Notes under the pieces: generated by a model | What the model saw: the letters and a program-made list of their open reading frames with translations, nothing else | Database searches by the model: none | What the model was told of the DNA's origin: nothing | Assembly: GCA_964501515.1 (NCBI GenBank) | Contig: CAZCSS010000001.1 | Span: 1-53,954, forward strand | Length of the DNA: 53,954 nt | Direction of reading: 5' to 3' | Source: an uncultured archaeon | GTDB taxonomy: Archaea > Aenigmatarchaeota > Aenigmatarchaeia > QMZP01 | Shown here: positions 1 to 53,954 of the stretch, one piece after another | Layout: each line of letters begins with the position of its first letter | Numbering within the stretch: the stretch's first letter is position 1 | Program-made: the position numbers and the translations under genes

Positions 1-193
1 AATCTGCTGTCCTTTTCAACCGCAATCACGCTTGCCTTTTTTGCGAGCTCTCGGTGAGAAGACCTGTGCCTGCCCCTATCTCCAGGACTGTCTCGCCCGG
101 AAGGATTCCGGCAAAGGAGACAATTCTTTGGATGGTTCTTTTGTCCACCATCAGGAACTGGTCTTTTGAGGGAAGGGGTTTTGCGGGTCTCAT
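1..193 (-). pseudogene. ksgA: 16S/18S rRNA dimethyladenosine transferase KsgA/Dim1, N-terminal part. It is truncated by the window edge and has an apparent 1-nt frameshift.
   Basis: The minus-strand ATG at 193 gives MRPAKPLPSKDQFLMVDKRTIQRIVSFAGILPGETVLEIGAGTGLLTE, which contains SAM motif I. This frame stops at 26-28. The adjacent frame continues ELAKKASVIAVEKDSRF to the window edge. Confidence 0.55.
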
Positions 194-219
194 AAATTAA
201 TCTCCCCGGCAAATATTAA

Positions 220-1311
220 ATGATTGGAATGGGTGCAGAGGAAGAAATAAAAAGGATAGAGGAAGAAATAAGGAGAACGCCTTACAACAAGGCCACGCAG
301 AAGCATATCGGAATCCTTAAGTCAAAGCTCGCCAAACTCAGGGAAAAGCAGAGCAAACCCTCCGGAAGGAAGAGCATGGGATACGGCATCCGGAAGGCCG
401 GGGATGCCACTGTGGTGATTGTGGGGTTTCCCTCTGTGGGAAAGTCCTCTCTTCTCAACAGGCTGACCAGTGCTGAGTCCAAAATCGGTGATTTTGATTT
501 CACTACCATTAAGGTCATTCCGGGGGTCATGGAATACAACTCCGCCAAAATCCAGGTTCTTGATGTTCCGGGGGTGATAGAGGGTGTTTCCAGGGGCCGG
601 GGCAGAGGGAGGGAGGTCCTTTCCGTGGTCAGGATTGCTGACCTTCTCATCATTATGGCAGACTCACGGAAACCCGGCCAGCTCGGCATAATACAGAGGG
701 AGCTTTACGAATCCGGGTTCCGCCTGAACCAGAAGCCTCCTAACATATCAGTCAAGAAGAGGTTTGGAGGGGGAGTGGACGTAACTGTTTCGCAAAGATT
801 CAGCATTTCCAGGGAAACAATAAGGTCAATACTTCAGGAATTCAGGATTCTGAATGCAGAGGTGGTGGTCAGGGAGGATGTGAGCCCTGACCAGCTCATT
901 GACTGCATAATGGGAAACAGGGTGTATGTGCCCGCAGTATCCGTGTTCAACAAAACTGATCTGGTTGGGGAGGAGGAGCTGGATTCGCTGATGAAAAGAT
1001 ACCCTGATTGTGTTTTTATATCAGCTGAGAACGGGAAGAATCTGGGCATCCTCAGGAAAAGGATATGGGAGAGACTCGGCCTGATGAGGGTGTACATGAA
1101 GAGAGCAGGGAAGGAACCAGATATGAAGGAGCCTGTTATAATGCCCAGGGGCTCCAGGGTGAAGGACGTGGCCGAAAAGATTCACAGGGATGTGTTTGGT
1201 GCAAAGGTGAGGTACGCCAGAATATGGGGAAGGACGGCCAGGTTTCCGGGCCAGAAAAGAGGGAAAGAAACCATCCTGCAGGACGGAGATGTTGTGGAGC
1301 TTCATGCATAA
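220..1311 (+). CDS. Developmentally regulated GTP-binding protein (DRG/Obg family) with a C-terminal TGS domain
   Basis: G1 motif GFPSVGKSSLLN, G3 motif DVPGVIEG and G4 motif NKTD are present. The C-terminal stretch is TGS-like (VKDVAEKIHRD...GDVVEL). Confidence 0.9.
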   Translation: MIGMGAEEEIKRIEEEIRRTPYNKATQKHIGILKSKLAKLREKQSKPSGRKSMGYGIRKAGDATVVIVGFPSVGKSSLLNRLTSAESKIGDFDFTTIKVIPGVMEYNSAKIQVLDVPGVIEGVSRGRGRGREVLSVVRIADLLIIMADSRKPGQLGIIQRELYESGFRLNQKPPNISVKKRFGGGVDVTVSQRFSISRETIRSILQEFRILNAEVVVREDVSPDQLIDCIMGNRVYVPAVSVFNKTDLVGEEELDSLMKRYPDCVFISAENGKNLGILRKRIWERLGLMRVYMKRAGKEPDMKEPVIMPRGSRVKDVAEKIHRDVFGAKVRYARIWGRTARFPGQKRGKETILQDGDVVELHA

Positions 1312-1431
1312 CATCAACCGTGCCAGTCTTAATGCGGCAGGCAAGAAGCGGAGCTGCTCCATTGCTCGCTCTGGCCGCTGGCGTAAATCATTTATAGACC
1401 GTGAAACAATAATAAAGTGGAGGAGTGTTAA

Positions 1432-1800
1432 GTGCTCTCTGATGACCCGCCCCCGGATGAGTCTGAAGGGAATGATTACAGGAAACGTGTGATTTATTTC
1501 AACCCTATTGCAGATTATTCTGTAGCTGAAGGCGTTTATCAGGAATTGCTGAATCTCGGTGCAATAGACAGGGGGCATATCTGTAACAGGTATATGGTTG
1601 ATTTGTACTCCCTTGGAATTGAAGCAACCATTGTCTTTGGCACATCGCTCGTGAAAAAACCTGGTGGCGGCATTGACTGGGAAATGGGGGTTGAGTATGC
1701 CGGCAGAGAAGATGTTGGAGATAAAATCAAAGACATTATTCTGCCCCTGAAGGAAAAGATAAACAGATATGCCGCCGGGGTTTTGAATACAGACATTTAA
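1432..1800 (+). CDS. Hypothetical protein, 122 aa, GTG start
   Basis: Clean ORF with GGAGG about 10 nt upstream. I recognise no motif. The overlapping 263-aa minus-strand ORF looks like an antisense shadow. Confidence 0.45.
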   Translation: MLSDDPPPDESEGNDYRKRVIYFNPIADYSVAEGVYQELLNLGAIDRGHICNRYMVDLYSLGIEATIVFGTSLVKKPGGGIDWEMGVEYAGREDVGDKIKDIILPLKEKINRYAAGVLNTDI

Positions 1801-1820
1801 CATATGCTGCACAATATGAA

Positions 1821-2210
1821 TTGGCGGTGTGGCCTGTGATTGAGTATGTTTTTGCGGCGCTGATAGTTTTCATGGTCCTGCTGATTCTTTTATACAGGAG
1901 GCTCTGGATAAGACTCAACAGCCTGAAACTCGAACTCAGGGACGCACTTTCCCAGAAGAAGAGCCTTTCCTCCAGATACGGGAAGCTCACTGAGCAGTTC
2001 ATCCCCTTCCTGAAGGAATACCCCTACAATGAGCAGAATTTCCGATTCATCGGGTCTCCAGTCGACGGGGTTCAGTTCGAGGATGACAAAATTGTTCTGA
2101 TGGAATTCAAGACCGCTGGCGGGAGGCTTACGGATAAGCAGAAGAGGATAAGAGAACTCGTCCGGAGGGGAAGGGTTTTTTTCGAGGAGTTCAGAATATC
2201 TGGGGACTAG
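1821..2210 (+). CDS. Membrane-anchored PD-(D/E)xK endonuclease related to the archaeal Holliday junction resolvase (Endonuc_Holl-like)
   Basis: N-terminal TM helix, a coiled-coil segment, then SPVDG...LMEFK (PD...ExK) and a basic tail. The start codon is non-ATG (TTG). Confidence 0.55.
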   Translation: MAVWPVIEYVFAALIVFMVLLILLYRRLWIRLNSLKLELRDALSQKKSLSSRYGKLTEQFIPFLKEYPYNEQNFRFIGSPVDGVQFEDDKIVLMEFKTAGGRLTDKQKRIRELVRRGRVFFEEFRISGD

Positions 2211-3502
2211 CCAAAGAGCCCTTTCTCTTTTATGGCCCTTGGGGAGCCGCCCGCGTGCCAGCTTATCCTCGGCCTGATCTGTATGGCGTATATCCTCTCG
2301 GAGTTGTCATCAAACAGAACAGCGGCTCCCTTTCTTCTCGGGAGGTTGTTTATCAGGGTCTTTATGTCATCAAGGGCATATGTCTGCATTACGGCCTGGA
2401 GGGCGTTTATGTCAGCCTCGGATGTCAGCCTGTGGGCTATTATCATGTCAGCCTGGGCAAGGGCGTCGGGATGGAGCTTGTTCGGAATCTGGGTTATGAG
2501 AAGGAGTGACACGCCCGGTTCCCTGCCCTCTTTTATCAGCGTGAGTATGTCACCTGAGGCCGCTGTCTCTCCCTGGGAGGGAATGAACTGGTGAGCCTCG
2601 TCGATTATCATCCAGACCAGAGGGAGGGAATTGCTTTCCTGGCCTGTGATTGTTCCAACCTCCTCTGCCTTCCTTGCCATCAGCCTGGCCTGGAATATCC
2701 TTCTTGAGAGAAGGCCTATCACCATTGTCCTGACTGACCAGCCCGAGGAGTCCCGGACATAATGGGATATGTCAATCACAGACGTTGCCCCAGGGGATAA
2801 GAGGCTCTCGACAGGGGTTCCCTCCTTCTCGAAGATTCCCCAGCCCTGTGCCGACTGGAATCTGCTGTACAGCGTGTCTTTTGTCCTTTTCTCGCTTTTC
2901 TTGTCCTGCTCAATCTCTGTCATTATGTCCTGTATTGTGTATTTATCCCCGAATTTCTTCCTGACTGACTTTATGGCTCTTTCTGTGGCAATGCCGCGGT
3001 CATCCATTGGACTGAAGCCGAATGTGAGAATCCAGTCCTGGGCAGTGAACCCGCCGCAGGGCAGGGTGAAGGTGGCATCAAAATTTATCCCTGCTTCCCT
3101 GTATTTGCCTGCAAATCCCTTTGGGATAAAGAACTTCAGGTTCTCCATGGCCTTTGGCTTCAGGCCCCATTCATTCAGAAGATCGGTCTCCTTGTCGTTC
3201 GGCCTCTTCATTGACCAGTATATTCCCATGGTGTCAATCATTATCACCGAGAGGTTTTGGCTCACTTCCTTGGGAAGGGAAATTATCTCTTCCGCTACCA
3301 CGCCAGCAGAGTAGCTCTTTCCAGAGCCGCGCTTGCCGCATATCAGAAGTATATGCGGCCTTGTGACATCCATGTAAACAGGGTTTGTTACATGCGAGTC
3401 ATTCCCCTTCCCCACAATGTGCTTTCCGATAAAAACCGTCCCCTTCTCGCCGAACCTTGCAAGGTCCTGCCTGTCCCTGCCCACGATTATCTTCTCTGCC
3501 AT
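2207..3502 (-). CDS. HerA/DUF87-family P-loop ATPase
   Basis: Walker A is CGKRGSGKSY and Walker B is MIIDEAHQF. The overall pattern is archaeal DUF87-like. Its 3' end overlaps the convergent nuclease gene by 4 nt. Confidence 0.75.
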   Translation of the reverse strand: MAEKIIVGRDRQDLARFGEKGTVFIGKHIVGKGNDSHVTNPVYMDVTRPHILLICGKRGSGKSYSAGVVAEEIISLPKEVSQNLSVIMIDTMGIYWSMKRPNDKETDLLNEWGLKPKAMENLKFFIPKGFAGKYREAGINFDATFTLPCGGFTAQDWILTFGFSPMDDRGIATERAIKSVRKKFGDKYTIQDIMTEIEQDKKSEKRTKDTLYSRFQSAQGWGIFEKEGTPVESLLSPGATSVIDISHYVRDSSGWSVRTMVIGLLSRRIFQARLMARKAEEVGTITGQESNSLPLVWMIIDEAHQFIPSQGETAASGDILTLIKEGREPGVSLLLITQIPNKLHPDALAQADMIIAHRLTSEADINALQAVMQTYALDDIKTLINNLPRRKGAAVLFDDNSERIYAIQIRPRISWHAGGSPRAIKEKGLFG

Positions 3503-3544
3503 ATCATTTATAGATTGGTTTCAGCAAATAAAAAGAGTGGTTGG

Positions 3545-4705
3545 ATGGATTACAGAAGAGCCATGTGGGTTTTCGGCCTGCTGACGGTATTTGCAGCAAT
3601 CTCTGACCGGATCTTGTTTGTGATCTTCCCGAACTACCTGCTTGACAGGAACTTCTCTGCAACCGAAATCGGGCTTGTTTTTTCCCTGTCATCGCTTGCC
3701 CTGCTCATCCTGACCACTTACATAGGAAAGCTGTCTGACCGTGTCGGGAGAAAGGGAATACTATCTCTTGGGCTCCTGGTCCAGGCAGTGTCAACCCCGC
3801 TTTTTCCGTTCGCTTCCAGGCTTGCGGAGTTTGCGCTGATCAGGGTTTTCAGGGATATTGGCCTCACAATGGCAACATCGGTAAAGGACGCCCTGACCGC
3901 GGACGTTTTCCCGAGGAGTGTCAGGCCAAGGATGTTCTCAAGGCTTGGTTCTCTGGTTCCCTTCGGAAGGGCGCTGGCCACAATAGTGGGTTTCCTTGTG
4001 GTGACATACCTCTCGCTTGAATGGGGCTTCTATACAGCTGCTGTTTTCATTTTTCTTGGTCTTCTCGTGTTTGCCGCATTCTTCAGGGAGAACCGCGCGG
4101 GAAGGCCTCCTGCGGGAAGCCACAGAATGAACAAAATAAAACTATCCCTCCGGGAGTATTCCTTTAATTTCAAGCTTCTCATTCTTGTATGGATGCTGGT
4201 GTCGGTTAATTACACAATATCCTATTATCCTGCCTTCTTCATCCTGGCAAGGGAACTGGGAATAACAGAGGGCCTTTTGTTCCTGCTCCTTCTTGCAGGA
4301 AATGTAATCAGCAGCATTTTCACTTACTTCAGCGGGGGGTGGATCGAGAAGCATGGCAGGGAGAAGATGATGGCAGGGAGCCTGCTGGGGTTTTCCCTGC
4401 TCACGCTTTCCTATGCCCTTGCATTCTCTGTTCTTAGTTTTCTCGTGATAATGGTGGGCGTTTCGGTGTTCTACTATGTGTGGAGGGTGGCCTTCAAGGT
4501 CACGCTTTATGACGCCTCAAAAGGCTCTGTAAGAGGCGAACAAATGGGATTTGCAAAGATGATTCAGGGGGCAGGAGACATGATAGGCCCTCTTATAGGA
4601 GGTTTTCTTATTGACACGGTTTCACTGGACGCGGCCTTCTATGCTGCCGGCATTGTGGGTGCGGCCGGGTTTGTTCTCGCGCTTCTACTCAGGAAGCAGT
4701 CATGA
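3545..4705 (+). CDS. MFS transporter
   Basis: About 12 hydrophobic segments and MFS motif A (GKLSDRVGRKG). The start is moved to ATG 3545 because the upstream part of the track ORF is antisense to the ATPase gene. Confidence 0.85.
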   Translation: MDYRRAMWVFGLLTVFAAISDRILFVIFPNYLLDRNFSATEIGLVFSLSSLALLILTTYIGKLSDRVGRKGILSLGLLVQAVSTPLFPFASRLAEFALIRVFRDIGLTMATSVKDALTADVFPRSVRPRMFSRLGSLVPFGRALATIVGFLVVTYLSLEWGFYTAAVFIFLGLLVFAAFFRENRAGRPPAGSHRMNKIKLSLREYSFNFKLLILVWMLVSVNYTISYYPAFFILARELGITEGLLFLLLLAGNVISSIFTYFSGGWIEKHGREKMMAGSLLGFSLLTLSYALAFSVLSFLVIMVGVSVFYYVWRVAFKVTLYDASKGSVRGEQMGFAKMIQGAGDMIGPLIGGFLIDTVSLDAAFYAAGIVGAAGFVLALLLRKQS

Positions 4706-4758
4706 AGCCTGGAAGGTTTGCGGGAAATTTTATAAAGCTAACAGGAGAACATACGGGT

Positions 4759-5022
4759 ATGAAAGCCAGGATAGTTTCCTTCCGAAGGGGCCGCCATAAC
4801 TTCAGGCCGAACCAGCTCCTGCTCGAGGTTGAGGGCTTTGACAGCAGGGCCAGGGCGTCATCGCTGATAGGAAAAAGGGTTGTGTGGGCCAGCCCTGCAA
4901 GGAAGCTCATTCACGGCAAGGTAACAGCCACGCACGGGAACAACGGCGTGATAAGGGCCAGGTTCCAGAAGGGCCTTCCCGGCGAAGCAATAGGGAAGGA
5001 TGCGGAAATTCTGGAGAAATAA
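4759..5022 (+). CDS. rpl35ae: Ribosomal protein L35Ae (eL33)
   Basis: MKARIVSFRRGRHNFRPNQ...LIGKRVVW...GKVTATHGNNGVIRARF...LPG. AGGAG lies upstream of ATG 4759. ATG 4702 is an alternative start. Confidence 0.85.
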   Translation: MKARIVSFRRGRHNFRPNQLLLEVEGFDSRARASSLIGKRVVWASPARKLIHGKVTATHGNNGVIRARFQKGLPGEAIGKDAEILEK

Positions 5023-5067
5023 CCCAAAGCAATCCAAAGATTTAATACTTTTATCCAAAACTTTCTC

Positions 5068-6231
5068 ATGAAGATATCTGTTCTCTCGGACTTTCATTTT
5101 GGGTATGCTTCAGGGACTGAACGCGAAGGGGACAGCTTCGAGGCCGCGGAGGAGGCAATCGGAAAGGCAATGGACTCGGATGTAATAATTATCGCAGGAG
5201 ACCTGTTTGATACAAGAACCCCTGGAACAGAAACATTTGTGAGAGCAATGGAGATTCTCTCAAAGCCAGTGTTCCATGCCAAAAGCCGGGCCAAGATTGT
5301 GAACACCATCAGCAAGGAAACAAACAGTCCGCTCAGCCCCGGCGGGATTCCTGTCATCGCAATTCACGGAACGCATGAAAGAAGGGTCAGGGGCTTTCTG
5401 AACCCTGTGGAAGCGCTGGAGAGGGCGGGGTTCCTGACATATCTGCACTGCAATGGCGTGGTCCTGAAGAAGGGGCAGGAGATTGTATGCGTGCAGGGGA
5501 TGTCCGGGGTGCCTGAACATTACGCTGAAAGTGTGCTCAGGGAGTGGGACCCCAGACCCATGTCAGGCTATAATATCCTGCTCTTCCATCAGTCAATCCA
5601 TCCGTTCATGTACGCTGCTCACATGCTTGAACTCGGGAAAATCCCAAAGGGATTTGACCTTTATGTCAACGGCCATGTGCATGAACCCAGAAAAGAGAAG
5701 TATTCAGGCGCGCCGTTCCTGCTTCCTGGCTCGCTAATACCCACGCAGATGGGCAGGGATTCTCTCTCTCCAAAGGGCTTCTTCAGGGTGGACACGCAAA
5801 ACGGAAAGATAGAGTTCATTCCCCTGAAAGGTCAGAGAGAGTTTTATTACGAAGATATGGAGGGCAAGGACAGGGAAGAGATAGAAGCCAGGATAAAGTC
5901 CATTCTGGAGAAGAAGCACGCAAAGAAGCCGATAATAAGCATAAGAATCTCCGGGAAAGGGGCTGAGATAGAGGGGATCAGGCAGAAATATGCGGATTCC
6001 GCAATACTGCATTTCATAAGAAAGCCAGCGAAAGAGGAGGCAAGAGAGGGAAAAACACTTGAGGAGCACAGGCTGTCTGTGCGCGAGCTGGGAAGCAAAA
6101 TACTCAGGGAGAGTCTGGAGAAGGAGAGGCTGGACCCCATGGTGTTCGAGAACGTTTTCGAGATGCTGGAAGAGAAAAGAATGGATGAAGCAATAAGATA
6201 TCTTAGAAAGGAGAAGGGACGAAGAGGATGA
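5068..6231 (+). CDS. mre11: Mre11/SbcD-like metallophosphoesterase nuclease
   Basis: Phosphoesterase motifs are present in order: SDFHFG, AGDLFD, IHGTHE, LFHQS, GHVHE. Confidence 0.7.
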   Translation: MKISVLSDFHFGYASGTEREGDSFEAAEEAIGKAMDSDVIIIAGDLFDTRTPGTETFVRAMEILSKPVFHAKSRAKIVNTISKETNSPLSPGGIPVIAIHGTHERRVRGFLNPVEALERAGFLTYLHCNGVVLKKGQEIVCVQGMSGVPEHYAESVLREWDPRPMSGYNILLFHQSIHPFMYAAHMLELGKIPKGFDLYVNGHVHEPRKEKYSGAPFLLPGSLIPTQMGRDSLSPKGFFRVDTQNGKIEFIPLKGQREFYYEDMEGKDREEIEARIKSILEKKHAKKPIISIRISGKGAEIEGIRQKYADSAILHFIRKPAKEEAREGKTLEEHRLSVRELGSKILRESLEKERLDPMVFENVFEMLEEKRMDEAIRYLRKEKGRRG

Positions 6232-6262
6232 TATTTAAGTACAGGGATGGAAGTGATAAACA

Positions 6263-6544
6263 ATGACTGACAGGAAGACGGTAAGGAAAGTGGCCGAGCT
6301 TGCGAGGCTCGACCTGACAGAGGAAGAGGTCCGCAGGTTTTCAGGGGATCTGGAGAGCATATTAAAGGCCTTCAGGGACCTTGAAAGGGTTCGGGTAAAG
6401 GGGATAAAACCATCCTTCCGGCCTGTTCCTGCAAAGAACGTCATGCGGCCTGACTCTGTTGAGCCTTCGCTCAGCCAGGAGGACGCCCTCAGGAATGCGA
6501 AAAACAAGGAAGGCGGGTATTTTAAAGGACCAAAAGCAGTATAG
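6263..6544 (+). CDS. gatC: Asp/Glu-tRNA amidotransferase subunit C
   Basis: VRKVAELARLDLTEEEVRRFSGDLESILKAF, with the size and pattern typical of GatC. Confidence 0.85.
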   Translation: MTDRKTVRKVAELARLDLTEEEVRRFSGDLESILKAFRDLERVRVKGIKPSFRPVPAKNVMRPDSVEPSLSQEDALRNAKNKEGGYFKGPKAV

Positions 6545-6629
6545 TACGTAGCTGTTTTTCCAGATGACAGACGCAGGACAATGCATACGCACTGGAAATG
6601 TTACCAGAGACTGGCTTGATTATCTGTGG

Positions 6630-7298
6630 TCATGACTGGTTCAAAAAGTTTAAAAAATAGTTTTTTCCAATCTCGCCCGACCTGATTTTTTCAAAAATAT
6701 ATTCGCTCCTTAGCCTGATCTCAGCGGTTATTCCGTAGTTATAATTTTCTGCCTCCTTTGATAATTTGGAGCCATAATACCTGTTCAGAATGCTTTCTGC
6801 CGCAGCCACTGCTGTTCCGGCAGCGAGCATTCCACCTAACACCCCACCCAGAAATAGCAGTGCAACATCGCTTTCTCTTGCTGACGGGTAAACAGATTTT
6901 ATACAAGTGTTGATGCCTTCGAGAATGTCAATATTTTTATTCAACATGTCATAAACCGTAATTGTCATGACTGCAAACGGAACCGCCAGAGCAGGTGCTG
7001 GTGTCCTGTCCCTGATCTTTCTTGAAACCCAGCTTTCATTGAAAACATACTTTGTAATGTTTTCCAGGTCCCTTTGCGGAACTTCGATTGAGGAATACGG
7101 GCCTTCAACAAGAAATTCTCTTTCACCATAAATTGCAGCAAAATCATCTCCTTCGCTTTTTCTTGTGAACATCTTCCAGCCAGGAACCTGTGAAGGCGAG
7201 AACTCCCTAAAAGACAGTCTATCCAGTATTTCGTCTATGTCTTCTGCAACCGAATATTTTTTTAACTGAGAAGCCACAATTTTGTGCCGTTTTGCCAT
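6630..7298 (-). CDS. Hypothetical membrane protein, 222 aa, visibly AT-rich
   Basis: Soluble N-terminal half followed by two hydrophobic segments (PAPALAVPFAVMTITVY and VALLFLGGVLGGMLAAGTAVAAA). I recognise no family. Confidence 0.5.
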   Translation of the reverse strand: MAKRHKIVASQLKKYSVAEDIDEILDRLSFREFSPSQVPGWKMFTRKSEGDDFAAIYGEREFLVEGPYSSIEVPQRDLENITKYVFNESWVSRKIRDRTPAPALAVPFAVMTITVYDMLNKNIDILEGINTCIKSVYPSARESDVALLFLGGVLGGMLAAGTAVAAAESILNRYYGSKLSKEAENYNYGITAEIRLRSEYIFEKIRSGEIGKNYFLNFLNQS

Positions 7299-8506
7299 GT
7301 TTTAATTTGGTTGTTTATTTTTTTTAAGCCCGTTGTTCTCTGAACATCAGGCAAGTCAGCCATCCTGTTGTTGGGGATTTCCTCCCAGAGCTCTATGAGC
7401 CTGTTGTGCTTGGGGAGATCGGCTCCGAGGCAGCCAATCTTTATCAGGGGCGCCCTGAAGAGAATCCCGAGATCAGAAAGCCAGGTGTCCTCGGTCTCGC
7501 CTGACCTGTGGGAGACCACAGGGACGATTCCATTCTCATGGGCCATGTCAGCCACTCTCTTGGAATCGGAAAGCGTTCCAACCTGGTTGGGCTTTATTAT
7601 CACTCCGCTGGCAGAGTTCAGTTCCATTCCTTTCCCAAACCTTTCGGGGTTTGTGCAAAACAGGTCGTCCCCTGTCACAAGGGCTTTTGCCCTTTTCCTC
7701 AGGACTGAAAAGGATGTGAAAGCGTCTTCATGAAAGGGGTCTTCTATATAATAGAGTTTGTAATCCCTGGCTGTCTCGAGCACAAGTTCCAGCTGGTCTG
7801 CCGGGGTCAGGGTTTTCCTCCTGTATTTATAGGTCTTGCCGTTCCAGAGGAAGGAAGCGGCTATGTCAATCCCGAGCTTCACATGCCAGCCATGCGAGAC
7901 GCTGGAAAGGAACTCCAGGGTGTCTTCAAAGTCCATTGGTGTCATCCAGGCATTCTCTATGTTCCTCCCTATCAGCTTGCCCCTTCTCTTCAGCTCCTCC
8001 CCTGCGGTGCTCCAGACCTCAATAACTGTCTCCAGGGCTTCGTAAGGCTCCCTGAACCTGTAAGGGATAACCAGGAATTCCTGCCATTCGCTCCCTCCGC
8101 CATGCGCCCCGCCCCCGATTATGTTGCTTACGGGTATGGGAAAGGGGTGGTCTTTCAGACCGAAGAGTCTCCAGAGATCCCCCCCGGACTGGGCCCTTGC
8201 AGCAGCAATGGAAATCGCAGTGGTCAGGTTGCCACCTAGTTTTGAAAAATTCCTGGTTTTGTCATGCTCCCTGAGGAAGGAGTCAACCTCCTGGAAATCC
8301 TCTTTTCTGCCCACAAGATGCTTCCTTATTTCAGCAAAGGCCTGCTTCAGTTTGGGAAAGGGCAGGTTCCTGGCCTCATTCCTTCCTGTTGATGTTCCTG
8401 ATGGAACAGATGCTGAAAACACGCCTTTGTCAGTGAACAGCTTCACCATTACAGAGTCCTTTCCCTTGGAGTTAACAACACGCAGCAGTTTCAAATCTCG
8501 TATCAT
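7262..8506 (-). CDS. eno: Enolase (divergent)
   Basis: SGTSTGRNEA, IKPNQVGT and SHRSGETED motifs are present. Confidence 0.85.
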   Translation of the reverse strand: MIRDLKLLRVVNSKGKDSVMVKLFTDKGVFSASVPSGTSTGRNEARNLPFPKLKQAFAEIRKHLVGRKEDFQEVDSFLREHDKTRNFSKLGGNLTTAISIAAARAQSGGDLWRLFGLKDHPFPIPVSNIIGGGAHGGGSEWQEFLVIPYRFREPYEALETVIEVWSTAGEELKRRGKLIGRNIENAWMTPMDFEDTLEFLSSVSHGWHVKLGIDIAASFLWNGKTYKYRRKTLTPADQLELVLETARDYKLYYIEDPFHEDAFTSFSVLRKRAKALVTGDDLFCTNPERFGKGMELNSASGVIIKPNQVGTLSDSKRVADMAHENGIVPVVSHRSGETEDTWLSDLGILFRAPLIKIGCLGADLPKHNRLIELWEEIPNNRMADLPDVQRTTGLKKINNQIKTWQNGTKLWLLS

Positions 8507-8661
8507 GTAGAATTATTGCACACTTTCCTTAAATTGTTCCCAGTGGCTGCCCGATGACAGGGCGTTCCGCACGCAGCGGTCGGTTGCTTTCTGCTTCTGC
8601 GCAAAAACATTATGTTACATTCCTTTTTGCATGCGCTATCATTCGGTCAACAGGAGAATGA

Positions 8662-8889
8662 TCATTGGCCCTTTTTCTTCTGTTCCTTCACGATCTTCTC
8701 AGCTTCCTTTATGTCTATGGGTATCACGCCCTTGTCCCATTCCAGCTTGGCTATCTCAAGCGGATCTGACACCCCTCTGGGCACGGTTACCATTGAGGGG
8801 GAACCCTGCATTATCTGCAACGCCCTTGCTGAGAGAATCCTGGTCTTCTCGTACCTGCTTTTCCTGTGTTCATTAGGCATAGCAATCAT
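8662..8889 (-). CDS. rpoK: DNA-directed RNA polymerase subunit K (Rpb6/omega family)
   Basis: SRYEKTRILSARALQIMQGSP...DPLEIAKLEWDKGVIP. Alternative starts are at 8880 (ATG) and 8895 (TTG). Confidence 0.8.
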   Translation of the reverse strand: MIAMPNEHRKSRYEKTRILSARALQIMQGSPSMVTVPRGVSDPLEIAKLEWDKGVIPIDIKEAEKIVKEQKKKGQ

Positions 8890-8911
8890 TATCAAAAAGG
8901 GTTTATAAGTT

Positions 8912-9706
8912 TTAACCTATATACCTGAGCTGCTCGCCCTGCTTTACAGGCGCCTTCTGTTCCTTTGTCATTTGCATCAGGGCCTTTCTCTGGAGGTCCT
9001 CTATCTTTCTTATGAATTTCTCCATCTCGGACACTTTCTTCTCGAGCTTGGTCATGTCTATCTTGAGTTTTAACATCTTGGTCAGAATATCCAGAACGAC
9101 CTCGGCTGCCTTTGGGTCAGTCACTATGGGGAAACCGGATGTTTCGCCCAGAAGGGAGATGCCCCTCATATCTCGTTCAGCACCGAGCCCGAGGAGAAGG
9201 CCGGCCGCTCCCACGATGTAACCAATCTTCTTTCCTGCCTCAAACTGTATTCCGTACCCCTGATATTTCTTCAGCAGCGACTTGTCTGTCACGGCTCCCA
9301 GAACCTCTGGCTTGTCCTCGATCTCTCCTGTGGCTATGCCACCTACTGTGAAGATGTCCTTTACCCCGAACTTCTCCACAAAATCCAGGACTGCCTTCAT
9401 AACCTCATAATGGCCGTTCGGGGAAAGGGCCTGGCAGTCGCCTATCAGAAAAATCATATCTCTCTGACCCTTCTTCTTGGCCTTCCAGTAGTAGAATTCA
9501 TTCTTCAGAAGATGAATCTGGTACTCGTCGTGAAGGACAACAAAGGGGAAAAAATGCTGAGAATAGAGCTGGGCGAACTTCTTTGCTCCCAGTTCTTCTA
9601 TGAGATACCCAACAGCCACGCGGCCGATGTTTCCCACTCCAGGAAGGCCTTCAATAAGAACAGGATTCGTGAGTTTGGGCCTCTCGAAGGTTTTTATTAT
9701 AGTCAT
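8912..9706 (-). CDS. Proteasome assembly chaperone (PAC2) family protein
   Basis: NPVLIEGLPGVGNIGRVAVGYLIEEL is the COG1938/PAC2 pattern. The start is set at ATG 9706 (MTIIKTFERP). Confidence 0.8.
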   Translation of the reverse strand: MTIIKTFERPKLTNPVLIEGLPGVGNIGRVAVGYLIEELGAKKFAQLYSQHFFPFVVLHDEYQIHLLKNEFYYWKAKKKGQRDMIFLIGDCQALSPNGHYEVMKAVLDFVEKFGVKDIFTVGGIATGEIEDKPEVLGAVTDKSLLKKYQGYGIQFEAGKKIGYIVGAAGLLLGLGAERDMRGISLLGETSGFPIVTDPKAAEVVLDILTKMLKLKIDMTKLEKKVSEMEKFIRKIEDLQRKALMQMTKEQKAPVKQGEQLRYIG

Positions 9707-10027
9707 GTTAATCTCTTGAATATTGGTCTGGAGATAATAAAAAGGTTTAGATGCAAAGGGCGCTGAAAAAGCAACGCCCCCTGCGTTGATGCTCCTGGCG
9801 GGATTTTCGCACATCCCCTTCATATTTTGATGAACTCTGGAGATTTGAGATGTGAGAGCTCCTGCAAAGGGGATTGTGTTTTTGAACCCGCGTCACAGGC
9901 TTTCTTCGCTCTCATGGGCTGCCGCACAGCAGCGGCAACCTCGAATCTTTCGAGCCGGGCCCGAAAGGCCTGGATCCTTGACCGGACTAGACGACAGGAG
10001 CATAGTTCTGGTTATTTGACACGGATA

Positions 10028-10035
10028 TTTAAAAA
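10028..10035 (+). promoter_or_regulatory. TATA-like box for tRNA-Ala
   Basis: tttaaaaa lies 25-32 nt upstream of the tRNA 5' end at 10060. Confidence 0.5.
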
Positions 10036-10059
10036 TAAATGTGTTCTATTGGTTTATGT

Positions 10060-10376
10060 GGGCTGGTAGATCAATGGTAGATCGCCCGTTTCGCATGCGG
10101 GAGGCTCCGGGTTCGAAACCCTGCTTTAGAGGATGGAACAAAAGGAAAGAATCAATGATTCTTTCTTTCCAGTAATTGCCTTCTGCAAAAAGCAGGGAGT
10201 AAAACCGCAAGCAACGCATAGGTGTCTGATTCCCTGGCAGCGAAGAGGAACGAAGTCCCTGCCCTTGGCATGAGTGCGCACTGCCAAGGGCAGGCACAGC
10301 ACATCTCTCGCAATATGCTGCGAGATTCCTTCGCTCCGTCTGCAGGGAATCTCCTTCGAGAATCCCGGCCAGTCCA
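10060..10376 (+). tRNA. tRNA-Ala(CGC), split as join(10060..10117,10363..10376) by a 245-nt intron at position 59/60
   Basis: The D-arm is GATC/GATC and the anticodon arm is CCCGT-TTCGCAT-GCGGG. The T-stem CCGGG (10107-11) pairs with CCCGG (10364-68). The acceptor GGGCTGG pairs with CCAGTCC (10369-75), giving G3:U70, with discriminator A73. The sequence immediately contiguous with exon 1 gives no acceptor pairing. Confidence 0.85.
10118..10362 (+). other. tRNA intron with a BHB-like junction; 245 nt and highly structured
   Basis: The central helix is TTCG (10112-15) with CGAG (10357-60), flanked by 3-nt bulges AAA and AAT. Internal perfect helices are 10119-27/10189-97, 10145-52/10158-65, 10228-36/10343-51, 10258-70/10282-94 and 10306-12/10319-25. 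Confidence 0.75.
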
Positions 10377-10410
10377 CAACTAATTTTAATACACAACAGA
10401 AAGGATAGTT

Positions 10411-10959
10411 ATGGTCTTCACATTGTACAGCTTTATAGAGGCGCTCTGGCTGATTCTCCCCGCGTACGCAGCCAACGGCCTCACCCCACTGATTGGGAAG
10501 AAAGGTTCCCTGCACAGGGTGGATTTCGGGAAAAGGTTTATGGGAGAGCCCCTTCTGGGAAAGGGAAAAAGCTGGGAAGGCCTTTTTTTCGGAAGCTTTG
10601 TGGGGGCCCTGGTTGCCACGATCCAGATGCTGGCCTTCCCTTATCTTCCGTTTGAAATGTCCCCATTGGAGCTCATGGTTGTTCCCATGACGCCCCTGCT
10701 GGGCCTTCTTCTGGGAGCGGGCGCGCTGACAGGTGACGTGGCCGGAAGCTTCATAAAAAGGAGACTCGGAATAAAGAGGGGTCAGTCTGCTCCGCTGCTC
10801 GACCAGCTGGATTTCCTGGCAGGAGCACTCCTCTTCTCAGGTGTTCTGGTTTCAGTGAAGCTGGAATGGGTTATCATGCTCTTTGTAATCACCCCTGTAA
10901 TTCATATCGCTGCAAGCTTGATAGGCTTCAGGGCCGGCATAAAGAAAAATCCCTGGTGA
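10411..10959 (+). CDS. carS: CDP-archaeol synthase (DUF46/CarS)
   Basis: LPAYAANGLTPL...HRVDFG...GKGKSWEG, followed by multiple TM segments. Confidence 0.85.
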   Translation: MVFTLYSFIEALWLILPAYAANGLTPLIGKKGSLHRVDFGKRFMGEPLLGKGKSWEGLFFGSFVGALVATIQMLAFPYLPFEMSPLELMVVPMTPLLGLLLGAGALTGDVAGSFIKRRLGIKRGQSAPLLDQLDFLAGALLFSGVLVSVKLEWVIMLFVITPVIHIAASLIGFRAGIKKNPW

Positions 10960-11568
10960 CTAGATTCCAAGCGCCCTCTTTATGCTCTCGAACACCTCTT
11001 CTATCCCTCTTTCGGCGTCAATCTCTGTCCATTTCCCAAAAATGTTTTTTTGCAGGAGCTCTTCATAGGCCTCCATGATTCTGGACTGGAATTCGTGGTC
11101 AGACTCGTGCCTGTCAAGTTGTTTCTCCTCTTTCTGCTTTCTTTTTACAGAGGTTTCTACAGAAACCCTGAGATAGATTATGGAATCGGGCCTGGGAATG
11201 TTGATGATTTCTGCAAATCTAAGGGCGTTCCCGAGAGAAAGGGCTTTCATTGCAATGCACTGATAGGCAATCGTTGACGGAAAATGCCTGTCAGCCACCA
11301 CCCATTTTCCATTCGCAAGCATTGAACGGACCCTTTCCATGTCCTTGATCATGTCTGAAGCGTAAAGAAGGAAAAGCGTTATTGGGTTGGGTTCATACTT
11401 TCCAAAGAGGTAGTCCCTGATTGCATTGCCTATTGGATGCCCGTACTCCGGGTAATTAATCCTCTCAGCAGGGATGCCCTTGTTCATGAGGTAGGAAACC
11501 AGCTTCTTGGATTGGGTCTCCCCGCCCGAACCGTTTATGCCTTCGATTACAATAAATCTGCCGCTCAT
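10960..11568 (-). CDS. tmk: Thymidylate kinase
   Basis: FIVIEGINGSGGETQ is a P-loop variant, and the rest follows the dTMP kinase layout. Confidence 0.8.
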   Translation of the reverse strand: MSGRFIVIEGINGSGGETQSKKLVSYLMNKGIPAERINYPEYGHPIGNAIRDYLFGKYEPNPITLFLLYASDMIKDMERVRSMLANGKWVVADRHFPSTIAYQCIAMKALSLGNALRFAEIINIPRPDSIIYLRVSVETSVKRKQKEEKQLDRHESDHEFQSRIMEAYEELLQKNIFGKWTEIDAERGIEEVFESIKRALGI

Positions 11569-12212
11569 TGCTTTCCCTTGAAGTATTCCTCAACTGCTGC
11601 GAGAATCCTCTTGTGGACATCGTCCTTCTCTCCCTCTGCATCCACGTCTATGAGAATGCCCTTTTCCCTGTAATATTTAATCACTGGCTTTGTCTGCTTT
11701 TCATAGACCTCAAGCCTTTCACTGACCACATCAGGCCTCTGGTCATCCCTCTGATAGAGCTTCCCGCCGCACACATCGCAAATGCCTGGTTTTTTTGGCT
11801 TTGCGAAAAGGGTGTTGTATATGGCGCCGCATCTGCTGCATGTCCAGCGATTGGTCATTCTCGCCATCAGGGTATCCCTTGAGGCCACCATGTTCACCAC
11901 CAGCTGTATATTCTCAATCTTGTCCAGCTCTTTGGCCTGAACAAGAGTTCTTGGGAAGCCGTCAAGAATAAAACCCTTTCTGCATTCTTCAGAAGCAAGC
12001 TTGTTTTTCAGGATCTGGATGACAATATTGTCAGGGACCAGATGGCCTTTCTTTATGTATTTATCAGCTTCCCTGCCGAGTTTTGTTCCAGCCTTTATCT
12101 CATCCCTGAAAATCTCCCCTGTTGATATTTTCGGGATGCCGTAATGCTTGGAAATCAGGCCTGCGTGAGTGCCTTTGCCCACCGCAGGGGGACCAAAAAA
12201 AACTATCTTCAT
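11565..12212 (-). CDS. adk: Adenylate kinase, long form with a zinc lid
   Basis: GPPAVGKGT, and lid CSRCGAIYN...CDVCGGKLYQRDDD. Confidence 0.9.
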   Translation of the reverse strand: MKIVFFGPPAVGKGTHAGLISKHYGIPKISTGEIFRDEIKAGTKLGREADKYIKKGHLVPDNIVIQILKNKLASEECRKGFILDGFPRTLVQAKELDKIENIQLVVNMVASRDTLMARMTNRWTCSRCGAIYNTLFAKPKKPGICDVCGGKLYQRDDQRPDVVSERLEVYEKQTKPVIKYYREKGILIDVDAEGEKDDVHKRILAAVEEYFKGKQ

Positions 12213-12272
12213 TCGGATACCTCCCTCAGATTTTGGTTATTATTTGCGCACAGGTTTATAAAGATGTGGCAG

Positions 12273-13214
12273 CTACTTTCCTGTGCTAATGAAATGAGCC
12301 AGAAGCGCCTCAAGTTGTATGTCTTCAGAGCCCCCCTGGTTAAGGCGGAACTCTGTTTCTCCTGTTTTTTCTATGAGTTCGAGTTTTCTGGGATCAGGAA
12401 TGTCCAACTGAAAAATCTGGCGATGGATTTCCCGGATTATATCCTCCCCTGAAAGGCCCTGGTCTGTCAGGAGTGAATGGAGCTTCTTCCTGGCATCGGG
12501 GAATTTGCCGTCAAGGGCGAGGCCGAGCATCTCCTTAACATCAGAGGGCCTGGCCTGGGAGGCTACTTCATAAACGGTTTGGGCAGTTATGCTCCCGGAA
12601 GCGGCGCTTGCCTGGAGAATATTCGCAACCTTCCTCAAATCCCCGCTGGATATGTCATATATGGCCCTGCAGGCATCATCTGAAACATTGAGGGACTCCT
12701 CCTTTGCTATCCTGTTCACATATTCCTTTACATGTTCCTCTGAAAGGTGCCTGAACCGGAAGACGGCTGTCCTGGACTGTATGGGTTCGATAATGCGGGA
12801 CGAATAGTTGGCAGAAAGTATAAACCTGCATGTTCCGGAGAACCTCTCCATTGTCCTTCTCAGGGCCTGCTGGGCCTCCGGGGTAAGGGCGTCGCTTTCA
12901 TCCAGAAAGATTATCTTGAATCTCGAACCCAGTGACATGGTTTTTGCAAAGTCCTTGATTCTTCCCCTGACAATGTCAATCCCCCTCTGGTCGCTTGCGT
13001 TCAGTTCAAGAAAATTCTGATTCCAGTTCTCACCAAAAAGTTCCCTTGCCAGGGCGAGCGAGGCCGTGGTCTTTCCAACGCCTGCAGGGCCTGCAAAAAG
13101 CATATTCGGGACAGACCCCTCCCTGACCCACGCCTTTAGCCTTTCAATTACGTGCTCCTGCCCTATTATTTCGTCAAGGTTTCTGGGTCTGTATTTCTCT
13201 GTCCAGATGTCCAT
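12273..13214 (-). CDS. rfcS: Replication factor C small subunit
   Basis: WTEKYRPRNLDEIIGQ, GPAGVGKTT, FLDESDALT and SRTAVFRF. The start is ATG 13214. Confidence 0.9.
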   Translation of the reverse strand: MDIWTEKYRPRNLDEIIGQEHVIERLKAWVREGSVPNMLFAGPAGVGKTTASLALARELFGENWNQNFLELNASDQRGIDIVRGRIKDFAKTMSLGSRFKIIFLDESDALTPEAQQALRRTMERFSGTCRFILSANYSSRIIEPIQSRTAVFRFRHLSEEHVKEYVNRIAKEESLNVSDDACRAIYDISSGDLRKVANILQASAASGSITAQTVYEVASQARPSDVKEMLGLALDGKFPDARKKLHSLLTDQGLSGEDIIREIHRQIFQLDIPDPRKLELIEKTGETEFRLNQGGSEDIQLEALLAHFISTGK

Positions 13215-13298
13215 TTTCTCATCCTCACGGCGCAGTATGTTTTGCTGACGCAATCAGCGCATTCGGTTAAATAAGATAGGGAATAAATTAATATAAGT

Positions 13299-15179
13299 AT
13301 GGCAAGACTGGCTCAGCTGGTTCTCGGGCTGATGCTCGTTCTTGCGCTCCTGCCACCAGCAGGCGCGCAGGATATCGGTGACTCAGAGGCTGTTGCCTAC
13401 ATGCATGCAGAGGTCATAAGGCAGGGAACAGTCACCCTGAAGGCAAGCACGGGCACTGCCACGGACCTCAACATAACGCTTTCTGTCCCGCAGAACAGCA
13501 CAAGGCAGATATCGTTTGTCAAGGAGCTGAAAGGTCCTGACAATTATGCTATCATAAAAGACAGTTGGGGGAATGACATGATTGTCCTGCAATGGAAGAA
13601 ACCCCCGGTAAACCAGCCTGTTTTTTACAGACTTGTCTCAGATGTTGAGGTGTTTGACAAGGATGTGCACCCTCTTGGAAGGAAATTTGCCACAACGAAC
13701 CTGACAGAGTCTGACTCCGGGATAGCTGAAAAGGCGTTTGGCCTTGCGGCAGGGAAGAGCGGCATACAGGCAATATTCGGCCTTGCCGAGTGGGTTCATA
13801 AGTGGGTGAAATATGACGAAGGCTGCGGTGAATCTGCGCGGTCAGCCCGATGGGCATTCAGGGAGAGAAGGGGCGTGTGCGACGAGTTCTCTGTCCTCCT
13901 TATATCAATGCTCAGGGAGCTTGGGTACAATGCATATTATGTGGCAGGGTATGCTCATTCCAACAAGTGGGGCCAGCACGGCTGGGTGGAGGTTGATTTC
14001 AGGGGGAAGGCGCTCAGCATTGATCCAACATGGATGGAGAGCCCTGTTGATGCCACTCACATAGAACTGGCCAGAATTCCTGATTCCAATTTCACTGAAT
14101 ACATCGAAGTCAAAAGCTCGGGTGTGGCAATAGACTGGGACAAGAAAGAGCCTGAGATCAGGGTGCTGGAATCTGACGAAAGGCCCAGGTTCTATATGGA
14201 TGCGAAGATTGTGCCTGAAAGCATGGGAAGCGGCTCCTATGCGTTGCTCATGGTAAACCTCACTGATGCGAAGCCGGGCAGATGCGTACTTTCCTATGTG
14301 AGGGCAAAGAGCTGCACAGCCGGAGGAGATATTTTCTTCAGCATGGATGAGGCCAACAAGACAGCATCCTTCTGCGGGCAGGGCAGGGTTTACTGGTTTC
14401 TGAAGGCCCCTGAACTTGGAAAGGACGCAATCTATTCATGCCCTGTAACGCTTTATGGAGGAGGTTCCCATGAGGTGGCTGACAGCAGGGCATCTGTAGA
14501 TTATGGAAGGCCTGTGGACATGTATCTTGGAACCATGTCTGTTCTTACACCCGGCCAGAGATTCAATGCTACGGTGAGCATCAAAAACTCCGGAACGAGA
14601 TTTGAGGATGTCGGTGTGTATCTTTTCTTTGGAGGCAGCATTCTTCAGGAAGGGCTGAGAATTCCACCAGGCGAGAGCAGGGCACTTGTCGCCGAGCTGG
14701 CCGCTCCTGGATGCCAGGGCGAATACGGCCTGACCGCATTTTCCTCTTCAGGACAGAAAGCAAAGGAGAATATAACCGTGATTGCCGAAAGGAAGTTTGA
14801 GATAGGGAGCATATCGCTTCCGTCAGAGGTCAGGGTTAATGAAAGCTTCATGATAAACATGACCCTGAAATCCATGGGCAATGAAAGCAGGGCAAGAATA
14901 AGGGTCACAATAGGGGAGAAGACATCTGAGCAGGAGGTTGACACCAGAGAAGGAGCAAGGGTAAACGTCATTGGGAAGCTTGAGCATCCGGGAAGCTTCA
15001 GAGTAAGCATTGCCCTGCTTTCCGGGGACGGGAATTATCAGGGGGGCTGGAGAGGAAGAATAACAGCGGTGAACGAGCTGTCCTTTTTTGATTCAGTGAT
15101 GGAATGGCTTCGGGGCGCTTTATCAGAGATAGCAGCATACTTCAGGGATGTATTCAGCAGCCTGTTTACATCCGGATGA
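13299..15179 (+). CDS. Secreted transglutaminase-like (Cys-His-Asp) domain protein with Ig-like C-terminal repeats
   Basis: Signal peptide MARLAQLVLGLMLVLALLPPAGA. The transglutaminase core is RGVCDEFSVL...HGWVEV...DPTW. Confidence 0.8.
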   Translation: MARLAQLVLGLMLVLALLPPAGAQDIGDSEAVAYMHAEVIRQGTVTLKASTGTATDLNITLSVPQNSTRQISFVKELKGPDNYAIIKDSWGNDMIVLQWKKPPVNQPVFYRLVSDVEVFDKDVHPLGRKFATTNLTESDSGIAEKAFGLAAGKSGIQAIFGLAEWVHKWVKYDEGCGESARSARWAFRERRGVCDEFSVLLISMLRELGYNAYYVAGYAHSNKWGQHGWVEVDFRGKALSIDPTWMESPVDATHIELARIPDSNFTEYIEVKSSGVAIDWDKKEPEIRVLESDERPRFYMDAKIVPESMGSGSYALLMVNLTDAKPGRCVLSYVRAKSCTAGGDIFFSMDEANKTASFCGQGRVYWFLKAPELGKDAIYSCPVTLYGGGSHEVADSRASVDYGRPVDMYLGTMSVLTPGQRFNATVSIKNSGTRFEDVGVYLFFGGSILQEGLRIPPGESRALVAELAAPGCQGEYGLTAFSSSGQKAKENITVIAERKFEIGSISLPSEVRVNESFMINMTLKSMGNESRARIRVTIGEKTSEQEVDTREGARVNVIGKLEHPGSFRVSIALLSGDGNYQGGWRGRITAVNELSFFDSVMEWLRGALSEIAAYFRDVFSSLFTSG

Positions 15180-15181
15180 AA

Positions 15182-15571
15182 TTACTTCCTTAAGATAACA
15201 TTGGTTTTGCAGCCCTTTGCCATGAAGAACTGTTTTGTAAAAGCAGCGGCCTCCTCAGGATCATAATATTTGCAGCTGAATATGTCAATGTATGCGCTGT
15301 TGCTGCGGTTTGCAAAATGGCCTGAGATGAGGGAAGTGTCAATGAGCTGTGTCATCGAGAAACCGGTTGCCTTTTCATCTGACCCGAAGTGCACGATTTG
15401 CGTTTCACCAAACATTTTCATTCCTATTCTTTTGCACAGCTCCTTTACATAGTCCTTTATCTTCTCCTTGTCCCTTATCGTTTCCGGGTCGCAGCCCTGA
15501 AGGTCAATGCATGTCAGGATGCCCCAGACATTCTCGTTCTCGAATCTTCTTTTAAGGCTCATAATGCTCAC
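15182..15571 (-). CDS. speH: S-adenosylmethionine decarboxylase-related proenzyme (SpeH family)
   Basis: About 125 aa. TSLISGHF...AYIDIFSC matches the ESHxxxHTxPE...DxFxC pattern loosely. Confidence 0.6.
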   Translation of the reverse strand: MSIMSLKRRFENENVWGILTCIDLQGCDPETIRDKEKIKDYVKELCKRIGMKMFGETQIVHFGSDEKATGFSMTQLIDTSLISGHFANRSNSAYIDIFSCKYYDPEEAAAFTKQFFMAKGCKTNVILRK

Positions 15572-15632
15572 AATCCAATTTATGGGATTTTGCTTATAAA
15601 AATAATTTATTTCCCGTTCCTAAGTCATCAGC

Positions 15633-16103
15633 ATGATAATCTGCATAACAGGCACCCCGAAAACAGGGAAGACCGAGGTCTCAGGGGCATTGGCCGGGCT
15701 GCTGGGCTGCAGGGTTGTGAACCTCAATGAGTTTGCCAAGCAGAGAAAGCTCTTTTGCGGATATGACAGGAAGAGAGGCGTGAATGTGGTGGACACAGGG
15801 AAGCTGGAGAAGGAGGTGCTCAGAATTTCCGGGAAGGGCGAAAACATCATCCTGGAATCACATTACTCCCATCTTCTCCCCTGCGATGCCATAGTGGTGC
15901 TGAGGACAAATCCGGGGGAGCTCAGGACACGCATGGAAAAAGCAGGGTGGTTTCCTGAAAAGATAGAGGAAAACATAGAGGCCGAAATAATGGAGATCTG
16001 CTTGAGCGAGGCCCTGGAAACAGGGAAAAGGGTTATGGAGGTGGACACCACAGGGAAAACCCCTGAGAAAGTAGCAAGAGAAATCAAGGAGGAATTGTTT
16101 TAA
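15633..16103 (+). CDS. Fap7/AK6-type putative adenylate kinase (ribosome biogenesis)
   Basis: MIICITGTPKTGKTE P-loop and a size of about 155 aa. Confidence 0.7.
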   Translation: MIICITGTPKTGKTEVSGALAGLLGCRVVNLNEFAKQRKLFCGYDRKRGVNVVDTGKLEKEVLRISGKGENIILESHYSHLLPCDAIVVLRTNPGELRTRMEKAGWFPEKIEENIEAEIMEICLSEALETGKRVMEVDTTGKTPEKVAREIKEELF

Positions 16104-16128
16104 ATAAAGAAGAAAAATAAACGATTGT

Positions 16129-16947
16129 ATGTTCAATGCTGTTGCGCTTCTGGGCACTCTGACCGGGATTTTCCTGGCCGCGGGTTTTCTCATCGGGGGG
16201 GTTTTTGGGATGACCGCTGCCCTGGTAATAGCGTTTATAATCAATTTCATATCGTACTGGTATTCTGACCGCATTGTTCTCAGGCTTTACAGGGCCCGGC
16301 CCAGCAAGAGCGTGAGGCTGGGTTCCATAGTGAGCCGGCTCTCAAAAGAGGCCAAGATACCAAAGCCCAGGTTGTATGTCATCCCGCAGAAGGTTCCTAA
16401 TGCATTTGCAACAGGAAGGGATCCCGCACACTCGGCTGTGGCTGTAACAGAGGGGCTTCTGGAATTTGATGATGACGAGATAGAGGGGGTTGTTGCGCAT
16501 GAACTCGCCCACATAAGGAACAGGGACGTTCTTGTTCAGACACTGGCTGCCACGATAGGAGGCGCGATAGCGTATCTGGCGCAGATAGGATACTGGTCTC
16601 TTCTGATGGGAAACAGAAGAGACGGGGGAGGAAATCTTGTCGGTCTTGTGCTTGTGATAATATTTGCCCCGCTTGCTGCAATGTTGATAAGGCTGGCCAT
16701 ATCAAGGTCGCGTGAATACAGGGCTGACAGGACAGGCGCATACTTTTCCAAGAACCCTAATGGGCTGGCATCCGCACTTGAAAGGATATCAAAATACACA
16801 GAAGAGCGGCCCATGAGGGGGTCGAATGCCACGTCCCACATGTGGATTGTCAACCCCTTCCGGGATGACTGGTTTACAAGGATGTTCTCTACCCATCCCC
16901 CTGTGCATGACAGGATAAGGAAACTGAGGGAGATGCATCTTGATTAG
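16129..16947 (+). CDS. htpX: Protease HtpX (M48 family)
   Basis: HELAHIRNRD zinc motif, TM segments, and a C-terminal STHPPVHDRI. Confidence 0.9.
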   Translation: MFNAVALLGTLTGIFLAAGFLIGGVFGMTAALVIAFIINFISYWYSDRIVLRLYRARPSKSVRLGSIVSRLSKEAKIPKPRLYVIPQKVPNAFATGRDPAHSAVAVTEGLLEFDDDEIEGVVAHELAHIRNRDVLVQTLAATIGGAIAYLAQIGYWSLLMGNRRDGGGNLVGLVLVIIFAPLAAMLIRLAISRSREYRADRTGAYFSKNPNGLASALERISKYTEERPMRGSNATSHMWIVNPFRDDWFTRMFSTHPPVHDRIRKLREMHLD

Positions 16948-16956
16948 GAGTATGGA

Positions 16957-17493
16957 ATGAAGAGGCTTCTGCAAAAACTGATAGCCACTGGCGCTGATTT
17001 CAGCACAAGGGCCACGCTTAAGAGCGCGCTCAACTTCATTGGAATCGAGCCATCCAACATAGACAGGCTTTATATGGAACTCAAGAATGACATGTACAGG
17101 AACAGATTCAGCAGAACTCCTCCAAGCAAGAGGATAATCTTCCTGCCGCAGTGCCTCAGAAAGAAGGGGTGTGAAGCAGGGATTGGCGAGTGGGGGTACA
17201 AATGCACAGTGTGCAATCCGAAGTGCAAGGTGGGAAGAATAAAGAGCATGGCCGAGTCACTTGGTTACAGGGTGATAATCGCTCCAGGGGGTTCAATGGT
17301 GATGAAGGCGCTGGAGAGATTCGGCCCGCTGGCTGTGGCAGGCGTGGCGTGCATAAAGGAAATCGTACTGGCAATGGAGAATATAAGAATTCCTGTGCAG
17401 GGGATAGAACTGCTCAGGGACGGCTGCGTGGACACAGACGTGAATCTTGAAGATGTGTTCAGCGTGCTCAGGATGGGAATACCGCATGGGTGA
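16957..17493 (+). CDS. DUF116 family protein
   Basis: IIFLPQCLRKKGCEA...YKCTVCNPKCKVG...IAPGGSMV...GVACIKE. Confidence 0.7.
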   Translation: MKRLLQKLIATGADFSTRATLKSALNFIGIEPSNIDRLYMELKNDMYRNRFSRTPPSKRIIFLPQCLRKKGCEAGIGEWGYKCTVCNPKCKVGRIKSMAESLGYRVIIAPGGSMVMKALERFGPLAVAGVACIKEIVLAMENIRIPVQGIELLRDGCVDTDVNLEDVFSVLRMGIPHG

Positions 17494-17698
17494 AGAGATG
17501 GTAAGAAAGGATATTCTGGAAATGCTGGTGTGCCCGAAGTGCAGGGGGAGTGTCAGGGAAAGGGGAATGTTTCTTGTATGCAGGGTGTGCAAACTGGCTT
17601 ATCCTGTAATAGACAGGGTACCTGACATGACCGCAAAGGATGCATGGAAACTGGACAGGGCTGAGAAGTCAGGATTCAGGCACAGAATGAGGCTTTAG
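17486..17698 (+). CDS. Trm112-like zinc-ribbon protein
   Basis: LEMLVCPKCRGSV...LVCRVCKLAYPVIDRVPDM. ATG 17498 is an alternative start. Confidence 0.7.
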   Translation: MGEEMVRKDILEMLVCPKCRGSVRERGMFLVCRVCKLAYPVIDRVPDMTAKDAWKLDRAEKSGFRHRMRL

Positions 17699-17700
17699 TA

Positions 17701-18099
17701 TCACTTTGTTTTCCTCCCCTCTATAAGGACTGCATTGGTGATGCCGTGCTGCCCTGTTCTCGAGGTTATCCTGGCCAGGCCGGCTTCGGTCTCCACGATT
17801 GCTCCTTTTGTAATTATGTTCCTTCTCACATAGTGCGGGTTGGCCGGGTTTTCCTTGACCGAGAGTAGTTTTGCCCTGCGTATCTTTCCTGTTCCGGGGT
17901 CAGCCACATTTATTCTCTCTATTGAGAGGAGTTTTCTCTTTACGTTCCCGCCAGCGGCTCTCGTGACCTTGACCTTTCTCTCGCCTATCCTGGTCTCAAA
18001 AAATCTCATCCCCCTCTGGGTTTTCTTCTTTTTTCTGAGGGTCTTCAGCCGGGCCCCGGTAGGGGTTCTTCTGGACCTGAGATGCCACAGGGTTGCCAT
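17701..18099 (-). CDS. rps8e: Ribosomal protein S8e
   Basis: WHLRSRRTPTG...GGNVKRKLL...ENPANPHYVRRNIITKGAIV. Confidence 0.9.
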   Translation of the reverse strand: MATLWHLRSRRTPTGARLKTLRKKKKTQRGMRFFETRIGERKVKVTRAAGGNVKRKLLSIERINVADPGTGKIRRAKLLSVKENPANPHYVRRNIITKGAIVETEAGLARITSRTGQHGITNAVLIEGRKTK

Positions 18100-18203
18100 A
18101 GCAAATATATTGCGTGTTCCATTTAAAAGCATTTCAGGAAAAGCAGCATGAAAAACGATAACTATTTAAAGTATGTGTTAATAAACAATGTTCAGTGATT
18201 GAA

Positions 18204-18419
18204 ATGCAGAGACCGCTGGATGTTCTTGGAAGTTCGCAGGACAAGAGAATACTGATAAGGACCAAGAAAGGGGATGATATTGTGGGCGTTCTCAAGGCCT
18301 TTGACTCGCATATAAATATATGGCTGGACGACGCAAAGATACAGGGGGAGAAAGAAATACAGCTCGGGAAGGTTCTTGTCCGCGGAGACAATATTGTATT
18401 TATCTCGCCGGGAAAATAA
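18204..18419 (+). CDS. Sm-like (LSm) RNA-binding protein
   Basis: The Sm1 and Sm2 motifs are ILIRTKKGDDIVGVLKAFDSHINIWLDDA and VLVRGDNIVFI. Confidence 0.9.
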   Translation: MQRPLDVLGSSQDKRILIRTKKGDDIVGVLKAFDSHINIWLDDAKIQGEKEIQLGKVLVRGDNIVFISPGK

Positions 18420-18467
18420 GCCGGACAGCGGGCTTTTTAATACAAAACAATACATTCAGGTGAAGAA

Positions 18468-18659
18468 ATGAGCAAGGGAACGCCATCTTTCGGGAAAAGG
18501 CAGAGAAAGAGTCATGTGGTGTGCAGGAGATGCGGCAAGCACTCCTATCACGCCAGGGATGGTGTGTGCTCTGCCTGCGGGTTTGGCAGGTCAAAAAGAA
18601 TAAAGAAATTCTCATGGCAATGGAAAGCGGCAACAGGGAAGGGAAACAGGCTCAAGTAA
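18468..18659 (+). CDS. rpl37e: Ribosomal protein L37e
   Basis: [25 protein letters not shown]...CSACGF. Confidence 0.95.
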
Positions 18660-18703
18660 TCTTTTTGGAAAAAATATAAAGTTCCCTGCAACATTAATTA
18701 AAT

Positions 18704-19201
18704 ATGGCTTCTTCAGGCAACCGTAAACCAGCAGCAAAAAAGGCACGGACAAATCAACTCAGCCGCAAAAACCACCCCGGAAACAGCAAACCGAATCATT
18801 CCGCTGATCTCTCGCAAATGAGAATACAGGCGCTTCAGGCGCAGATGCGAGCCAAACCTACATTGGGGCAGAGGGCCGCTGACCTGACAACGAAATGGGT
18901 AGGAAGCTGGGTTTTCATATTCATGCTGTTTGTTTTCATGTTTGCCTGGATGATGCTGAACCTGTATCTTGCGGCCACCAGCAGATGGGACCCGTATCCT
19001 TTCATTCTTCTGAATTTCGTGCTGTCATGCCTTGCGGCAATCCAGGCGCCCATCATACTCATGTCCCAGAACAGGGCTGCTGACAGGGACAGGATTAAGG
19101 CAGAAAGGGATTATGCAGTTAACAGGAAGTCCGAGCGGGAGGTAGAGCAGATACAGAAGCAGCTTGAAACAATAAGGAATTTCCTGTACAAGAAGCTTTG
19201 A
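18704..19201 (+). CDS. DUF1003 membrane protein
   Basis: WDPYPFILLNFVLSCLAAIQAPIILMSQNR...DR...AERDYAVN. Confidence 0.8.
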   Translation: MASSGNRKPAAKKARTNQLSRKNHPGNSKPNHSADLSQMRIQALQAQMRAKPTLGQRAADLTTKWVGSWVFIFMLFVFMFAWMMLNLYLAATSRWDPYPFILLNFVLSCLAAIQAPIILMSQNRAADRDRIKAERDYAVNRKSEREVEQIQKQLETIRNFLYKKL

Positions 19202-21214
19202 CTAGCCATACTCTGTGACCTCGCCCATACCTGCCGGGATGACATTTTGAAAGTCATCCAGAGGAAGGTTTTCTATCAGCAGCTTGTCCTCCGGTTTGGC
19301 CTTGATGAGAATCTTGTTCTTTATTGTTCTCGCCAGTTCAAGGGACTTCTTGAAACCTGGTTTTATTGTGACAAAATAATCAGAATTCTTTCTGACAGCC
19401 ATCACAGGTCCTGCTATGACCTCTGCCCTGTCGGGGTCTTTGTGGAGCTTCACGCCTATTGACAGCTTGAGCTCAAGATTGCGGTACCATGTTCTTTCGC
19501 CCTGGACAAGGAACGAGCCCTTCGGGAGGTTCATTCCGCCCTTTGTCACCTGGTTCTTGCGGACAGAGAATATGTCTATGGTTCCAAGGCCCCTGTTCCA
19601 GGCCTTTGAGCTGGCAGCTGAGAATTCAGCCGCTTCTCTTTTTGTCTCATCAGGGACATCCATGCCCTGGGATTTTATGACAACAAACGCTGCCCCTGGT
19701 ATGTCAGCATGAAAGACAATGTCCCTGTCATCAGCGTATCTCTTGAGAAGGACTTCGTTCTGCTCGGCATTCCTGCCTGCCACAACAAGGAACCCGTCAG
19801 AAGAGAAGAACCACTTGAAATCCTCATACCACTTTTTTTTGGTGGGTTTTGCCTGCTCTTCAGGGTGCTTTGCGTCGCCCTCATCCACTGGTTCTTCGGC
19901 CCTGGTTTCCTGAACTTCAGGCCGCTCATGCGATTCCCTAACAGCATCAAGCCTGCGTTGCTGCTCGGACATGGCATCCTCTGCACCTGAATACTTTCCT
20001 CTGGCCCATTTGGCGTCCTCGTAATACCCGGCAGCATTCTCCTCCACTGTCTTCCTTATATCTATCTCAACCTCCTTTCCACCGAGGTCAAGCACCACCA
20101 CGCCGTCATTCTCTCTTATCTCTTTTATGGCCTCTGCTTCGGGTGTGCCTTCACCGGTTATTCTCTGCTTTATCTCCTCCCAGGAGAGGCCGGAATCCTT
20201 TGCCTTTCTTACCCCGTTCAGAACCCCCTGAACAGTGGAGTAGTGATTGTAAATGGCCTCGGCCGCTGCCCTGGAGTCGCGCTCTATTCTCCTCCATTTC
20301 TCAACAGCCTCTTCCTGCTTCTCAACTATGGTCTCTATCCTTTTCTCCTGCTCCTGAATCCTCTCTTTTTCATTCTCCTTTGCGATCTCAAGGTCAAGCC
20401 CTGAGAAAAACTCGTCAAGGGCCTTGGAAAACGACGGGAACGGCCTGGCTTCCTTGTTCTGTAGTGTCTTGAGAGGGAAGGGCGCAACGGCGTCCTGATA
20501 AACAACAGGCCTGAGTGGGGCATCCCTCAGGACGCGCAAAACCCTGTGCAAAGAGAGCATCTGCCCGCTTGCAAGGGAGCTGCAGGGTGTTCCGGGCTCC
20601 ACGCCGGCAACAGCGCAGATTTCATTTGCATACAATGAGCCGAATCCCAGATTAGAGGCAAGGAAGGCCGCAATCTTTGCCCCGGGATGCTTTCTTACAA
20701 TGGAGGAAAATTCGTCAAAATCCATCTCGAGCGGTTGCGGCCTGCGGGGAGGGTGACGATAGGGTTTTTTGGGAAGGATTTCCCTGTCCTTCCACCTCTG
20801 GATCTCCCTTGGCATGATTATGGTGTAGGAGGAGTCGCACAGAATCATATTGCCCGGGGGAACGAACTCTATCACCAGAATGCTTTCGTCAGTCTCGATT
20901 TCCACTATTCTGTCGAACTCGTGCTGCCTCACGTTCCGGATTCTTTTTCCCATGAGATGCTTCCTCAGGAACATGCAGAAGCTCGGCGGCTCCTGGGGCA
21001 CAGCCTTCTTTTTGTCTGTCAGGAAGATTCTGTCCCTGTCAGTATAGAGGAGCTTTGTTCCTTTTTCAGGCACAAAAAGCTCGAAGAGAAACTGCTTGCT
21101 CTTTCCGCCGTACTGATATATCTTCCTGAAAATCCCCCCAATGAGTTCGCTTCTAAGCTCAGGGATGAGGAACCTTATGTCAAGGGAGGTCATCTCGCTC
21201 TTGGTCTCGGACAT
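19202..21214 (-). CDS. NFACT-family ribosome quality control protein (FbpA/Rqc2-like)
   Basis: N-terminal NFACT-N, a coiled-coil segment, then WYEDFKWFFSSDGFLVVAGRNAEQNEVLLKRY (DUF814). Confidence 0.9.
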   Translation of the reverse strand: MSETKSEMTSLDIRFLIPELRSELIGGIFRKIYQYGGKSKQFLFELFVPEKGTKLLYTDRDRIFLTDKKKAVPQEPPSFCMFLRKHLMGKRIRNVRQHEFDRIVEIETDESILVIEFVPPGNMILCDSSYTIIMPREIQRWKDREILPKKPYRHPPRRPQPLEMDFDEFSSIVRKHPGAKIAAFLASNLGFGSLYANEICAVAGVEPGTPCSSLASGQMLSLHRVLRVLRDAPLRPVVYQDAVAPFPLKTLQNKEARPFPSFSKALDEFFSGLDLEIAKENEKERIQEQEKRIETIVEKQEEAVEKWRRIERDSRAAAEAIYNHYSTVQGVLNGVRKAKDSGLSWEEIKQRITGEGTPEAEAIKEIRENDGVVVLDLGGKEVEIDIRKTVEENAAGYYEDAKWARGKYSGAEDAMSEQQRRLDAVRESHERPEVQETRAEEPVDEGDAKHPEEQAKPTKKKWYEDFKWFFSSDGFLVVAGRNAEQNEVLLKRYADDRDIVFHADIPGAAFVVIKSQGMDVPDETKREAAEFSAASSKAWNRGLGTIDIFSVRKNQVTKGGMNLPKGSFLVQGERTWYRNLELKLSIGVKLHKDPDRAEVIAGPVMAVRKNSDYFVTIKPGFKKSLELARTIKNKILIKAKPEDKLLIENLPLDDFQNVIPAGMGEVTEYG

Positions 21215-21248
21215 AATAATTAATGAAAGAAGAGGTTTTATATAGCCT

Positions 21249-22004
21249 TTACAAAGGCAGGGAGAAGAATCTTACGGCGTTTTCTGTTGTGGCACTGTCT
21301 ATCTCTTCCGGGGTGGTTTTCCTTATTTCCGCCACCTTTCTGATTACTGAACCGACAGAAAGGGGCGTGTTTCTCCCGCCTTCCGGGGAAAGCCACGGGG
21401 CATCTGTTTCTGTCATCATTCTCTCAAGAGGAATGTCCCTGGCGATTTTCCTGTGCTTCTTGCTCCTCAGGACTATGTTGTTGAGAGAGATGAACCATCC
21501 GTTGTCAACGACCCTTTTGAGAAGGCGGTGTTCCCCAAACATATGGAGGAGGACATTCTCTGCGCTTTCCTGCTCAAGAATCTCCACAGCATCTTCAGAC
21601 GCGTCCCTGGCATGTATGACAAGCGGCTTGCCCAGTTCCTTTGAAAGGGAGATGAACGCCCTGAACATGGATTTCTGCTTTTCTCTCCACTCATTCTCCT
21701 TTGTCCAGAAGTAGTCAAGGCCTGTTTCTCCCACAGCAACCAGGTTTTCCCTGTTGTCACTGATTTTCTGGACGAACTCCTGGATTTCTTTCTCATGGAA
21801 ATCCTTAACATACTCGGGGTGGATGCTGCTTGTGGCGAAAACGAAATTCGGGTATTTTCTGGTAAGGTCCATTGCAAGTTCAAAGTCTCTCGGACTTGCG
21901 CAGGAGGTAATTACTGCCTTAAGGCGCTTTCTGCATTCCTGGATCACAGCATCCCTGTCCTTCTGATAGTCGGGCTGCTCCAGGTGGCAGTGAACATCAA
22001 TCAT
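21249..22004 (-). CDS. tatD: TatD-family metal-dependent hydrolase
   Basis: IDVHCHL, GETGLDY, VIHARDA and ETDAPW. The start is ATG 22004. Confidence 0.85.
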   Translation of the reverse strand: MIDVHCHLEQPDYQKDRDAVIQECRKRLKAVITSCASPRDFELAMDLTRKYPNFVFATSSIHPEYVKDFHEKEIQEFVQKISDNRENLVAVGETGLDYFWTKENEWREKQKSMFRAFISLSKELGKPLVIHARDASEDAVEILEQESAENVLLHMFGEHRLLKRVVDNGWFISLNNIVLRSKKHRKIARDIPLERMMTETDAPWLSPEGGRNTPLSVGSVIRKVAEIRKTTPEEIDSATTENAVRFFSLPL

Positions 22005-22008
22005 TGGT

Positions 22009-22761
22009 TCACCTGAAGAATTCAAGGGCATCGTCTATGGTGCTGACCTCGTTCACGGTTATCCCTGTTTCCTCCTGGATGTTTACCTGCTCCGGGAACT
22101 GCTGCACGCTGCATATCTGGGTGAACCCGTAGTTCTGGCAGGTCCTCTTTGATCTGAACACCGTAGTGTTGGACTGGGTATCAGGAACGAGAAAAATCCT
22201 GGCTCCTGTTGATTTTGCGGCCTCTGCCTTCTGCAGAATCCCCCCGACCCTTCCTATTGTTCCGTCAGGATTGATTGTTCCTGTAATCATCACGTCTGAT
22301 TTGGGTTCCCATCCTTCCAGAGCGGCTATGGTGGCCACTGTAAGGGCAGCCCCTGCCGAGGGGCCTTCAATCACCATGGCGTCGGCTTTTATGGTGTATA
22401 TAATGTCGTATTTTGACAGGTCTTTTCCGGTGACCTTCTGGGCAACCTCACTGGCCGTTCGAATAGATGTCTGGGTGTCTGTCCAGAAAAGCAGCTTGTC
22501 AATGTTCACGAGCATCTTTCCCGAGCCCTTCTCAACCTGGACCAGGAGCGTGGTGGCCACTCCTTCCCCCTTGCTGTCAACAGCAGGAACAAGGATGCTG
22601 GTGACGGAGCCGTTTATGCTTTCAGGCTCTATGAAAGTGGCATAGAAGTTGTCCTCGTGGGGATATTCGCTGTAAACGAATATGGTCTGGGAACTCAGGA
22701 AACCTCCAAGGTATGCACCTATAACAAGGCCTGCAAGCATGAAGAGGATTCGCGTCTTCAT
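22009..22761 (-). CDS. Membrane-anchored Lon-like S16 serine protease domain protein, with no ATPase domain
   Basis: N-terminal TM helix, then EGPSAGAALTVA...ITGTINPDGTIGRVGGILQKAEAA. Confidence 0.85.
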   Translation of the reverse strand: MKTRILFMLAGLVIGAYLGGFLSSQTIFVYSEYPHEDNFYATFIEPESINGSVTSILVPAVDSKGEGVATTLLVQVEKGSGKMLVNIDKLLFWTDTQTSIRTASEVAQKVTGKDLSKYDIIYTIKADAMVIEGPSAGAALTVATIAALEGWEPKSDVMITGTINPDGTIGRVGGILQKAEAAKSTGARIFLVPDTQSNTTVFRSKRTCQNYGFTQICSVQQFPEQVNIQEETGITVNEVSTIDDALEFFR

Positions 22762-22803
22762 GATAATAATTCACAGGGGTTAATTAAAGGTTTGTTTCAG
22801 CAG

Positions 22804-23622
22804 TCAGATATCAATCCTTCTGAACTCAACGCTGCCCACACCAAGCTCCTTTGAGAGCCGGATGTGGTCAACATCCTTCCATGTCTTTTTTCTGAGGGCA
22901 GCCTCAGTCTCCGAAAGTAGCTCAAAGCCCGCGCAGTCCAGGGCAACAGGATCGCTTCCTGCGAGCATGCAACCCAGCTCGGCCACCACGCCGCCGTGAC
23001 GCGCTTCGTTTGCCCTCCTGTAGGTCTGAACAGCGTCCATTATGGTGAGGTCCGGCTTCAGGACAAGATTCAGGTTTGCGATTCCCCTGTGGATGTTTTT
23101 GAGCCTCGTGTGCATTAAAATCCTTTCCCTGATTTTGAGATAGCCGAACTGGTTCTTGAGAGCCCCTGTGATGCCTGTAGCTGGGTGGCATTTCAGAACA
23201 GGGAGGGATATCCAGTAGTCATACTCAAAAGGAATTTCAGACACCCTCAGGGATCCGGCTCCGGCCTTTCTCTTGGCGAACTTGCACTCGTGGAGGTTTA
23301 TCAGTTCAACATCGAATTTTGAGCACGTGGCGTTAAGAGGGTGGTTTTCGATTATCCTGTGCGACTTTCCTGCATCAGGGGCAGGCCCGTCGCCCACGCC
23401 AATTCCGCATCCTTCCTTGTCAAGAAAGGTGAGCACTGTTTCCAGTGTTTCAGGGTGCGTTGTGGTGGGATAGCCTTCCCAGGAGACAATGTTGGGCTTC
23501 ACAAAGACCTTCTTGCCGGAGAATTCTTTCCTGAACACGCTCATTACTGCTCTGACAAAATCAGGCCTGCTGAAGGTTTTTCTGAAATAGACGTCGGAAA
23601 CCATGCTTTTATTTATTTTCAA
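22804..23622 (-). CDS. DUF362 domain protein
   Basis: KKVFVKPNIVS...GVGDGPA pattern. Confidence 0.65.
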   Translation of the reverse strand: MKINKSMVSDVYFRKTFSRPDFVRAVMSVFRKEFSGKKVFVKPNIVSWEGYPTTTHPETLETVLTFLDKEGCGIGVGDGPAPDAGKSHRIIENHPLNATCSKFDVELINLHECKFAKRKAGAGSLRVSEIPFEYDYWISLPVLKCHPATGITGALKNQFGYLKIRERILMHTRLKNIHRGIANLNLVLKPDLTIMDAVQTYRRANEARHGGVVAELGCMLAGSDPVALDCAGFELLSETEAALRKKTWKDVDHIRLSKELGVGSVEFRRIDI

Positions 23623-23685
23623 TATTTATTACTTATCCGAGATGGTTCAGTTTCTGAACCGGTTGTTTTCAACTCCAGTGATAAT

Positions 23686-25854
23686 ATGACCGAAGAGGAT
23701 GTTGTTTCCAGGGTTCTCGAGTCTTCCGGACTGCAAAAACTAAACCCTGTGCAGAAGAAGGCACTGGACAAGGGTCTTCTTAGCAGGAAGAACATGGTGG
23801 TATGCGCTCCCACTGCATCGGGAAAGACGCTGATAGCTGAGATTGCCGCGCTTGACGCCGTGCTGAACAGGAAAAAGAAGACGCTGTACATAGTTCCCCT
23901 GAGGGCGCTGGCTTCTGAGAAATATGAGGAGTTCAGGGAAAAGTACAAGGGACTCCTAAGGGTGGGAATAAGCGTGGGCGACCTGGACAGGGCCGACCCG
24001 TGGCTGTCGGAGAGGGATCTTATTATAGTGACTTCAGAGAAGCTTGATTCCCTTCTGAGACACGGGGTTTCCTGGGCTCATGAAGTGGGGCTTGTGATAG
24101 TTGATGAGATTCATTTGCTGGACTCTCCTGACAGGGGCCCCACACTGGAGGTGGTTCTTACACGGCTGATGCAGGTTTCTGAACCTGTTGTGCTTGGTCT
24201 CTCGGCCACGATAAGCAATTATCTTGACCTGGCCGAATGGTTGAATGCTGTTCCCGTCAGGTCTGATTACAGGCCTGTTAAGCTTTATATCGGGGTTTCA
24301 GAGGGGGAGAAGGTTTACTTCAACCCTGAGAGGGAGCTGGAACTGGATGCAGGGAAGGACGCACTCAGGGCGCTTGTGGAGCACACGCTGGAAAGGGGAA
24401 AGCAGGCGCTGGTTTTCATAAACACCAGGAGGAATGCAGAATCAGGAGCTGAGAAGCTCGGGGTGTATGTAAGGAGGGCGCTTTCTGACAGGGACAGGGC
24501 ACATCTTAGAGGGGTTTCCGAGGCTGTGCTCAGGGTGCTGGAGAGGCCAACCAGGCAGTGCGAAAGGCTCTCCAGCATGGTTCTGGATGGCGTGGCCTTC
24601 CATCATGCAGGTCTTACAAATGAGCAGAGGTCTGTTATAGAGAAGGGCTTCAGGGAAGGGTTCATAAAGATTCTCACTGCCACCCCTACTCTTGCTGCGG
24701 GAATCAATTTGCCGGCATGGAGGGTGATAGTGAAGGATATCAAAAGATTCGGCAGGGGAGGGATGGACTACATTCCTGTTCTTGAGATACATCAGATGGT
24801 TGGAAGGGCGGGAAGGCCCAAATATGACAAGGAAGGTGAAGGGATTTTGATTGCAAAGGACGAAAACGAGGCCAGGCTTGTGTGGGACAGGTACGTTACA
24901 GGCCAGCCTGAGAACATCCATTCAAAGCTGGGGGTGGAACCTGTTCTCAGGATGCATGCTCTCGCTCTGGTGGCGTCAGGGGCGTGCCCTTCGACGAGGA
25001 GCCTGTTTGAGTTCTTTGGCAGGACCTTCTATGCGCACCAGTACGGCGACATGAGCGGGCTTGAGAACCTGCTTGCAAAGGTGGTCGGCCAGCTCAAGGG
25101 ATTCGGGTTCATAAAGGGCTCTGCGGGGGGTGATGAAGGGTTTGGAGAATTCAAATCAGGACTTTCTATCCAGGAGGCTGCGGAAGAGCGGCTATGGCCT
25201 ACGAGAATCGGAAGGCGTGTTTCAGAGCTTTATTTAGACCCTCTGACTGCGCATAATCTCATAAAGAACATGGTTGTTCTTGAGGAAAGGGGGACCAATG
25301 ACTTCGGGGTTCTTCACCTGATTTCAAACACAATAGAGATGATGCCTTTTCTGAACGTTCGGAAAGGGGATATGGAAGGGCTTGATGAGATGCTGGCCAG
25401 GCATGAGCCCTTTCTCGCTGAAAGGCCGCCTGACCCCTGGGACATAGAGTATGATGATTACATGCGTTCTGTCAAGACGGCCTGGATGTTCAAGGAGTGG
25501 ATTGAGGAGGCGGGGGAGGACATCATACTGGACAGTTTTGCTGTGACGCCCGGAGAGCTCAGGGTCAGGCTTTCCAATGCGGACTGGCTGCTTTACTCAG
25601 CTTATGAGCTTGGGCTGCTTGTTAAGCTGAAGGGCACAATAAAGGAGCTTCGAAGGGTGAGGATAAGGGTGAAGTATGGGGTGAAGGAGGAGCTCCTGCC
25701 GCTGGTGAGACTGAAGGGAATCGGCAGGGCAAGGGCCAGAAAGCTGTTCATCTCAGGAATCAGAAGTGTTTCTGATATCAGAAAGGTACCTGTCAGAAAC
25801 CTGGAAAGGATTGTGGGAGCTGCAACTGCAAGGAAGATAAAGGAGCAGGTGTGA
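23686..25854 (+). CDS. hel308: Hel308/Ski2-like ATP-dependent DNA helicase
   Basis: CAPTASGKT, DEIHLL, SAT, HHAGL, TPTLAAGINLPA and GRAGRP. The start is ATG 23686; the upstream part of the track ORF is antisense to the DUF362 gene. Confidence 0.9.
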   Translation: MTEEDVVSRVLESSGLQKLNPVQKKALDKGLLSRKNMVVCAPTASGKTLIAEIAALDAVLNRKKKTLYIVPLRALASEKYEEFREKYKGLLRVGISVGDLDRADPWLSERDLIIVTSEKLDSLLRHGVSWAHEVGLVIVDEIHLLDSPDRGPTLEVVLTRLMQVSEPVVLGLSATISNYLDLAEWLNAVPVRSDYRPVKLYIGVSEGEKVYFNPERELELDAGKDALRALVEHTLERGKQALVFINTRRNAESGAEKLGVYVRRALSDRDRAHLRGVSEAVLRVLERPTRQCERLSSMVLDGVAFHHAGLTNEQRSVIEKGFREGFIKILTATPTLAAGINLPAWRVIVKDIKRFGRGGMDYIPVLEIHQMVGRAGRPKYDKEGEGILIAKDENEARLVWDRYVTGQPENIHSKLGVEPVLRMHALALVASGACPSTRSLFEFFGRTFYAHQYGDMSGLENLLAKVVGQLKGFGFIKGSAGGDEGFGEFKSGLSIQEAAEERLWPTRIGRRVSELYLDPLTAHNLIKNMVVLEERGTNDFGVLHLISNTIEMMPFLNVRKGDMEGLDEMLARHEPFLAERPPDPWDIEYDDYMRSVKTAWMFKEWIEEAGEDIILDSFAVTPGELRVRLSNADWLLYSAYELGLLVKLKGTIKELRRVRIRVKYGVKEELLPLVRLKGIGRARARKLFISGIRSVSDIRKVPVRNLERIVGAATARKIKEQV

Positions 25855-25858
25855 TGGG

Positions 25859-26263
25859 ATGGCTAGAACTGAAACTGTGAAAATTGCATATCAGGGAAGG
25901 TTTGTTTGCGAGGCCGGGGTTGCAAGGTCTTTCTGGAGCAAGACCAAAGGCCTGATGTTCAGGCCCTCTCTTGGGAAGGGTAAGGGGCTTCTTATGGAAT
26001 TCGAAAATGAAGGAAAACCGGGGATATGGATGCTGTTCATGAGGTTCCCGATTGACATAATCTTCCTGGACAGGGCTTTCAGGGTGGTGGGCATCAGGGA
26101 GAACGTCCCTCCTGTGGGATGGAGGCCTTCAAGCTGGAAGGTTTACTATCCTGACAGGCCTGCAAGGTATGTGCTGGAGGTCAGGGCAGGGACGGCTGGG
26201 AGAATAGGGGCTGGTTTGGGAAGTTCTCTCGCAGTTAATTTTGATGCGTCCGAAGGCAACTAA
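25859..26263 (+). CDS. DUF192 protein
   Basis: TKGLMFR...WMLFMRFPIDIIFLD pattern. Confidence 0.75.
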   Translation: MARTETVKIAYQGRFVCEAGVARSFWSKTKGLMFRPSLGKGKGLLMEFENEGKPGIWMLFMRFPIDIIFLDRAFRVVGIRENVPPVGWRPSSWKVYYPDRPARYVLEVRAGTAGRIGAGLGSSLAVNFDASEGN

Positions 26264-27093
26264 GCCTGTCTTCCATATACAACATAATCCTTTGCAGGAA
26301 GCCCGTAAAGTGCATTAATCATGCCTGTAATCACTTTATACTGAGAAAGGATAAACGGGTCCAACAGCCTTTTTGCCTTTTCTCCGCCCTTTTCTTTGAG
26401 TTTTTTAAGCGGCTTCTCAATGAAAGGGTCGAATATGAGGCTATCGAATATCTTATAAGCTATTGTCTGGGTTATAAAATATTTTGAAAGTCCCCAGTCA
26501 AAACCATCTTTCATGTCTTTATATGCCCTTTTGAAATTTCCTGATGTAATTAGTTCTTCCATAATGGTCCTGAATGGTTTTGTGGTTGGTATGTCAATGA
26601 CATAAATGTTATTGCCTATATCCTTTCCCTTTAATCTGCCCTTATTAACATAATACCTCAGAGCGTCATTTATGAATTCAACATGTATCCTGTTTGTGTC
26701 CTCAAGGTCAACGTGATCTCCGTTTGTAAGCCTTTTGGCAGAACCCCATTCAGTAAAGTCAGTGTCATAAAGATCAAGCGATAATTCAACAAGTTTCCCT
26801 GAAGTGTATCCAGTAATTCTCCCGTTCTCGTCAAAACCCGTAATCTGATCTAGTCTCTCCAGTGGCTCTTCGCTTTCGGTGTCATAGGTTCTGAGACCAA
26901 TAATATCGTCTCCCTGTATTACGATTTCTCTTGCTTTCTTGCTGTCGTAGGGACCGCCGTCAAGGCCGAAGCCATAAATGTCCCCTAGAAGGTCATAGGT
27001 TTTTCTGCTTGTGGTCCAGACCTTTATCCCGTCAGCTAGTGCTTCTGTAAAAACATCTTTTAGTGCATTATATGTATTTTTTACCCTTGACAT
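26260..27093 (-). CDS. Hypothetical protein, 277 aa; gene 3 of the orphan operon
   Basis: Clean AT-rich ORF with GGGTGAT 4 nt upstream of ATG 27093. I recognise no motif and see no TM segments. Confidence 0.55.
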   Translation of the reverse strand: MSRVKNTYNALKDVFTEALADGIKVWTTSRKTYDLLGDIYGFGLDGGPYDSKKAREIVIQGDDIIGLRTYDTESEEPLERLDQITGFDENGRITGYTSGKLVELSLDLYDTDFTEWGSAKRLTNGDHVDLEDTNRIHVEFINDALRYYVNKGRLKGKDIGNNIYVIDIPTTKPFRTIMEELITSGNFKRAYKDMKDGFDWGLSKYFITQTIAYKIFDSLIFDPFIEKPLKKLKEKGGEKAKRLLDPFILSQYKVITGMINALYGLPAKDYVVYGRQA

Positions 27094-27104
27094 ATCAATC
27101 ACCC

Positions 27105-27740
27105 TTATGCCGCCTCCTTCAGTCGCCTCTCAAAAGTCCTGGTGTTCTCTCCGAGTTCGTCGTTCCTGAGCTCCTGCATGGCCTCTGCTGCCAGGTAGGC
27201 CCGGGGGTTGAACTCCTTCAGTGTTTCTATTGAAAGATAGTTTGACATTGCGTGCTTCATGTCGCTGTTGTCCATATATTCAATGCCGTAGGCCTGTTTG
27301 GTCTTGACATCAGCTATCTCATGGGCTATGACTGCATCAAGTATGGCTTTATCAAGTGTTTTTCCTATCATCCCTGTTCTTTTGGCAACTTCTCTGTAAG
27401 CATTATCACCTATCACACCGCGGATATCACTCTGCCTGGGGACATATATCCTGTTGCCTATGTTAAAGGCAAACGACTTCCTCTTAAGGAATTCGCTCTT
27501 CGGGGCTGTCCTTATCCTGTAATCGGGGTGCTCATCGCTGCCAGAAATGATATATCTTTCAAGAGCGTCGGCTATCGCAAGATAGTTTCTGAATATTTCA
27601 CTGTTCGATTCGAGATAATTAGTGGCCTTCTCAGCAAGTTTATCGAGAGCAGCGAGTGTTCTGCCTTTGATATATTGCCCTATAGAATTATCAGCATACA
27701 AATCTTCAAGTCCTGTTTTCAGGGGAATCTTTCTGGTCAT
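27105..27740 (-). CDS. Hypothetical protein, 211 aa; gene 2 of the orphan operon
   Basis: GGAGG lies 6 nt upstream of ATG 27740, and that ATG follows the stop of the upstream small ORF after a single nucleotide (TAG T ATG). Mostly helical and charged. It contains AHEIAD, which is not a canonical HExxH. Confidence 0.55.
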   Translation of the reverse strand: MTRKIPLKTGLEDLYADNSIGQYIKGRTLAALDKLAEKATNYLESNSEIFRNYLAIADALERYIISGSDEHPDYRIRTAPKSEFLKRKSFAFNIGNRIYVPRQSDIRGVIGDNAYREVAKRTGMIGKTLDKAILDAVIAHEIADVKTKQAYGIEYMDNSDMKHAMSNYLSIETLKEFNPRAYLAAEAMQELRNDELGENTRTFERRLKEAA

Positions 27741-27741
27741 A

Positions 27742-27861
27742 CTAATCCTCCGTGCCTTCAAGCCTGTCCGTTTCTCCAAGGCCGCCCAGTTCATAATCCC
27801 TGTAAAGCTTTTTATTCATTTCCCGTATCTTCCTGAGCAGCTTTTGGTCGTTCTCGTTCAT
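27742..27861 (-). CDS. Small hypothetical protein, 39 aa; gene 1 of the orphan operon
   Basis: MNENDQKLLRKIREMNKKLYRDYELGGLGETDRLEGTED. It is below the cutoff of the ORF track. It is tightly coupled to gene 2 and sits directly after a TATA box and a palindrome. Confidence 0.4.
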   Translation of the reverse strand: MNENDQKLLRKIREMNKKLYRDYELGGLGETDRLEGTED

Positions 27862-27870
27862 CTTACCACT

Positions 27871-27893
27871 TTGTCACTATTTAACAGTGACAA
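27871..27893. promoter_or_regulatory. Perfect inverted repeat TTGTCACT-N7-AGTGACAA; candidate operator
   Basis: It lies between a TATA-like tatataattataaa (minus-strand reading, 27895-27910) and ATG 27861. Confidence 0.45.
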
Positions 27894-28045
27894 TTTATAA
27901 TTATATAGTGGAGAATGGGTTTATAAAGCTTTCTATTACTGGGGTGGTGGTTTTTGCCGGGAAAAGCCCTTTTTGGGCGCTGCGAATGGTTTTTGGGGCG
28001 CTGACGCCAAAACTGTTTTGCAGGAAACCGAAACATCAGTTGCGG

Positions 28046-28507
28046 TCAGTGATCATGCTCTATTCCCATGGTGATCCTTTCCGAGATCTCATGGTCCTTC
28101 TTCAGGTCATCCGGGACGGGCCTTTTGTTCTTCCTGAGATAATCGTATATGGCCTCCTTGAGGGCGCTTGCGGCCAGAACAGAACAGTGTATCTTCTGGG
28201 GGGGCAGTCCCTCCACCTCCTTGACAATGTCTTGCTTTGAGACTTTAAGGGCCTCCTCTATTGTTTTTCCCTTGACCATGTCCGTGATGACAGAGGATGT
28301 CACAATAGCAGCAATGCAGCCAAAGGTCTTGACCTTTATGTCTTTTATCACATCCCTTCCGTTCGGGCTCCTGGATACTCTCAGGTAAAGCCACATCAAG
28401 TCTCCGCACATGGGGTTGCCCACCTTTCCCAGGCCGTCCGGGTTTTTGATTTCACCCATGTTTCTGGGATGGCTGAATATTTCCATTACCTTCTTTGAAT
28501 ACCTCAT
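28046..28507 (-). CDS. iscU: Fe-S cluster scaffold IscU/NifU-like
   Basis: YSKKVMEIFSHPRNMG, NPMCGD, FGCIAAI and HCSVLA. Confidence 0.9.
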   Translation of the reverse strand: MRYSKKVMEIFSHPRNMGEIKNPDGLGKVGNPMCGDLMWLYLRVSRSPNGRDVIKDIKVKTFGCIAAIVTSSVITDMVKGKTIEEALKVSKQDIVKEVEGLPPQKIHCSVLAASALKEAIYDYLRKNKRPVPDDLKKDHEISERITMGIEHDH

Positions 28508-28511
28508 TTTC

Positions 28512-28775
28512 TCATCTTCCATGGCTTTGTTTGCTTTTTGGTTTCTGCACAGCTGCATTGAGATCCCTGACCAGCGAATCAGGGTCTATGCCATGAGCAA
28601 GGGCCCCTGCCTCTATTGACTCATAAGCTGCAACCGCGCAGCCGATGCAGTGGAGACCGTGCTTCTGAAAGACAGGAACGGTCTCGGGAAAGTTCATCAC
28701 CGTTTCTGCAAGGATCATGTTCTTGCTTATCTTCCCTGCTTTCCGCGGTTTGGTATCTGGCCTTGTTTTTCTCAT
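28512..28775 (-). CDS. DUF1858 protein (hybrid-cluster-protein-associated redox disulfide domain)
   Basis: ILAETVMNFPETVPVFQKHGLHCIGCAVAAYESIEAGALAHGID. Confidence 0.75.
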   Translation of the reverse strand: MRKTRPDTKPRKAGKISKNMILAETVMNFPETVPVFQKHGLHCIGCAVAAYESIEAGALAHGIDPDSLVRDLNAAVQKPKSKQSHGR

Positions 28776-29932
28776 GTATCCTCCTTTATCTGTTTGACCT
28801 TCATTGGGCTTATGGCCCTCAGATGCCTGACTATTACAGGAAGCACATCCAGTGTATAGTCTATGTCCTCCTTTGTGGTGTGCTTCCCAAGGGTAAGTCT
28901 TAAGCTTCCATGTGCCTTGACACGGGAAAGGCCTATTGCTGTCAACACATGCGAAGGTTCCAGGGACTCGCTCGAGCAGGCCGAACCGGTTGAGCCGGCG
29001 ATTCCCTTCATGTCAAGATGAAGAACAAGGGACTCTCCCTCTATCCCGTAAAAGCCGAAGTTGGCATTGTTCGGGATGCGGTTCTTTCTGGGGCCGTTCA
29101 GCCAGGAATGCGGTATTTTTAGGGTGTTGCCAATGAGATAATCGCGGAGTTTTGAAAGGCGGGCGGCCTCGGAGTCCATCTCCTTCATGGAGAGTTCGGC
29201 GGCCTTTCCGAACCCCACTATTCCGGGGACGTTCTCTGTTCCTGCCCTTAGATTGAACTCCTGTGAACCCCCGCGGATGAGTGGCTCTATCTCAACACCC
29301 TTGCGAACATACAGGCATCCCACTCCCTTCGGGCCGTAGAGTTTATGGGCAGAAGCGCTCAGGAGGTCTATGCTCATCCTCCTGACATCAACAGGAACCT
29401 TCCCAAATGTCTGGACAGCATCAGTGTGGAACAAAATCCCCTTCTCGCGGCAGATTTTTGCAATCTCGGCTATGGGTTCCAGGGTCCCTATTTCGTTGTT
29501 TCCGTGCATCACAGAAACCAGTTTTGTCTTCTTTCGAATGGATTCAGAGACCTGCTCGGGGGTGACAAACCCTTCCTTGTCAACAGGGAGATAGGTTACC
29601 TCAGCGCCCTGTTTTTCAGCGGCCTGCGCGGCGTAAAGCACACAGTGATGCTCTATGGCCGTGGTTATCATGTGGTCGCCTTTTCCAATGGATCTGATTA
29701 CTGTGTTGTTTGATTCCGAACCCCCTGAAGTGAAGATAATCTCAGTTGGGGAGGCATTAATCACCTTTGCAACTTTTTCTCTCGCTTCCTCAATGGCATC
29801 GTCGCACTCCCTTCCAAAGGAATGAAGGGAGGAAGCGTTCCCGAATTTCTCAGTGAAGTGGGGGAGCATGGCCTCCAGGACCTCACTGTCAGTGGGCGTG
29901 GTTGCTGCATAATCAAGATAAATTCTTTTCAT
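28772..29932 (-). CDS. nifS: Cysteine desulfurase (NifS/IscS class)
   Basis: IYLDYAATTP, PLP-lysine motif SASAHKLYGPKG, and active-site GSACSS. Confidence 0.95.
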   Translation of the reverse strand: MKRIYLDYAATTPTDSEVLEAMLPHFTEKFGNASSLHSFGRECDDAIEEAREKVAKVINASPTEIIFTSGGSESNNTVIRSIGKGDHMITTAIEHHCVLYAAQAAEKQGAEVTYLPVDKEGFVTPEQVSESIRKKTKLVSVMHGNNEIGTLEPIAEIAKICREKGILFHTDAVQTFGKVPVDVRRMSIDLLSASAHKLYGPKGVGCLYVRKGVEIEPLIRGGSQEFNLRAGTENVPGIVGFGKAAELSMKEMDSEAARLSKLRDYLIGNTLKIPHSWLNGPRKNRIPNNANFGFYGIEGESLVLHLDMKGIAGSTGSACSSESLEPSHVLTAIGLSRVKAHGSLRLTLGKHTTKEDIDYTLDVLPVIVRHLRAISPMKVKQIKEDT

Positions 29933-29936
29933 GTTT

Positions 29937-30731
29937 TCATCTCAGCCATTTTCTGAACCATTCTATTGCAAGGGCTTGCCTTTTTTCCTTCCACCCGGGC
30001 CGCGAATACCAGTGGTCTCCTCCTTCAATCACCTCCAGGACATCATGAGGCTTCAGGTTCTGCATGAGTTTCCTGCTCTGCATTACAGGAACCTGCTGGT
30101 CCCTGTCGCCGTGTATCACAAGGACAGGGCATCTTATCTTGCGGGCTGCTGAAAACACATCCTGGGAAAGGCCGTCCTCAACAAATGCATAGCTTATCCT
30201 GAATCTCTCTCCCTTTGCATTGGTTCTGTATGCGAAGCCCTGTGATTTCCATTCCTCAAGGTTGTCGTTGTTTCCGGCGTCCCAGACCGTGCTTCTGAAG
30301 TCGCACACAGGAGAGACAGCGACAATGGCTTTTATTCTGGTGTCCTCTGAAGCAGCGAGCAGGGAGGCCATCCCCCCGAGGCTGGAGCCTGTCACGCCGA
30401 TTCTTTCCGGGTCTATTCCCTTTGTCTTTTCAAGGAAGTCAATGGCGCTTATGACATCCTGCGCTTCTTCAGAAACCCTGATGTTCTCTGGCGAGCCCTC
30501 GCTATCGCCGCTGTTGGCAAAATCGAATCTGAGTGCAGCAAAACCCTGCACTGCCAGGGCCTCTGCAAAGTTTGTTCTGGATCTTGTGTCCTTGTTGGAA
30601 AGAAAGCCATGGCATATGATCACTGCGGGGAACATGGGAAGGGATTTGCCCTGCACAGGGGTGTCTGGGATATGGAGAACACCGGCGAGCGTCTGCCCTC
30701 TACTGTTTTCAAAATTCACCTTTTTCTGCAT
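29937..30731 (-). CDS. Alpha/beta hydrolase
   Basis: Nucleophile elbow GSSLGG and the distal HGDRD. The start is ATG 30731. Confidence 0.8.
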   Translation of the reverse strand: MQKKVNFENSRGQTLAGVLHIPDTPVQGKSLPMFPAVIICHGFLSNKDTRSRTNFAEALAVQGFAALRFDFANSGDSEGSPENIRVSEEAQDVISAIDFLEKTKGIDPERIGVTGSSLGGMASLLAASEDTRIKAIVAVSPVCDFRSTVWDAGNNDNLEEWKSQGFAYRTNAKGERFRISYAFVEDGLSQDVFSAARKIRCPVLVIHGDRDQQVPVMQSRKLMQNLKPHDVLEVIEGGDHWYSRPGWKEKRQALAIEWFRKWLR

Positions 30732-30748
30732 TATTATCACAAGAGAAC

Positions 30749-30934
30749 CTATTCGACCAGCTTTATTGCGCCTTGGGGACAGTTGGATACGCACGCCCCG
30801 CACTGGATGCAATCCTTTGGCCTGGCCACATGGGACTTGCCGTCTTTCATCTCAAAAACATCGGCCGGGCACACCGAAACGCATGTCCCGCATCCTGTAC
30901 ACTTCTTAAGGTCAACTTGAGGGTGTTTTGCCAT
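30749..30934 (-). CDS. 2x[4Fe-4S] ferredoxin
   Basis: CTGCGTCVSVCP and CIQCGACVSNCP. Confidence 0.9.
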   Translation of the reverse strand: MAKHPQVDLKKCTGCGTCVSVCPADVFEMKDGKSHVARPKDCIQCGACVSNCPQGAIKLVE

Positions 30935-31108
30935 TCAAATACCTCCGATTTTCAGCTGTTGAACCGACGGCCTGTAAACCAGGGCCGTTGTGTGATTGTT
31001 AAATTGGGAACGGGGTTTTATATAGATTATATAACACTGTTATATTCTTAAATAGTTTACGCCCCCCCCCCGACACGTCAATAACACCCCTAACCGGTCT
31101 GCCCTGCA

Positions 31109-31807
31109 CTACACCCTGACTTCCACCTTGCCAAAAAATGGCCTCAGGTCTTCTGCAAAAACCCTGAGCTCCCCGGCAGAATAGGGTTTCTCCTTCTGAT
31201 AGGATTTGTCCAGGGTTATGTTCGGCCGGAACTGCTGGAGCACATACTTTTCCGAGCCCTTCAGCCACCTTGCCATATTCATGAGATCTTCGCTGCTGTG
31301 AAGTATGGGGAGCACAGTGGTCCTGAACTCGTATCCAATCCCGCTTTCCCTTATAATCCTCACGCTCTTCTGTATGGCTGACTTATCCACCCTGGCATTC
31401 ACAACCTTCTCATACTTCTCCAGGGGGGCCTTGATGTCCATTGATACGTAGTCCAGAAGGTTCTTCGCCAGAAGGGATTCCAGCATCCCCGGGTTCGAGC
31501 CGTTTGTGTCCAGCTTGACCATATAGCCCAGTGATTTTATCCTGCTTATAAAGGAGGGCAAACTGCTGTAAATGGTGGGCTCACCTCCTGTTATCACCAC
31601 CCCGTCAAGCCACTGCTTTCTTTTCAGAAGAAACTCAATTACGCTCTTCTCTGGTATTGTCCTGAGCCGGGTGTTGGGTGTTTCCACAAGATCAGGGTTC
31701 TGGCAGAAGGGGCAACGGAAGTTGCATCCTCCTGTGAAAATCACGCATGACACCAGACCCGGATAATCCACTGCAGATGTTTTCTGAATGCCTTTTATGG
31801 GTATCAT
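31109..31807 (-). CDS. nrdG: Anaerobic ribonucleotide reductase activating protein (radical SAM)
   Basis: GGCNFRCPFCQNP. It starts 4 nt after the nrdD stop. Confidence 0.9.
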   Translation of the reverse strand: MIPIKGIQKTSAVDYPGLVSCVIFTGGCNFRCPFCQNPDLVETPNTRLRTIPEKSVIEFLLKRKQWLDGVVITGGEPTIYSSLPSFISRIKSLGYMVKLDTNGSNPGMLESLLAKNLLDYVSMDIKAPLEKYEKVVNARVDKSAIQKSVRIIRESGIGYEFRTTVLPILHSSEDLMNMARWLKGSEKYVLQQFRPNITLDKSYQKEKPYSAGELRVFAEDLRPFFGKVEVRV

Positions 31808-31811
31808 GGTA

Positions 31812-34388
31812 TCAACCCTTGCCGGCAGCGGCCCTGATGGGTTTCCTGTCTATGGTCTCGGGGGCAAACGTCTTTCTGAACTTCCATTCCTCCTGCTTAC
31901 CGGCATTCCAATTGGAAACAGGCCTGAAATAGCCAACAATCCTTGAAAAAACCTCATTCGGCTGGCCGCATATCGGGCACTTCTGAACCTCTCCCCTCAT
32001 GTAGCCGTGGCTCTTGCAAACGCTGAATGTTGGGGTTATGGAAAAATAAGGCAGTTTTGTGTTGTGCGCTATCTTTCTCACGAGTTCTCTTGTGGCCTTC
32101 CAGTCAGCCATGCTCTCTCCAAGGAAGGTGTGGAATATGGTCCCGCCTGTGTAGAGGGGTTGTATGTCATTCTGGTGCTCCAGGGCTTCCACAATGTCCT
32201 CGGTGTAGTCAACAGGAAGCTGGGTGGAGTTTGTCAGGAAGGGCTCGGATTCTCCTGCTGTTATTATATCGGGGTGGAGTTTCTTGTCAAGCCTGGCCAG
32301 CCTGTAGGATGTGGACTCCGCAGGGGTGGCCTCAAGGTTGTAGAGGTTGCCTGTCTCATTCTGGAACTCCTTCAGTTTTTCCCTCATGAACTTCAGAACC
32401 TTTATGGTGAATTCCTTCCCTTCGGAAGTGGCTATGCTCTTGTTCATGAAATTAAGGCAGCATTCATTCATCCCCACCAAACCGATGGTGGAGAAGTGGT
32501 TGTTAAACGTTCCCAGATAGGTCTTTGTGTAAGGCATGAGCCCGTTCTCCAGATTCTTGTTCACCACCCTTCTCTTTATCTCAAGCGCGTCCCTTGCTAT
32601 TTTCATGTAGTGCTCAAGCCTTTCGAAGAACTCCTGTTCTGTCTTGGACTCGTAACCAAGCCTGTTCATGTTCAGGGTAACCACCCCTATCGAGCCTGTG
32701 TTGTCGCCCGGCCCCCACATGCTGCCCGGCCTTTTCATAAGCTCCTTCTGGTTTATGTTGAGTCTGCAGCACATGGCCCTTATGGACCTGGGGTCAAGAT
32801 TGCTTCCGACATAGTTCTGGAAGTAAGGCGTTCCGTACTTCGCTGTCATCTGAAAAAGGAGTTTGGCGTTCTCTGAATCCCAGTCAAAGTCCCTTGTTAT
32901 ATTGTAAGTGGGAATGGGGAACGTGAATATCCTTCCCATGGCATCCCCTTCTATCATGACCTCCATAAAGGCCCTGTTTATCATGTCCATCTCCTTCTGG
33001 CAGTCTCCGTATGTGAAGTCCTGGGGCTTGCCTCCCACTATGGCAGGCTCGTTCCTCATATCCTCAGGCGCGACCCAGTCAAAGGTGAGGTTGGAAAAGG
33101 GATACTGCGACCCCCACCTTGACGGTATGTTCAGAGAAAAAACAAGCTGCTGCATGTTCTGCTTCACGCTTTTGTAATCGAGATTATCGGCCCTTACAAA
33201 CGGTGCCAAAAGCGTGTCCACGGATGAGAAAGCCTGTGCTCCTGCAAACTCCATCTGCAGGCACCCTATGTAATTCACCATCTGGTGGACCACTGTGGAA
33301 AGGTGCTTTGCCGGCTTGCAGTCCACCTTGCCCTTCACCCCCCCAAAACCCATCACAAGAAGATTCTTCAGGCTCCAGCCGGCACAATAGCCTATAACAC
33401 CATGCGAAAGATCATGCAGGTGTATGTAGCCCTTTCTGTGCGCATCAGCTATAACAGGCGTGTACATCTGGGTGAGGTTATAGTTGGCCATCACCCTGCC
33501 TGCAGCATACAAAAGCAGCCCGGAGAAAGAGTACTGTTCATTGCTGTTTTCCTTCACCCTCCAGTCCATCTGGTCAATGTAGGATGATATTGTGTCATGA
33601 ACGTCAATCATTACATTTCTGGTTTCCCTGAGTTTTTCCCGCTGCTTTCTGTAGAGTATGTAGGCCTTGGCCGTGCTGGCGTGTCCGTTCTCTATGAGAA
33701 TCTTCTCCACAGTGTCCTGTATGTCCTCTACCTGAGGGATGTCCTTGCTCCCGAATTTTCCTTCAAGCGCCTCCACAACCTTGTAGGAGAGCTTCTCAGC
33801 GATCGACCTGTCCTTGCCCCCCACTGACTGGGCGGCCTTCCATATGGCCTCTGTTATCCTTTCCTGGTCAAACGGGACAACGTTCCCGCCCCTCTTCCTT
33901 ATCTTTGTTATCAGTGATTTTTTCCTTTTCTTTATCCTCTCGTCAACGAGTCTCTTCAGTTCATTCTCAAACTCGGTGATGTCCCTGAACTCCTTGTATA
34001 TTGAAGCAAACCTTATGTAGGCCACCTTGTTGATGTTCTTGAGTTTGCCTATCACAATCTCTCCCAGTCTGGATGATGATATCTCAGTGGTGCCTGTTTT
34101 CCTGAGTTCTGACTCTATCTCATTGACAGCATCATCAATCTGGCTCCTGGAAACAGGCGTTTTCTCGCATGCCTTTATTATGCTCGACTGAAGTTTATCG
34201 CGGTCGTAACTTTCCCTTCTTCCGTCTTTCTTGACCACTGTCAGGTCCAGGCTCTCTATTTTCTCATAAGTGGTGAACCTCTTTCCGCAGGAAGAGCATT
34301 GCCTTCTCCTTCTTGTGGCAGCAAGTCCTCCTGTCTCCCTCTTGTCAATAACCCTGTTGTCTTCAGAACCGCAATACGGACATTTCAT
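31812..34388 (-). CDS. nrdD: Anaerobic ribonucleoside-triphosphate reductase NrdD with a full-length NrdR-like module fused at the N-terminus (about aa 1-150)
   Basis: The N-terminus reads MKCPYCGSEDNRVIDKR...RRRRQCSSCGKRFTTYE...KVAYIRFASIYKEFRDITEF (NrdR Zn-ribbon plus ATP-cone). A second ATP-cone follows (KRGGNVVPFDQERITEAI), then the NrdD core. The C-terminus has CPICG and the glycyl-radical site SRIVGYFRP. Confidence 0.9.
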   Translation of the reverse strand: MKCPYCGSEDNRVIDKRETGGLAATRRRRQCSSCGKRFTTYEKIESLDLTVVKKDGRRESYDRDKLQSSIIKACEKTPVSRSQIDDAVNEIESELRKTGTTEISSSRLGEIVIGKLKNINKVAYIRFASIYKEFRDITEFENELKRLVDERIKKRKKSLITKIRKRGGNVVPFDQERITEAIWKAAQSVGGKDRSIAEKLSYKVVEALEGKFGSKDIPQVEDIQDTVEKILIENGHASTAKAYILYRKQREKLRETRNVMIDVHDTISSYIDQMDWRVKENSNEQYSFSGLLLYAAGRVMANYNLTQMYTPVIADAHRKGYIHLHDLSHGVIGYCAGWSLKNLLVMGFGGVKGKVDCKPAKHLSTVVHQMVNYIGCLQMEFAGAQAFSSVDTLLAPFVRADNLDYKSVKQNMQQLVFSLNIPSRWGSQYPFSNLTFDWVAPEDMRNEPAIVGGKPQDFTYGDCQKEMDMINRAFMEVMIEGDAMGRIFTFPIPTYNITRDFDWDSENAKLLFQMTAKYGTPYFQNYVGSNLDPRSIRAMCCRLNINQKELMKRPGSMWGPGDNTGSIGVVTLNMNRLGYESKTEQEFFERLEHYMKIARDALEIKRRVVNKNLENGLMPYTKTYLGTFNNHFSTIGLVGMNECCLNFMNKSIATSEGKEFTIKVLKFMREKLKEFQNETGNLYNLEATPAESTSYRLARLDKKLHPDIITAGESEPFLTNSTQLPVDYTEDIVEALEHQNDIQPLYTGGTIFHTFLGESMADWKATRELVRKIAHNTKLPYFSITPTFSVCKSHGYMRGEVQKCPICGQPNEVFSRIVGYFRPVSNWNAGKQEEWKFRKTFAPETIDRKPIRAAAGKG

Positions 34389-34429
34389 TCATAACACCTC
34401 CTGACCCCACGAGATTCGTGCGCCCTCTC

Positions 34430-34780
34430 TCAGCCAATGTAGCTGTGAACGTCCTCTTCAGCCACCACGTCCGAGACAATCTTGCCCTTCTTGACCGGTT
34501 TCTTGGGGGACGGTATCTTGCCGAACCTCTTCTCATAGTTGGCCAGATTCTCCTTGAGTATCTGCAGGAAGACCTTTATGAGATCCGGATCAAGTATTAT
34601 TGTGTTGTGCTTGACCGCTATGGTCTGCTTCTTCTGCTCGCCAACTGTGTCGATTCTGGGCGTGACCTGCTTGAAGTTTATGATGAACTTCGCGGGGCTA
34701 TGAATTATGCTTATTGAATTGGCATAGAACGCCTCTTTTCCGTGGTCAACCCTGACCTCTATCTGTTTTTTGCTTTCCAT
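34430..34780 (-). CDS. DUF3467 protein
   Basis: AFYANSISIIHSPAKFIINFKQVTPRID...LDPDLIKVFLQILKENLANYEKRFG. GTG 34789 is an alternative start. Confidence 0.7.
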   Translation of the reverse strand: MESKKQIEVRVDHGKEAFYANSISIIHSPAKFIINFKQVTPRIDTVGEQKKQTIAVKHNTIILDPDLIKVFLQILKENLANYEKRFGKIPSPKKPVKKGKIVSDVVAEEDVHSYIG

Positions 34781-34807
34781 GGGCTTCACTTCTTCCCAAT
34801 GATAAAA

Positions 34808-34823
34808 TAATCAATATATTGTA
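34808..34823. promoter_or_regulatory. NrdR-box-like palindrome 1 (aatCAATATATTGtat), overlapping a TATA-like element
   Basis: The 10-bp core CAATATATTG is a perfect palindrome and fits the NrdR-box core CwAtATaTwG. It lies 19-34 bp upstream of the operon's first start codon. Confidence 0.55.
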
Positions 34824-34839
34824 TATATCTCTAAGAGAT

Positions 34840-34855
34840 AACACAACATATTGTG
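34840..34855. promoter_or_regulatory. NrdR-box-like palindrome 2 (acaCAACATATTGtgc)
   Basis: 14 of 16 positions match the NrdR-box consensus as I recall it (acaCwAtATaTwGtgt). It starts exactly 32 bp from box 1. Confidence 0.55.
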
Positions 34856-34956
34856 CCAAGCAATATTATATTAGGCAAAAGCCCTTTATAAGAATTTTGC
34901 TTCCCAAATATACATTTTAAAGGCTCTTCTTGAAAAACAACCGCACACAGCTCTGC

Positions 34957-35863
34957 TTATGAGAAAAGCCCTGCCTCCCTGGCGTGCTCAACAACCTCCA
35001 TGTACTCTTCATGTGAGAGCGGCCTTGAGATCTCAGGATACTCTCCTGCCCTCCAGCACGGCCTGTACTGCGGCAATATGTTAACGTAGGCGTTTCCGAG
35101 ATTCTTTCCTATCCAGCCCACTATGGGCTTTGCATCGCATTCTATATGTCCGGGCATCACAAGCAGGCGGATTATAAGATCGCCTTGTCTTCCGGCAAAC
35201 AGGATGTTTCTCTTTGCTGTTTTTGGATATCCGGGCGCCTGGCTGAGCCGCACAGCGCATCTCTCGCTAAAATAGCGGAAATCCAGCAGATAAATGTCCA
35301 CTATTCCTTTCAAAAGCCCGGCAGCCTCGCTGGAATAATAGGAATTGGAATTGAATATCACCGGGATGTCAGACTTCACGTGCCTGAGAGTCTCCAGGAT
35401 GAACGGGATGAATGGTGTGGGGTCTCCGCCCACAAAGTTTACATTAAGGGCACCTGTCCTTGCAGCAGAATCTATCCACCTGGCTGCCCGCTCAGGAAAC
35501 CATGCTTCGCCATGCTCAGGACTCATGCTTTCAGGGCATTTTGACAGTAGACGCACCTCATGGTGCATCCTGACATGAACAGCGTCCCGCTTGGAACCAG
35601 TTCGGGCTCCTCCCCGTAGTGGAGATGCGCCCCAAAAAGCAGCGGCTCTTTCCCTGCACGGCAGAAACCCTTTTCTCCATTTGTTCTGTCAGCCCGCATC
35701 TCCTCACGCAGAGAACGCAGTTTTTCAGCATCCTGCGGGCTTTTCTTGTCTTCCCTTCAAGCGCACCGCTATCCGCGGCCTTCCTGAACCCCGGCTTCTC
35801 GTCTCCTGAGAGGATTCTCCGGTACCGGGGGAGGGCAGACATGTCCATGAAAGCCCTGCTCAT
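34957..35863 (-). pseudogene. PflX-like radical SAM protein (pyruvate formate-lyase activase homolog) interrupted by two 1-nt frameshifts
   Basis: Three consecutive frames carry the parts of one protein: LKNCVLCVRRCG, then ADRTNGEKGFCRAG...HLHYGEEPELVPSGTLFMSGCTMRCVYCQNA, then ESMSPEHGE...ALNVNFVGGDPTP. The frame switches fall at the ccc run 35693-35695 and the ggg run 35534-35536. Confidence 0.75.
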
Positions 35864-36168
35864 TTGCTGCTCTTCTTTTTGGCAAGAATCTTTTCCTTGA
35901 GCTTGTCATCTATCTTTGATATGTGTTTTGTGAGCACGTATATGGCCAGAACAGCAATTATGGTGACCAGCACTGCTGTGCCGAACTGGTAGGCCAAACC
36001 CTGGCCTTCAGGAACAAGTTCGTTTATAAGTCCCTGTATCGCATCTCTCCAGAAAAGAGCAGCCACAAAGGAGAAGGCAGACACTATCAGGGATATGATA
36101 ACCCCTTCAAAATTCAGCTGCTTGGCCTCTTCTTCCACTCCCATAAAATCACCCCCTGCTGTAAGCAT
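35860..36168 (-). CDS. Small membrane protein, DUF5654-like
   Basis: SAFSFVAALFWRDAIQGLI followed by a second TM helix and a lysine-rich tail. Confidence 0.5.
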   Translation of the reverse strand: MLTAGGDFMGVEEEAKQLNFEGVIISLIVSAFSFVAALFWRDAIQGLINELVPEGQGLAYQFGTAVLVTIIAVLAIYVLTKHISKIDDKLKEKILAKKKSSK

Positions 36169-36188
36169 CACTGTTTAACAGTTTAATA

Positions 36189-37655
36189 TTATCTTGCCTT
36201 CCTGAAAAGTATCTCCCCCTTTTTGGGCCTTCCTGAGAAAGGCCTGAACTCCAGACCCTCAAGGCTCCCTGTTTTGACCCCAAGCTGACTGTTGATTTTC
36301 TCACTGGTCTCCGGAAGGAATGCTGAAATCAGGATTGAGATGATTCTCAGGGATTCCAGTACGTTGTATAGAACCTCACCAAGCCTCTCCCCCTCAAGCC
36401 TCCATGGCTCCTTCTCATTAATGTAGCGGTTCGCTGCCCTGATGAATCCCCAAATCTCATCAAGAGCGTGGTGAATCTCAAGCCTCTCAACCCTTTCCAT
36501 TATTCTCTTCGGTTTCAGGCTCTTTACAAGCCCTGGGTCAGGCTCTCCCTTAATCTTCCCCCCGAATTTCTCTGCCATCGTGAGAGCCCTGCTCAGCAGG
36601 TTTCCAAGGTCGTTCGCAAGCTCGTTGTTCAGCCTCTGTTTCAGGGCCTCTTCCGAGAAGTCGCCGTCCTCCCCGAGGGGGATTTCCCTTAGAAGGAAAT
36701 ATCTTAGGGCATCTGTTCCGTATTTCCCTGCCATGTAAACCGGATCTATGGCATTCCCCAAGGACTTGCTTATCTTCTCGCCGTTTACAGTGAAAAACCC
36801 GTGCGCAAAAATCATTCTGGGAAGGGGATATTCAGCACTCATAAGCATTGCAGGCCATATTATGGCATGAAACCTCAATATGTCCTTTGCCATCACATGG
36901 ATATCAGCAGGCCATCTGGAGGGGTTGGCTGATATGTAATTCACAAGCGCATCAAACCAGACCCAAAAAACATGCTCCCTGTCGTTTGGAAGAGGAATGC
37001 CCCAACCTCTGCCGGGTCTGGAAATGCTTATGTCCCTAAGACCGTCCCTGATCAGGTTCACAATCTCCCTTTTTCTTGTTTCAGGTCTTATAAAGTTCGG
37101 GTTCTCCTTTATATGCTCCAGCAGCCTGCTCTCATATTTTGAGAGGCGAAAGAAATAGTTCTCCTCTTCCAGCGCCTGGGGCAGGATTTTATGTACCGGG
37201 CATTTCCCGCCTTTCAGGTCCTTCTCTGTATAAAACGCCTCGCAGCTCTCGCAATAAAGGCCCCTGTAGCTGCCCTTGTATATGTCTCTGTTTTTAAACA
37301 CCTTCATATAGAATTCCTCAACTGTTTTTCTGTGCCTTGATGATGTCGTGCGTATGAAGTCGTCATTGGACATTCCAAGTTTTTTCCATGTGTTTCTCCA
37401 TTTCGAGGACATGAAGTCTGCATATTTTGCCACGTTTTTGTACCCGAACTTCCGGGCACCCTGCCTGGTCTTGCCGGAGTTCTCGTCAGTGCCGGTAAGA
37501 AAAAACACGTCCTTCCCAAGCAGCCTGTGCCACCTTGCCAGCGCGTCGCATACTATCATGGTGTAGGCGTGCCCTATGTGCGCTGTGTCGTTCAGATAGA
37601 ATATCGGCGTGGTTATGAAGAACCTCTCCTTTCCCCTGCTGCTTTTTCCTGGCAT
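36189..37655 (-). CDS. metG: Methionyl-tRNA synthetase (core form, no C-terminal dimerisation or tRNA-binding appendix)
   Basis: HIGH motif AHIGHAYT, zinc knuckle CESCEAFY...CPVH, and KMSKS variant KISKSLGN. Confidence 0.95.
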   Translation of the reverse strand: MPGKSSRGKERFFITTPIFYLNDTAHIGHAYTMIVCDALARWHRLLGKDVFFLTGTDENSGKTRQGARKFGYKNVAKYADFMSSKWRNTWKKLGMSNDDFIRTTSSRHRKTVEEFYMKVFKNRDIYKGSYRGLYCESCEAFYTEKDLKGGKCPVHKILPQALEEENYFFRLSKYESRLLEHIKENPNFIRPETRKREIVNLIRDGLRDISISRPGRGWGIPLPNDREHVFWVWFDALVNYISANPSRWPADIHVMAKDILRFHAIIWPAMLMSAEYPLPRMIFAHGFFTVNGEKISKSLGNAIDPVYMAGKYGTDALRYFLLREIPLGEDGDFSEEALKQRLNNELANDLGNLLSRALTMAEKFGGKIKGEPDPGLVKSLKPKRIMERVERLEIHHALDEIWGFIRAANRYINEKEPWRLEGERLGEVLYNVLESLRIISILISAFLPETSEKINSQLGVKTGSLEGLEFRPFSGRPKKGEILFRKAR

Positions 37656-37703
37656 GAAATAGTTTTCGCCTCAATGATTTAAATCTGAATCCCGGTGACA
37701 TCC

Positions 37704-37727
37704 GAACCGTCCGCAGATGGGGCGGCA
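37704..37727 (+). repeat. Direct repeat copy 1 (GAACCGTCCGCAGATGGGGCGGCA) inside a GAACC...GGTTC hairpin
   Basis: Identical 24-mer to 39328-39351. The inner stem is CCGC/GCGG, and the outer stem GAACC pairs with GGTTC at 37737-37741. Confidence 0.8.
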
Positions 37728-37985
37728 AGGATCTTAAGGTTCGTGCGGCTGAAGTCAGGAGTATTTCTGCGCGACTGATATAAAGTGTTGACCTTCTCGG
37801 CTGCAATAAGTTAAATCCGTAATTTACTGGATAAACATGTCCTGTCGCCATGCCTGCTGGTTTCGAGCAGAAAGCCCTGAAAACCGGAAAACCAACATCA
37901 TGCACACATTTTTACGGAATTAAATTGGCAGAGCCCAGAACTTTCTAATATTTAATATTCGAGAATCAATAATAAAAAGAGTTGT

Positions 37986-39308
37986 ATGAGAATCCAGATA
38001 AATCTCACAGGAAAGCACATAATAACCCTCTTTATCACAGCCCTGGCGGCCGCCGCAGTAAACCAGGCCGGCGCATTCTACTCCAATAACCCTACAGTTA
38101 TGGGTCACACCATAAGCGAGATACAGTGCGGCGCAGACAAATGCGACGCTAACTCTGACGACATAATCGATATGGCAACAACAGCTGACTATGCAACCAA
38201 CGCCGGCCACGCAACCTCAGCAGACTCGGCTATCAGCGCAAGCAATATCAACACAGGAACATACAACTGGAACAGCGACAATTCGAGAACAGTGAATGTG
38301 GACTATGCAACCAATGCAGGTGACGCTGACACACTGGATGGGCTGCATGCAAACGAAATAGGGGGTAAGTGGTCCGGGTCAGGAAATGATATTTACTATA
38401 ATGACGGTAATGTAGGCATCGGGGTCACAGAACCAAAATACAGGTTTGAGGTTAACGGAAACGCCAGATTCAGCGGCAGTGTCAGATTAGCAAACGCTGC
38501 TGGTAATTACTTAAAACTGCCGCATCTTACCACTGCCCAGCGAGATGCTCTTTCACCGGAAACAGGCATGTTGATATATAACACAGACACCCGCCAGATT
38601 GAAGGGTATGTTCCGTCACAATGGGAAAAGATAATCGGCGGTAAGAGCGTGGGAGAATCGTGTAATGTCCCTGCAGATTGCGCAACAAACTTTTGTGTTG
38701 ATGGTTTTTGCTGCGACAGCCCGTGTAATGATAAAACATGTCAAACATGTGGTCCACTATCATCAAACGGCGCTGGCTACTGCGGGTATGTGGTATCAGG
38801 AGATCCTGATAATGAGTGCACAGCAGGTTCGTCATCTTCAGATGGCTGCAGGAAAGATGAATGCAGCGGCACAGGCTATTCATGCGGTGTCTATACTTCA
38901 GGTGATCATGGCTGCCCTGTATGTCAGACATGCTCAGATTCTGATGCAGCATGTGAAAATTATCCTGAGTATGCAGAAGACACAGGATGCAACCAGATTT
39001 GCAGGGGGTGTTCAAATGGTTATTGCATAAACATACCTGTCGGGCAAAAGGATACCTATGGAACTAACCAATGCACCGCAACACATTATGCATGCAATGG
39101 TGCAGGTTCGTGCACTGCACCAAAAGGATATGTTTGTATAAATCATCCTTATGCGCAACCATGCAATCTTGTCTGTACCAGCAACGGGTTTGACTCCTGC
39201 GAAGGCACTTACTGTAACACGGGTGACTGCACAGGATATAAGTGGACATGTAATGATTATTGGCAGTGTTCTGGAACCTGCAAATGCTATGGGTATATCT
39301 ACAATTGA
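37986..39308 (+). CDS. Secreted surface protein with a tail-fibre-like N-terminal region and a cysteine-rich C-terminal region
   Basis: N-terminal hydrophobic signal or anchor. Repeated DYATNAG motifs, then DADTLDGLHANE, IYYNDGNVGIGVTEPKYRFEVNGNARFSG and LTTAQRDALSPETGMLIYNTD. The last roughly 230 aa contain many Cys residues (CxxC, CC, CxC spacings). Confidence 0.75.
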   Translation: MRIQINLTGKHIITLFITALAAAAVNQAGAFYSNNPTVMGHTISEIQCGADKCDANSDDIIDMATTADYATNAGHATSADSAISASNINTGTYNWNSDNSRTVNVDYATNAGDADTLDGLHANEIGGKWSGSGNDIYYNDGNVGIGVTEPKYRFEVNGNARFSGSVRLANAAGNYLKLPHLTTAQRDALSPETGMLIYNTDTRQIEGYVPSQWEKIIGGKSVGESCNVPADCATNFCVDGFCCDSPCNDKTCQTCGPLSSNGAGYCGYVVSGDPDNECTAGSSSSDGCRKDECSGTGYSCGVYTSGDHGCPVCQTCSDSDAACENYPEYAEDTGCNQICRGCSNGYCINIPVGQKDTYGTNQCTATHYACNGAGSCTAPKGYVCINHPYAQPCNLVCTSNGFDSCEGTYCNTGDCTGYKWTCNDYWQCSGTCKCYGYIYN

Positions 39309-39327
39309 AATTATACAGCGCCGCTCT

Positions 39328-39351
39328 GAACCGTCCGCAGATGGGGCGGCA
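39328..39351 (+). repeat. Direct repeat copy 2 (GAACCGTCCGCAGATGGGGCGGCA)
   Basis: It lies 20 nt after the stop of the Cys-rich gene. It is followed by GGTTCG and then T-runs (atttttctttttgtttttc). Confidence 0.8.
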
Positions 39352-39472
39352 GGTGGTTCGGCATTTGCGATTTTTCTTTTTGTTTTTCAGTTTACTGGGA
39401 TTGTCAGCTTTTGTATTAGCAGTACTGAGAGGGGAAACACAGGGTACAAAAAAGATGACCCGCAGGCAGAGG

Positions 39473-39853
39473 CTATATAGGTACTGCTTTTTCATAAGGC
39501 CCGAACTCGTCTTTCTCTTTAATGAATCTTTTTGCGGCAATCTTGGCTCCTGCGTAAAAGAAGTATTCCGGGGCTGTGTTGATTTTTCTGGACATGCTGG
39601 CAGCATGCTTGTACGCCCTCAGGCCGCCGTATTGCTCCTCAATCGTTTTGATATCGGATTTTACAGCGTAATAGCTCCCCACATTAAACGCCGCGCCAAC
39701 AATCCCTAACGCAATCGCAGCGGCTCTCGAAAAACGGTAAAAACGACTCGCACCGCAATTATCCTGCATGCCGCACGAACCGCAGATTGCTTCCATAGGA
39801 TTAAAACAGTGCATAAATTTTATAAATTTTGATTGTTCCGGGGCTTTTTGCAT
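39473..39853 (-). CDS. Hypothetical protein with an N-terminal Cys cluster and one TM segment
   Basis: HCFNPMEAICGSCGMQDNC followed by AAAIALGIVGAAFNVG. I recognise no family. Confidence 0.4.
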   Translation of the reverse strand: MQKAPEQSKFIKFMHCFNPMEAICGSCGMQDNCGASRFYRFSRAAAIALGIVGAAFNVGSYYAVKSDIKTIEEQYGGLRAYKHAASMSRKINTAPEYFFYAGAKIAAKRFIKEKDEFGPYEKAVPI

Positions 39854-39895
39854 CCTCCTGCACCATTTATATAATTTCTATTACAACAACATTCC

Positions 39896-41188
39896 ATGAA
39901 AATCTCCATCATAGGAGCAGGGTATGCCGGGCTGGCCACAGGCGTTGGCTTTGCGCTGAAGGGGAATGACGTTGTATGTTATGATATTGACAAAAGCAAG
40001 CTCGATTCCATAAGCTCGGGGAAACCCCCTTTCTATGAACCGGGCATGGAGGACTCCCTGAAGAGCGTGCTGAACCTGAAGAAATTCAGGGTGACATCTG
40101 ACCTGGGGGACGCGATACAGGATAGCGAGGCGAGCTTCATCTGCGTGGGCACGCCCATGAAAAGGGACGGCAGTCAGGACATGAGATATATTGAGAAGGC
40201 GTCTGAAGAGGCAGGGAAACAGCTCAAGCTCAAGAAGGAATACCATGTTGTTGTTGTGAAATCCACTGTTGTTCCGGGAACAACCAGGAGGGTGGTCCTT
40301 CCCAATCTGGAGGGTTATTCCGGCAAAAGAACTGGCCAGGACTTCGGGGTGTGCATGAACCCTGAATTCCTCAGGGAGGGCTCAGCGCTCCAGGATTTCC
40401 TTAAAGCTGACAGGGTAGTCATCGGGGAGTTTGACAAAAGGTCAGGAGACGTGCTTGAGAAGCTCTATGCCAATTTCAATGCTCCGGTTATAAGAACCAG
40501 TCTTGCAGTGGCCGAACTGATAAAATATGCAGCAAACGCGTTTCTTGCAACAAAGGTCTCATTCTCAAACGAGATTGGGAACATATGCAAGAAGCTGGGC
40601 GTGGATGTTTACGAGGTCATGAAGGGTGTTGGCCTTGACAAAAGGATTTCTCCGCATTTCCTGAGAGCGGGCACAGGATTCGGGGGAAGCTGTTTCCCAA
40701 AGGATGTGGCAGCGATCGCGAGCAAGGCCAGAATGCTGGGATACAACCCCTCACTCTTGGACGAGGTCCTGAAGCTGAATGACAGGCAACCAATGAGAAT
40801 GATTGACCTGCTCAGGAGCAGGGCAGGCGGCCTGAAGGGGAAAAAGATAGCGGTTCTGGGCCTGGCTTTCAAGCCTGGAACAGACGACGTCAGGGAGTCG
40901 CCTGCCATAAGGATAGTAACAGAACTGCTCAGGAGCAGGGCCCATGTAAAGGCGTATGACCCGAAAGCCAGTGAAAACTTCAAGAAGATTTTCCCAAATA
41001 TTGAATATGCCCAGACTCCCAGGCAGGCCCTTCACAAGGCAGACGCATGCATCGTGCTCACAGAATGGGATGAATTCAGGGGACTGACTGATGAGGACTT
41101 TGACATTATGAATGAAAGGGTGATTATCGAGGGCAGGAAGGCCCTGAATCCCTTTAAGGTAAAGAAGTATGAAGGCATATGCTGGTAA
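39896..41188 (+). CDS. ugd: UDP-glucose 6-dehydrogenase
   Basis: MKISIIGAGYAGL Rossmann motif and catalytic GFGGSCFPKD. Confidence 0.9.
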   Translation: MKISIIGAGYAGLATGVGFALKGNDVVCYDIDKSKLDSISSGKPPFYEPGMEDSLKSVLNLKKFRVTSDLGDAIQDSEASFICVGTPMKRDGSQDMRYIEKASEEAGKQLKLKKEYHVVVVKSTVVPGTTRRVVLPNLEGYSGKRTGQDFGVCMNPEFLREGSALQDFLKADRVVIGEFDKRSGDVLEKLYANFNAPVIRTSLAVAELIKYAANAFLATKVSFSNEIGNICKKLGVDVYEVMKGVGLDKRISPHFLRAGTGFGGSCFPKDVAAIASKARMLGYNPSLLDEVLKLNDRQPMRMIDLLRSRAGGLKGKKIAVLGLAFKPGTDDVRESPAIRIVTELLRSRAHVKAYDPKASENFKKIFPNIEYAQTPRQALHKADACIVLTEWDEFRGLTDEDFDIMNERVIIEGRKALNPFKVKKYEGICW

Positions 41189-41194
41189 AGGTGC

Positions 41195-42016
41195 TTGGAG
41201 ATGAAAGCCATAATCCTTGCTGCAGGACAGGGAACGAGGCTGAGGCCGCTTACGTATGGCATAGCCAAACCCCTTCTCCCCCTGAAGGGAAGGCCCATGC
41301 TTGACTGGGTGATAAGGAGCGTGCTTTCCGGCAACAGCGTGGAAGAGGTGTTTGTAGGCATATCAGGAACAACAGGCAAGGACCTGTCTGAAAGAATCCT
41401 GTCTCATACTCACGGGATCTGCATAGACAGCTATATCAAGAGCATTGATTACGGCGTTCCTGTCAGCACAGTAACCACGCCCCAGAAGGAAACAGCAGGG
41501 GATATTCTTCACATACTCCAGGAACATGAAATCCGCGACGGGCCCGTTCTGGTGGCTTACGGAGACAACCTCACGTCCTTTGACATCAGGGAGATGATAG
41601 AATATCACAAAAGGTGCAGAAACGCTCTCGGCGTGTCAGCCACTGTTCTTCTCTTTGAGGCGCCCCCAAGGGACGTGAGCAGATTTGGCATAGCTGATAT
41701 TGAAAAAGTCTCGGGCTTCACCCTGATAAATTCATTTATTGAGAAACCCAAACCACAGGAGGCGCCGTCAAGGCTTGCGAACGGGGGTTATTACATTCTG
41801 GAGATAGGCGACATATTTCATTCCTTCCCCAGGGAGAAGATAAAGGTTGAGCAGTCCATATTCCCAGAACTCGCTGCCAGGGGCAAGCTGGCGGGTTTTG
41901 TGACAAAACTCCCTTTCTGGCTTGACATATCCACAGTGGAGGCGTATGAAGAAGCAAGCAAGATGGCGCATGAAGGACTGATACTGGCTCCGCCTGCGCC
42001 TGCAAAGGGGGAATGA
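41195..42016 (+). CDS. Sugar-1-phosphate nucleotidyltransferase
   Basis: KAIILAAGQGTRLRPLTYGIAKPLLPL. Confidence 0.85.
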   Translation: MEMKAIILAAGQGTRLRPLTYGIAKPLLPLKGRPMLDWVIRSVLSGNSVEEVFVGISGTTGKDLSERILSHTHGICIDSYIKSIDYGVPVSTVTTPQKETAGDILHILQEHEIRDGPVLVAYGDNLTSFDIREMIEYHKRCRNALGVSATVLLFEAPPRDVSRFGIADIEKVSGFTLINSFIEKPKPQEAPSRLANGGYYILEIGDIFHSFPREKIKVEQSIFPELAARGKLAGFVTKLPFWLDISTVEAYEEASKMAHEGLILAPPAPAKGE

Positions 42017-42017
42017 A

Positions 42018-42947
42018 ATGAAGAATATCGTGGTGGCAGGAGGAGCAGGATTCATCGGTTCATGGCTTTGCGAATCCCTTCTGGAGAAGGGCTACCGGGT
42101 GATATGCCTTGACAATCTTTCCACAGGAAGAAGGGAAAACGTTTCGCATCTTCTGAATAAAAAGGATTTTGTTTTTATCGAGCATGACATCACAGTGCCG
42201 TTTGAAAGAAGGGGAGAGGTGCATTACATATTTCACCTCGGCTCTCCTGCATCTCCTGTTGATTACATCTCCATGCCAATAGAGACCATGATGGCCAATT
42301 CGTTTGGAACGTACAATATGCTTTCTCTTGCAAGGGAAAAGGGGGCCAGATTCCTCTTGGCATCAACCTCAGAGGTCTATGGAGACCCTGGGGAGCACCC
42401 GCAGAAGGAAACCTACTGGGGGAGAGTGAATCCTGTGGGGCCAAGAAGCTGCTATGATGAGTCCAAGAGATTTGCCGAGGCCCTGACCATGTCCTTCCAC
42501 AGGGTTCACGGGCTTGACGTGAGGATTGCAAGGATATTTAATACATACGGCCCCAGGATGAGGAAAAACGACGGAAGGGCTGTCCCAAACTTCATAACCC
42601 AGGCCCTTTCAGGAAAGGATATAACGGTTTACGGTGACGGGAGCCAGACCAGAAGCTTCTGCTACATAACAGACATGGTCAGCGCGCTTGAAGCCGCGAT
42701 GTTTGCCAAGGGGATTTCAGGAGAGGTTCTTAATCTCGGGAATACGGAAGAATTCACCATGATTGAGGCAGCAAGAATGATAAAGGAACTTGCCGGCTCT
42801 GACTCGAAGATAGTTTTTCAGCCACTCCCGCAGGACGACCCTGCAAGAAGAAGGCCTGATATATCCAAGACCGGAAAACTTCTGGACTGGTTTCCCAGAG
42901 TGAGATTCAGGGAAGGGCTTAAGAAAACAATGGAATCCTTCAGATAA
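42018..42947 (+). CDS. uxs: UDP-glucuronate decarboxylase (UXS-like SDR)
   Basis: GGAGFIGSWL, YDESKR, and the overall UXS-like layout. Confidence 0.8.
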   Translation: MKNIVVAGGAGFIGSWLCESLLEKGYRVICLDNLSTGRRENVSHLLNKKDFVFIEHDITVPFERRGEVHYIFHLGSPASPVDYISMPIETMMANSFGTYNMLSLAREKGARFLLASTSEVYGDPGEHPQKETYWGRVNPVGPRSCYDESKRFAEALTMSFHRVHGLDVRIARIFNTYGPRMRKNDGRAVPNFITQALSGKDITVYGDGSQTRSFCYITDMVSALEAAMFAKGISGEVLNLGNTEEFTMIEAARMIKELAGSDSKIVFQPLPQDDPARRRPDISKTGKLLDWFPRVRFREGLKKTMESFR

Positions 42948-42976
42948 TTATTAATCATTGTCCGGAAAAGATTACT

Positions 42977-44284
42977 ATGCTGTCGCAAGCGCTTCCCCTG
43001 GCCGAGACTCTGGCCACTGCACTCACCTCGGTGTTTCTTGTGGTAATAATGTCCCATTATGCTGTTCTTCTCTCAAGAAAAGGAAAAAAGGAAGAGAATG
43101 GCTTCTCGCCCCCGCTGTCTGTCATAATCCCTGCCCACAATGAAGGAAAATACATAGCAGGAACAATCGAATCTGTCCTCAGGAATGGGTACAGGGGAAG
43201 GATTGAGATAACAGTAATCAACGACGGTTCAACAGACAACACAGAGGATGTGCTGAAAACATTCGGGAGAAAGATAAGGGTTATAAAAACAAGCCATGTA
43301 GGGAAGTCAGCCGCAATGAACAGGGCGCTAAGAACAGCAAAGCATGATATCGTAGTAACGGTTGATGGTGACACAAGGCTTGGGGACGGCGCATTGTCCA
43401 GACTTGTGGCGCCTCATAGGAACCCAGATGTTGCAGCCACATCAGGTTCTGTCAGGGTAGGGAATCCAAGGGGAATTCTGGGGATGTTCCAGAGGATTGA
43501 ATACTTCCAGATATCCCTGTTCAGGTCTCTCTGCGGAAGGGTGGGAGGCATGATATATACAGCCGGAACGCTCAGCGCATTCAAGAAGAGTGTCCTCATG
43601 GAGTCGGGCGGGTTCAGCAGAAATGTGCTGCTCGAGGACATTGATCTGGCGTGCAGGCTGCTTGCAAAGGGAAAGAGAGTGGTGTTCGTTGACAACGCTG
43701 ACTCGATAACAAATGTGCCGGAAACCCTGAAGTGGCTCGTGAGACAGAGAAAAAGGTGGTTTAAGGGCGGAATACAGATTCTGAAGAAGCACAGGGGGCT
43801 TGGAAGGAAAAACAGGGGGGCAGGCCTCTTCACGCTGCCCATAATGTCATACTGGTATGCCCATGCCAGTCTCATGGGGTTTGCAATAATTGCCCAGATA
43901 CTGCTCGGTTACTACACATTCTTTTATTCAAGCGGCGTGGTTTTCTCAAATGACGTCCTGCTGTTCTTCCTGAGCTGGTTCTCCCTTTTCGGAATAATTA
44001 ATCTTGCGTTCCAGATGCTCGCAGGCAACTTTCCCGTGACTTCGCTGTCCCTCCTTAACGTCGCGGCTGTGTCCATGGTATACGGCCTGATTGCTTATTC
44101 CATGTTTTGGTTCAGGGAAAGGGTAACGCTCAGGGATATCGTGGTCATGTTCTTCATGATGCCTTACTGGCTGTTCATCATGCTCATACAGGCGGGGAGC
44201 AATGTATACTGGCTTTTTTCAGAGCAGAGAAACTGGTGGGGGAAGCAGGGGAACAGACAACCGCAACCAGAAATGAAAGCATGA
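42977..44284 (+). CDS. Processive family-2 glycosyltransferase (synthase type, membrane integrated)
   Basis: LSVIIPAHNE, VDGD and QRKRW (QxxRW), plus N-terminal and several C-terminal TM helices. Confidence 0.85.
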   Translation: MLSQALPLAETLATALTSVFLVVIMSHYAVLLSRKGKKEENGFSPPLSVIIPAHNEGKYIAGTIESVLRNGYRGRIEITVINDGSTDNTEDVLKTFGRKIRVIKTSHVGKSAAMNRALRTAKHDIVVTVDGDTRLGDGALSRLVAPHRNPDVAATSGSVRVGNPRGILGMFQRIEYFQISLFRSLCGRVGGMIYTAGTLSAFKKSVLMESGGFSRNVLLEDIDLACRLLAKGKRVVFVDNADSITNVPETLKWLVRQRKRWFKGGIQILKKHRGLGRKNRGAGLFTLPIMSYWYAHASLMGFAIIAQILLGYYTFFYSSGVVFSNDVLLFFLSWFSLFGIINLAFQMLAGNFPVTSLSLLNVAAVSMVYGLIAYSMFWFRERVTLRDIVVMFFMMPYWLFIMLIQAGSNVYWLFSEQRNWWGKQGNRQPQPEMKA

Positions 44285-44449
44285 TAGCGGGGGTTGGATT
44301 CTCCAGTGGAAACCGGCGACCGGTTTGTTCTGCCTTTTGAACCAACGACCTTTGGGTCTCTCAGGAGCAAATCCCTATGAGCCTTTCGCAATCCCATGCG
44401 GTTTTCACGCAGGGGTTACAACGAGCACTCCAGGCTGCTCCACCCCGCT
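44285..44449 (-). tRNA. Initiator tRNA-Met(CAT) with three introns. Exons are 44449..44419, 44383..44376, 44357..44336 and 44298..44285.
   Basis: The acceptor AGCGGGG pairs with CCCCGCT, giving A1:U72. After splicing, the anticodon stem is TTGGG/CCCAA (G29-31:C39-41) and the loop is CTCATAA. The T-arm is GTTGG-TTCAAAT-CCAAC. The central helices are 4 bp for introns 1 and 2 (TCGT:GCGA, CTCA:TGAG) and 3 of 4 bp for intron 3 (TTCA:GGAG), each between 3-nt bulges. Confidence 0.85.
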
Positions 44450-44471
44450 ATACGTAACTTGATAACAAGCC

Positions 44472-44479
44472 TTTATAAG
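44472..44479 (-). promoter_or_regulatory. TATA-like box for the initiator tRNA
   Basis: The minus strand reads ttataaag, 23-30 nt upstream of the tRNA 5' end at 44449. Confidence 0.5.
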
Positions 44480-44555
44480 TTTGATTAGGTAATATGTTTA
44501 AAATATTTGCCACAGGAGAAAAATTTTATATATCTTTTTTTCAAATCTTAACCGG

Positions 44556-44885
44556 TTGGGTATGTGGGACAGATGGGATCCAAAAGTATCAATCCCCGCA
44601 CTCGGTGTGGAAGGTTACTCTCGCCTGAGAAGGTGCATAAGCGATAATCCGGAATCGCCTAATTTTGGCCAGTATGTTCCCATGATTGTTGACTCCAAAC
44701 TCGGGCCGCTTTTCGAGAAACCAGTATATTGCAAATACTCCCCGAACGGGGAGAGCAATCATCCATGCTACAGCTGCAGACTGAAAGCACCTGAAAGGAT
44801 ATATGGTATCTGGAGGGAAAGATTCCTGGACATTTTGTACGGAAACAGAAAAGACCCTGCCCTTCTGCCCTTCCCGGAAGAGTGA
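44556..44885 (+). CDS. Hypothetical protein, 109 aa
   Basis: ORF only (TTG start, or ATG at 44562). I recognise no motif. Confidence 0.35.
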   Translation: MGMWDRWDPKVSIPALGVEGYSRLRRCISDNPESPNFGQYVPMIVDSKLGPLFEKPVYCKYSPNGESNHPCYSCRLKAPERIYGIWRERFLDILYGNRKDPALLPFPEE

Positions 44886-44919
44886 TATCTTCTTAACACT
44901 TCAGAAACAATAGAGTATT

Positions 44920-45600
44920 ATGATAGCCGGGATTGACGAAGCTGGCAGAGGCGCTGTGATAGGCCCTATGATTATTGCGGGCGTATCCATTCCGCGGGAG
45001 AAGGAGAACGAACTCGTAAAGATGGGCGTGAAGGATTCCAAGCTTCTCACTCCAAAGGCAAGGGAGAAACTTGCCAGAAAGATAGAGAAAACAGCCAAAG
45101 ACATAATTGTTATTGAAGTGGCTCCATGCAAGATAGACAATTACAGGAAACAGGGCATCAGCCTGAACAAAATGGAAGCCATGAAGTTTGCAGAGGCGCT
45201 GAACTTTCTCAGGCCCTCCACAGCATACATAGACGGGCCTGACATCAACCTGAGGAAATTTCAGGGTTTTGTTAGCAAGATGCTTGCAGAACCCGCTGAG
45301 CTCGTAGTGGAGCATTTTGCTGATTCAAAGTATCCTGTAGTGAGCGCGGCCTCCATAATAGCCAAGGTTGAGAGGGACCAGAGGATAGAGAAACTGGCTT
45401 CCCGGTATGGGGAAATAGGCTCGGGGTATTCAAGCGATCCTGTGACCCAGGTGTGGTTGAGCCAGTGGCTCGAGGGGGCAAACAAGTTCCCGGAGTGCGT
45501 CAGGAGAACGTGGATAACCGCAGAAGTCATGGAGAGGGACAAACTTCAGACGAGGCTGCTTGGTTTTCTTGGGATAAAAAAGGATGGTGCTGCATTATGA
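44920..45600 (+). CDS. rnhB: Ribonuclease HII
   Basis: IAGIDEAGRGAVIGPM, DSK, and AASIIAKVERD. Confidence 0.9.
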   Translation: MIAGIDEAGRGAVIGPMIIAGVSIPREKENELVKMGVKDSKLLTPKAREKLARKIEKTAKDIIVIEVAPCKIDNYRKQGISLNKMEAMKFAEALNFLRPSTAYIDGPDINLRKFQGFVSKMLAEPAELVVEHFADSKYPVVSAASIIAKVERDQRIEKLASRYGEIGSGYSSDPVTQVWLSQWLEGANKFPECVRRTWITAEVMERDKLQTRLLGFLGIKKDGAAL

Positions 45601-45645
45601 ATGTTAGTTATAAATCTTTTTGCCACCAATTATAAAACGGGGCAT

Positions 45646-46278
45646 ATGATAAAAAGGGTCGGCGACATAGTTCTCATACAGCTTTCCAGCATTGATTCCA
45701 ATATTTATCTTGTTGATGACACCATCATTGATACCGGGACGGGATTCAATTTCACCCGGCTGCATTCAATACTCAAGGTTCTCAAGAAAGGATTCAAGGA
45801 CGTAAAGCACATAGTGAACACGCATGGGCATTTTGACCACATCGGTGGCAACGGGTATTTTCTGAATGCTGATGTTTCCATACACGAAGACGATGCTGAT
45901 GTGATAGAGCAAGCCGATTCGGAGAAGAGCTGGGCCGACTACTTCGACGGCAAGCTCAAGCCCAGACAGGTTGACAGGAAGCTCAGGGAAGGCGATATCG
46001 TGAAAGCAGGAAGCCTAAATCTCAGGGTTTTGCACACACCCGGACACAGCCCGGGTTCAATCTGCCTGCTTGACGAGTCAAGGGGAATACTGTTCTCGGG
46101 CGACACTGTTTTTTCTGATGGCGTGGGCAGGACTGACGGCACGGGATGCGACGAAGATGAGATGGTAAAAAGCCTGGAGAAGATTAGCCGGCTGAGGTTC
46201 AACACGCTCCTTCCCGGACACGGCGATATAATCAACGGGAATGCTGACAGCGCTGTCAAAAAGATGCTTGAGCAGTAA
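45646..46278 (+). CDS. MBL-fold metallo-hydrolase
   Basis: NTHGHFDHIGGN and HTPGHSPGS. ATG 45601 is an alternative start. Confidence 0.85.
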   Translation: MIKRVGDIVLIQLSSIDSNIYLVDDTIIDTGTGFNFTRLHSILKVLKKGFKDVKHIVNTHGHFDHIGGNGYFLNADVSIHEDDADVIEQADSEKSWADYFDGKLKPRQVDRKLREGDIVKAGSLNLRVLHTPGHSPGSICLLDESRGILFSGDTVFSDGVGRTDGTGCDEDEMVKSLEKISRLRFNTLLPGHGDIINGNADSAVKKMLEQ

Positions 46279-46283
46279 GGGTC

Positions 46284-47615
46284 TCATATCAGGAAAGAGA
46301 ATATCAGAACCAGAAGTATTGCTGATATTGTGGGGAGGACTCCTGCCTTTAGCATATCCCTGACGCTTACGTAACCTGTTCCATGGACTATTGCATTCGG
46401 GGCTGTTCCGGGAGGCATCAGAAACGTCATTGAAGTCGCTATTACAGGCACTATCATGAGTCCATGTGAGGAAATTCCCAGGTTTTGCGAGATTCCGGAG
46501 AGAAGTGGTATCAGCATTCCTGCTGTTGCGGTATTCTGTATGAACTGGGTTATGCCCATCCCGAGAACAGCGAATGAGAATGTTATGAGAGCAGGACTGG
46601 TAAGCCCTGTTGCCTCAAGCAGCCTCCCGGCAATCCAAGAGGCAGCTCCTGTGGAAATGAGCATATTGGAGATTGATATTGCCCCTCCCATGAGGATTAT
46701 AACGCCCCAGTTCGTGTGGTTCTCAAAAAAATTCCACCCGGAAACAAGAAAGAGCATGGCGAATCCTCCCAAAAGCCCTATCACAACAGCCGAAACCCCA
46801 TGGAAGGGTGTGGTGGCCCACAGCAAAAGGGTGGCAGCAAGGACAGCAGCGCACCTCTTCTCTTTCGGGTTCATGCCTCCGAGGTCCTCGAGCCCGCTGA
46901 GCACGCTGGAGTGTATGACCCCATGAGGCTTGAACTGAAAACAAAGGGAAAGATATAGAAGCGGGAGCATTGCTGCCACAAAAGGGAGCCCTGCCCCTGC
47001 CCACTCAAAGAAGCCAACCCCCGAGGCCTCTGCTGCCATGACATTTGGCGGGGTCCCTATGAGCAGCCCCACACCCCCGATATTGGCAGAATAGCATGTA
47101 GCAATCAGAAAGGCCTTCTTGTCCAGCCCTGCCCTTCTGGCCAGGGTAAGAACTATAGGCACCATCAGCAGAACAGTGGCCGTGTTGGATATTATCATCG
47201 AAAGCAACGCGGTCACTGCAATGATTCCCAGAAGCGCGGTGCCTGAATTTCTGGACAGCCTTATTGCCTTATATGCTATCCTCTTGTCAAGATGAGACCT
47301 TATCAGCCCAGAACCCAGCATAAACCCCGCAAGTATAAGGAAAACAGCGTTGCTGGCAAATCCTGACAGGGTAGAGGCCATGTCTGACACCCCAAGAAGC
47401 GGCTGGAGTATTATGGCGACCAGGGCCGCAAGTGGGAGGGATACAATCTCTGTGGCCCAGAGGCCGGCAACAAAAACAAATATTATTATGGACAGCCAGC
47501 CCCGGGGCGAAAGGCCTTCAGGAACAGGCTGCAGCCAAAGGAAGCATGCTATGAGAACAATAGCATATCCGAGCAGGGCATTGCTCCGCAAGGCTCGCCC
47601 GCCGGTGTGAAACAT
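46284..47615 (-). CDS. Anion or di/tricarboxylate permease (SLC13/DASS, ArsB-NhaD superfamily)
   Basis: Polytopic membrane protein of more than 10 TM segments with the family-typical repeated layout. Substrate is unknown. Confidence 0.7.
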   Translation of the reverse strand: MFHTGGRALRSNALLGYAIVLIACFLWLQPVPEGLSPRGWLSIIIFVFVAGLWATEIVSLPLAALVAIILQPLLGVSDMASTLSGFASNAVFLILAGFMLGSGLIRSHLDKRIAYKAIRLSRNSGTALLGIIAVTALLSMIISNTATVLLMVPIVLTLARRAGLDKKAFLIATCYSANIGGVGLLIGTPPNVMAAEASGVGFFEWAGAGLPFVAAMLPLLYLSLCFQFKPHGVIHSSVLSGLEDLGGMNPKEKRCAAVLAATLLLWATTPFHGVSAVVIGLLGGFAMLFLVSGWNFFENHTNWGVIILMGGAISISNMLISTGAASWIAGRLLEATGLTSPALITFSFAVLGMGITQFIQNTATAGMLIPLLSGISQNLGISSHGLMIVPVIATSMTFLMPPGTAPNAIVHGTGYVSVRDMLKAGVLPTISAILLVLIFSFLI

Positions 47616-47831
47616 GTATTATAATTTGGGATTATGATGATAAAAAGACAAGAGCGCTACTCTTGCAAAAGACAGGGCACTACCACTCATATTCATCATC
47701 CAAATCCCCGTCATCCGGCTCAAAGTCCTCTTCAAAGTCCTCAAGGGCTCTGGACTTCATCATATCAGTTTGGTTTTTTGGCAAAAGATTTATATGTGTT
47801 TGGGATAGCTGCACTGCTGCCAGCCTGAGTG

Positions 47832-48446
47832 TCAGTGCCTGAGCGGGACAAAAATGCAGGGAAAATGCCTTGTGGTTCTGAGACCGCCTCTCTTCTTAAT
47901 GCCGCTTATAAGGGTCTGCCTGTAATAAGGCCCCACAGGAGCCACTATTATGCCCCCTTCCTTCAGCTGCTCCAGCAGGGCGCCGGGTATGTCATCAACA
48001 GCGCAGGTGATGATTATCCTGTCAAACGGCGCCTTCCGGGGGAGGCCCCTGCTGCCGTCTCCTTGAACAACTTCCACGTTTTTGATGCCTGCTCTCTCCA
48101 GGTTGTTTCTTGCGAAATCGGCCAGTTCCTTCTCAAGCTCAACGGTATAAACATGTTTCACAAGCCTTGAAAGTATTGCGGCCTGGTACCCTGAACCCGC
48201 CCCGACCTCAAGAACCCTGTCTCCTTTTTCAGGATCAAGAAGTTCGGTCATCACAGCCACCATGTGCGGGGCTGATATGGTCTGGCCGCGGCCGATCGGG
48301 AGCGGCTGGTCAGCATAAGCATGCTTCCTGATATCTTTGGGAAGGAACATTTCCCTTGAAACAGACATGAAGGCATTGATAACCCTCCGGGTCTTCAGGA
48401 AGCCCTCCCTTCTCAGGGACGCTATCAGCTCGTCCTTTGGCGTCAT
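47832..48446 (-). CDS. pcm: Protein-L-isoaspartate O-methyltransferase
   Basis: TISAPHMVA and VLEVGAGSGYQAA. Only the last 204 codons of the 462-aa track ORF belong to this gene. Confidence 0.9.
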   Translation of the reverse strand: MTPKDELIASLRREGFLKTRRVINAFMSVSREMFLPKDIRKHAYADQPLPIGRGQTISAPHMVAVMTELLDPEKGDRVLEVGAGSGYQAAILSRLVKHVYTVELEKELADFARNNLERAGIKNVEVVQGDGSRGLPRKAPFDRIIITCAVDDIPGALLEQLKEGGIIVAPVGPYYRQTLISGIKKRGGLRTTRHFPCIFVPLRH

Positions 48447-48477
48447 GTTATTTATTTCAGGCAGAGAGAATAAAAGC

Positions 48478-49134
48478 ATGGAAGTCTGGAATCTGGACAC
48501 GAGAACAGCCGAGGCAGAAGAAGCGGCTGGGATGGCGAAAAGGCTGGGTTTTTCGGGGATTGGCATGGTTTCTGAGGGCCATGCAAAAACAATCCCGGAA
48601 CAAACAGGGATAGATATTTCGCGCGGGATTCTGCTATCAGGAAGCCCTGGTGATATAAGGAAAAGAGCAAAGGCGATGAGAAGGAAGGTGGAGCTTATTG
48701 TGGCAAAGGGAGGTAACGAGGATGTCAACAGGGCCATTCTGGAAACGCCTGAAATAGACATACTTTCAGAGCATCTGGTGGGCGGCCGCTGCGGAATAAA
48801 CCATGTGCTTGCAAGGCTGGCAGCAAAGAACAGCGTGTACATAGAGTTTGACTTCTCTCTTCTTCTGGACACATACAAGAGGCACAGGTCCGGCCTGGTT
48901 TCCGGCTTTTTGGAAACCGCAAAGTTTGTAAAAAAATACAGGGCACCGTTTGTTCTCACATCTGCGGCCGCAAGCCCATGGGAGCTCCGCTCGCCCTCTG
49001 AGCTGATTGCGTTCGGCCGTTTTCTGGGTTTCGCAGACCCACAGATAAAAAAGGCCCTTTCAGGGGGAATTGTAAAGGAGAACAGGAAGCGCCTGTCAGG
49101 GAAATGGGTGATGCCGGGTGTGGAAATTGAATAA
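48478..49134 (+). CDS. rnp3: RNase P protein component 3 (Rpp30)
   Basis: Rpp30-like layout (ILETPEIDILSEH...GINHVLARLAAKNSVYIEFDFS...FVLTSAAASPWELRSP). Alternative ATGs are at 48445 and 48337. Confidence 0.7.
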   Translation: MEVWNLDTRTAEAEEAAGMAKRLGFSGIGMVSEGHAKTIPEQTGIDISRGILLSGSPGDIRKRAKAMRRKVELIVAKGGNEDVNRAILETPEIDILSEHLVGGRCGINHVLARLAAKNSVYIEFDFSLLLDTYKRHRSGLVSGFLETAKFVKKYRAPFVLTSAAASPWELRSPSELIAFGRFLGFADPQIKKALSGGIVKENRKRLSGKWVMPGVEIE

Positions 49135-49197
49135 CCGGCAGATGCTGCATATGCTGAGCATAATGCGTTTTTATTTTTTGCCCCCACTATAACTCTC

Positions 49198-50520
49198 ATG
49201 AAAACCAAAGGCGACACCACACTCTACCGCACGGCAGAGCAGGTTTTAAAGAGAAACGCCAGGCCGGAGAAATCCCCGGTCGGGGTTGTTGCAGGCGAAA
49301 GATACAGGGAAAGCATATGGGGGAGAGACGGACTGATATGCTGCCTTGCCATGAGCGGCTCTGATGATGAAGAGCTGGTTAATCTGGCAGAAAGAACAAT
49401 AGATACTCTGGCAGGGAATCAGAAGCATACCGGGCAGATACCAAACAAGATCGCAGTTGATTTGAGCAGAACAAGTTTTGGAAAGGGCGGATGCGTGGAT
49501 GCCAGTCTGTGGTATCCTGTCGCGGTATGGAATCATTACAAAAGCACAAACAAAAGCGAGTTTCTGGAAAGAAACAGGTACAGAATCGAGGAAGCTGTGA
49601 AATGGGCAAACTGCCTTGACCAGAACAATGATTACCTTATAGAAGCCAACCCCCGCTCTGAATGGTTTGACTTGTACGGAAGAATGGGAAGGGTTCTTTA
49701 CACACAGGTTCTCAACTATGCTGCCCTGGAATGCCTTTACAGGACATTGGATGAAATGAACCAGCCGGGGGTCATAAACTGGGCACTGGACAGCGAGGAG
49801 CTTCCCCAAAGAATAGAAAAAGTGAAAAGGGGCATACAGGAATTCTTCTGGCCAACAGAAGAGTATACCGGATGCATAGAAAAGGAGCATGCCCATTCAT
49901 GGATACACCAGGATTTCCGCGCAGCGCTAAAGAAAAAAGAGGAACTGAAGAGAACAGGGGCAGAATATTTCCTGTCATCTGTTGGTTTTGACAGCGCTGA
50001 TGCAAGGTTTGACACAATTGCCAACTGCCTTGCGATATTGTTCGGGGTTGCAAAGAAGGAACAGGCAGAATCCATTATTGACTACATGATAAAAAAGAGA
50101 ATTGGTAAACCATACCCTGCAAAGGTGCTGAGCCCTCCTGTAACCCCGCGTGATCCGGAGTTCAGACTGGTCTTCCCGGATCCGGAGTTCAGGCACTCTG
50201 ATGAACCAGAACTGCACAAAACAAGAGCATCTCCTGGAAATTATCATAATGGCGGGATATGGCCCTGGGTAGGCGGGTTTTATGTTCTGGCGCTGGAAAA
50301 GACAGGTAAAAATGCAGGCGGGCCTTTTGATGACCTTAGCAAGGTGAACTCGCTTTTTGATTACGGGTTTATTGAATGGATTAATGCTGAAGGGAACATG
50401 GAAGGGGCGTATGGAACCAGCAACCAGTCATGGTCAGCTGCAAGCTATATGCTGGCGCACCAGAAGATTGCGGACAAAAAACATATCCTTTTTGATGATT
50501 TTCATGCTCCTGATAAATGA
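49198..50520 (+). CDS. Six-hairpin glycoside hydrolase (glycogen debranching GDE_C / GH100 invertase-like)
   Basis: GQIPNKI, DASLWYP and NYHNGGIWPWVGGFYVLAL. Confidence 0.7.
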   Translation: MKTKGDTTLYRTAEQVLKRNARPEKSPVGVVAGERYRESIWGRDGLICCLAMSGSDDEELVNLAERTIDTLAGNQKHTGQIPNKIAVDLSRTSFGKGGCVDASLWYPVAVWNHYKSTNKSEFLERNRYRIEEAVKWANCLDQNNDYLIEANPRSEWFDLYGRMGRVLYTQVLNYAALECLYRTLDEMNQPGVINWALDSEELPQRIEKVKRGIQEFFWPTEEYTGCIEKEHAHSWIHQDFRAALKKKEELKRTGAEYFLSSVGFDSADARFDTIANCLAILFGVAKKEQAESIIDYMIKKRIGKPYPAKVLSPPVTPRDPEFRLVFPDPEFRHSDEPELHKTRASPGNYHNGGIWPWVGGFYVLALEKTGKNAGGPFDDLSKVNSLFDYGFIEWINAEGNMEGAYGTSNQSWSAASYMLAHQKIADKKHILFDDFHAPDK

Positions 50521-50595
50521 AACCGTGCACCGGCAAGCGGCCGCTTTCTGCTCGCATACTTAATAATTTAAATACATTCTCATACTATCTTCTTT

Positions 50596-51195
50596 ATGCC
50601 AGCAGGAAGCATGTTAGTGGACAAAGCAGATTACCTGACAGCAGGTGTGCATATAGGGATGAAGTCCTGCACGCCGTCAATGGCGCCGTTCGTCTACAAG
50701 ATTCGGGATGACGGCCTTGCTGTGTTCAACCTTAAGAGGGTGGATGAAAGGATAAAGATAGCCGCTGATTTTTTGTCAGGTTTCAAGAACATACTCGTGG
50801 TTTCCAGGAAGGATGCTGCTGCCCGCCCCTTGATGGAGTTCGCCGCTATTGTTGGCGGAAAGGGTGTGGCAGGGAGGTTCTCGCCCGGAACATTGACCAA
50901 TCCCACATACAGGGGCTTTTACGAGCCTGATGTGGTCTTTGTGGTAGACCCGATAGTGGATGACCAGGCCGTGAGGGAAGCCAGAAAGAAAAGGGTTCCT
51001 GTGGTGGCCATGTGCGACACCTTTAACACAACCAAGGATATTGACCTGGCCATACCCATGAACAACAACGGGAAAAAATCAATTGCCCTGGTGTTCTGGA
51101 TTCTTGCAAGGGAAATTCTGAAGTCCAGGGGAGAGATAAAAAAGGGTTCTGATTTCAAGCCAACGGTTTCGGATTTTGAGGGTGCAGGGAAATGA
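50596..51195 (+). CDS. rps2: Ribosomal protein S2 (uS2)
   Basis: YLTAGVHIGMK, GRFSPGTLTNP, and VVAMCDT...IDLAIPMNNNGKKS. Confidence 0.95.
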   Translation: MPAGSMLVDKADYLTAGVHIGMKSCTPSMAPFVYKIRDDGLAVFNLKRVDERIKIAADFLSGFKNILVVSRKDAAARPLMEFAAIVGGKGVAGRFSPGTLTNPTYRGFYEPDVVFVVDPIVDDQAVREARKKRVPVVAMCDTFNTTKDIDLAIPMNNNGKKSIALVFWILAREILKSRGEIKKGSDFKPTVSDFEGAGK

Positions 51196-51713
51196 GTGTG
51201 AAGTCAGTGAAAAGGATGGCAGCGTCCATGATGAAGTCCGGGGTATCGAGAATAAGGGTGCAGTCCGCAAAGGATGCAGAGGAGGCCCTTACCAGAGAGG
51301 ATGTCAGAAACCTCATAAAATCAGGCACTGTCATCAAAATCCAGAAGAAAGGCAGCTCCAAGAAATACTCCAGGAAACTGTTTGAGCAGAAGAAAAAGGG
51401 CAGGAGAAGGGGGCAGGGAAAGAGAAAGGGGACATTCAGGGCAAGGACCCCGAAAAAGGAGGAGTGGACAAAGAGCGTGAGAGCCATGAGAAAACTGCTC
51501 AAGGAACTCAAAACCAGCGGAAGGGTAGATAACAGGACATACACGGGCTTCTACAGAAGGGTGGGCGGCGGCGAGTTCAGAAACAAGAAGCACGTCCTTC
51601 TCTACCTCAAGGATCACGGCCTGCTGAAGCAGGCCATTATTGAAAAAACACCAAAAACCGCAAAGAAGACAAAGCGTGCTGCAAAAGCAAAGAAAAAGGG
51701 TGACAAAGAATGA
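51192..51713 (+). CDS. rpl19e: Ribosomal protein L19e
   Basis: KRMAASMMKSGVSRIRV...KKGRRRGQGKRKG. The start overlaps the S2 stop (ATGA). Confidence 0.95.
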   Translation: MSVKSVKRMAASMMKSGVSRIRVQSAKDAEEALTREDVRNLIKSGTVIKIQKKGSSKKYSRKLFEQKKKGRRRGQGKRKGTFRARTPKKEEWTKSVRAMRKLLKELKTSGRVDNRTYTGFYRRVGGGEFRNKKHVLLYLKDHGLLKQAIIEKTPKTAKKTKRAAKAKKKGDKE

Positions 51714-52303
51714 GAATGAAGACGTTCGGGGTGGCGCACAGGAGAAGGAGAGAGGGCAGGACAGACTACAGGCAGAGGTTAAGACTCCTAAAAGCCAGAA
51801 AACCCAGACTGGTCATCAGAAGGTCGTCAGGGGGGGTCTCATGCCAGGTAGTGGAATACCGTTCCGAAGGCGACCGGGTTATTGCCTCGGCCGGACCGAA
51901 TGACATCAAATCAAAGGGCTGGAAGGTAAGCACAGGCAATGTTCCTGCGGCCTACCTGGTTGGCCTTGCCTGCGGGGTTGAGGCCAGGAAAAAGAAGGTC
52001 AAGGAAGCTGTCCTTGATATCGGGCTTCATGTCTCAACAAAGGGTTCAAGAATATATGCCTGCCTCAAGGGATTTAGTGACGCAGGCATAACCGTACCGC
52101 ATTCTGAAGAGGTCCTTCCCGACGAGGAAAGGGTAAGGGGCTCTCATATCGAGGCGTTTGCAGCCAAGCTGAAGGCAGAAAACGCCTCTATGTATTCAAA
52201 GCAGTTCTCAGGATACCTGAAGGCAAAGCTGCGGCCTGAGGCTGTCTCGAAACATTTTGAGGAAACCAGGAAGAAACTTGTTAAATCAAAGACCTTGTCA
52301 TGA
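51710..52303 (+). CDS. rpl18: Ribosomal protein L18 (uL18)
   Basis: RRRREGRTDYRQRLRLLKARKPRLVIRRS. The start overlaps the L19e stop (ATGA). Confidence 0.95.
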   Translation: MRMKTFGVAHRRRREGRTDYRQRLRLLKARKPRLVIRRSSGGVSCQVVEYRSEGDRVIASAGPNDIKSKGWKVSTGNVPAAYLVGLACGVEARKKKVKEAVLDIGLHVSTKGSRIYACLKGFSDAGITVPHSEEVLPDEERVRGSHIEAFAAKLKAENASMYSKQFSGYLKAKLRPEAVSKHFEETRKKLVKSKTLS

Positions 52304-52410
52304 ACAGTGCAATCCCTGTATCACTAAGAGGATAAGCAGATAATTCTGTGACAGGGAAGATCTGAGATGAGGTTTGCGGATTTTTAAGCCAGCTCATATA
52401 AAAATAAGTC

Positions 52411-52875
52411 ATGAGGAATCTGGCTGGCTTTGGCTTGGTTTTCATAACAATGCTCCTCTTCTGGCTGCTCTTAACAGGGCCCAGTTTCGAGGAGCTTGTG
52501 GCAGGAACAATAGCATCGGGCTTTGTGGCTACGATGAGTTCCACGTTCTTCAGGCCCAGGAAGAAGAACTATTTCAGAAGCATGCTTTATCTGCTCTGCA
52601 CAATACCTGTTTACGTAAAGTGCGAGATACTCTCCCATATAGAGGTTATGAAGCTCATACTCACAGGAAAGATAAAGCCCGGAATAATGGAATTCAAGCA
52701 CTCCCACACCTCGGATTTTGGGGTGACCGCGCTTGCGAACACTATAACCATGACTCCGGGAACGCTCACCCTTGACGTCAGGAAGGGCTCCCTTTTCGTG
52801 CACTGGCTCAGGGTGAAGCCTGAAAGGGAGAAGATCTCAGGCATATACAAAAATCTGCTGAAGATATGGGATTGA
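52411..52875 (+). CDS. mnhE: Mrp/Mnh cation:proton antiporter subunit E
   Basis: WLLLTG...ALANTITMTPGTLTLDV...VHWL. Confidence 0.75.
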   Translation: MRNLAGFGLVFITMLLFWLLLTGPSFEELVAGTIASGFVATMSSTFFRPRKKNYFRSMLYLLCTIPVYVKCEILSHIEVMKLILTGKIKPGIMEFKHSHTSDFGVTALANTITMTPGTLTLDVRKGSLFVHWLRVKPEREKISGIYKNLLKIWD

Positions 52876-52876
52876 C

Positions 52877-53137
52877 ATGATAGAAATAGTTATTTATCTG
52901 CTCATGGTGTCCGCTGCAATCTGCATGCTCAGGATAGGCCTCGGGCCCACCATGCCTGACAGGGTGATAGCCTTTGATGCCCTGGTGTCTATACTGATCT
53001 CATTCATAGTGGTGCTCTCCATATTCTACAGGAACAACATATTCCTTGATATCGCTCTTGTGTATGCTGTTTCAGGATTCATAGGCACGCTTGTCATATC
53101 AAAGTATCTTGTGGGGAAGAAACTGGGTGATAAATGA
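52877..53137 (+). CDS. mnhF: Mrp/Mnh antiporter subunit F
   Basis: RIGLGPTMPDRVIAFDAL and three TM segments. Confidence 0.8.
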   Translation: MIEIVIYLLMVSAAICMLRIGLGPTMPDRVIAFDALVSILISFIVVLSIFYRNNIFLDIALVYAVSGFIGTLVISKYLVGKKLGDK

Positions 53138-53487
53138 TGCTTGAAGCAGTAGGGCTCTGGATAATGGCACTCGGCGGGGTTGTCTCGGTAATAGGCTCTG
53201 CCGGGCTCTTGAGGTTTCCTGATGTTTACACAAGGTCGCATGCCCAGACCGTGGTCAATGTAGGAGGGACCTGCCTTATACTTCTTGGCGCAGCGGTGTT
53301 TGGCTTCTGGTCCGTTCTAACCATAAAGTCGCTTTTCCTTGTATTCTTCATCTTCATGACAGCCCCTGTGGGGGTGCATGCCATAACAAGGAGCGCATAC
53401 AGAACAGGCATAAAGCCGAAAAAACTCGTGGAGAACGAACTCAAGATAAGGTTCAGCATTCCTGATGAGAAGCAGGGAAGTTCTTAG
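53134..53487 (+). CDS. mnhG: Mrp/Mnh antiporter subunit G
   Basis: GSAGLLRFPDVYTRSHAQT. Confidence 0.85.
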   Translation: MMLEAVGLWIMALGGVVSVIGSAGLLRFPDVYTRSHAQTVVNVGGTCLILLGAAVFGFWSVLTIKSLFLVFFIFMTAPVGVHAITRSAYRTGIKPKKLVENELKIRFSIPDEKQGSS

Positions 53488-53542
53488 GTGCCACAGCCGG
53501 TGGCAAGCATGGTTATAAAAAATTAACTTTCTTTATTATTTT

Positions 53543-53749
53543 ATGCCACAAGAGATATTTGCAGCAATCAAGACAGACATGGCATTAATGAGGGAAAAGA
53601 TTGACCACTTGTGCGAAAACGTGTTTAAGGATGACGTCCCAATTGAAGTTAACATATTAGCAAATTATCTGAACGCTGTTGAAGAACTTGCATACAGGCA
53701 AGCAAATCTGCAAGCGGTCAAGAAAACGTCTGTCGAGTATTGTTATTAA
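53543..53749 (+). CDS. Hypothetical protein, 68 aa, AT-rich
   Basis: ORF only, predicted helical. I recognise no motif. Confidence 0.3.
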   Translation: MPQEIFAAIKTDMALMREKIDHLCENVFKDDVPIEVNILANYLNAVEELAYRQANLQAVKKTSVEYCY

Positions 53750-53835
53750 TAGTTACCGCCGGTTATGCATAATATAATATTTGCGAATATGTGAGGTTCT
53801 TGCTCTTATTAATCTGCGAGCGGCCTTTACACATA

Positions 53836-53954
53836 GAAGCGGAGAGATGTCCCTGAACAATAGCCGGATGGAAAAAAGCGCCGGGGACAGGATCTTCGCG
53901 AAGCGGAGAGATGTCCCTGAACAATAGCCGGATGGAAAAAAGCGCCGGGGACAG
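53836..53954 (+). repeat. Tandem direct repeat with a 64-bp period, cut off by the window end
   Basis: The 55-nt unit GAAGCGGAGAGATGTCCCTGAACAATAGCCGGATGGAAAAAAGCGCCGGGGACAG occurs at 53836-53890 and identically at 53900-53954, separated by gatcttcgc. Confidence 0.85.

Follow-up and report, generated by a model that had tools for sequence, protein, structure and literature searches.

A tRNA-Ala(CGC) gene whose last 14 nt lie 245 nt downstream of the rest raises the question of whether the gene still yields a tRNA, the insert being removed as an intron, or has been broken, and of how an insert of this length came about. We studied the gene within the window, the whole 53,954-nt (54-kb) stretch of DNA analysed, and compared it with the corresponding loci of relatives. 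The locus is very probably a functional tRNA-Ala(CGC) gene of a probable member of the Aenigmatarchaeota, with an intron at position 59/60 of the T-loop that proteins would splice and that would have reached its length by neutral modular growth.

The tRNA-Ala(CGC) gene, its host and its orthologues

The gene and its upstream region contain the following features.

10025..10040: AT-rich TATA-like element ATATTTAAAAATAAAT, read from the sequence, midway between the divergent tRNA-Glu and tRNA-Ala genes
10060..10117, plus strand: exon 1 of tRNA-Ala(CGC), 58 nt, from ARAGORN on the spliced sequence
10118..10362, plus strand: intron, 245 nt, set by the exon boundaries
10363..10376, plus strand: exon 2, 14 nt, with U60, the T-stem 3' strand (CCCGG), the acceptor 3' strand (CCAGTCC, containing U70) and A73

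Exon 1 supplies the 5' strand of the acceptor stem, the D arm, the anticodon arm with CGC, the variable loop, the 5' strand of the T-stem and TTCGAA (positions 54-59). Joined to exon 2 it gives 72 nt, which ARAGORN calls as tRNA-Ala(cgc). Once the insert is taken out, the sequence forms a cloverleaf with the right identity elements: a 7-bp acceptor stem with G3:U70, a 4-bp D stem with a GG loop, the anticodon loop UUCGCAU, the T-stem CCGGG/CCCGG, the 7-nt T-loop TTCGAAT and the discriminator A73. The latter is the last encoded base, CCA being absent from the gene. The initial annotation had placed two exon pieces 245 nt apart and had read their union as a perfect tRNA-Ala(CGC) with G3:U70 and A73; the positions are exact to the base, and the ARAGORN call on the spliced form agrees with the reading.

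In its unspliced form the locus received no ARAGORN call, even with anticodon-loop introns permitted. The Rfam tRNA model matched only 10066-10124 (35.6 bits), because the first intron bases, ACCCTGC, mimic the 3' strand of the T-stem. An assembly artefact was rejected because the same sequence, at 100% identity, is present in three assemblies (ENA, JGI and Logan), which are separate and yet may come from one sample, the populations not being necessarily independent.

The window has the content of an ordinary archaeal chromosome, with genes for ribosomal proteins L35Ae, S8e, S2, L19e and L18, MetRS, RFC, NrdD, Mre11 and a HerA-like protein. The gene downstream of tRNA-Ala (10411-10959) encodes CDP-archaeol synthase, CarS. 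NCBI gives several homologues of this CarS, at 56-60% identity, the label Candidatus Aenigmarchaeota or Aenigmatarchaeota; the host is probably a member of the Aenigmatarchaeota (DPANN), and the labels are consistent with the DPANN-type host that had been guessed at the outset. Pfam searches of about 60 ORFs found no EndA or RtcB gene in the window. Among DPANN, disrupted tRNA genes go together with EndAs that have an L3 loop (PMC5829648). The element ATATTTAAAAATAAAT lies ~28 nt from the 5' end of each of two tRNA genes (tRNA-Glu at 10001, minus strand; tRNA-Ala at 10060, plus strand) and is a putative shared or bidirectional archaeal promoter.

CarS served as the anchor by which loci of relatives were collected from GTDB genomes, JGI metagenomes and a large protein collection. 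Wherever the relative was close enough and the flanking DNA long enough, tRNA-Ala(CGC) adjoins CarS, and it is interrupted each time. The loci are given below with the percent identity of their CarS and the position and length of their introns.

L084 (CarS 71%): introns at 37/38 (68 nt) and 59/60 (104 nt)
L085 (CarS 67%): introns at 37/38 (68 nt) and 59/60 (74 nt)
L086 (CarS 66%): introns at 20/21 (109 nt) and 59/60 (79 nt)
L087 (CarS 65%): intron at 59/60 (83 nt)
L088 (CarS 64%): introns in the D-loop and at 59/60 (15 nt)
L041 (CarS 58%): introns at 20/21 (88 nt), 37/38 (18 nt) and 59/60 (75 nt)
L005 (CarS 52%): intron at 59/60 (74 nt)
L006 (CarS 51%): intron at 59/60 (39 nt)
L007 and L045 (CarS 56% and 62%): introns in the D arm and/or at 37/38 only

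T-loop introns of 15-104 nt, in the same register, are thus found in 8-9 CarS-linked relatives, and all spliced forms are called tRNA-Ala(cgc). Orthologous T-loop introns measure 0, 0, 15, 39, 74, 74, 75, 79, 83 and 104 nt, compared with 245 nt in the window. The exons are 76-85% identical between window and orthologues, and the window intron has no detectable similarity to any orthologue intron. The sequence of the relative closest by CarS identity, L083 (75%), ends inside the tRNA, and in the next ones (71-64%) the introns are shorter and unrelated. A shared T-loop register, conserved and covarying exons and introns unrelated to that of the window bear out the earlier reading of the insert as a non-canonical archaeal tRNA intron.

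In an alignment of seven spliced orthologues, 98.6% of the cells were paired. The acceptor stem and the T-stem, which are the helices split by the T-loop intron, were paired completely (100%) and included four double-compensatory pairs; G3:U70 was invariant. The observed covariation was reached by 0 of 500 shuffles, and only 43-49% of cells were paired when partners were slid by one column. The 14-nt 3' exon co-evolves with the 5' exon across introns that differ greatly in length and sequence, which would be the signature of working, spliced genes. No homologue of the window intron was found by which selection on its flanking exons could be traced from the time it grew to 245 nt.

Predicted splice junctions and the bulge-helix-bulge motif

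All junctions were read by the same bulge-helix-bulge (BHB) rule, under which each strand has a 3-nt bulge beside a 4-bp central helix and is cut after the second nucleotide of that bulge. At the tRNA-Ala junctions it gives these elements.

10112..10115, plus strand: 5' strand of the central helix, TTCG (T-loop positions 54-57), pairing 4/4 with 10357-10360
10116..10118, plus strand: 5' splice-site trinucleotide AAA, predicted cut 10117/10118, unpaired probabilities 0.41-0.62
10348..10356, plus strand: spacer AAUCUCCUU, 9 nt, between a potential inner strand GCAGGG (10343-48) and the central helix
10357..10360, plus strand: 3' strand of the central helix, CGAG, pairing 4/4 with TTCG at 10112-10115
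10361..10363, plus strand: 3' splice-site bulge AAU, predicted cut 10362/10363, unpaired probabilities 0.65-0.89

As exon 1 and the intron both end in GAA, the sequence would allow four places for the junction, 56/57 to 59/60; the BHB rule alone fixes it at 59/60, where it had been put from the start. The predicted 3' cut makes U60 the first nucleotide of exon 2. Both cuts fall two nucleotides into the trinucleotides that flank the 4-bp central helix (AA/A and AA/U).

The unconstrained MFE fold (-130.7 kcal/mol) shows the cloverleaf arms, the T-stem, the central helix, here extended to 6 bp, and a single-stranded AAU. Counting against our explanation, the pairs of the T-stem and central helix have an ensemble probability of only ~0.4 in the 317-nt RNA. 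AAU forms a canonical 3-nt bulge between T-stem and central helix. The 5' AAA lies at a multi-branch junction, with the central helix on one side and the first intron hairpin on the other, and is not a closed 3-nt bulge, though on the 5' strand the site is still flanked by two helices, as the hairpin strand CCCUGCUU begins right after AAA. With an outer helix (the T-stem, h) of 5 bp and an inner helix (h') of 0 bp in register, the strict hBHBh' form, in which both helices abut the bulges, is absent; since no inner helix abuts the 5' bulge, the motif in the predicted fold is a relaxed hBH. Of the BHB geometry in the initial annotation, the central helix TTCG:CGAG and the 3' bulge AAT stood, and the closed bulge at the 5' AAA did not. 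For EndAs of broad specificity, relaxed BHB forms count as members of the family (PMC3239211).

Like the window intron, the intron in pre-tRNA-Cys(GCA) of ARMAN-2 (Ca. Micrarchaeum acidiphilum) belongs to a DPANN host, is located at 59/60 and has an outer helix, a 3' bulge and a central helix without a proper inner helix. This hBH intron was cut in vitro by an epsilon2 EndA (Fujishima et al. 2011, PMC3239211), and the ARMAN-2 genome is likewise rich in disrupted tRNA genes. It differs in length (13 nt versus 245 nt) and in host (Micrarchaeota versus probable Aenigmatarchaeota), and, unlike it, the window intron has its 5' site next to a multi-branch junction from which two large hairpin domains extend.

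Further split tRNA genes were located with a purpose-written scanner, which required 7-bp acceptor pairing and a T-stem whose 5' strand precedes TTCRA, and allowed any gap. Two were found in the window besides tRNA-Ala, and their spliced forms were confirmed.

10001-9790, minus strand: tRNA-Glu(UUC), introns at 37/38 (60 nt) and 59/60 (77 nt)
44449-44285, minus strand: initiator tRNA-Met(CAU), introns at 29/30 (35 nt), 37/38 (18 nt) and 59/60 (37 nt)

All three tRNA genes of the window are therefore interrupted, by 6 introns in total, and each has an intron at 59/60. Across 15 T-loop introns of the window and its relatives, 91.7% of the cells of the central helix were paired, against 57-68% when the strands were slid by one; T-stem pairing in this alignment is true by construction, and the central helix is the sole independent test. 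The 3' bulge is AAU in 13 of the 15, and the pair nearest the 5' site covaries (A:U in 6, G:U in 3, G:C in 2, unpaired in 4). Chance pairing at the window junction can be excluded, because the register is kept in these 15 introns and the split acceptor stem and T-stem covary across orthologues.

We infer the following course of transcription, cleavage and ligation, and the type of enzyme involved. A primary transcript of ~317 nt would carry the intron at 59/60 of the T-loop. The T-stem would form across the intron, and UUCG (54-57) would pair with CGAG, which in the intron comes shortly before the 3' junction. The 3' site would be displayed in the 3-nt bulge AA/U, and the 5' site AA/A would lie at the opposite end of the 4-bp helix, where two hairpins branch. 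An EndA, necessarily of a broad-specificity form, would cut both sites, and an RtcB-type ligase would join the exons and restore the TTCGAAT loop. The intron would be released, probably as a circle, and CCA would be added post-transcriptionally.

A deletion scan in silico showed that removal of the 9-nt AAUCUCCUU (10348-10356) restores a strict hBHBh' motif. Removal of 159 nt (10198-10356) also yields a strict BHB, with an inner helix of 9 bp and an intron of 86 nt, a size typical of relatives.

A tRNA-Ala(CGC) is dispensable in principle where a UGC isoacceptor exists, and for that reason the gene might have been inactivated recently. A spliceable intron of ~85 nt would have been hit by one palindromic insertion of ~160 nt or by several, the inner helix lost and splicing left poor, and GCG codons would then be read by tRNA-Ala(UGC). 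The inner helix is indeed absent in register and comes back with either deletion, in length the window intron exceeds the T-loop introns of those Ala(CGC) orthologues that have one by a factor of 2.4 to 16, and it has no homologue in any relative sampled. Nevertheless the exons show no defect and have, at covarying pairs, the states found most often, and the central helix, complete and with two G:C pairs, is among the best of the 15. Introns with h' of 0-1 are present in equally intact genes of the clade (tRNA-Ala of L084 and L086, tRNA-Glu of the window), hBH introns of ARMAN-2 at 59/60 are cleaved in vitro, and long T-loop introns, 132 and 201 nt, are tolerated in relatives. We consider a recently disabled gene quite improbable.

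Content and proposed growth of the 245-nt intron

Two large hairpin domains of the intron branch, in the MFE fold, from a multi-branch loop beyond the central helix.

10119..10198, plus strand: hairpin domain 1, closed by CCCUGCUU:AAGCAGGG (MFE structures; inverted repeats I2 and I4)
10228..10351, plus strand: hairpin domain 2, closed by the perfect 9-bp helix GAUUCCCUG:CAGGGAAUC (inverted repeats I1 and I8; pair probabilities 0.72-0.81)

Domain 1 includes a near-perfect 13-bp palindrome at 10142-10168. The closing 9 bp of domain 2 (10228-36/10343-51) hold a 16-bp hairpin (10255-10297) and a 7-bp hairpin (10306-10325).

A search of 9700-10500 found no Rfam family in the intron at the gathering threshold or at E <= 10, the group I, group II, C/D and H/ACA families included. 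The best box C/D matches had E >= 4.4, far under the gathering scores, and inspection of the intron for the C (RUGAUGA) and D (CUGA) boxes found just a 5/7 C-box-like AAUGAUU. The sole ATG ORF (46 aa, 10133-10273) had three marginal matches to long repeat proteins and no credible homologue among 1.8 billion representatives, and an antisense ORF of 116 aa had no Pfam match. An intron nested within the intron was also rejected: 9 internal BHB-like candidates were counted, compared with 6.8 +/- 3.2 in shuffles, and none of them restores the strict outer motif.

A self-splicing group I or group II intron was rejected with the Rfam search, in which no such family matched even at E <= 10, and the host is archaeal. 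Minimal group I introns of bacterial tRNA genes come close in size to the 245-nt insert, and split tRNAs, trans-spliced as in Nanoarchaeum, occur in DPANN (PMC4033280). The two halves of the window gene are nevertheless co-linear, on the same strand, in the right order and 245 nt apart; an independent 3' half would measure 14 nt, and no promoter-like AT-rich box precedes 10363. The junctions, moreover, fit the BHB register common to 15 cis introns. Either of these readings, group I intron or split tRNA, is so improbable that it may be practically disregarded.

The insert could be a transposable element with terminal repeats, a case that the initial annotation had named as contrary to its own reading. 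No terminal inverted repeats are present at the exact ends of the insert, the interior of which is built of palindromes. The copy search, which covered the 54-kb window and collections of viral contigs, phage genomes and plasmids, found no second copy in the window and no match elsewhere, and no integrase or transposase was found near the intron. TTCGA is repeated at both junctions because the palindromic T-loop needs it to form the central helix.

The RNA fold of the intron is strong, with z = -5.9 against dinucleotide shuffles, 0 of 200 of which fold as well. The intron might be kept, then, for a functional or selfish cargo: it could persist after excision as a stable, structured and perhaps circular RNA, contain a guide RNA like the tRNA-Trp introns, or be a mobile palindromic element with BHB sites as its targets. 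Archaeal tRNA-Trp(CCA) introns nest a box C/D sRNA (PMC4090602), and like the window intron they are unusually long, structured BHB introns in a tRNA gene. They differ in lying at the canonical 37/38, in measuring ~65-105 nt and in having recognisable C/D boxes and a guide function, which the window intron lacks. As the stems are DNA palindromes, nearly perfect and free of a strand-specific G:U signature, the antisense strand folds as strongly (z = -5.6); the equal scores therefore give no strand-specific sign of a selected RNA.

Mobility has some support in the relatives, where different tRNAs share an intron module of ~50 nt, at 37/38 and at 59/60 and every time directly beside the 5' splice site; comparison of these loci shows that intron sequences are mobile within the clade. 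The module (GAACCCTTTTGGCC...CGTTCGCGGAAAGAACGCT) was searched by nhmmer with a profile of 6 sequences, which had strong hits in L005 and L041-L044. The window intron is outside this family (E > 2), the best hit in the window (E = 2.9) being located outside the intron. It also has no conserved homologue that could reveal selection, no copy in the window or in the viral, phage and plasmid collections, and no C/D or H/ACA match in Rfam. Retention for a cargo seems to us even less credible than a disabled gene, and the great length is probably not caused by an embedded function.

Growth of introns can be followed in the tRNA-Glu orthologues. The tRNA-Glu(UUC) gene of L085 is 415 nt long, with introns of 139 nt at 37/38 and 201 nt at 59/60, and that of L084 has introns of 56 and 132 nt, the latter at 59/60. 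The T-loop introns of window (77 nt), L084 and L085 align with large block indels, one of which is a purine/pyrimidine palindrome that resembles the window Ala hairpin at 10142-68. These block indels between orthologous introns of 77, 132 and 201 nt show that introns of the clade become longer when hairpin modules are inserted. The length of the window intron would most likely reflect neutral, modular growth of a former ~80-90-nt intron by palindromic hairpin blocks, and the most economical account would be an ~86-nt strict-BHB intron enlarged by about 159 nt. A bolder proposal is that the tRNA introns of the clade are landing pads, which grow by mobile palindromic modules inserted at BHB sites, for example through reverse splicing of excised introns, and that the highly structured, probably circular RNA of the Ala intron persists as a selfish or functional RNA. 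We hold this to be unlikely, if somewhat less so than a cargo or a disabled gene.

Precedents and significance

Archaeal tRNA introns measure 11-129 nt, with medians of 12-25 nt, according to a 2014 review (PMC4090602). At 245 nt, the window intron has about twice the upper length of this range and is the longest among about 25 T-loop introns of the window and its relatives. The initial annotation had called the length exceptional, which overstates the case: a relative has a T-loop intron of 201 nt, and Supplementary Data 4 of Valentin-Alvarado et al. (2024, PMC11291895) lists a 257-nt intron (472228-471972) in tRNA-Leu(TAG) of Atabeyarchaeia-2 (gene 472268-471924). A length of 245 nt is rare and, to our knowledge, that of the longest T-loop intron on record, but as a length of a tRNA intron it has a precedent, and so do its position and motif.

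Like the host lineage, the Asgard archaea Atabeyarchaeia and Freyarchaeia have tRNA genes full of introns, which are often non-canonical and several to a gene; PMC11291895 reports introns in 92-95% of the genes. They differ in belonging to another superphylum, and their 257-nt intron is near the canonical anticodon-loop site (offset ~40 nt) and not in the T-loop. On the table page that holds it, all other introns are < 100 nt.

Multi-intron tRNA genes and intron transposition are described for Thermoproteales (Sugahara 2008 and Fujishima 2010, as summarised in PMC4033280 and PMC8450103). Going by these summaries, the likeness extends to as many as three introns per gene at non-canonical positions, to genes missed by standard tRNA finders, and to related introns at differing positions and in differing tRNAs, as in L084, L085, L041, L005 and L088. 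The same accounts indicate that Thermoproteales, which are TACK and not DPANN, have introns mostly of 12-25 nt, in contrast to the 245-nt window intron, which is without relatives. The tRNA-Ala intron does not represent a new mechanism; BHB-type introns are a known kind. Introns at 59/60 are the rule in the host lineage, where very long ones can arise.

All three tRNA genes of the window are invisible to, or truncated by, ARAGORN and Rfam. Because standard tools miss such split genes, the tRNA complements of DPANN MAGs of this type, their completeness and inferences on codon usage will be badly underestimated, and the remedy is BHB-aware searches that tolerate long introns.

The substrate range of EndA would be extended by a 245-nt intron with two hairpin domains at the 5' site, and by the 132- and 201-nt introns of relatives. 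A 415-nt precursor for a 75-nt tRNA, as in a relative, would also widen the size that a broad-specificity endonuclease must handle. Long T-loop introns are concrete substrates for asking what EndA needs at the 5' site. The clade further provides a natural series, with introns of 0 to 245 nt at the same site of the same gene, with block indels and with a module that occurs at 37/38 as well as 59/60; from this series one could learn how tRNA introns of archaea arise, change place and lengthen.

Further split tRNA genes in the window

The window carries a second split tRNA gene, for tRNA-Glu(UUC), which was called by neither ARAGORN nor Rfam. It is retained at L084, L085, L041 and L088, four loci of relatives, and is interrupted twice, at the canonical anticodon-loop position (37/38) and in the T-loop (59/60).

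9790-10001, minus strand: tRNA-Glu(UUC), split gene
10001-9962, 9901-9881 and 9803-9790, minus strand: its exons
9961-9902, minus strand: 37/38 intron, 60 nt
9880-9804, minus strand: 59/60 intron, 77 nt
8912-9823, minus strand: PAC2 ORF, mechanical call, 303 aa

When the 37/38 intron (window 9902-9961) was compared with those of L084 and L085, its flanks (GGCYCNGCYYGAAAGATTCGAG ... TGAGAGCGRRGAA) were conserved between species about as well as the exons, and the central hairpin was replaced or compensated.

As called, the N-terminus of the PAC2 ORF overlaps exon 3 and the T-loop intron of this gene. Because the orthologue at L087 has only 266 aa, the true start is probably a Met inside the ORF, some 38 codons downstream (MTIIKTF...), and the overlap would therefore disappear.

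The third split gene encodes an initiator tRNA-Met(CAU) and comprises four exons and three introns; one of the exons measures just 8 nt (44376-44383).

44285-44449, minus strand: initiator tRNA-Met(CAU); introns at about 29/30 (within the anticodon stem, 35 nt), 37/38 (18 nt) and 59/60 (37 nt)

Orientation of the tRNA-Ala gene

In the window (10060-10376), as at L041, L045, L087 and L088, the tRNA-Ala gene lies on the same strand as CarS, the CDP-archaeol synthase gene. The two are on opposite strands at L084, L085, L086, L005, L006 and L007. At L084 the flanking tRNA-Glu and CarS genes keep their orientation despite the flipped tRNA-Ala. The tRNA-Ala gene, of about 0.3 kb, has therefore undergone at least one inversion in situ.

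Long introns and a recurrent module in relatives

At L085 the tRNA-Glu(UUC) gene (reverse strand, locus coordinates about 664-1078) takes up 415 nt to encode a tRNA of 75 nt; its introns measure 139 nt at 37/38 and 201 nt at 59/60. Its T-loop intron corresponds to the 132-nt intron of L084 plus inserted blocks, a mobile module among them. At the more distant L047 (CarS identity 44%), a different tRNA at 13-126 carries an apparent T-loop insert of 27 nt together with an insert in the anticodon region, which suggests that T-loop introns reach beyond the immediate clade.

The module, of about 50 nt with two hairpins (GAACCCTTTTGGCC..GTAAACGTCCAAAA.CGTTCGCGGAAAGAACGCT.CCGC), is repeated among relatives and was not found in the window.

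Loci with the intron module
L084, 650-893
L085, 1726-1939
L041, 534-787
L005, 655-801
L088, 453-668
also L042, L043 and L044

Within one tRNA-Ala gene it occurs at 37/38 and 59/60 alike, it is also found in T-loop introns of tRNA-Glu, and in every case it directly adjoins the 5' splice site. Such recurrence looks like intron duplication or transposition in a DPANN-like clade, resembling that of the Thermoproteales.

Follow-up and report, generated by a model that had tools for sequence, protein, structure and literature searches.

Does a long and densely paired insert in an archaeal tRNA gene represent a non-coding RNA in its own right, or is it one more intron in a genome where tRNA genes are commonly interrupted? 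The question is raised by positions 10060–10376 (forward strand) of the window, the whole stretch of 53,954 nucleotides analyzed here from an uncultured member of the Aenigmatarchaeota. In this region, a tRNA-Ala(CGC) gene with G3:U70 is split in its T-loop, between positions 59 and 60, by an insert of 245 nt. A preliminary description regarded the insert as a tRNA intron and, given the amount of pairing in it, as a candidate stable or circular non-coding RNA. We consider it probable that the insert is a composite BHB intron of unusual length, belonging to a mini-intron family that is proliferating, rather than a non-coding RNA gene of its own. The evidence does not support a conserved function for the excised RNA as a whole.

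Removal of the insert restores a canonical cloverleaf. The spliced product of 72 nt is a canonical tRNA-Ala(CGC) that has the G3:U70 pair and the T-loop UUCGAAU, is called as tRNA-Ala(cgc) by ARAGORN, and shares 84–89% identity with the uninterrupted tRNA-Ala genes of relatives; CCA is not encoded in exon 2. In the unspliced window, no tRNA was found by ARAGORN, and the Rfam tRNA model matched the unspliced gene at model positions 7–64 only. Recognition of the spliced product upholds the assignment of the insert as an intron, and more specifically as one of the endonuclease type (BHB). The A/T stretch ahead of exon 1 is a putative archaeal promoter of this gene (Table 1). No other tRNA-Ala(CGC) gene was found in the genome, and a second alanine isoacceptor, tRNA-Ala(UGC), is encoded on contig C69.

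Table 1. Features of the interrupted tRNA-Ala(CGC) gene, in coordinates of the window.
Feature	Position	Strand	Description	Basis
Putative promoter, TATA-box-like A/T stretch TTTAAAAATAAAT	10029–10041	+	Centre ~25 nt upstream of the tRNA 5' end	Read from sequence
Exon 1	10060–10117	+	Acceptor 5' strand, D-arm, anticodon arm (CGC), variable loop, T-stem 5' strand, T-loop nt 54–59	
Outer helix h (T-stem 5' strand)	10107–10111	+	Pairs with 10364–10368	MFE
Central 4-bp helix H	10112–10115	+	U54 U55 C56 G57 with C10357 G10358 A10359 G10360	MFE and reading
5' splice-site bulge	10116–10118	+	A58 A59 / A(i1), cut after 10117; relaxed, only A10118 unpaired in MFE	
BHB-type intron, 245 nt	10118–10362	+	T-loop position 59/60	Reading, folding, ARAGORN
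Domain 1 (module M, long variant)	10118–10214	+		Family alignment and covariance model
Nested hairpin in apical loop of module M	10134–10171	+	10-bp stem 10144–53/10157–66 plus UGGAA/UUCCA; includes the 8-bp hairpin of the preliminary description	
Domain 2	10228–10351	+	Closing stem 10228–36/10343–51; junction with 13-bp hairpin (10258–10294) and 7-bp hairpin (10306–10325)	Folding
3' splice-site bulge	10361–10363	+	A A / U60, cut after 10362; clean 3-nt bulge between H and T-stem	
Exon 2	10363–10376	+	U60, T-stem 3' strand, acceptor 3' strand (U70), discriminator A73	

By sequence, the intron boundary is ambiguous from 55/56 to 59/60 because UUCGAA is repeated as UUCGAG; BHB geometry alone places it at 59/60. 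The canonical position of archaeal BHB introns is 37/38, and the geometry of the 5' bulge was assigned by analogy with the BHB at that position. The 3' half of the splice motif is canonical, with the T-stem as h, the bulge AAU, and an H of 4 bp that the MFE structure lengthens by A10116–U10356 and A10117–U10355. On the 5' side, h' is formed by an intron hairpin that meets H at a three-way junction instead of continuing it, and the MFE bulge has 1 nt, not 3. The strict hBHBh' motif, which has two 3-nt bulges, a 4-bp helix, and continuous flanking helices, is not formed. The gene has instead the relaxed motif (hBH or HBh', with at least one canonical bulge and the central helix), and both cuts lie 2 nt 3' of H. 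The splice motif predicted by this folding is relaxed and hBH-like.

The splicing enzymes of the host appear to suit a relaxed motif at a non-canonical position. The genome encodes, on contig C71, a single EndA of 408 aa with three units (Pfam domains PF01974 and PF02778), and residues 18–408 of this protein align with the epsilon2 enzyme of ARMAN-2 (PDB 4FZ2; E = 1.2e-89). Relaxed BHB motifs are substrates of the epsilon2 EndA, and an hBH intron interrupts an ARMAN-2 tRNA at 59/60 (PMC3239211). An RtcB ligase is also encoded, on contig C22 (518 bits). Since both an epsilon2-like EndA and RtcB are present, excision and circularisation of the tRNA-Ala intron are plausible, but both would be generic to the pathway.

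Introns are the rule in this genome, where nearly all tRNA genes are interrupted. ARAGORN found only five tRNAs, and the Rfam tRNA model gave five matches above the cut-off. An inventory by spliced alignment, which is heuristic and includes some micro-exons that are artefacts, recovered 19 ARAGORN-validated split tRNA genes with 56 introns. Most of these genes have a T-loop intron, and up to five or six apparent introns occur per gene. The 245-nt intron is the longest T-loop intron found, and other long introns in the genome have 299, 165, 161, 139, and 136 nt. Among the relatives, the number of recognisable tRNAs ranges from 0 to 42 per genome.

The preliminary description was accurate in its account of the pairing. 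All five of its helices are exact Watson-Crick matches on direct reading, namely 10119–10127/10189–10197 (9 bp), 10145–52/10158–65 (8 bp), 10228–36/10343–51 (9 bp), 10258–70/10282–94 (13 bp), and 10306–12/10319–25 (7 bp). The intron is also highly structured when compared with shuffled sequences: its MFE of -97.4 kcal/mol lies below the mean of the shuffles, -71.3 (z = -5.9), and none of 200 shuffles equalled it. The z-score lay at about -5.4 to -5.9, with all shuffles beaten, and that of the pre-tRNA was -5.0. For the free linear intron, a second topology (10119–24/10342–47 and 10192–96/10232–36) is slightly favoured over that of the preliminary description (-97.4 vs. -95.6 kcal/mol). In the pre-tRNA, the topology of the preliminary description is the MFE structure, and the alternative topology, as constrained here, is 14 kcal/mol worse. 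In the unconstrained MFE structure of the pre-tRNA (-130.7 kcal/mol), domains 1 and 2 form together with the H helix, every arm of the tRNA, and the 3-nt bulge at the 3' site.

This stability does not by itself set the intron apart as a special stable or functional RNA. Strong folding is a property of the introns of this genome as a class. Among its 32 introns of at least 45 nt, the median folding z-score is -2.1, and several introns reach -3.5 to -4.9. The z-score of the Ala intron is the most extreme in the genome, whereas its folding energy per nucleotide (-0.40 kcal/mol) is equalled or exceeded by three other introns.

The origin of the pairing may be traced by comparison among genomes. 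Domain 1 is a long variant of a module of ~60 nt, here designated module M, in which an 11-bp stem that begins 1 nt past the 5' splice site carries a conserved loop and is followed by an A-rich tail. In the Ala intron, the outer stem of this module (10119–10127/10189–10197) is the h' helix, the inner stem is formed by UAGAGG (10127–32) and CCUUCU (10180–85), and the single-stranded tail is GAGUAAAACCGCAAGCA at 10197–10213. The covariance model matched domain 1 at 10158–10216 (E = 2.6e-4, the E-values for this module being rough). Across the order, the model found module M in 59 of 91 genomes and in all six families, with copy numbers of 0 to 24 per genome and hundreds of copies in total; none was found in genome G001, which has 42 intact tRNAs. 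The host sites include the T-, D-, and anticodon loops of tRNA genes as well as 16S rRNA (L143 and L147) and 23S rRNA (C69 and C76). Besides the tRNA-Ala gene, copies in the present genome lie in a class-II tRNA (C19), tRNA-His (C21), tRNA-Glu (C3), and the 23S rRNA sequences on C69 and C76. The C19 host was identified solely by reading of its acceptor, D-arm, and T-arm, and dynamic programming for spliced alignment scored poorly on both C19 and C83. Tandem arrays of module M, with promoter-like A/T sequence ahead of them, are found at the contig ends of C72, C83, and C17. None of the copies examined showed a homing-endonuclease ORF.

The stem of module M covaries. In the family alignment, 97% of cells are paired and 8 of the 11 pairs have changed on both sides, although these counts are inflated because the alignment was fitted to the structure of the model itself. 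In the controls, none of 500 shuffles scored as high, and slid controls collapsed. The stem CCCUGC/GCAGGG of the Ala copy, for example, corresponds to CACAGC/GCUGUG and CACCGC/GCGGUG in other copies by compensatory changes. Among the helices of the preliminary description, the closing stem of domain 1 is thus the one supported by abundant compensatory changes. The stem always starts 1 nt past the exon/intron junction, and its conservation appears to be explained by splicing, by spread, or by both. The unpaired loop and tail, which are conserved across the six families, are not explained by junk plus a splice helix alone, leaving room for a function of the module at the RNA level.

Presence of module M at different positions and in different host RNAs is the pattern of an intron family that spreads by copying. 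In L073 and L074, a single gene has the same module in both its anticodon loop and its T-loop. Within the present genome, the Leu D-loop intron and the first part of the Ser anticodon-loop intron agree at 97% over 32 nt. Introns common to different tRNAs and positions point to movement between sites. Turnover is also apparent at the Ala site: next to CarS in the nearest relatives, the tRNA-Ala(CGC) genes hold 0, 15, 39, 74, 74, or 104 nt at the same T-loop site, and a homologue of the full intron is absent from the four relatives' contigs examined. A CarS search of 5.8 billion proteins for closer relatives gave none above 75% identity. BLAST of the whole intron against its own genome and 60 relatives found no significant homologue, and the many short matches to 10152–10205 are partly module M and partly low-complexity TTCTTTCTTTCC.

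The interior of the Ala intron has two further components. Loop insertions of ~45 nt also occur in other M copies, and the insertion in L074 is homologous to the nested hairpin of the Ala intron. This single homologue (L074:865–972), from a second genus, has a compensatory U-A to C-G change beside the loop, which suggests that the interior, in its nested hairpin, is more than neutral filler. The signature of the long variant (module plus nested hairpin) was found among the 91 genomes in the window itself only; matches with one mismatch in L160 and L161 were rejected as chance. The MAFFT alignment of the two long copies was out of structural register and was left out of modelling. Domain 2, which makes up 60% of the intron RNA, was found in this genome alone, with no homologue elsewhere in the genome or in 60–91 relatives. 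The motif series CCCUG...AGAGG...CCUUC...CUGCAGGG is common to both domains, and domain 2 is possibly a diverged second (tandem) M unit. The 13-bp hairpin was also tried as a diverged M unit, and its covariance model scores (12 and 6.4 bits) were too weak to claim. A segment elsewhere in the genome (C32:1089–1118) resembles the region of the 7-bp hairpin (88% over 33 nt), a likeness that may be due to chance.

Based on these comparisons, the first 97 nt of the intron are a copy of module M with a hairpin nested in its apical loop, and the remaining ~150 nt are a lineage-specific addition, possibly derived from a diverged tandem unit with further hairpin insertions. In the pre-tRNA, the T-stem (h) would run on into the 4-bp H formed by T-loop nucleotides 54–57 and the last paired nucleotides of the intron, placing the 3' site (AA/U) in the clean 3-nt bulge and the 5' site (AA/A) 1 nt ahead of the intron hairpin stem that serves as h'. 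The three-unit epsilon2-type EndA would cleave both sites and RtcB would ligate the exons, with an intron circle as a by-product. The dense pairing probably reflects both the construction of the intron from hairpin modules, tandem duplication, and nested insertion, and the holding of splice sites 245 nt apart within one BHB.

One alternative is a role in trans: the 245-nt RNA, or its M part, would accumulate once excised and circularised by RtcB, and would serve as a guide, a regulator, or a sponge or scaffold for proteins, with the tRNA gene as its expression host. The extreme fold stability, the presence of RtcB, the loop and tail conserved over six families beside a covarying stem, and the hairpin kept with a compensatory change in a second genus would fit such an RNA, and the tandem M arrays behind promoter-like sequence could be stand-alone expression units. 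However, the covarying stem is the h' helix of a module with hundreds of tRNA and rRNA gene copies order-wide and lies exactly where the splice motif requires it, the domain that makes up most of the RNA is confined to this genome, and the neighbouring relatives hold at most 104 nt at the site. Copy numbers that range from 0 to 24 per genome, with none in G001, are more easily reconciled with a selfish element than with an essential RNA, and the loss of M from many healthy lineages weakens the idea as well. The absence of C/D boxes from the intron was confirmed, the only near-match to RUGAUGA or CUGA being AUGAUUC (10155–61), in which the second GA is missing; H/ACA features are also lacking. 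Rfam searches at gathering and permissive thresholds gave no family for the intron, the sole accepted match being a partial tRNA. Over positions 9950–10500, snoRNA models gave nothing better than E = 3, and Rfam miRNA and snoRNA matches at E = 0.3–7 were rejected as noise. A trans-acting RNA is an unlikely explanation of the insert.

It is less likely still that the tRNA-Ala(CGC) gene has been inactivated by debris, such as a repeat insertion or what remains of an integrated element, and that GCG codons are left to tRNA-Ala(UGC). With the UGC isoacceptor present, the CGC gene is dispensable in principle, the 5' splice context departs from the strict BHB, and no longer T-loop intron was found. 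Against decay, neither exon is damaged and the two together form a perfect cloverleaf with every Ala identity element, the 3' end of the intron is exactly complementary to T-loop nucleotides 54–57 with the 3-nt bulge correctly placed, and the promoter-like TATA stretch is kept. Moreover, almost every tRNA gene here is similarly interrupted, and therefore they cannot all be dead. A self-splicing (group I-like) or protein-coding mobile intron, e.g., a homing-endonuclease intron remnant, has hardly any credibility. A length of 245 nt resembles that of small bacterial tRNA group I introns, and group I introns are reported to exist in archaea (PMC6125680). However, the T-loop position, the BHB-type pairing with the exon, and the membership of the first 97 nt in a BHB mini-intron family all speak against this, and group I and group II models had no match at E ≤ 10 in a permissive Rfam scan of positions 9950–10500. 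The preliminary description saw no credible ORF in the intron, and rightly so; the overlapping ORFs of 75, 116, and 129 aa have no Pfam match.

Several known systems resemble the composite BHB intron proposed here. The tRNA-Trp intron of Haloferax volcanii, which is reportedly ~105 nt long, contains a C/D box guide RNA (a function cited in PMC4090602), and becomes circular, is also a long BHB intron excised by EndA whose excised form may have a life of its own. However, it lies at the canonical 37/38 position with clear C/D boxes and guide complementarity, whereas the Ala intron has UGAUUC in place of UGAUGA and no Rfam match. The enzymology of metazoan tricRNAs (PMC4536317), and of archaeal circular introns and pre-rRNAs (EndA and RtcB), would likewise circularise the Ala intron, and such circles are a general outcome of that pathway. 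Another similar system is that of ARMAN-2 (Candidatus Micrarchaeum acidiphilum), with an hBH-type intron in pre-tRNA-Cys(GCA) and an epsilon2 three-unit EndA (Fujishima et al., 2011, PMC3239211; structure 4FZ2, PMC3488258). Both share the 59/60 T-loop site, the relaxed motif class, the EndA architecture, and a DPANN host with many disrupted tRNA genes. In the present Aenigmatarchaeota host, the intron is 245 nt long, multi-domain, and modular, and the disruption is more extreme, with only ~5 recognisable tRNAs and up to five or six apparent introns per gene, where three was given as the maximum in 2011.

For the entry and multiplication of protein-spliced (BHB) introns in the tRNA and rRNA genes of archaea, the Thermoproteales provide the only clear precedent for copying between sites. 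A recent census of Asgard archaea is said to have found almost no shared intron families. In the "large-scale tRNA intron transposition" of the Thermoproteales (Fujishima et al., 2010, as cited in PMC3239211 and in a preprint, 10.64898/2026.10.13.758758), related introns turn up, as they do here, at more than one position and in more than one tRNA of the same genome, which implies copying. Compared with those families, the hosts here are DPANN instead of TACK and the enzyme is epsilon2 instead of alpha2-beta2. The unit here is a defined hairpin plus tail of ~60 nt with strong covariation and conservation over six families, is also found in 16S and 23S rRNA and in tandem arrays, and nests or combines into introns of up to ~300 nt. 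Thermoproteales 16S rRNA also has BHB introns (Jay and Inskeep, 2015, PMC4496867) that interrupt conserved rRNA sites as module M does, whereas here one small module family occupies both tRNA and rRNA genes.

A tentative and further-reaching interpretation, which we regard as possible but not as the likelier case, is that module M acts at the RNA level as a mobile or functional element of the Aenigmatarchaeota. The epsilon2 EndA and RtcB would free the hairpin-plus-tail unit from introns and tandem arrays and close it into a circle, and the unit would re-insert into exposed tRNA and rRNA loops (e.g., by reversed cleavage-ligation followed by DNA fixation), with the conserved loop and tail acting as a recognition surface for re-insertion or for a host function. 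If so, the tRNA-Ala intron would be a snapshot of the nesting and tandem growth of this element. Module M co-occurs with an epsilon2-type EndA that, in the literature consulted, is otherwise reported only from Micrarchaeota, and that by 2018 had been reported from Micrarchaeum and Mancarchaeum only (PMC5829648). With its covariation, hundreds of copies, tandem arrays, and nested composites, the module provides a defined handle through which three matters can be tested, namely how introns spread, how enzyme and substrate co-evolve, and what becomes of excised circles. In practical terms, standard tools see only 0–20 tRNAs in the genomes with module M; for such MAGs, the number of tRNAs and calls of completeness or taxonomy from rRNA are badly underestimated unless the module is modelled.

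By sequence reading, the tRNA-Ala(CGC) gene at window positions 10060-10376 (+ strand) is split in two by a 245-nt insert in the T-loop (the Ala intron). The acceptor strand of exon 2 supplies the G3:U70 pair, the defining mark of alanine identity. No tRNA was found in the unspliced window by ARAGORN, and the Rfam tRNA model aligns with the unspliced gene over model positions 7-64 only. The spliced 72-mer is classified by ARAGORN as tRNA-Ala(cgc) and shares 84-89% identity with uninterrupted tRNA-Ala genes of relatives. The palindromic T-loop UUCGAA recurs as UUCGAG at the 3' end of the intron, so that sequence alone leaves every junction between 55/56 and 59/60 possible. The geometry of the splice motif selects 59/60, which in the T-arm corresponds to the canonical 37/38 intron site.

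In the splice motif, a hairpin stem (10119-27 with 10189-97) occupies the place expected for the inner helix (h'), 1 nt after the 5' site. The strand of this hairpin does not run on directly from the central helix (H), which makes the motif a relaxed, hBH-like one rather than a strict hBHBh' bulge-helix-bulge. The source genome encodes one splicing endonuclease (EndA). Its 408 aa comprise two PF01974-type units and a single PF02778 unit, and residues 18-408 align with ARMAN-2's three-unit epsilon2 enzyme (PDB 4FZ2; E = 1.2e-89). The epsilon2 type was shown by experiment to cut relaxed motifs at non-canonical positions (PMC3239211) and, as of 2018, was reportedly known only from Micrarchaeum and Mancarchaeum (PMC5829648). 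ARMAN-2 carries an hBH intron at 59/60 (PMC3239211), matching the present case in site, motif class, and enzyme type. RtcB is also encoded in the source genome. Given these enzymes, excision of the Ala intron, with circularization as a by-product, is enzymatically plausible. EndA would cut at 10117/10118 and 10362/10363, with the hairpin stem acting as h', and RtcB would circularize the excised RNA.

Positions of the tRNA-Ala(CGC) gene parts, the splice motif, EndA, copies of intron module M, and T-loop inserts in relatives (C, contigs of the source genome; L, individual loci or contigs)
Feature	Position	Strand	Remarks
Exon 1	10060-10117	+	Acceptor 5' strand GGGCUGG, D-arm, anticodon arm (loop UUCGCAU), variable loop, T-stem 5' strand CCGGG, T-loop UUCGAA
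Exon 2	10363-10376	+	U60, T-stem 3' strand CCCGG, acceptor 3' strand CCAGUCC, A73
Outer helix h (T-stem)	10107-11 / 10364-68	+	Precursor fold
5' site	A10116 A10117 / A10118	+	One nt, then hairpin stem
Central helix H	U54-G57 with C10357-G10360	+	Precursor fold
3' bulge	A10361 A10362 / U10363	+	Precursor fold
EndA gene	C71:3464-3964 (L123:1192-2418)	-	408-aa three-unit epsilon2-type
Module M in 23S rRNA	C69:1337-1384; C76:2786-2819	-	Rfam LSU_rRNA_archaea matches
Module M head-to-tail array	C72:3-175	-	Three units, 61-nt period, contig end, A/T-rich promoter-like stretch before array
Module M head-to-tail arrays	C83:3381-3468; C17:4940-5023		Contig ends
T-loop insert, CarS-adjoining tRNA-Ala(CGC)	L076		15 nt
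T-loop insert, CarS-adjoining tRNA-Ala(CGC)	L039		39 nt
T-loop insert, CarS-adjoining tRNA-Ala(CGC)	L038 and L074		74 nt
T-loop insert, CarS-adjoining tRNA-Ala(CGC)	L073		104 nt
T-loop insert, CarS-adjoining tRNA-Ala(CGC)	L040		None; introns elsewhere in gene instead

Disruption of tRNA genes extends across the genome and the order. The source genome is assigned to Candidatus Aenigmatarchaeota from the names carried by CarS homologs and by module-bearing genomes. In the whole source assembly (a MAG of 0.98 Mb in 99 contigs, ~92% complete, 48% GC), five tRNAs are recognized by ARAGORN and five exceed the cut-off of the Rfam tRNA model; the ~1-Mb genomes of the order have 0 to 42 recognizable tRNAs each. 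A heuristic inventory, combining a mature-tRNA panel from the relative G001, short BLAST seeds, spliced-alignment DP, and an ARAGORN check of each product, yielded 56 introns in 19 split tRNA genes whose products passed the check (from 1 to 5-6 introns each, some micro-exons being DP artifacts). The introns are 12 to 324 nt long (median ~45 nt), and most of the 19 genes have one in the T-loop. Long introns are not rare, with others of 299, 165, 161, 139, and 136 nt. An initiator-type tRNA-Met(CAT) in the window (44284-44449, - strand) was recovered only after several inserts were taken out, one of them 37 nt long at the T-loop site; DP split the first insert into 20 and 15 nt around a 3-nt micro-exon, which together are probably one ~35-nt intron.

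The preliminary description had proposed that its multi-helix fold makes the Ala intron a candidate stable or circular non-coding RNA. Its structural part holds: all five helices listed are perfect Watson-Crick pairings, the intron is strongly folded (MFE -97.4 kcal/mol vs. a shuffle mean of -71.3 +/- 4.4; z = -5.9; 0 of 200 shuffles as good), and the two-domain architecture is present in the unconstrained MFE structure of the 317-nt precursor (-130.7 kcal/mol; z = -5.0 vs. shuffles). This structure holds the acceptor, D, anticodon, and T stems together with a helix pairing the T-loop with the 3' end of the intron and a 3-nt bulge at the 3' junction. Because CCCUG and CAGGG are each present twice in the intron, an alternative topology exists; it is slightly favored in the free linear intron (-97.4 vs. 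-95.6 kcal/mol) and, as constrained here, is 14 kcal/mol worse than the two-domain fold in the precursor. For the source genome's 32 introns with a length of 45 nt or more, the median z is -2.1, and the Ala intron is the most extreme (-5.4 in this comparison). Its stability per nucleotide (-0.40 kcal/mol) is equaled or exceeded by three other introns. These values indicate that dense structure is a property of the intron class.

The whole intron showed no conservation. BLAST found no homolog of the intron in the source genome or 60 relatives, and at the corresponding T-loop site beside CarS, the protein gene adjoining tRNA-Ala(CGC), the nearest relatives have inserts of 0-104 nt. Across the tRNA-Ala genes of the order, T-loop introns range from 28 to 178 nt. 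In a search of 5.8 billion proteins, nothing exceeded 75% identity to CarS of the window, so comparison within the species or with a sister species is impossible at present. On the metagenome contigs L073 and L074 (CarS 71% and 67% identical), tRNA-Ala(CGC) lies on the strand opposite CarS, and the two genes are co-directional in the window and L076. In both tRNA-Ala(CGC) genes of L073 and L074, a sub-module AACCCUUUUGG...CCAAAAGCGUUCGCGGAAAGAACGC is common to the anticodon-loop and T-loop introns.

Parts of the intron have different affinities. Short intragenomic matches led to a class-II tRNA on contig C19 with a T-loop intron starting ACACAGCUUUUUAGAGGCUUCCGCCUUCUGCAAAAAGCUGUGGGCCAAAAACCACCUGCAAAA, and to C83, where the same unit is in tandem at the contig end. 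Judged by layout and sequence, domain 1 (10118-10214) belongs to this family, termed module M: a ~60-nt unit with an 11-bp stem 1 nt after the 5' splice site, a conserved loop, and an A-rich tail. The Ala copy has the stem CCCUGCUUU / AAAGCAGGG, the inner pairing AGAGG / CCUUCU, the tail GAGUAAAACCGCAAGCAA, and 45 extra nt in the apical loop. Domain 2 (10228-10351), which contains the 13-bp and 7-bp hairpins, is unique to the source genome, with no homolog elsewhere in it or in 60 relatives. Of 91 genomes from the order, 59 carry module M according to a covariance model (R1; E-values rough owing to shortened calibration). All six families are represented, a single genome can have as many as 24 copies, and tandem pairs are frequent. 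R1 found none in G001, which has 42 intact tRNAs, and none upstream of tRNA-Ala(CGC) in 9900-10059. The ~350 bp upstream of this gene (9707-10059) contain no convincing ORF and had no match in an Rfam gathering-threshold scan of the whole window.

An alignment of eight copies that lack insertions, taken from four genomes, has a mean identity of 76%, an 11-bp consensus stem, and double-sided changes in four pairs. Among 45 copies, in an alignment fitted to the model, 97% of stem cells are paired and 8 of the 11 pairs have changed on both sides (70 cells), a level of covariation reached by 0 of 500 shuffles; when the partner strand is slid, pairing falls to 36-65%. In the Ala copy, R1 matches only the 3' half (10158-10216; rough E = 2.6e-4, shortened calibration); the model cannot bridge the inserted hairpin. 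Apical-loop insertions of ~45 nt are also present in three other copies (L074, L127, and L035). That of L074 is homologous to the Ala insertion (GGAAGGAAAGAACC...GGUUCCUUCUUUCC vs. GGAAAGAAUC...GAUUCUUUCUUUCC), and this composite of module and insertion has another tRNA as its host, in which it occupies the anticodon loop. A signature search found the long variant, module plus nested hairpin, in no other species representative. Compensatory changes, which the preliminary description had called for, support the closing helix of domain 1 and, weakly, the nested hairpin (a U-A to C-G exchange adjoining the loop in L074). This covariation speaks for a repeated element with a splice-site helix, and not for a dedicated non-coding RNA. 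The proposal of a functional RNA, stable or circular, is unproven and, where the Ala intron in its entirety is concerned, unlikely.

The Ala intron may have grown by tandem duplication and nested insertion, since domains 1 and 2 have a common skeleton (CCCUG...AGAGG...CCUUC...CUGCAGGG) and a tRNA-Ala T-loop intron of the relative G073 consists of module M plus M with an insertion. Module M itself would spread by copying. With its conserved unpaired loop and tail and its tandem arrays, the module may, more than the Ala intron itself, possess a mobility mechanism or a function at the RNA level. In relatives, the long tRNA-Ala T-loop introns of L016 (G025:C3, 178 nt) and L027 (G042:C37, 100 nt) contain hairpin units of ~40 nt that are obviously duplicated in tandem, indicating that intron growth by duplication recurs. 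Thermoproteales likewise have intron families common to several sites. Asgard lineages, in contrast, have short introns (median 22-23 nt) that are hardly ever common to different tRNA types (preprint 10.64898/2026.10.13.758758). For Aenigmatarchaeota, our literature search revealed no earlier account of a module of this kind or of tRNA genes disrupted to this extent.

Module M starts one nt beyond the exon boundary. The preceding sequence is GGUUCRAA in T-loops (10 of 38 copies) and ...GGUA in D-loops; other copies are preceded by A/T-rich sequence. Hosts in the source genome include tRNA-His (C21), tRNA-Glu (C3), and 23S rRNA, and the module is also found inside the 16S rRNA genes of the relatives G090 and G012 (L143 and L147). 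Because the 16S and 23S genes of the source genome are in fragments and interrupted, taxonomy based on rRNA will be affected. At L135 (G022:C3 around 156483), a complete tRNA 3' end is followed, directly after its discriminator base, by a copy of the module; from its position, this copy could be a trailer, belonging to a tRNA that is split or permuted, rather than an intron. Finally, three tRNA-Leu genes (C98, C22, and C21) have a 74-nt D-loop intron in common, at 98.6-100% identity. Over its first 32 nt, this intron matches the beginning of the 299-nt intron in the anticodon loop of tRNA-Ser(TGA) (C72:2692-3171) at 97% identity, indicating a second intron family common to different positions.

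What the first reader, a model, noticed from the sequence alone, without database searches (positions are those of the whole stretch)
31812..34388. A complete NrdR repressor is translationally fused to the anaerobic ribonucleotide reductase NrdD
The first roughly 150 aa of this 858-aa ORF align motif by motif with bacterial NrdR: the Zn-ribbon CPYCG...RRRRQCSSCGKRFTTYE, an ATP-cone, and the signature KVAYIRFASIYKEFRDITEF. A lysine-rich linker (DERIKKRKKSL) leads in frame into the usual NrdD ATP-cone and catalytic core, which has CPICG and the glycyl-radical motif RIVGYFRP. There is no Met or stop codon at the junction, so the fusion cannot be read as two genes. NrdR is known as a free-standing nucleotide-sensing repressor of nrd operons, mainly in bacteria. 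Tethering it to the enzyme it regulates would create a reductase that could bind its own promoter, or it would repurpose the module as an extra allosteric cone.
Basis: partly seen in the sequence, partly recalled or inferred. Interest (0 to 1): 0.65.

Follow-up and report, generated by a model that had tools for sequence, protein, structure and literature searches.

The report
Ribonucleotide reductase fused to its repressor
An archaeal gene joins the DNA-building enzyme NrdD to a complete copy of NrdR, the repressor that normally controls it, and NrdR's binding sites sit in this gene's own promoter, so the enzyme probably switches off its own production when DNA building blocks are plentiful.

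Summary
ORF 31812-34388 (-) encodes 858 aa: a full-length NrdR (TIGR00244, 1-147/147, above cutoff), a 10-aa Lys-rich linker, then a complete ATP-cone-bearing class III RNR (NrdD). nrdG starts 4 nt downstream.

It is not an assembly artefact. 59 of the 120 best homologue clusters, all DPANN archaea, share this architecture. Another 52 have the Zn-ribbon fused directly to NrdD's own cone. Identical fused proteins recur on 10-21 independent contigs. Close relatives carry the unfused nrdR|nrdD|nrdG operon with 1-25 nt gaps, which is the likely precursor.

The repressor part looks functional. Zn ligands and DNA-contact residues are essentially invariant in 120 fused proteins, and nucleotide-site residues are conserved.

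The only two NrdR-box matches in the 54-kb window form a canonical 32-bp-spaced pair (34841-34856, 34809-34824). They lie just downstream of a TATA-like element, in the promoter of the DUF3467–nrdRD–nrdG operon. Strong boxes precede all 13 fused loci examined and occur in none of 150 control windows.

Best reading: a bifunctional enzyme and dATP-sensing autorepressor.

The architecture is common in databases, but I found no description of it in the literature. It is a new variant of known kinds.

The parts
34885..34891 (-). TATA-like element (TTATAAA within cTTATAAAgg). It is the inferred archaeal core-promoter element of the operon.
   Evidence: It starts 35 nt upstream of the distal NrdR box. 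The block GCTTATAAA is fully conserved with the closest relative L168 while the flanks diverge. A TATA-like heptamer lies 21-40 nt upstream of the distal box in most related loci. Its function and the transcription start site are inferred, not mapped.
34841..34856 (.). NrdR box 1 (distal). It reads GCACAATATGTTGTGT on the minus strand.
   Evidence: 2 mismatches to ACACWATATATWGTGT. 21.7 bits on a PWM built from 34 DPANN boxes, the highest score in the window. 15 of 16 bases are identical in L168.
34809..34824 (.). NrdR box 2 (proximal). It reads ATACAATATATTGATT on the minus strand and starts 32 bp after box 1.
   Evidence: 3 mismatches and 15.5 bits, the second-highest score in the window; the next best anywhere is 10.4. 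14 of 16 bases are identical in L168, while the 16-bp inter-box spacer is only about 5/16 identical. The 32-bp spacing is the canonical three-helical-turn spacing (PMC9110341; bioRxiv 10.1101/2025.03.28.645925).
34430..34780 (-). DUF3467 gene, the first gene of the operon, lying between the boxes and nrdRD.
   Evidence: PF11950 E=6.6e-12. The same gene sits in the same place in L168. ATG 34780 is preferred over the GTG 34789, because ATG and the upstream AGAAGTGAA block are conserved with L168 but the GTG frame is not.
34395..34401 (-). Shine-Dalgarno-like GGAGGTG, ending 6 nt before the nrdRD ATG.
   Evidence: Read directly from the 41-nt DUF3467–nrdRD spacer.
34254..34388 (-). NrdR Zn-ribbon (residues 1-45), the DNA-binding module.
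   Evidence: PF22811 at 1-42. C3, C6, C31 and C34, plus R12, D15, R17, R26-29 and R37, are identical to the S. coelicolor DNA-contact residues. These positions are invariant or near-invariant in 65 two-cone and 55 one-cone fusions.
33939..34253 (-). NrdR-type ATP-cone (residues 46-150), the nucleotide sensor of the repressor module.
   Evidence: PF03477 and TIGR00244. The S. coelicolor nucleotide-site and switch residues K50, R51, E56, K62, K69, F124, V127 and Y128 correspond to K53, K54, E59, K65, K72, F127, I130 and Y131. K53 and K65 are 100% conserved in 50 two-cone fusions.
33909..33938 (-). Lys-rich linker (residues 151-160, RIKKRKKSLI) at the fusion junction.
   Evidence: No stop codon or start codon. 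pLDDT dips to 58-66 over residues 140-160. The linker is 10-25 aa and variable in homologues, and some retain a vestigial Met.
33603..33908 (-). NrdD's own N-terminal ATP-cone (residues 161-262), the allosteric activity site.
   Evidence: Second PF03477 hit. PRK08270 begins at residue 161. It matches the cones of 5olk and 5im3.
31812..33602 (-). NrdD catalytic core (residues 263-858) plus stop codon. It contains the finger-loop MCCRL (32760-32774), CPICG (31965-31979) and the glycyl-radical motif RIVGYFRP (31920-31943).
   Evidence: PF13597 at 280-841 and TIGR02487. T. maritima NrdD 4coi E=3.5e-46.
31109..31807 (-). nrdG, the radical-SAM activase, starting 4 nt after the nrdRD stop codon.
   Evidence: TIGR02495 NrdG2, 218.5 bits (cutoff 131).

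Best explanation
The gene encodes one polypeptide that is both a class III (glycyl-radical) ribonucleotide reductase and its own NrdR-type repressor.

Origin (inferred): loss of the stop codon in a tight nrdR-nrdD-nrdG operon of a DPANN archaeon.

Mechanism (inferred from established NrdR biochemistry): when dATP rises relative to ATP, the NrdR-type ATP-cone binds ATP plus dATP. The NrdR modules of two NrdD dimers assemble into the tetrameric DNA-binding form. Their Zn-ribbons then bind the two 16-bp NrdR boxes, spaced 32 bp apart and lying immediately downstream of the TATA-like element. This covers the transcription start and blocks RNA polymerase recruitment to the DUF3467-nrdRD-nrdG operon. 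In parallel, the second cone, which is NrdD's own, inhibits catalysis allosterically.

Shown here: the fusion ORF, its recurrence, conservation of DNA-contact and nucleotide-contact residues, and box pairs at the promoters of fused genes.

Inferred: DNA binding by the intact fusion, the nucleotide dependence, the position of the transcription start, and repression.
For: The continuous ORF carries full-length NrdR and NrdD models above curated cutoffs. 111 of the 120 best homologue clusters are fused (59 two-cone, 52 one-cone). Identical fused proteins occur on 10 contigs (P0005) and 21 contigs (P0099) from independent samples. Split nrdR|nrdD|nrdG relatives have 1-25 nt gaps. Zn ligands and D15, R17, R26-29 and R37 are invariant in 65 two-cone and about 55 one-cone fusions. 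Cone nucleotide-site residues are conserved. The only two box-like sites in the 54-kb window form a 32-bp-spaced pair in the operon promoter. Every fused locus examined (8/8 two-cone including the window, 5/5 one-cone) has a box of at least 19 bits upstream, against 0 of 150 control windows. Strict pairs occur in 6/8 two-cone and 5/5 one-cone loci, against 1 stray pair in 1.2 Mb. Boxes and TATA are conserved with L168 while the spacer and flanks diverge. The TATA-to-box-1 distance of 21-40 nt is consistent across loci. One-cone fusions, which have no separate NrdR cone, still keep the Zn-ribbon residues and box pairs. This argues that the fused polypeptide itself is the DNA-binding species.
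Against: There is no experimental evidence of any kind. It is untested whether NrdR's tetrameric DNA-binding geometry tolerates an approximately 700-aa NrdD on each C-terminus through a 10-aa linker. The AF2 monomer cannot address this. The window covers only 54 kb of the genome, so a free-standing NrdR elsewhere cannot be excluded. Locus L018 shows a box pair in front of an nrdD with no linked nrdR, so trans-acting NrdRs probably exist in related archaea. The proximal box in the window is weak (15.5 bits, right half GATT instead of GTGT). Two two-cone loci (L164, L170) show only one strong box. The transcription start is not mapped.
Confidence: 0.6

Rival explanations
1. The fusion is real, but it is functionally neutral packaging. 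The polypeptide would be separated into NrdR and NrdD, either by proteolysis at the Lys-rich linker or by internal translation initiation. The two parts would then act exactly as in the split operons.
For: The linker is short, basic and predicted to be flexible. The fused and split states have interconverted repeatedly on the NrdD tree, with about 13 state changes by parsimony on an NJ tree. That suggests little functional cost either way. Some fusions retain a vestigial internal Met at the old nrdD start.
Against: The window gene and its whole clade (P0001-P0014) have no in-frame ATG, GTG or TTG near the junction. In the one-cone fusions, cleavage would leave a 45-aa Zn-ribbon with no oligomerisation domain, yet its DNA-contact residues and boxes are conserved.
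Confidence: 0.2
2. The NrdR module has been repurposed as an extra allosteric or oligomerisation cone for the enzyme, like the multiple cones of some class I RNRs, and no longer binds DNA. The boxes would be served by a separate free NrdR.
For: RNRs with two or three tandem ATP-cones are known. A box pair exists at L018 without a linked NrdR. Free NrdRs are abundant in DPANN.
Against: A Zn-ribbon that no longer bound DNA should drift. Instead the four Cys, D15, R17, RRRR and R37 are invariant in about 120 fused proteins spanning roughly 60% identity. Boxes co-occur with every fused locus examined. No second NrdR is found in the 54-kb window.
Confidence: 0.12
3. The fusion is an artefact: an assembly chimera or a sequencing error that removed a stop codon or frameshift between adjacent nrdR and nrdD genes.
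For: The nearest species-representative genomes (L001-L004, 69-73% identity) have split genes only 1-7 nt apart in different frames. A single indel could therefore fuse them.
Against: The window's own clade of 14 clusters at 72-83% identity is uniformly fused, with the same junction length. The sequences come from JGI, ENA, Logan and NCBI assemblies. Identical fused proteins occur on 10 and 21 independent contigs.
Confidence: 0.02

Closest known systems
NrdR, the bacterial ribonucleotide-reductase repressor (TIGR00244; structures S. coelicolor 7P37 and E. coli-type 9FXK)
   Same: It has the Zn-ribbon plus NrdR-type ATP-cone, with all published DNA-contact, Zn-ligand and nucleotide-site residues. 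Its cognate 16-bp palindromic boxes occur in pairs 31-32 bp apart in an RNR operon promoter, and the arrangement is autoregulatory.
   Different: It is covalently joined to the enzyme it regulates rather than being a free protein of 140-220 aa. The host is an archaeon, so the boxes lie downstream of a TATA-like element rather than over -35/-10 hexamers. The reviewed literature calls NrdR rare or absent in archaea.
Class III RNR NrdD with an N-terminal ATP-cone (T. maritima 4COI, P. copri 8P23; PRK08270)
   Same: ATP-cone, MCCR finger loop, glycyl-radical motif, a C-terminal metal-site motif, and an adjacent nrdG.
   Different: It carries an additional 160-aa NrdR module at the N-terminus.
Split nrdR-nrdD-nrdG operons of DPANN archaea (L001-L007, L081-L090), Treponema and Chloroflexota
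   Same: The same genes in the same order. The archaeal ones have the same box pairs upstream, and their NrdD cores are 65-73% identical to the window's.
   Different: A stop codon and a 1-25 nt gap (or a 4-nt overlap) separate nrdR from nrdD. This is the likely precursor or derivative state.
One-cone fusions (Zn-ribbon directly on NrdD's own ATP-cone, about 750 aa; P0037-P0118, L005, L083, L085, L172-L174)
   Same: They belong to the same DPANN NrdD clade. They have the same Zn-ribbon residues and the same box pairs, sometimes two pairs.
   Different: The NrdR-type cone is missing, so a single cone would have to serve both catalysis and DNA binding. The Zn-ribbon-to-cone spacing is 10-16 residues instead of a fixed 10.
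Enzyme-repressor bifunctional proteins: PutA (proline dehydrogenase with an RHH domain), BirA and NadR (from my own knowledge)
   Same: This is a works-like analogy. A metabolic enzyme carries a DNA-binding domain and represses its own operon in response to its metabolite.
   Different: The folds and ligands are unrelated. Here the DNA-binding module is a whole pre-existing repressor with its own sensor domain.
RNRs with multiple tandem ATP-cones (e.g. P. aeruginosa NrdA, 5IM3)
   Same: There are two consecutive ATP-cones at the N-terminus of an RNR catalytic subunit.
   Different: The outer cone here is the NrdR subtype and is preceded by a DNA-binding Zn-ribbon.

Membership tests
NrdR (TIGR00244) | N-terminal Zn-ribbon with two CxxC motifs | tested here: met
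   C3, C6, C31 and C34 are present. PF22811 matches 1-42 at 62 bits (cutoff 27). These Cys are invariant in fused homologues.
NrdR (TIGR00244) | DNA-contact residues: RRRR motif, D15, R17, R12 and R37 | tested here: met
   All are identical, at identical numbering, to S. coelicolor NrdR. They are conserved in 120 fusions, with R12 mostly replaced by K.
NrdR (TIGR00244) | NrdR-type ATP-cone with inner and outer nucleotide-site residues | tested here: met
   K53, K54, E59, K65, K72, F127, I130 and Y131 align to S. coelicolor K50, R51, E56, K62, K69, F124, V127 and Y128.
NrdR (TIGR00244) | Full-length match above the curated equivalog cutoff | tested here: met
   1-147 of 147, 183.6 bits against a cutoff of 124.65.
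NrdR (TIGR00244) | Paired 16-bp NrdR boxes, about 31-32 bp apart, in RNR promoter(s) | tested here: met
   Boxes at 34841-34856 and 34809-34824, 32 bp apart, are the only such sites in the window. The pattern recurs in related loci.
NrdR (TIGR00244) | Free-standing protein of about 140-220 aa | tested here: not met
   The module continues in frame into NrdD, giving 858 aa in total.
NrdR (TIGR00244) | dATP+ATP-dependent tetramerisation, box-specific DNA binding, and repression | not testable with these tools
   This requires biochemistry: MST or EMSA, SEC-MALS, and in vitro transcription.
Class III RNR catalytic subunit NrdD | NRDD catalytic domain above curated cutoffs | tested here: met
   PF13597 629.7 bits, TIGR02487 556 bits (cutoff 326), PRK08270 1069 bits (cutoff 548).
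Class III RNR catalytic subunit NrdD | C-terminal glycyl-radical motif RxxGY in the same chain | tested here: met
   RIVGYFRP at residues 816-823.
Class III RNR catalytic subunit NrdD | Finger-loop cysteine motif (MGCR or MCCR) | tested here: met
   MCCRL at 539-543, invariant in alignment A1. The motif classes are from PMC9669993.
Class III RNR catalytic subunit NrdD | Adjacent radical-SAM activase NrdG | tested here: met
   TIGR02495 NrdG2, 218.5 bits, starting 4 nt downstream.
Class III RNR catalytic subunit NrdD | Ribonucleotide reduction activity and its allosteric control by the cone | not testable with these tools
   This requires an enzyme assay.
Enzyme-autorepressor fusions (PutA/BirA/NadR type; functional analogy only) | The same polypeptide catalyses a reaction and binds the operator of its own operon | tested here: inconclusive
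   The domain content, conserved contact residues and operator-like boxes at its own promoter all support it. Intactness of the polypeptide in vivo and DNA binding are untested.

The most novel reading that the evidence does not exclude
The intact glycyl-radical reductase is itself the transcription factor. It would be a dATP/ATP-sensing enzyme-repressor that shuts off its own archaeal (TBP/TFB-type) promoter through bacterial-type NrdR boxes. In the sister one-cone lineages, a single ATP-cone would control both catalysis and DNA binding. That would be the first case of one allosteric domain gating both the activity and the transcription of the same enzyme from within one polypeptide.
Probability: 0.5. 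Interest if true: 0.78.

Novelty: new variant of a known kind. Interest (0 to 1): 0.62.

Why it matters
NrdR and the RNR ATP-cone are the textbook example of one mobile sensor domain used at both the gene level and the enzyme level. Here the two levels are welded into one protein across a whole radiation of DPANN archaea.

If the fusion binds its own promoter, it gives a natural minimal system for three questions. How does NrdR oligomerisation couple to RNR oligomerisation? How does a bacterial-type repressor act on an archaeal promoter? In the one-cone forms, can one cone serve both roles?

It also corrects the view in current NrdR papers that the regulator is rare or absent in archaea. Canonical boxes and NrdR modules are widespread in DPANN.

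Tried and rejected
- A regex-based NrdD classifier missed most loci. I replaced it with phmmer segment probes.
- I looked for NrdR boxes upstream of the class II RNR (nrdJ-cobA) that lies next to one-cone fusions in L172 and L174, as evidence of regulation in trans. None were found at 7 bits or more.
- A negative control using NrdD loci without a linked NrdR was ambiguous. Most DPANN-like ones lack boxes, but L018 has a pair, and 20 of 122 bacterial loci have strong boxes, presumably served by an unlinked nrdR.
- Searching with the NrdR module alone returned only free-standing NrdRs in its top 120. It revealed no fusions to other RNR classes and did not even list the known fusions, so it says nothing about other architectures.
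- The top hit of that search, P0121, is just an NrdR with an internal partial duplication.
- The AF2 monomer (pLDDT 80, pTM 0.67) confirms folded modules and flexible linkers. It cannot address whether four NrdR modules can assemble on DNA when tethered to NrdD dimers.
- The sigma-70 promoter scanner was not used, because the host is archaeal.
- The architecture-change count (Fitch, at least 13) rests on an unsupported NJ tree and is only indicative.
Full report
**Observation.** The window carries an uninterrupted 858-codon ORF at 31812-34388 on the minus strand. Pfam finds a Zn_ribbon_NrdR domain (1-42), two ATP-cones and a complete NRDD domain (280-841). NCBIfam matches the NrdR equivalog TIGR00244 end to end (1-147 of 147, 183.6 bits, cutoff 124.65). 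It also matches the NrdD equivalog PRK08270 from residue 161 to 842 (1069 bits, cutoff 548). There is no in-frame ATG, GTG or TTG between residues 122 and 189. The N-terminal 150 residues align without gaps to solved NrdR structures (9fxk E=7e-41; S. coelicolor 7p37 E=6e-30), and the core aligns to T. maritima NrdD (4coi, E=3.5e-46). nrdG (TIGR02495) starts 4 nt after the stop codon. The window is archaeal: it has ribosomal L19e and L5e, the RFC small subunit and an archaeal Hel308 domain 4. It contains no other NrdR, ATP-cone or NrdD ORF.

**Not an artefact, and not rare.** I classified the 120 best homologue clusters with segment probes. 59 are Zn-ribbon / NrdR-cone / NrdD-cone / core, like the window. 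52 are Zn-ribbon / NrdD-cone / core (about 750 aa). Only 9 lack the Zn-ribbon. Where sources name the hits, they are Aenigmarchaeota, Woesearchaeota, Nanoarchaeia or Nanobdellota. JGI already labels several of them 'anaerobic ribonucleoside-triphosphate reductase/transcriptional regulator NrdR'. The identical fused protein P0005 occurs on 10 contigs and P0099 on 21 contigs from independent samples. The window's own clade (P0001-P0014, 72-83% identity) is uniformly fused with the same junction length.

**Origin.** Many close relatives have nrdR as a separate ORF of about 150 aa. Examples are L001-L004, L006, L007, L017 and L081-L090, with NrdD cores 65-73% identical to the window's. In these loci nrdR ends 1-25 nt before nrdD, or overlaps it by 4 nt, usually in another frame, and nrdG follows. 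Treponema and a Chloroflexota genome show the same split operon. Some fusions keep an internal Met where nrdD used to start. On an NJ tree of the NrdD core, the two-cone fusions, one-cone fusions and split forms are interspersed in one DPANN clade. Parsimony needs about 13 state changes, but this is indicative only, because the tree has no support values. The simplest reading is repeated loss or gain of the inter-gene stop codon in a very tight operon, with secondary loss of one of the two tandem cones.

**The repressor module is under selection for DNA and nucleotide binding.** The S. coelicolor cryo-EM work identifies R12, R26-29 and R37 as backbone contacts and D15 and R17 as specificity determinants. 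It identifies K50, R51, E56, K62, K69, F124, V127 and Y128 as nucleotide-site and switch residues (PMC9110341). The window protein has the DNA-contact residues at identical numbering. It has K53, K54, E59, K65, K72, F127, I130 and Y131 at the aligned cone positions. Across 65 two-cone and 55 one-cone fusions, the four Cys, R17, R27-29 and the FTT-E motif are invariant. D15, R26 and R37 are nearly so, and R12 is replaced by K. K53 and K65 are 100% conserved in 50 two-cone fusions. A Zn-ribbon that had become a passive appendage would not be expected to retain this pattern.

**Operator sites.** I searched the whole window for the NrdR-box consensus with up to 3 mismatches. This gave exactly two hits, at 34841-34856 and 34809-34824, spaced 32 bp start to start (0.29 hits expected by shuffling). 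A PWM built from 34 DPANN boxes scores them 21.7 and 15.5 bits, and the next best site in 54 kb scores 10.4. They lie in the 167-bp intergenic region upstream of a DUF3467 gene. That gene is followed after 41 nt, with a GGAGGTG Shine-Dalgarno-like sequence, by nrdRD, and after 4 nt by nrdG. The closest relative, L168 (83% identity, intein-containing), has the same DUF3467 gene and a box pair at the same distance.

Between the window and L168, box 1 is 15/16 identical, box 2 is 14/16 and the GCTTATAAA block is fully conserved. The inter-box spacer is only about 5/16 identical.

Across non-redundant loci, strict pairs were defined as no more than 4 mismatches per box and 30-33 bp spacing. They occur upstream of 6 of 8 two-cone fusions (including the window), 5 of 5 one-cone fusions and 6 of 12 archaeal split operons. 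Only one stray pair was found in 1.2 Mb elsewhere. With the PWM, every fused locus has at least one box of 19 bits or more upstream, against 0 of 150 control windows (maximum 16.6 bits). A TATA-like heptamer starts 21-40 nt upstream of the distal box in most loci, and 35 nt upstream in the window. By inference, this puts the transcription start at about the first bases of box 1 and the box pair over roughly +1 to +48.

**Mechanism proposed.** Established NrdR biochemistry says the ATP-only form makes non-binding higher oligomers. The dATP+ATP (or ADP) form makes a tetramer whose two Zn-ribbon pairs bind two boxes three helical turns apart (PMC9110341, PMC12176259). I infer that the fused protein senses dATP/ATP through the NrdR-type cone. 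It would bind its own promoter just downstream of TATA and block RNA polymerase recruitment. The second cone would inhibit catalysis, as in P. copri NrdD (PMC11226230). Because NrdD is dimeric, two dimers would have to supply the four NrdR modules. The AF2 model shows separately folded modules joined by lower-confidence linkers at residues 140-160 and 250-290, which is compatible with this but not a test of it. The one-cone fusions retain the Zn-ribbon contacts and box pairs. This is the strongest argument that the intact fusion, rather than a released NrdR, is the DNA-binding species.

**Rivals.** Cleavage or internal initiation would restore separate proteins. This is possible, but there is no start codon in this clade, and it makes little sense for the one-cone forms. 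A non-DNA-binding extra cone, with the boxes served by a free NrdR, is disfavoured by residue invariance. It cannot be excluded, because only 54 kb of the genome is seen, L018 shows boxes without a linked nrdR, and free NrdRs are abundant in DPANN. An artefact is effectively excluded.

**Relation to what is known.** Each component is a bona fide member of its family; see the membership table. What is unusual is the covalent union and the archaeal setting. I checked the recent NrdR structural and mechanistic papers (PMC9110341, PMC12176259, PMC12051234, bioRxiv 10.1101/2025.03.28.645925 and 10.1101/2024.05.27.596032). I also checked the NrdD cone papers (PMC11226230, PMC12662201), the RNR horizontal-transfer survey (PMC3019208) and the family-wide insertion/extension analyses (PMC9531940, PMC9669993). 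None mentions an NrdR-NrdD fusion. The NrdR papers describe the regulator as rare or absent in archaea. The searchable library is limited to open-access papers and bioRxiv, so an earlier mention elsewhere cannot be excluded, and the domain combination is visible in public annotation. I therefore rate it a new variant of known kinds: common in sequence databases, uncharacterised, and experimentally tractable.

Noticed in passing
L170 5468-5677 (also L171; L017 6479-6913; L008 6600-7172; L013 6723-7259; L014 6634-7185): In 17 of the top 120 clusters (the 800-840-aa two-cone class, e.g. P0099, seen on 21 contigs) the NrdD chain ends just before the glycyl-radical motif. The motif ('...SRVVGYYRP...') is encoded on a separate small ORF about 10 nt downstream. 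The same arrangement occurs in Treponema, where NrdR-like boxes at 42-43 bp spacing lie between the two ORFs. It looks like a naturally split glycyl-radical subunit, reminiscent of GrcA for pyruvate formate-lyase. One literature search found no description.
   Followed up: partly
L005, L083, L085, L172-L174; P0037-P0118: 52 of 120 clusters fuse the NrdR Zn-ribbon directly to NrdD's own ATP-cone, with no NrdR-type cone. They keep the DNA-contact residues and the box pairs, and L085 and L172 have two pairs each. A single cone would have to serve both regulation levels.
   Followed up: partly
window 34430-34780 (-): A DUF3467 gene sits between the NrdR boxes and nrdRD, here and in the closest relative L168. 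It is therefore apparently co-regulated with the reductase. Its role is unknown.
   Followed up: partly
window 34957-35863 (-): A radical-SAM gene immediately upstream of the operon promoter is broken into two overlapping ORFs in different frames (35558-35863, 101 aa; 34957-35568, 203 aa, PF04055). It is probably a frameshifted pseudogene or a sequencing error.
   Followed up: partly
window 34895-34925 and L168 ~335-365: A block upstream of the TATA-like element (AAAAyGTATwTT..GGAAG..AAAT) is also conserved between the window and L168. It could be a BRE or a second regulator site.
   Followed up: no
P0002/L168, P0012, P0013, P0043, P0058, P0068, P0076, P0078, P0088, P0094, P0102: Inteins (PF14890/PF14528) interrupt the NrdD core at three or more different positions in fused homologues: after about residues 336-347, about 445 and about 450. 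The window's closest relative is one of them; the window gene is intein-free.
   Followed up: no
L165, L166, L169, L172, L174 (between nrdD and nrdG); L001, L003, L007 NrdD C-termini: Many related loci carry a small thioredoxin/glutaredoxin-like ORF between nrdD and nrdG. Split-form NrdDs of 820-830 aa instead have a C-terminal extension of about 110 aa at that place. P0120 has an N-terminal glutaredoxin domain. The window has none of these.
   Followed up: no
L172 373-2645; L174 559-2753: A class II RNR (nrdJ) plus cobA operon lies directly upstream of the one-cone nrdRD gene on the same strand, but has no detectable NrdR boxes of its own.
   Followed up: yes
L018 ~1650-1700: An nrdD with no adjacent or fused nrdR nevertheless has a 32-bp-spaced box pair (21.4 and 18.5 bits) upstream. 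This implies an unlinked NrdR acting in trans in that genome.
   Followed up: no
P0121 (ENA, 223 aa): A free NrdR with an internal partial duplication: residues 1-99, then a restart at the RRRR motif. It is likely an assembly or tandem-duplication oddity.
   Followed up: yes

Follow-up and report, generated by a model that had tools for sequence, protein, structure and literature searches.

The 48-bp element at positions 34809–34856 of the 53,954-bp stretch of DNA analysed here (the window) is likely to be a functional NrdR operator of the operon DUF3467–nrdR::nrdD–nrdG in a DPANN archaeon, probably an Aenigmatarchaeota relative, and we expect that the operon is repressed through it by its own fused enzyme when dATP is high. 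Judged from its sequence, the DNA element is a canonical NrdR operator, in which we found every sequence-level feature of membership in this class. The part that is non-standard is the context, namely an archaeal BRE/TATA promoter and a repressor that is translationally fused to the reductase. The operon is probably autoregulated by this fused enzyme-repressor.

A pair of NrdR boxes and the operon behind it

The operator consists of two 16-bp boxes and a 16-bp linker (34825–34840, no strand), and the distance between the two boxes is 32 bp from start to start. Both boxes are read on the minus strand: box A (34841–34856) is the upstream, promoter-proximal box in the direction of transcription, and box B (34809–34824) lies nearer to the genes; they correspond to the second and first boxes of the initial annotation, respectively. 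Box A, ACACAACATATTGTGC (minus strand, GCACAATATGTTGTGT), has two mismatches to the consensus ACACWATATATWGTGT, and box B, AATCAATATATTGTAT (minus strand, ATACAATATATTGATT), has three. The initial annotation had placed these palindromes at 34840–34855 and 34808–34823; the palindromes are real, but their true positions lie 1 nt to the right. Its counts of 13 of 16 matching positions for the first box and 14 of 16 for the second proved correct on recount, as did the perfectly palindromic 10-bp core of the first box (CAATATATTG) and the 32 bp between the box starts.

It has been reported, from mutational and bioinformatic analysis, that bacterial NrdR boxes have six highly conserved positions: C4, A6, A8, T9, T11 and G13 (PMC13584703, 2026). 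All six are found in box A and again in box B, and the pair fits the box-pair regular expression of the same study, with a core spacer of 22 nt. The spacing criterion that we applied to NrdR operators was a linker of 15–16 bp (14–17 bp tolerated), corresponding to about three helical turns from centre to centre, and the linker of the window falls within the typical 15–16 bp class. Box B is the weaker of the two boxes (11.7 versus 20.3 bits, by the archaeal matrix described below), and its flanks read AAT..TAT where the consensus has ACA..TGT.

Across both strands of the window, matches to ACACWATATATWGTGT with three or fewer mismatches were found only at box A and box B, where 0.29 were expected; two or more such matches anywhere in the window were seen in 4 of 100 shuffles. 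Among pairs spaced 31–33 bp apart with up to nine summed mismatches, the box A/B pair, with a sum of five, was the only one in the window, and 20,000 shuffles of the spacer (167 bp, 31% GC), made with dinucleotides preserved, gave no sum of seven or fewer. At about 2,000 other AT-rich positions of the window there were no box matches, even at four mismatches. We also scored the window with an archaeal weight matrix for which 42 boxes from other archaeal loci were used and those of the window left out. Box A was the best match in the window and box B the second; the pair scored 32.0 bits versus 9.3 bits for the next-best pair, and within 34780–34960 the two boxes were the only 16-mers above 0 bits. 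Taken together, the uniqueness of the boxes in the window, the shuffle results, the lack of boxes at other AT-rich positions and the matrix ranking exclude chance as the source of the pair. The initial annotation had allowed that comparable matches might occur at random in AT-rich spacers; the window scan, the shuffles and the matrix all found otherwise.

The published regular expression is a loose one: the window has five matches to it, one of which (34883–34922) adjoins the operator. We dropped the four matches other than the box pair, since none is among the top matrix scores of the window and the one within the spacer scores 0 bits or less.

The operon lies on the minus strand in the order DUF3467, nrdR::nrdD fusion, nrdG. 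Its first gene (34430–34780) encodes 116 amino acids from ATG 34780 and matches Pfam PF11950 (45.8 bits, cut-off 25); a search of the PDB found no relative of the DUF3467 protein. This gene most likely starts at ATG 34780, 28 nt from box B, and not at GTG 34789. The earlier placement of the boxes 19–66 bp upstream of the first gene needs correcting accordingly, as its 19 bp imply the GTG and the likelier ATG leaves a gap of 28 nt. A Shine-Dalgarno-like GAAGTGA (34786–34792, minus strand), of putative function, precedes the ATG by 5 nt, and AGAAGTGAA occupies the same place in the closest related locus, L081. The fusion gene is a single reading frame (858 aa; 34388–31812, minus strand): its NrdR module, residues 1–150, comprises an N-terminal CxxC...CxxC Zn ribbon and a first ATP-cone (33939–34388, minus strand; TIGR00244, the NrdR family of PF22811 plus PF03477), and the rest of the frame comprises a linker, a second ATP-cone and NrdD (31812–33938, minus strand; NF006126 and Pfam). 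The nrdG gene for the activating radical-SAM enzyme (31109–31807, minus strand; TIGR02495 NrdG2, 218.5 bits, cut-off 131.15) starts 4 nt past the end of the fusion gene. NrdD and NrdG, adjacent and both above their equivalog cut-offs, identify a class III ribonucleotide reductase operon, and relatives show nrdG in the same gene order.

Upstream of the operon, a frameshifted radical-SAM gene on the minus strand ends at 34957 and is followed by a T-run at 34940–34933. This fragment had no tblastn match in any related locus retrieved, and it therefore lies outside the conserved neighbourhood. Scanning with Rfam found nothing in or near the operator, either in the window or in six sister loci. The window also encodes archaeal-type genes, among them a Hel308-type helicase with archaeal domain 4, a DRG-type GTPase, and HerA with an Mre11-like phosphoesterase.

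Conservation of the operator and its place on the promoter

From GTDB genomes, metagenomes and an exact-protein look-up we obtained 27 distinct archaeal-type fusion loci. The comparison of orthologous promoters proposed in the initial annotation recovered the same tandem box pair upstream of the operon in 25 of these 27 loci, at a spacing of 31–33 bp and mostly of 32 bp; the pair is missing from L086, for which 123 nt of upstream sequence exist, and from L165, where a single good box is present. In 21 of the loci, 30 boxes with three or fewer mismatches were present in 8.8 kb of upstream DNA, and none were present in the remaining 124.7 kb, which include 40 kb at ≤35% GC. Furthermore, when each upstream region was shuffled 300 times, no shuffle equalled the pair in 18 of the 21 loci. 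Hit density had also been proposed as a check, and no box matches were found in the other AT-rich DNA of the window or of the 125 kb of related loci.

The 42 archaeal boxes were selected with the bacterial consensus, which makes their agreement with it partly circular: C4 was found in 39 of 42, A6 in 42, A8 in 39, T9 in 39, T11 in 38 and G13 in 42. Positions 7 and 10 are variable in these boxes, as they are in bacteria. The pattern of conserved and variable positions is not circular, and is not an artefact of selection, because the search weighted all positions equally.

The closest relative, L081 (83% amino-acid identity), has the same layout as the window with DUF3467 first, the DUF3467 proteins being 57% identical in amino-acid sequence. 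Between the two loci 15 of 16 positions are identical in box A and 14 of 16 in box B, but only about 5 of 16 in the linker. An alignment of four promoters (window, L081, L082 and L084) gave a similar picture, in which the BRE/TATA and the two box cores form the invariant blocks and the linker varies.

The best candidate for an archaeal BRE/TATA in the spacer is AAAATTCTTATAAAG (34884–34898, minus strand), which contains the TATA 8-mer CTTATAAA (34892–34885, minus strand) and whose promoter function is predicted. By a BRE/TATA matrix trained on 21 related promoters, this element scored 6.1 bits versus 0.9 for the next in the spacer, a value weaker than those of the training sites (11–17.8 bits). 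It sits in an invariant block of the four-way alignment, aligned with the TATA of the relatives, and 28 nt separate it from box A. The initial annotation had described the boxes as overlapping a TATA-like tatatat. That stretch (34822–34828) scored 0.9 bits with the BRE/TATA matrix, and relatives do not share the linker sequence; the stretch is not a conserved TATA, and the conserved BRE/TATA is instead the element at 34898–34884, upstream of box A.

Nearly all related promoters carry a classical archaeal element, (c/g)AAAnnTTTAWATA, upstream of box A, and three distance classes, of about 9, 16–22 and 24–29 nt, separate box A from the 3' end of the TATA. Archaeal TATA elements are centred near −26/−27. 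From this spacing and the distance classes, box A is expected to lie over or just past the transcription start in the related loci. For the window, archaeal spacing predicts a transcription start zone at 34859–34863 (minus strand), near 34861 and about 23 nt past the 3' end of the TATA; box A would then span about +6 to +21, and box B about +38 to +53. Because the conserved BRE/TATA is upstream of box A, the operator would cover the predicted transcription start.

In a Treponema fusion locus, the boxes adjoin a sigma-70-like TTGACA −35 hexamer, which suggests that one operator design serves both archaeal and bacterial promoter types. Our scan of 34300–35100 in the window for sigma-70 promoters and terminators gave weak consensus matches at about shuffle expectation, and such elements are irrelevant for an archaeon.

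The fused protein and alternative explanations of the boxes

Residues 1–147 of the fusion match the TIGR00244 NrdR equivalog over the entire model (1–147 of 147; 183.6 bits, cut-off 124.65), and residues 161–842 match NF006126, a class III reductase including its own ATP-cone (1069 bits, cut-off 548). Pfam likewise reports NRDD and two ATP-cone stretches. There is no stop codon at the junction of NrdR and NrdD, and the NrdR module is thus not free-standing, unlike NrdR family proteins of about 140–220 residues. Residues 1–149 align without gaps to E. coli NrdR (PDB 9fxk, E = 1e-40), and residues 1–41 align without gaps to S. coelicolor NrdR (7p37/7p3f). In the S. coelicolor NrdR–DNA complex, R12, R26–29 and R37 touch the phosphate backbone and D15 and R17 are in the major groove, where mutation of D15 or R17 impairs DNA binding. 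The fusion has R12, D15, R17, R26–29 and R37, together with the zinc cysteines C3, C6, C31 and C34, at the same positions as the S. coelicolor protein. The fused module recognised in the initial annotation is accordingly a complete NrdR, both by its TIGR00244 score and by its retention of all S. coelicolor DNA-contact residues.

In an alignment of 35 fusion proteins, which are 61–75% identical to the window protein, D15, R17, R26–29, C31, C34, R37 and FTTYE (38–42) are invariant, and C3, C6 and position 12 (Lys or Arg) are nearly so. The invariance of DNA-contact residues in the fusions argues for selection for DNA binding within the fusion itself. Of the 120 protein clusters that match best, most have the recorded architecture Zn_ribbon_NrdR, ATP-cone and NRDD. 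Named fusion relatives are MAGs of Aenigmatarchaeota, Woesearchaeota and Nanoarchaeota, and in bacteria the same fusion occurs in Treponema and Chloroflexota. Some of the fusions bear the JGI annotation 'anaerobic ribonucleoside-triphosphate reductase/transcriptional regulator NrdR'.

An AlphaFold model made from the 35-sequence alignment is of moderate quality (pLDDT 72.9, pTM 0.62) and, being a monomer, is silent on oligomers and DNA binding. In it the Zn ribbon is followed, as expected, by cone 1, a low-confidence junction (residues 150–156), cone 2 and NrdD. This junction could be cleavable, and it bears on the question of which protein binds the boxes. The operator might be real and its binder either a proteolytic N-terminal fragment of the fusion or a free-standing NrdR encoded elsewhere, with the fused Zn ribbon being a relic or having another role. 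The visible genome amounts to 54 kb, and the characterised NrdRs are all free proteins of 140–220 aa. We nevertheless consider a separate binder unlikely: the DNA-contact residues and zinc ligands would hardly stay invariant, or nearly so, across 35 fusion proteins if the module were a relic, and the fusion and the boxes recur together in most related loci. In addition, residues 150–258 contain no Met from which an independent NrdD could start together with its cone, and no second nrdR is present within the 54-kb window. The fusion itself is the binder that we prefer.

A different kind of explanation is that the palindromes act as a hairpin in the 5'-leader RNA or as a DNA cruciform, with effects on mRNA stability or translation, and that their likeness to NrdR boxes is secondary. 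For the predicted leader of 84 nt, the folding energy is −24 kcal/mol (z = −3.9), and the linker is palindromic both in the window (34826–34840, TATCTCT-A-AGAGATA) and in L081 despite their differing sequences (shuffle fractions of 0.005 and 0.013, respectively). However, two copies of one palindrome can pair, so that hairpin potential is automatic and a tandem operator suffices to produce it. In the other archaeal loci examined, the linker is not palindromic and the folds are weak, and several relatives have their TATA 9 nt from box A, which would leave box A not fully transcribed. Furthermore, base identities, beyond complementarity, are fixed at the six positions that bacterial NrdR reads. 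An RNA hairpin, automatic with tandem palindromes and not general across loci, was therefore rejected as the primary explanation, and we hold this whole account to be very improbable. The dyad symmetry of the linker in the window and L081 is an unexplained extra; the other loci examined show none beyond that of shuffles.

Least probable, to the point of being barely credible, is that the operon was transferred from bacteria together with boxes that are now a non-functional remnant, or that AT-rich DNA produced the match by chance: although the fusion in Treponema and Chloroflexota makes transfer between domains plausible and a loose regular expression finds five places in the window, its other four matches are not box-like by matrix, none of the 20,000 shuffles equalled the observed pair, the 40 kb of AT-rich DNA of related loci contain no boxes, the boxes are kept while flanks and linker diverge, and their position relative to the archaeal TATA is consistent across loci.

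Known systems and a model of control

Operators of E. coli nrdDG, L. monocytogenes nrdDG and S. coelicolor nrdRJ resemble that of the window in having two partially palindromic 16-bp boxes, the six conserved positions and a linker of 15–16 bp, and box A, read on the operon strand, is identical at 13 of 16 positions to box 2 of E. coli nrdDG (CCCAATATGTTGTATT). Bacterial NrdR operators cover the core promoter or the start of the RNR operon, and by its predicted start the window operator would do likewise. Unlike bacterial operators that lie over −35/−10 hexamers, however, it is downstream of an archaeal BRE/TATA, and its cognate NrdR is not free. Streptomyces nrdRJ also has regulator and reductase in one transcription unit behind one box pair, with NrdR autoregulating; there, NrdR and the class II reductase NrdJ are separate proteins, whereas in the window NrdR is fused to a class III NrdD with its own ATP-cone.

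In archaea, NrdR is known beside RNR genes in the haloarchaeal operons nrdR-nrdA-nrdB and nrdR-nrdB-nrdA, which have been ascribed to bacterial transfer (Lundin et al. 2010, PMC3019208). These operons belong to Halobacteria and combine a free-standing nrdR with a class I RNR, in contrast to the fused, class III arrangement of the window in DPANN; in the literature searched we found no operator analysis of them. Recent papers describe NrdR as rare in archaea or as present in 22% of archaeal genomes, one 2025 preprint describes it as having no archaeal orthologues, and genome-wide surveys of NrdR boxes have been made in bacterial genomes only. Our literature search found no description of a natural NrdR–NrdD fusion, or of NrdR boxes in DPANN, although either may be described elsewhere. 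The single match for 'NrdRD' was the name of a primer and not a fusion.

PutA, BirA and NadR are bifunctional enzyme-repressors ('trigger enzymes') that repress their own operon in response to a pathway metabolite. The fusion resembles them in carrying enzyme and repressor in one polypeptide, its bifunctionality being predicted; it is unrelated to them in sequence, and they bind DNA by RHH or HTH domains where the fusion has a Zn ribbon. MDR1, LrpA and Phr, archaeal repressors with binding sites at the TATA or the start or just past it, block recruitment of RNA polymerase without necessarily displacing TBP/TFB. Their operators, like that of the window, lie between the TATA and early transcribed DNA; they belong to unrelated families, and for the window both the start and the blocked step are predicted.

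On these grounds we propose the following course of events. A rise of dATP over ATP would load the NrdR modules (each a Zn ribbon and an ATP-cone) with dATP and ATP, and the loaded modules would, on the model of bacterial NrdR, assemble into a DNA-binding tetramer, a step that is putative for a module tethered to a dimeric 98-kDa enzyme. Each box would then be bound by one pair of Zn ribbons, the two pairs lying three turns apart on one face of the helix, with the DNA sharply bent. With the operator at about +6 to +53, the bound protein would stop RNA polymerase recruitment or promoter escape; we propose such a block because the operator lies over the predicted start and by analogy with the archaeal start-site repressors. 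With the NrdR module built into the NrdD chain, the reductase would be the repressor of its own synthesis, and transcription would be under direct feedback from both the amount of enzyme and the dATP/ATP ratio.

We lean, if only slightly, towards a more specific form of this model. According to it, the 98-kDa NrdR–NrdD itself is the repressor and blocks the archaeal pre-initiation complex at its own promoter when dATP is high, while the two ATP-cones set transcription and catalysis separately. As part of this self-repressor reading, the fusion may be a bacterial-type nucleotide-sensing 'trigger enzyme' that acts on the archaeal basal transcription machinery. If it is true, the single cone of relatives of about 755 aa would serve both transcription and catalysis, and the extra dyad symmetry of the operator in the sub-lineage of the window may add a structural layer of control.

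These findings bear on annotation. Genes for the fusion are now named 'ribonucleoside triphosphate reductase', and the predicted regulatory module would add to that name. Predicted co-regulation in the operon gives the DUF3467 gene its first functional link, which is to dNTP metabolism. More broadly, NrdR is treated in the literature as an essentially bacterial master regulator of dNTP supply; the window locus and its relatives place a canonical NrdR operator, as judged by sequence, on archaeal BRE/TATA promoters in many DPANN lineages, with the repressor always fused to the enzyme that it would control. They offer a system for asking how a bacterial-type repressor interferes with the archaeal, eukaryote-like transcription machinery, whether a large metabolic enzyme doubles as its own transcription factor, and how two ATP-cones, or one in the shorter relatives, split allosteric and transcriptional control.

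Linker and leader of the NrdR operator

We found that the 16-bp linker separating the window's pair of NrdR boxes is itself palindromic (TATCTCT-A-AGAGATA, 34826-34840). The linker of L081, the closest relative of the window, is also palindromic, with 6 of 8 pairs formed (L081 406-421), and the two linkers share only about 5 of 16 bases. Because the linker is palindromic, the 48-bp operator as a whole forms a long imperfect palindrome that, if transcribed, would fold into a hairpin of about 19 bp. This feature was not found in the other archaeal loci examined and is confined to the two loci, the window and L081, in which a DUF3467 gene comes first.

The sister loci (approximately 74% amino-acid identity) lack DUF3467 and carry a conserved leader of 115-170 nt between box B and the start codon of the fusion (L082 3887-4000; L084 3886-4000; L166 1331-1500; L167 1384-1500; L168 1021-1158; L169 95-238). 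The leader begins with TGTCATGG, contains a candidate long-range helix formed by TCTCCCCGTT and AACGGGGATT, and ends in a strong ribosome-binding site, AAGGAGTTGATG. An Rfam scan of these six loci matched the leader to no family.

Genes upstream of the operator and a tRNA-like sequence

Immediately upstream of the operator lies a radical-SAM gene (34957-35863, minus strand) that is broken across three reading frames: 35863-35558, 35699-35523, which holds the CxxxCxxC cluster motif, and 35568-34957, all on the minus strand. The three frames imply two frameshifts, meaning either that the gene is a pseudogene or that the assembly is wrong here; no counterpart of this gene was found in related loci. 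The gene for methionyl-tRNA synthetase (MetRS) is located just upstream of the nrd operon (36189-37655), and it occupies the same position in the Aenigmatarchaeota-type relatives that were compared (L082 and L084). This conserved synteny between MetRS and nrd supports the taxonomic placement of the window.

Elsewhere in the window, at 10066-10124 on the plus strand, Rfam reported a tRNA match of 35.6 bits covering model positions 7-64 of 71, and ARAGORN called no tRNAs across the whole window. This sequence seems to include a D arm, an anticodon arm (CGC, Ala) and a T arm and to be without a matching 3' acceptor strand. It may represent a tRNA that is truncated, or an archaeal tRNA of unusual form.

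Variants of the fusion in archaea and bacteria

Related fusion proteins differ in their architecture. Many of them, including P0046 and P0055 (about 755 aa, from relatives and not encoded in the window), consist of the NrdR zinc ribbon, one ATP-cone only, and NrdD; in such proteins a single cone would need to serve as both the nucleotide sensor of the repressor and the activity site of the enzyme. Several other NrdR-NrdD fusions are 1,070-1,280 aa long (P0002, encoded at L081 825-4670, P0012, P0013, P0043, P0058, P0076 and P0078), and precomputed Pfam domains place an intein within the NrdD part of P0002, P0043, P0058, P0076 and P0078.

The same fusion is also present in bacteria, namely in Treponema and Treponemataceae and in Chloroflexota, and the DNA upstream of it contains NrdR boxes there too (L008, L010, L013, L014, L057, L060, L068, L077 and L105-L107). 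At several of these loci, a sigma-70-like TTGACA -35 hexamer directly precedes the first NrdR box. The existence of bacterial fusions with upstream NrdR boxes suggests that the fused gene was transferred between bacteria and DPANN archaea.

DUF3467 as the first gene of the operon

In the window, as in L081, the operon behind the NrdR operator opens with a gene for a DUF3467 protein (34430-34780, minus strand), for which a PDB search found no related solved structure. By this position, the DUF3467 family gains its first regulatory link to dNTP metabolism.
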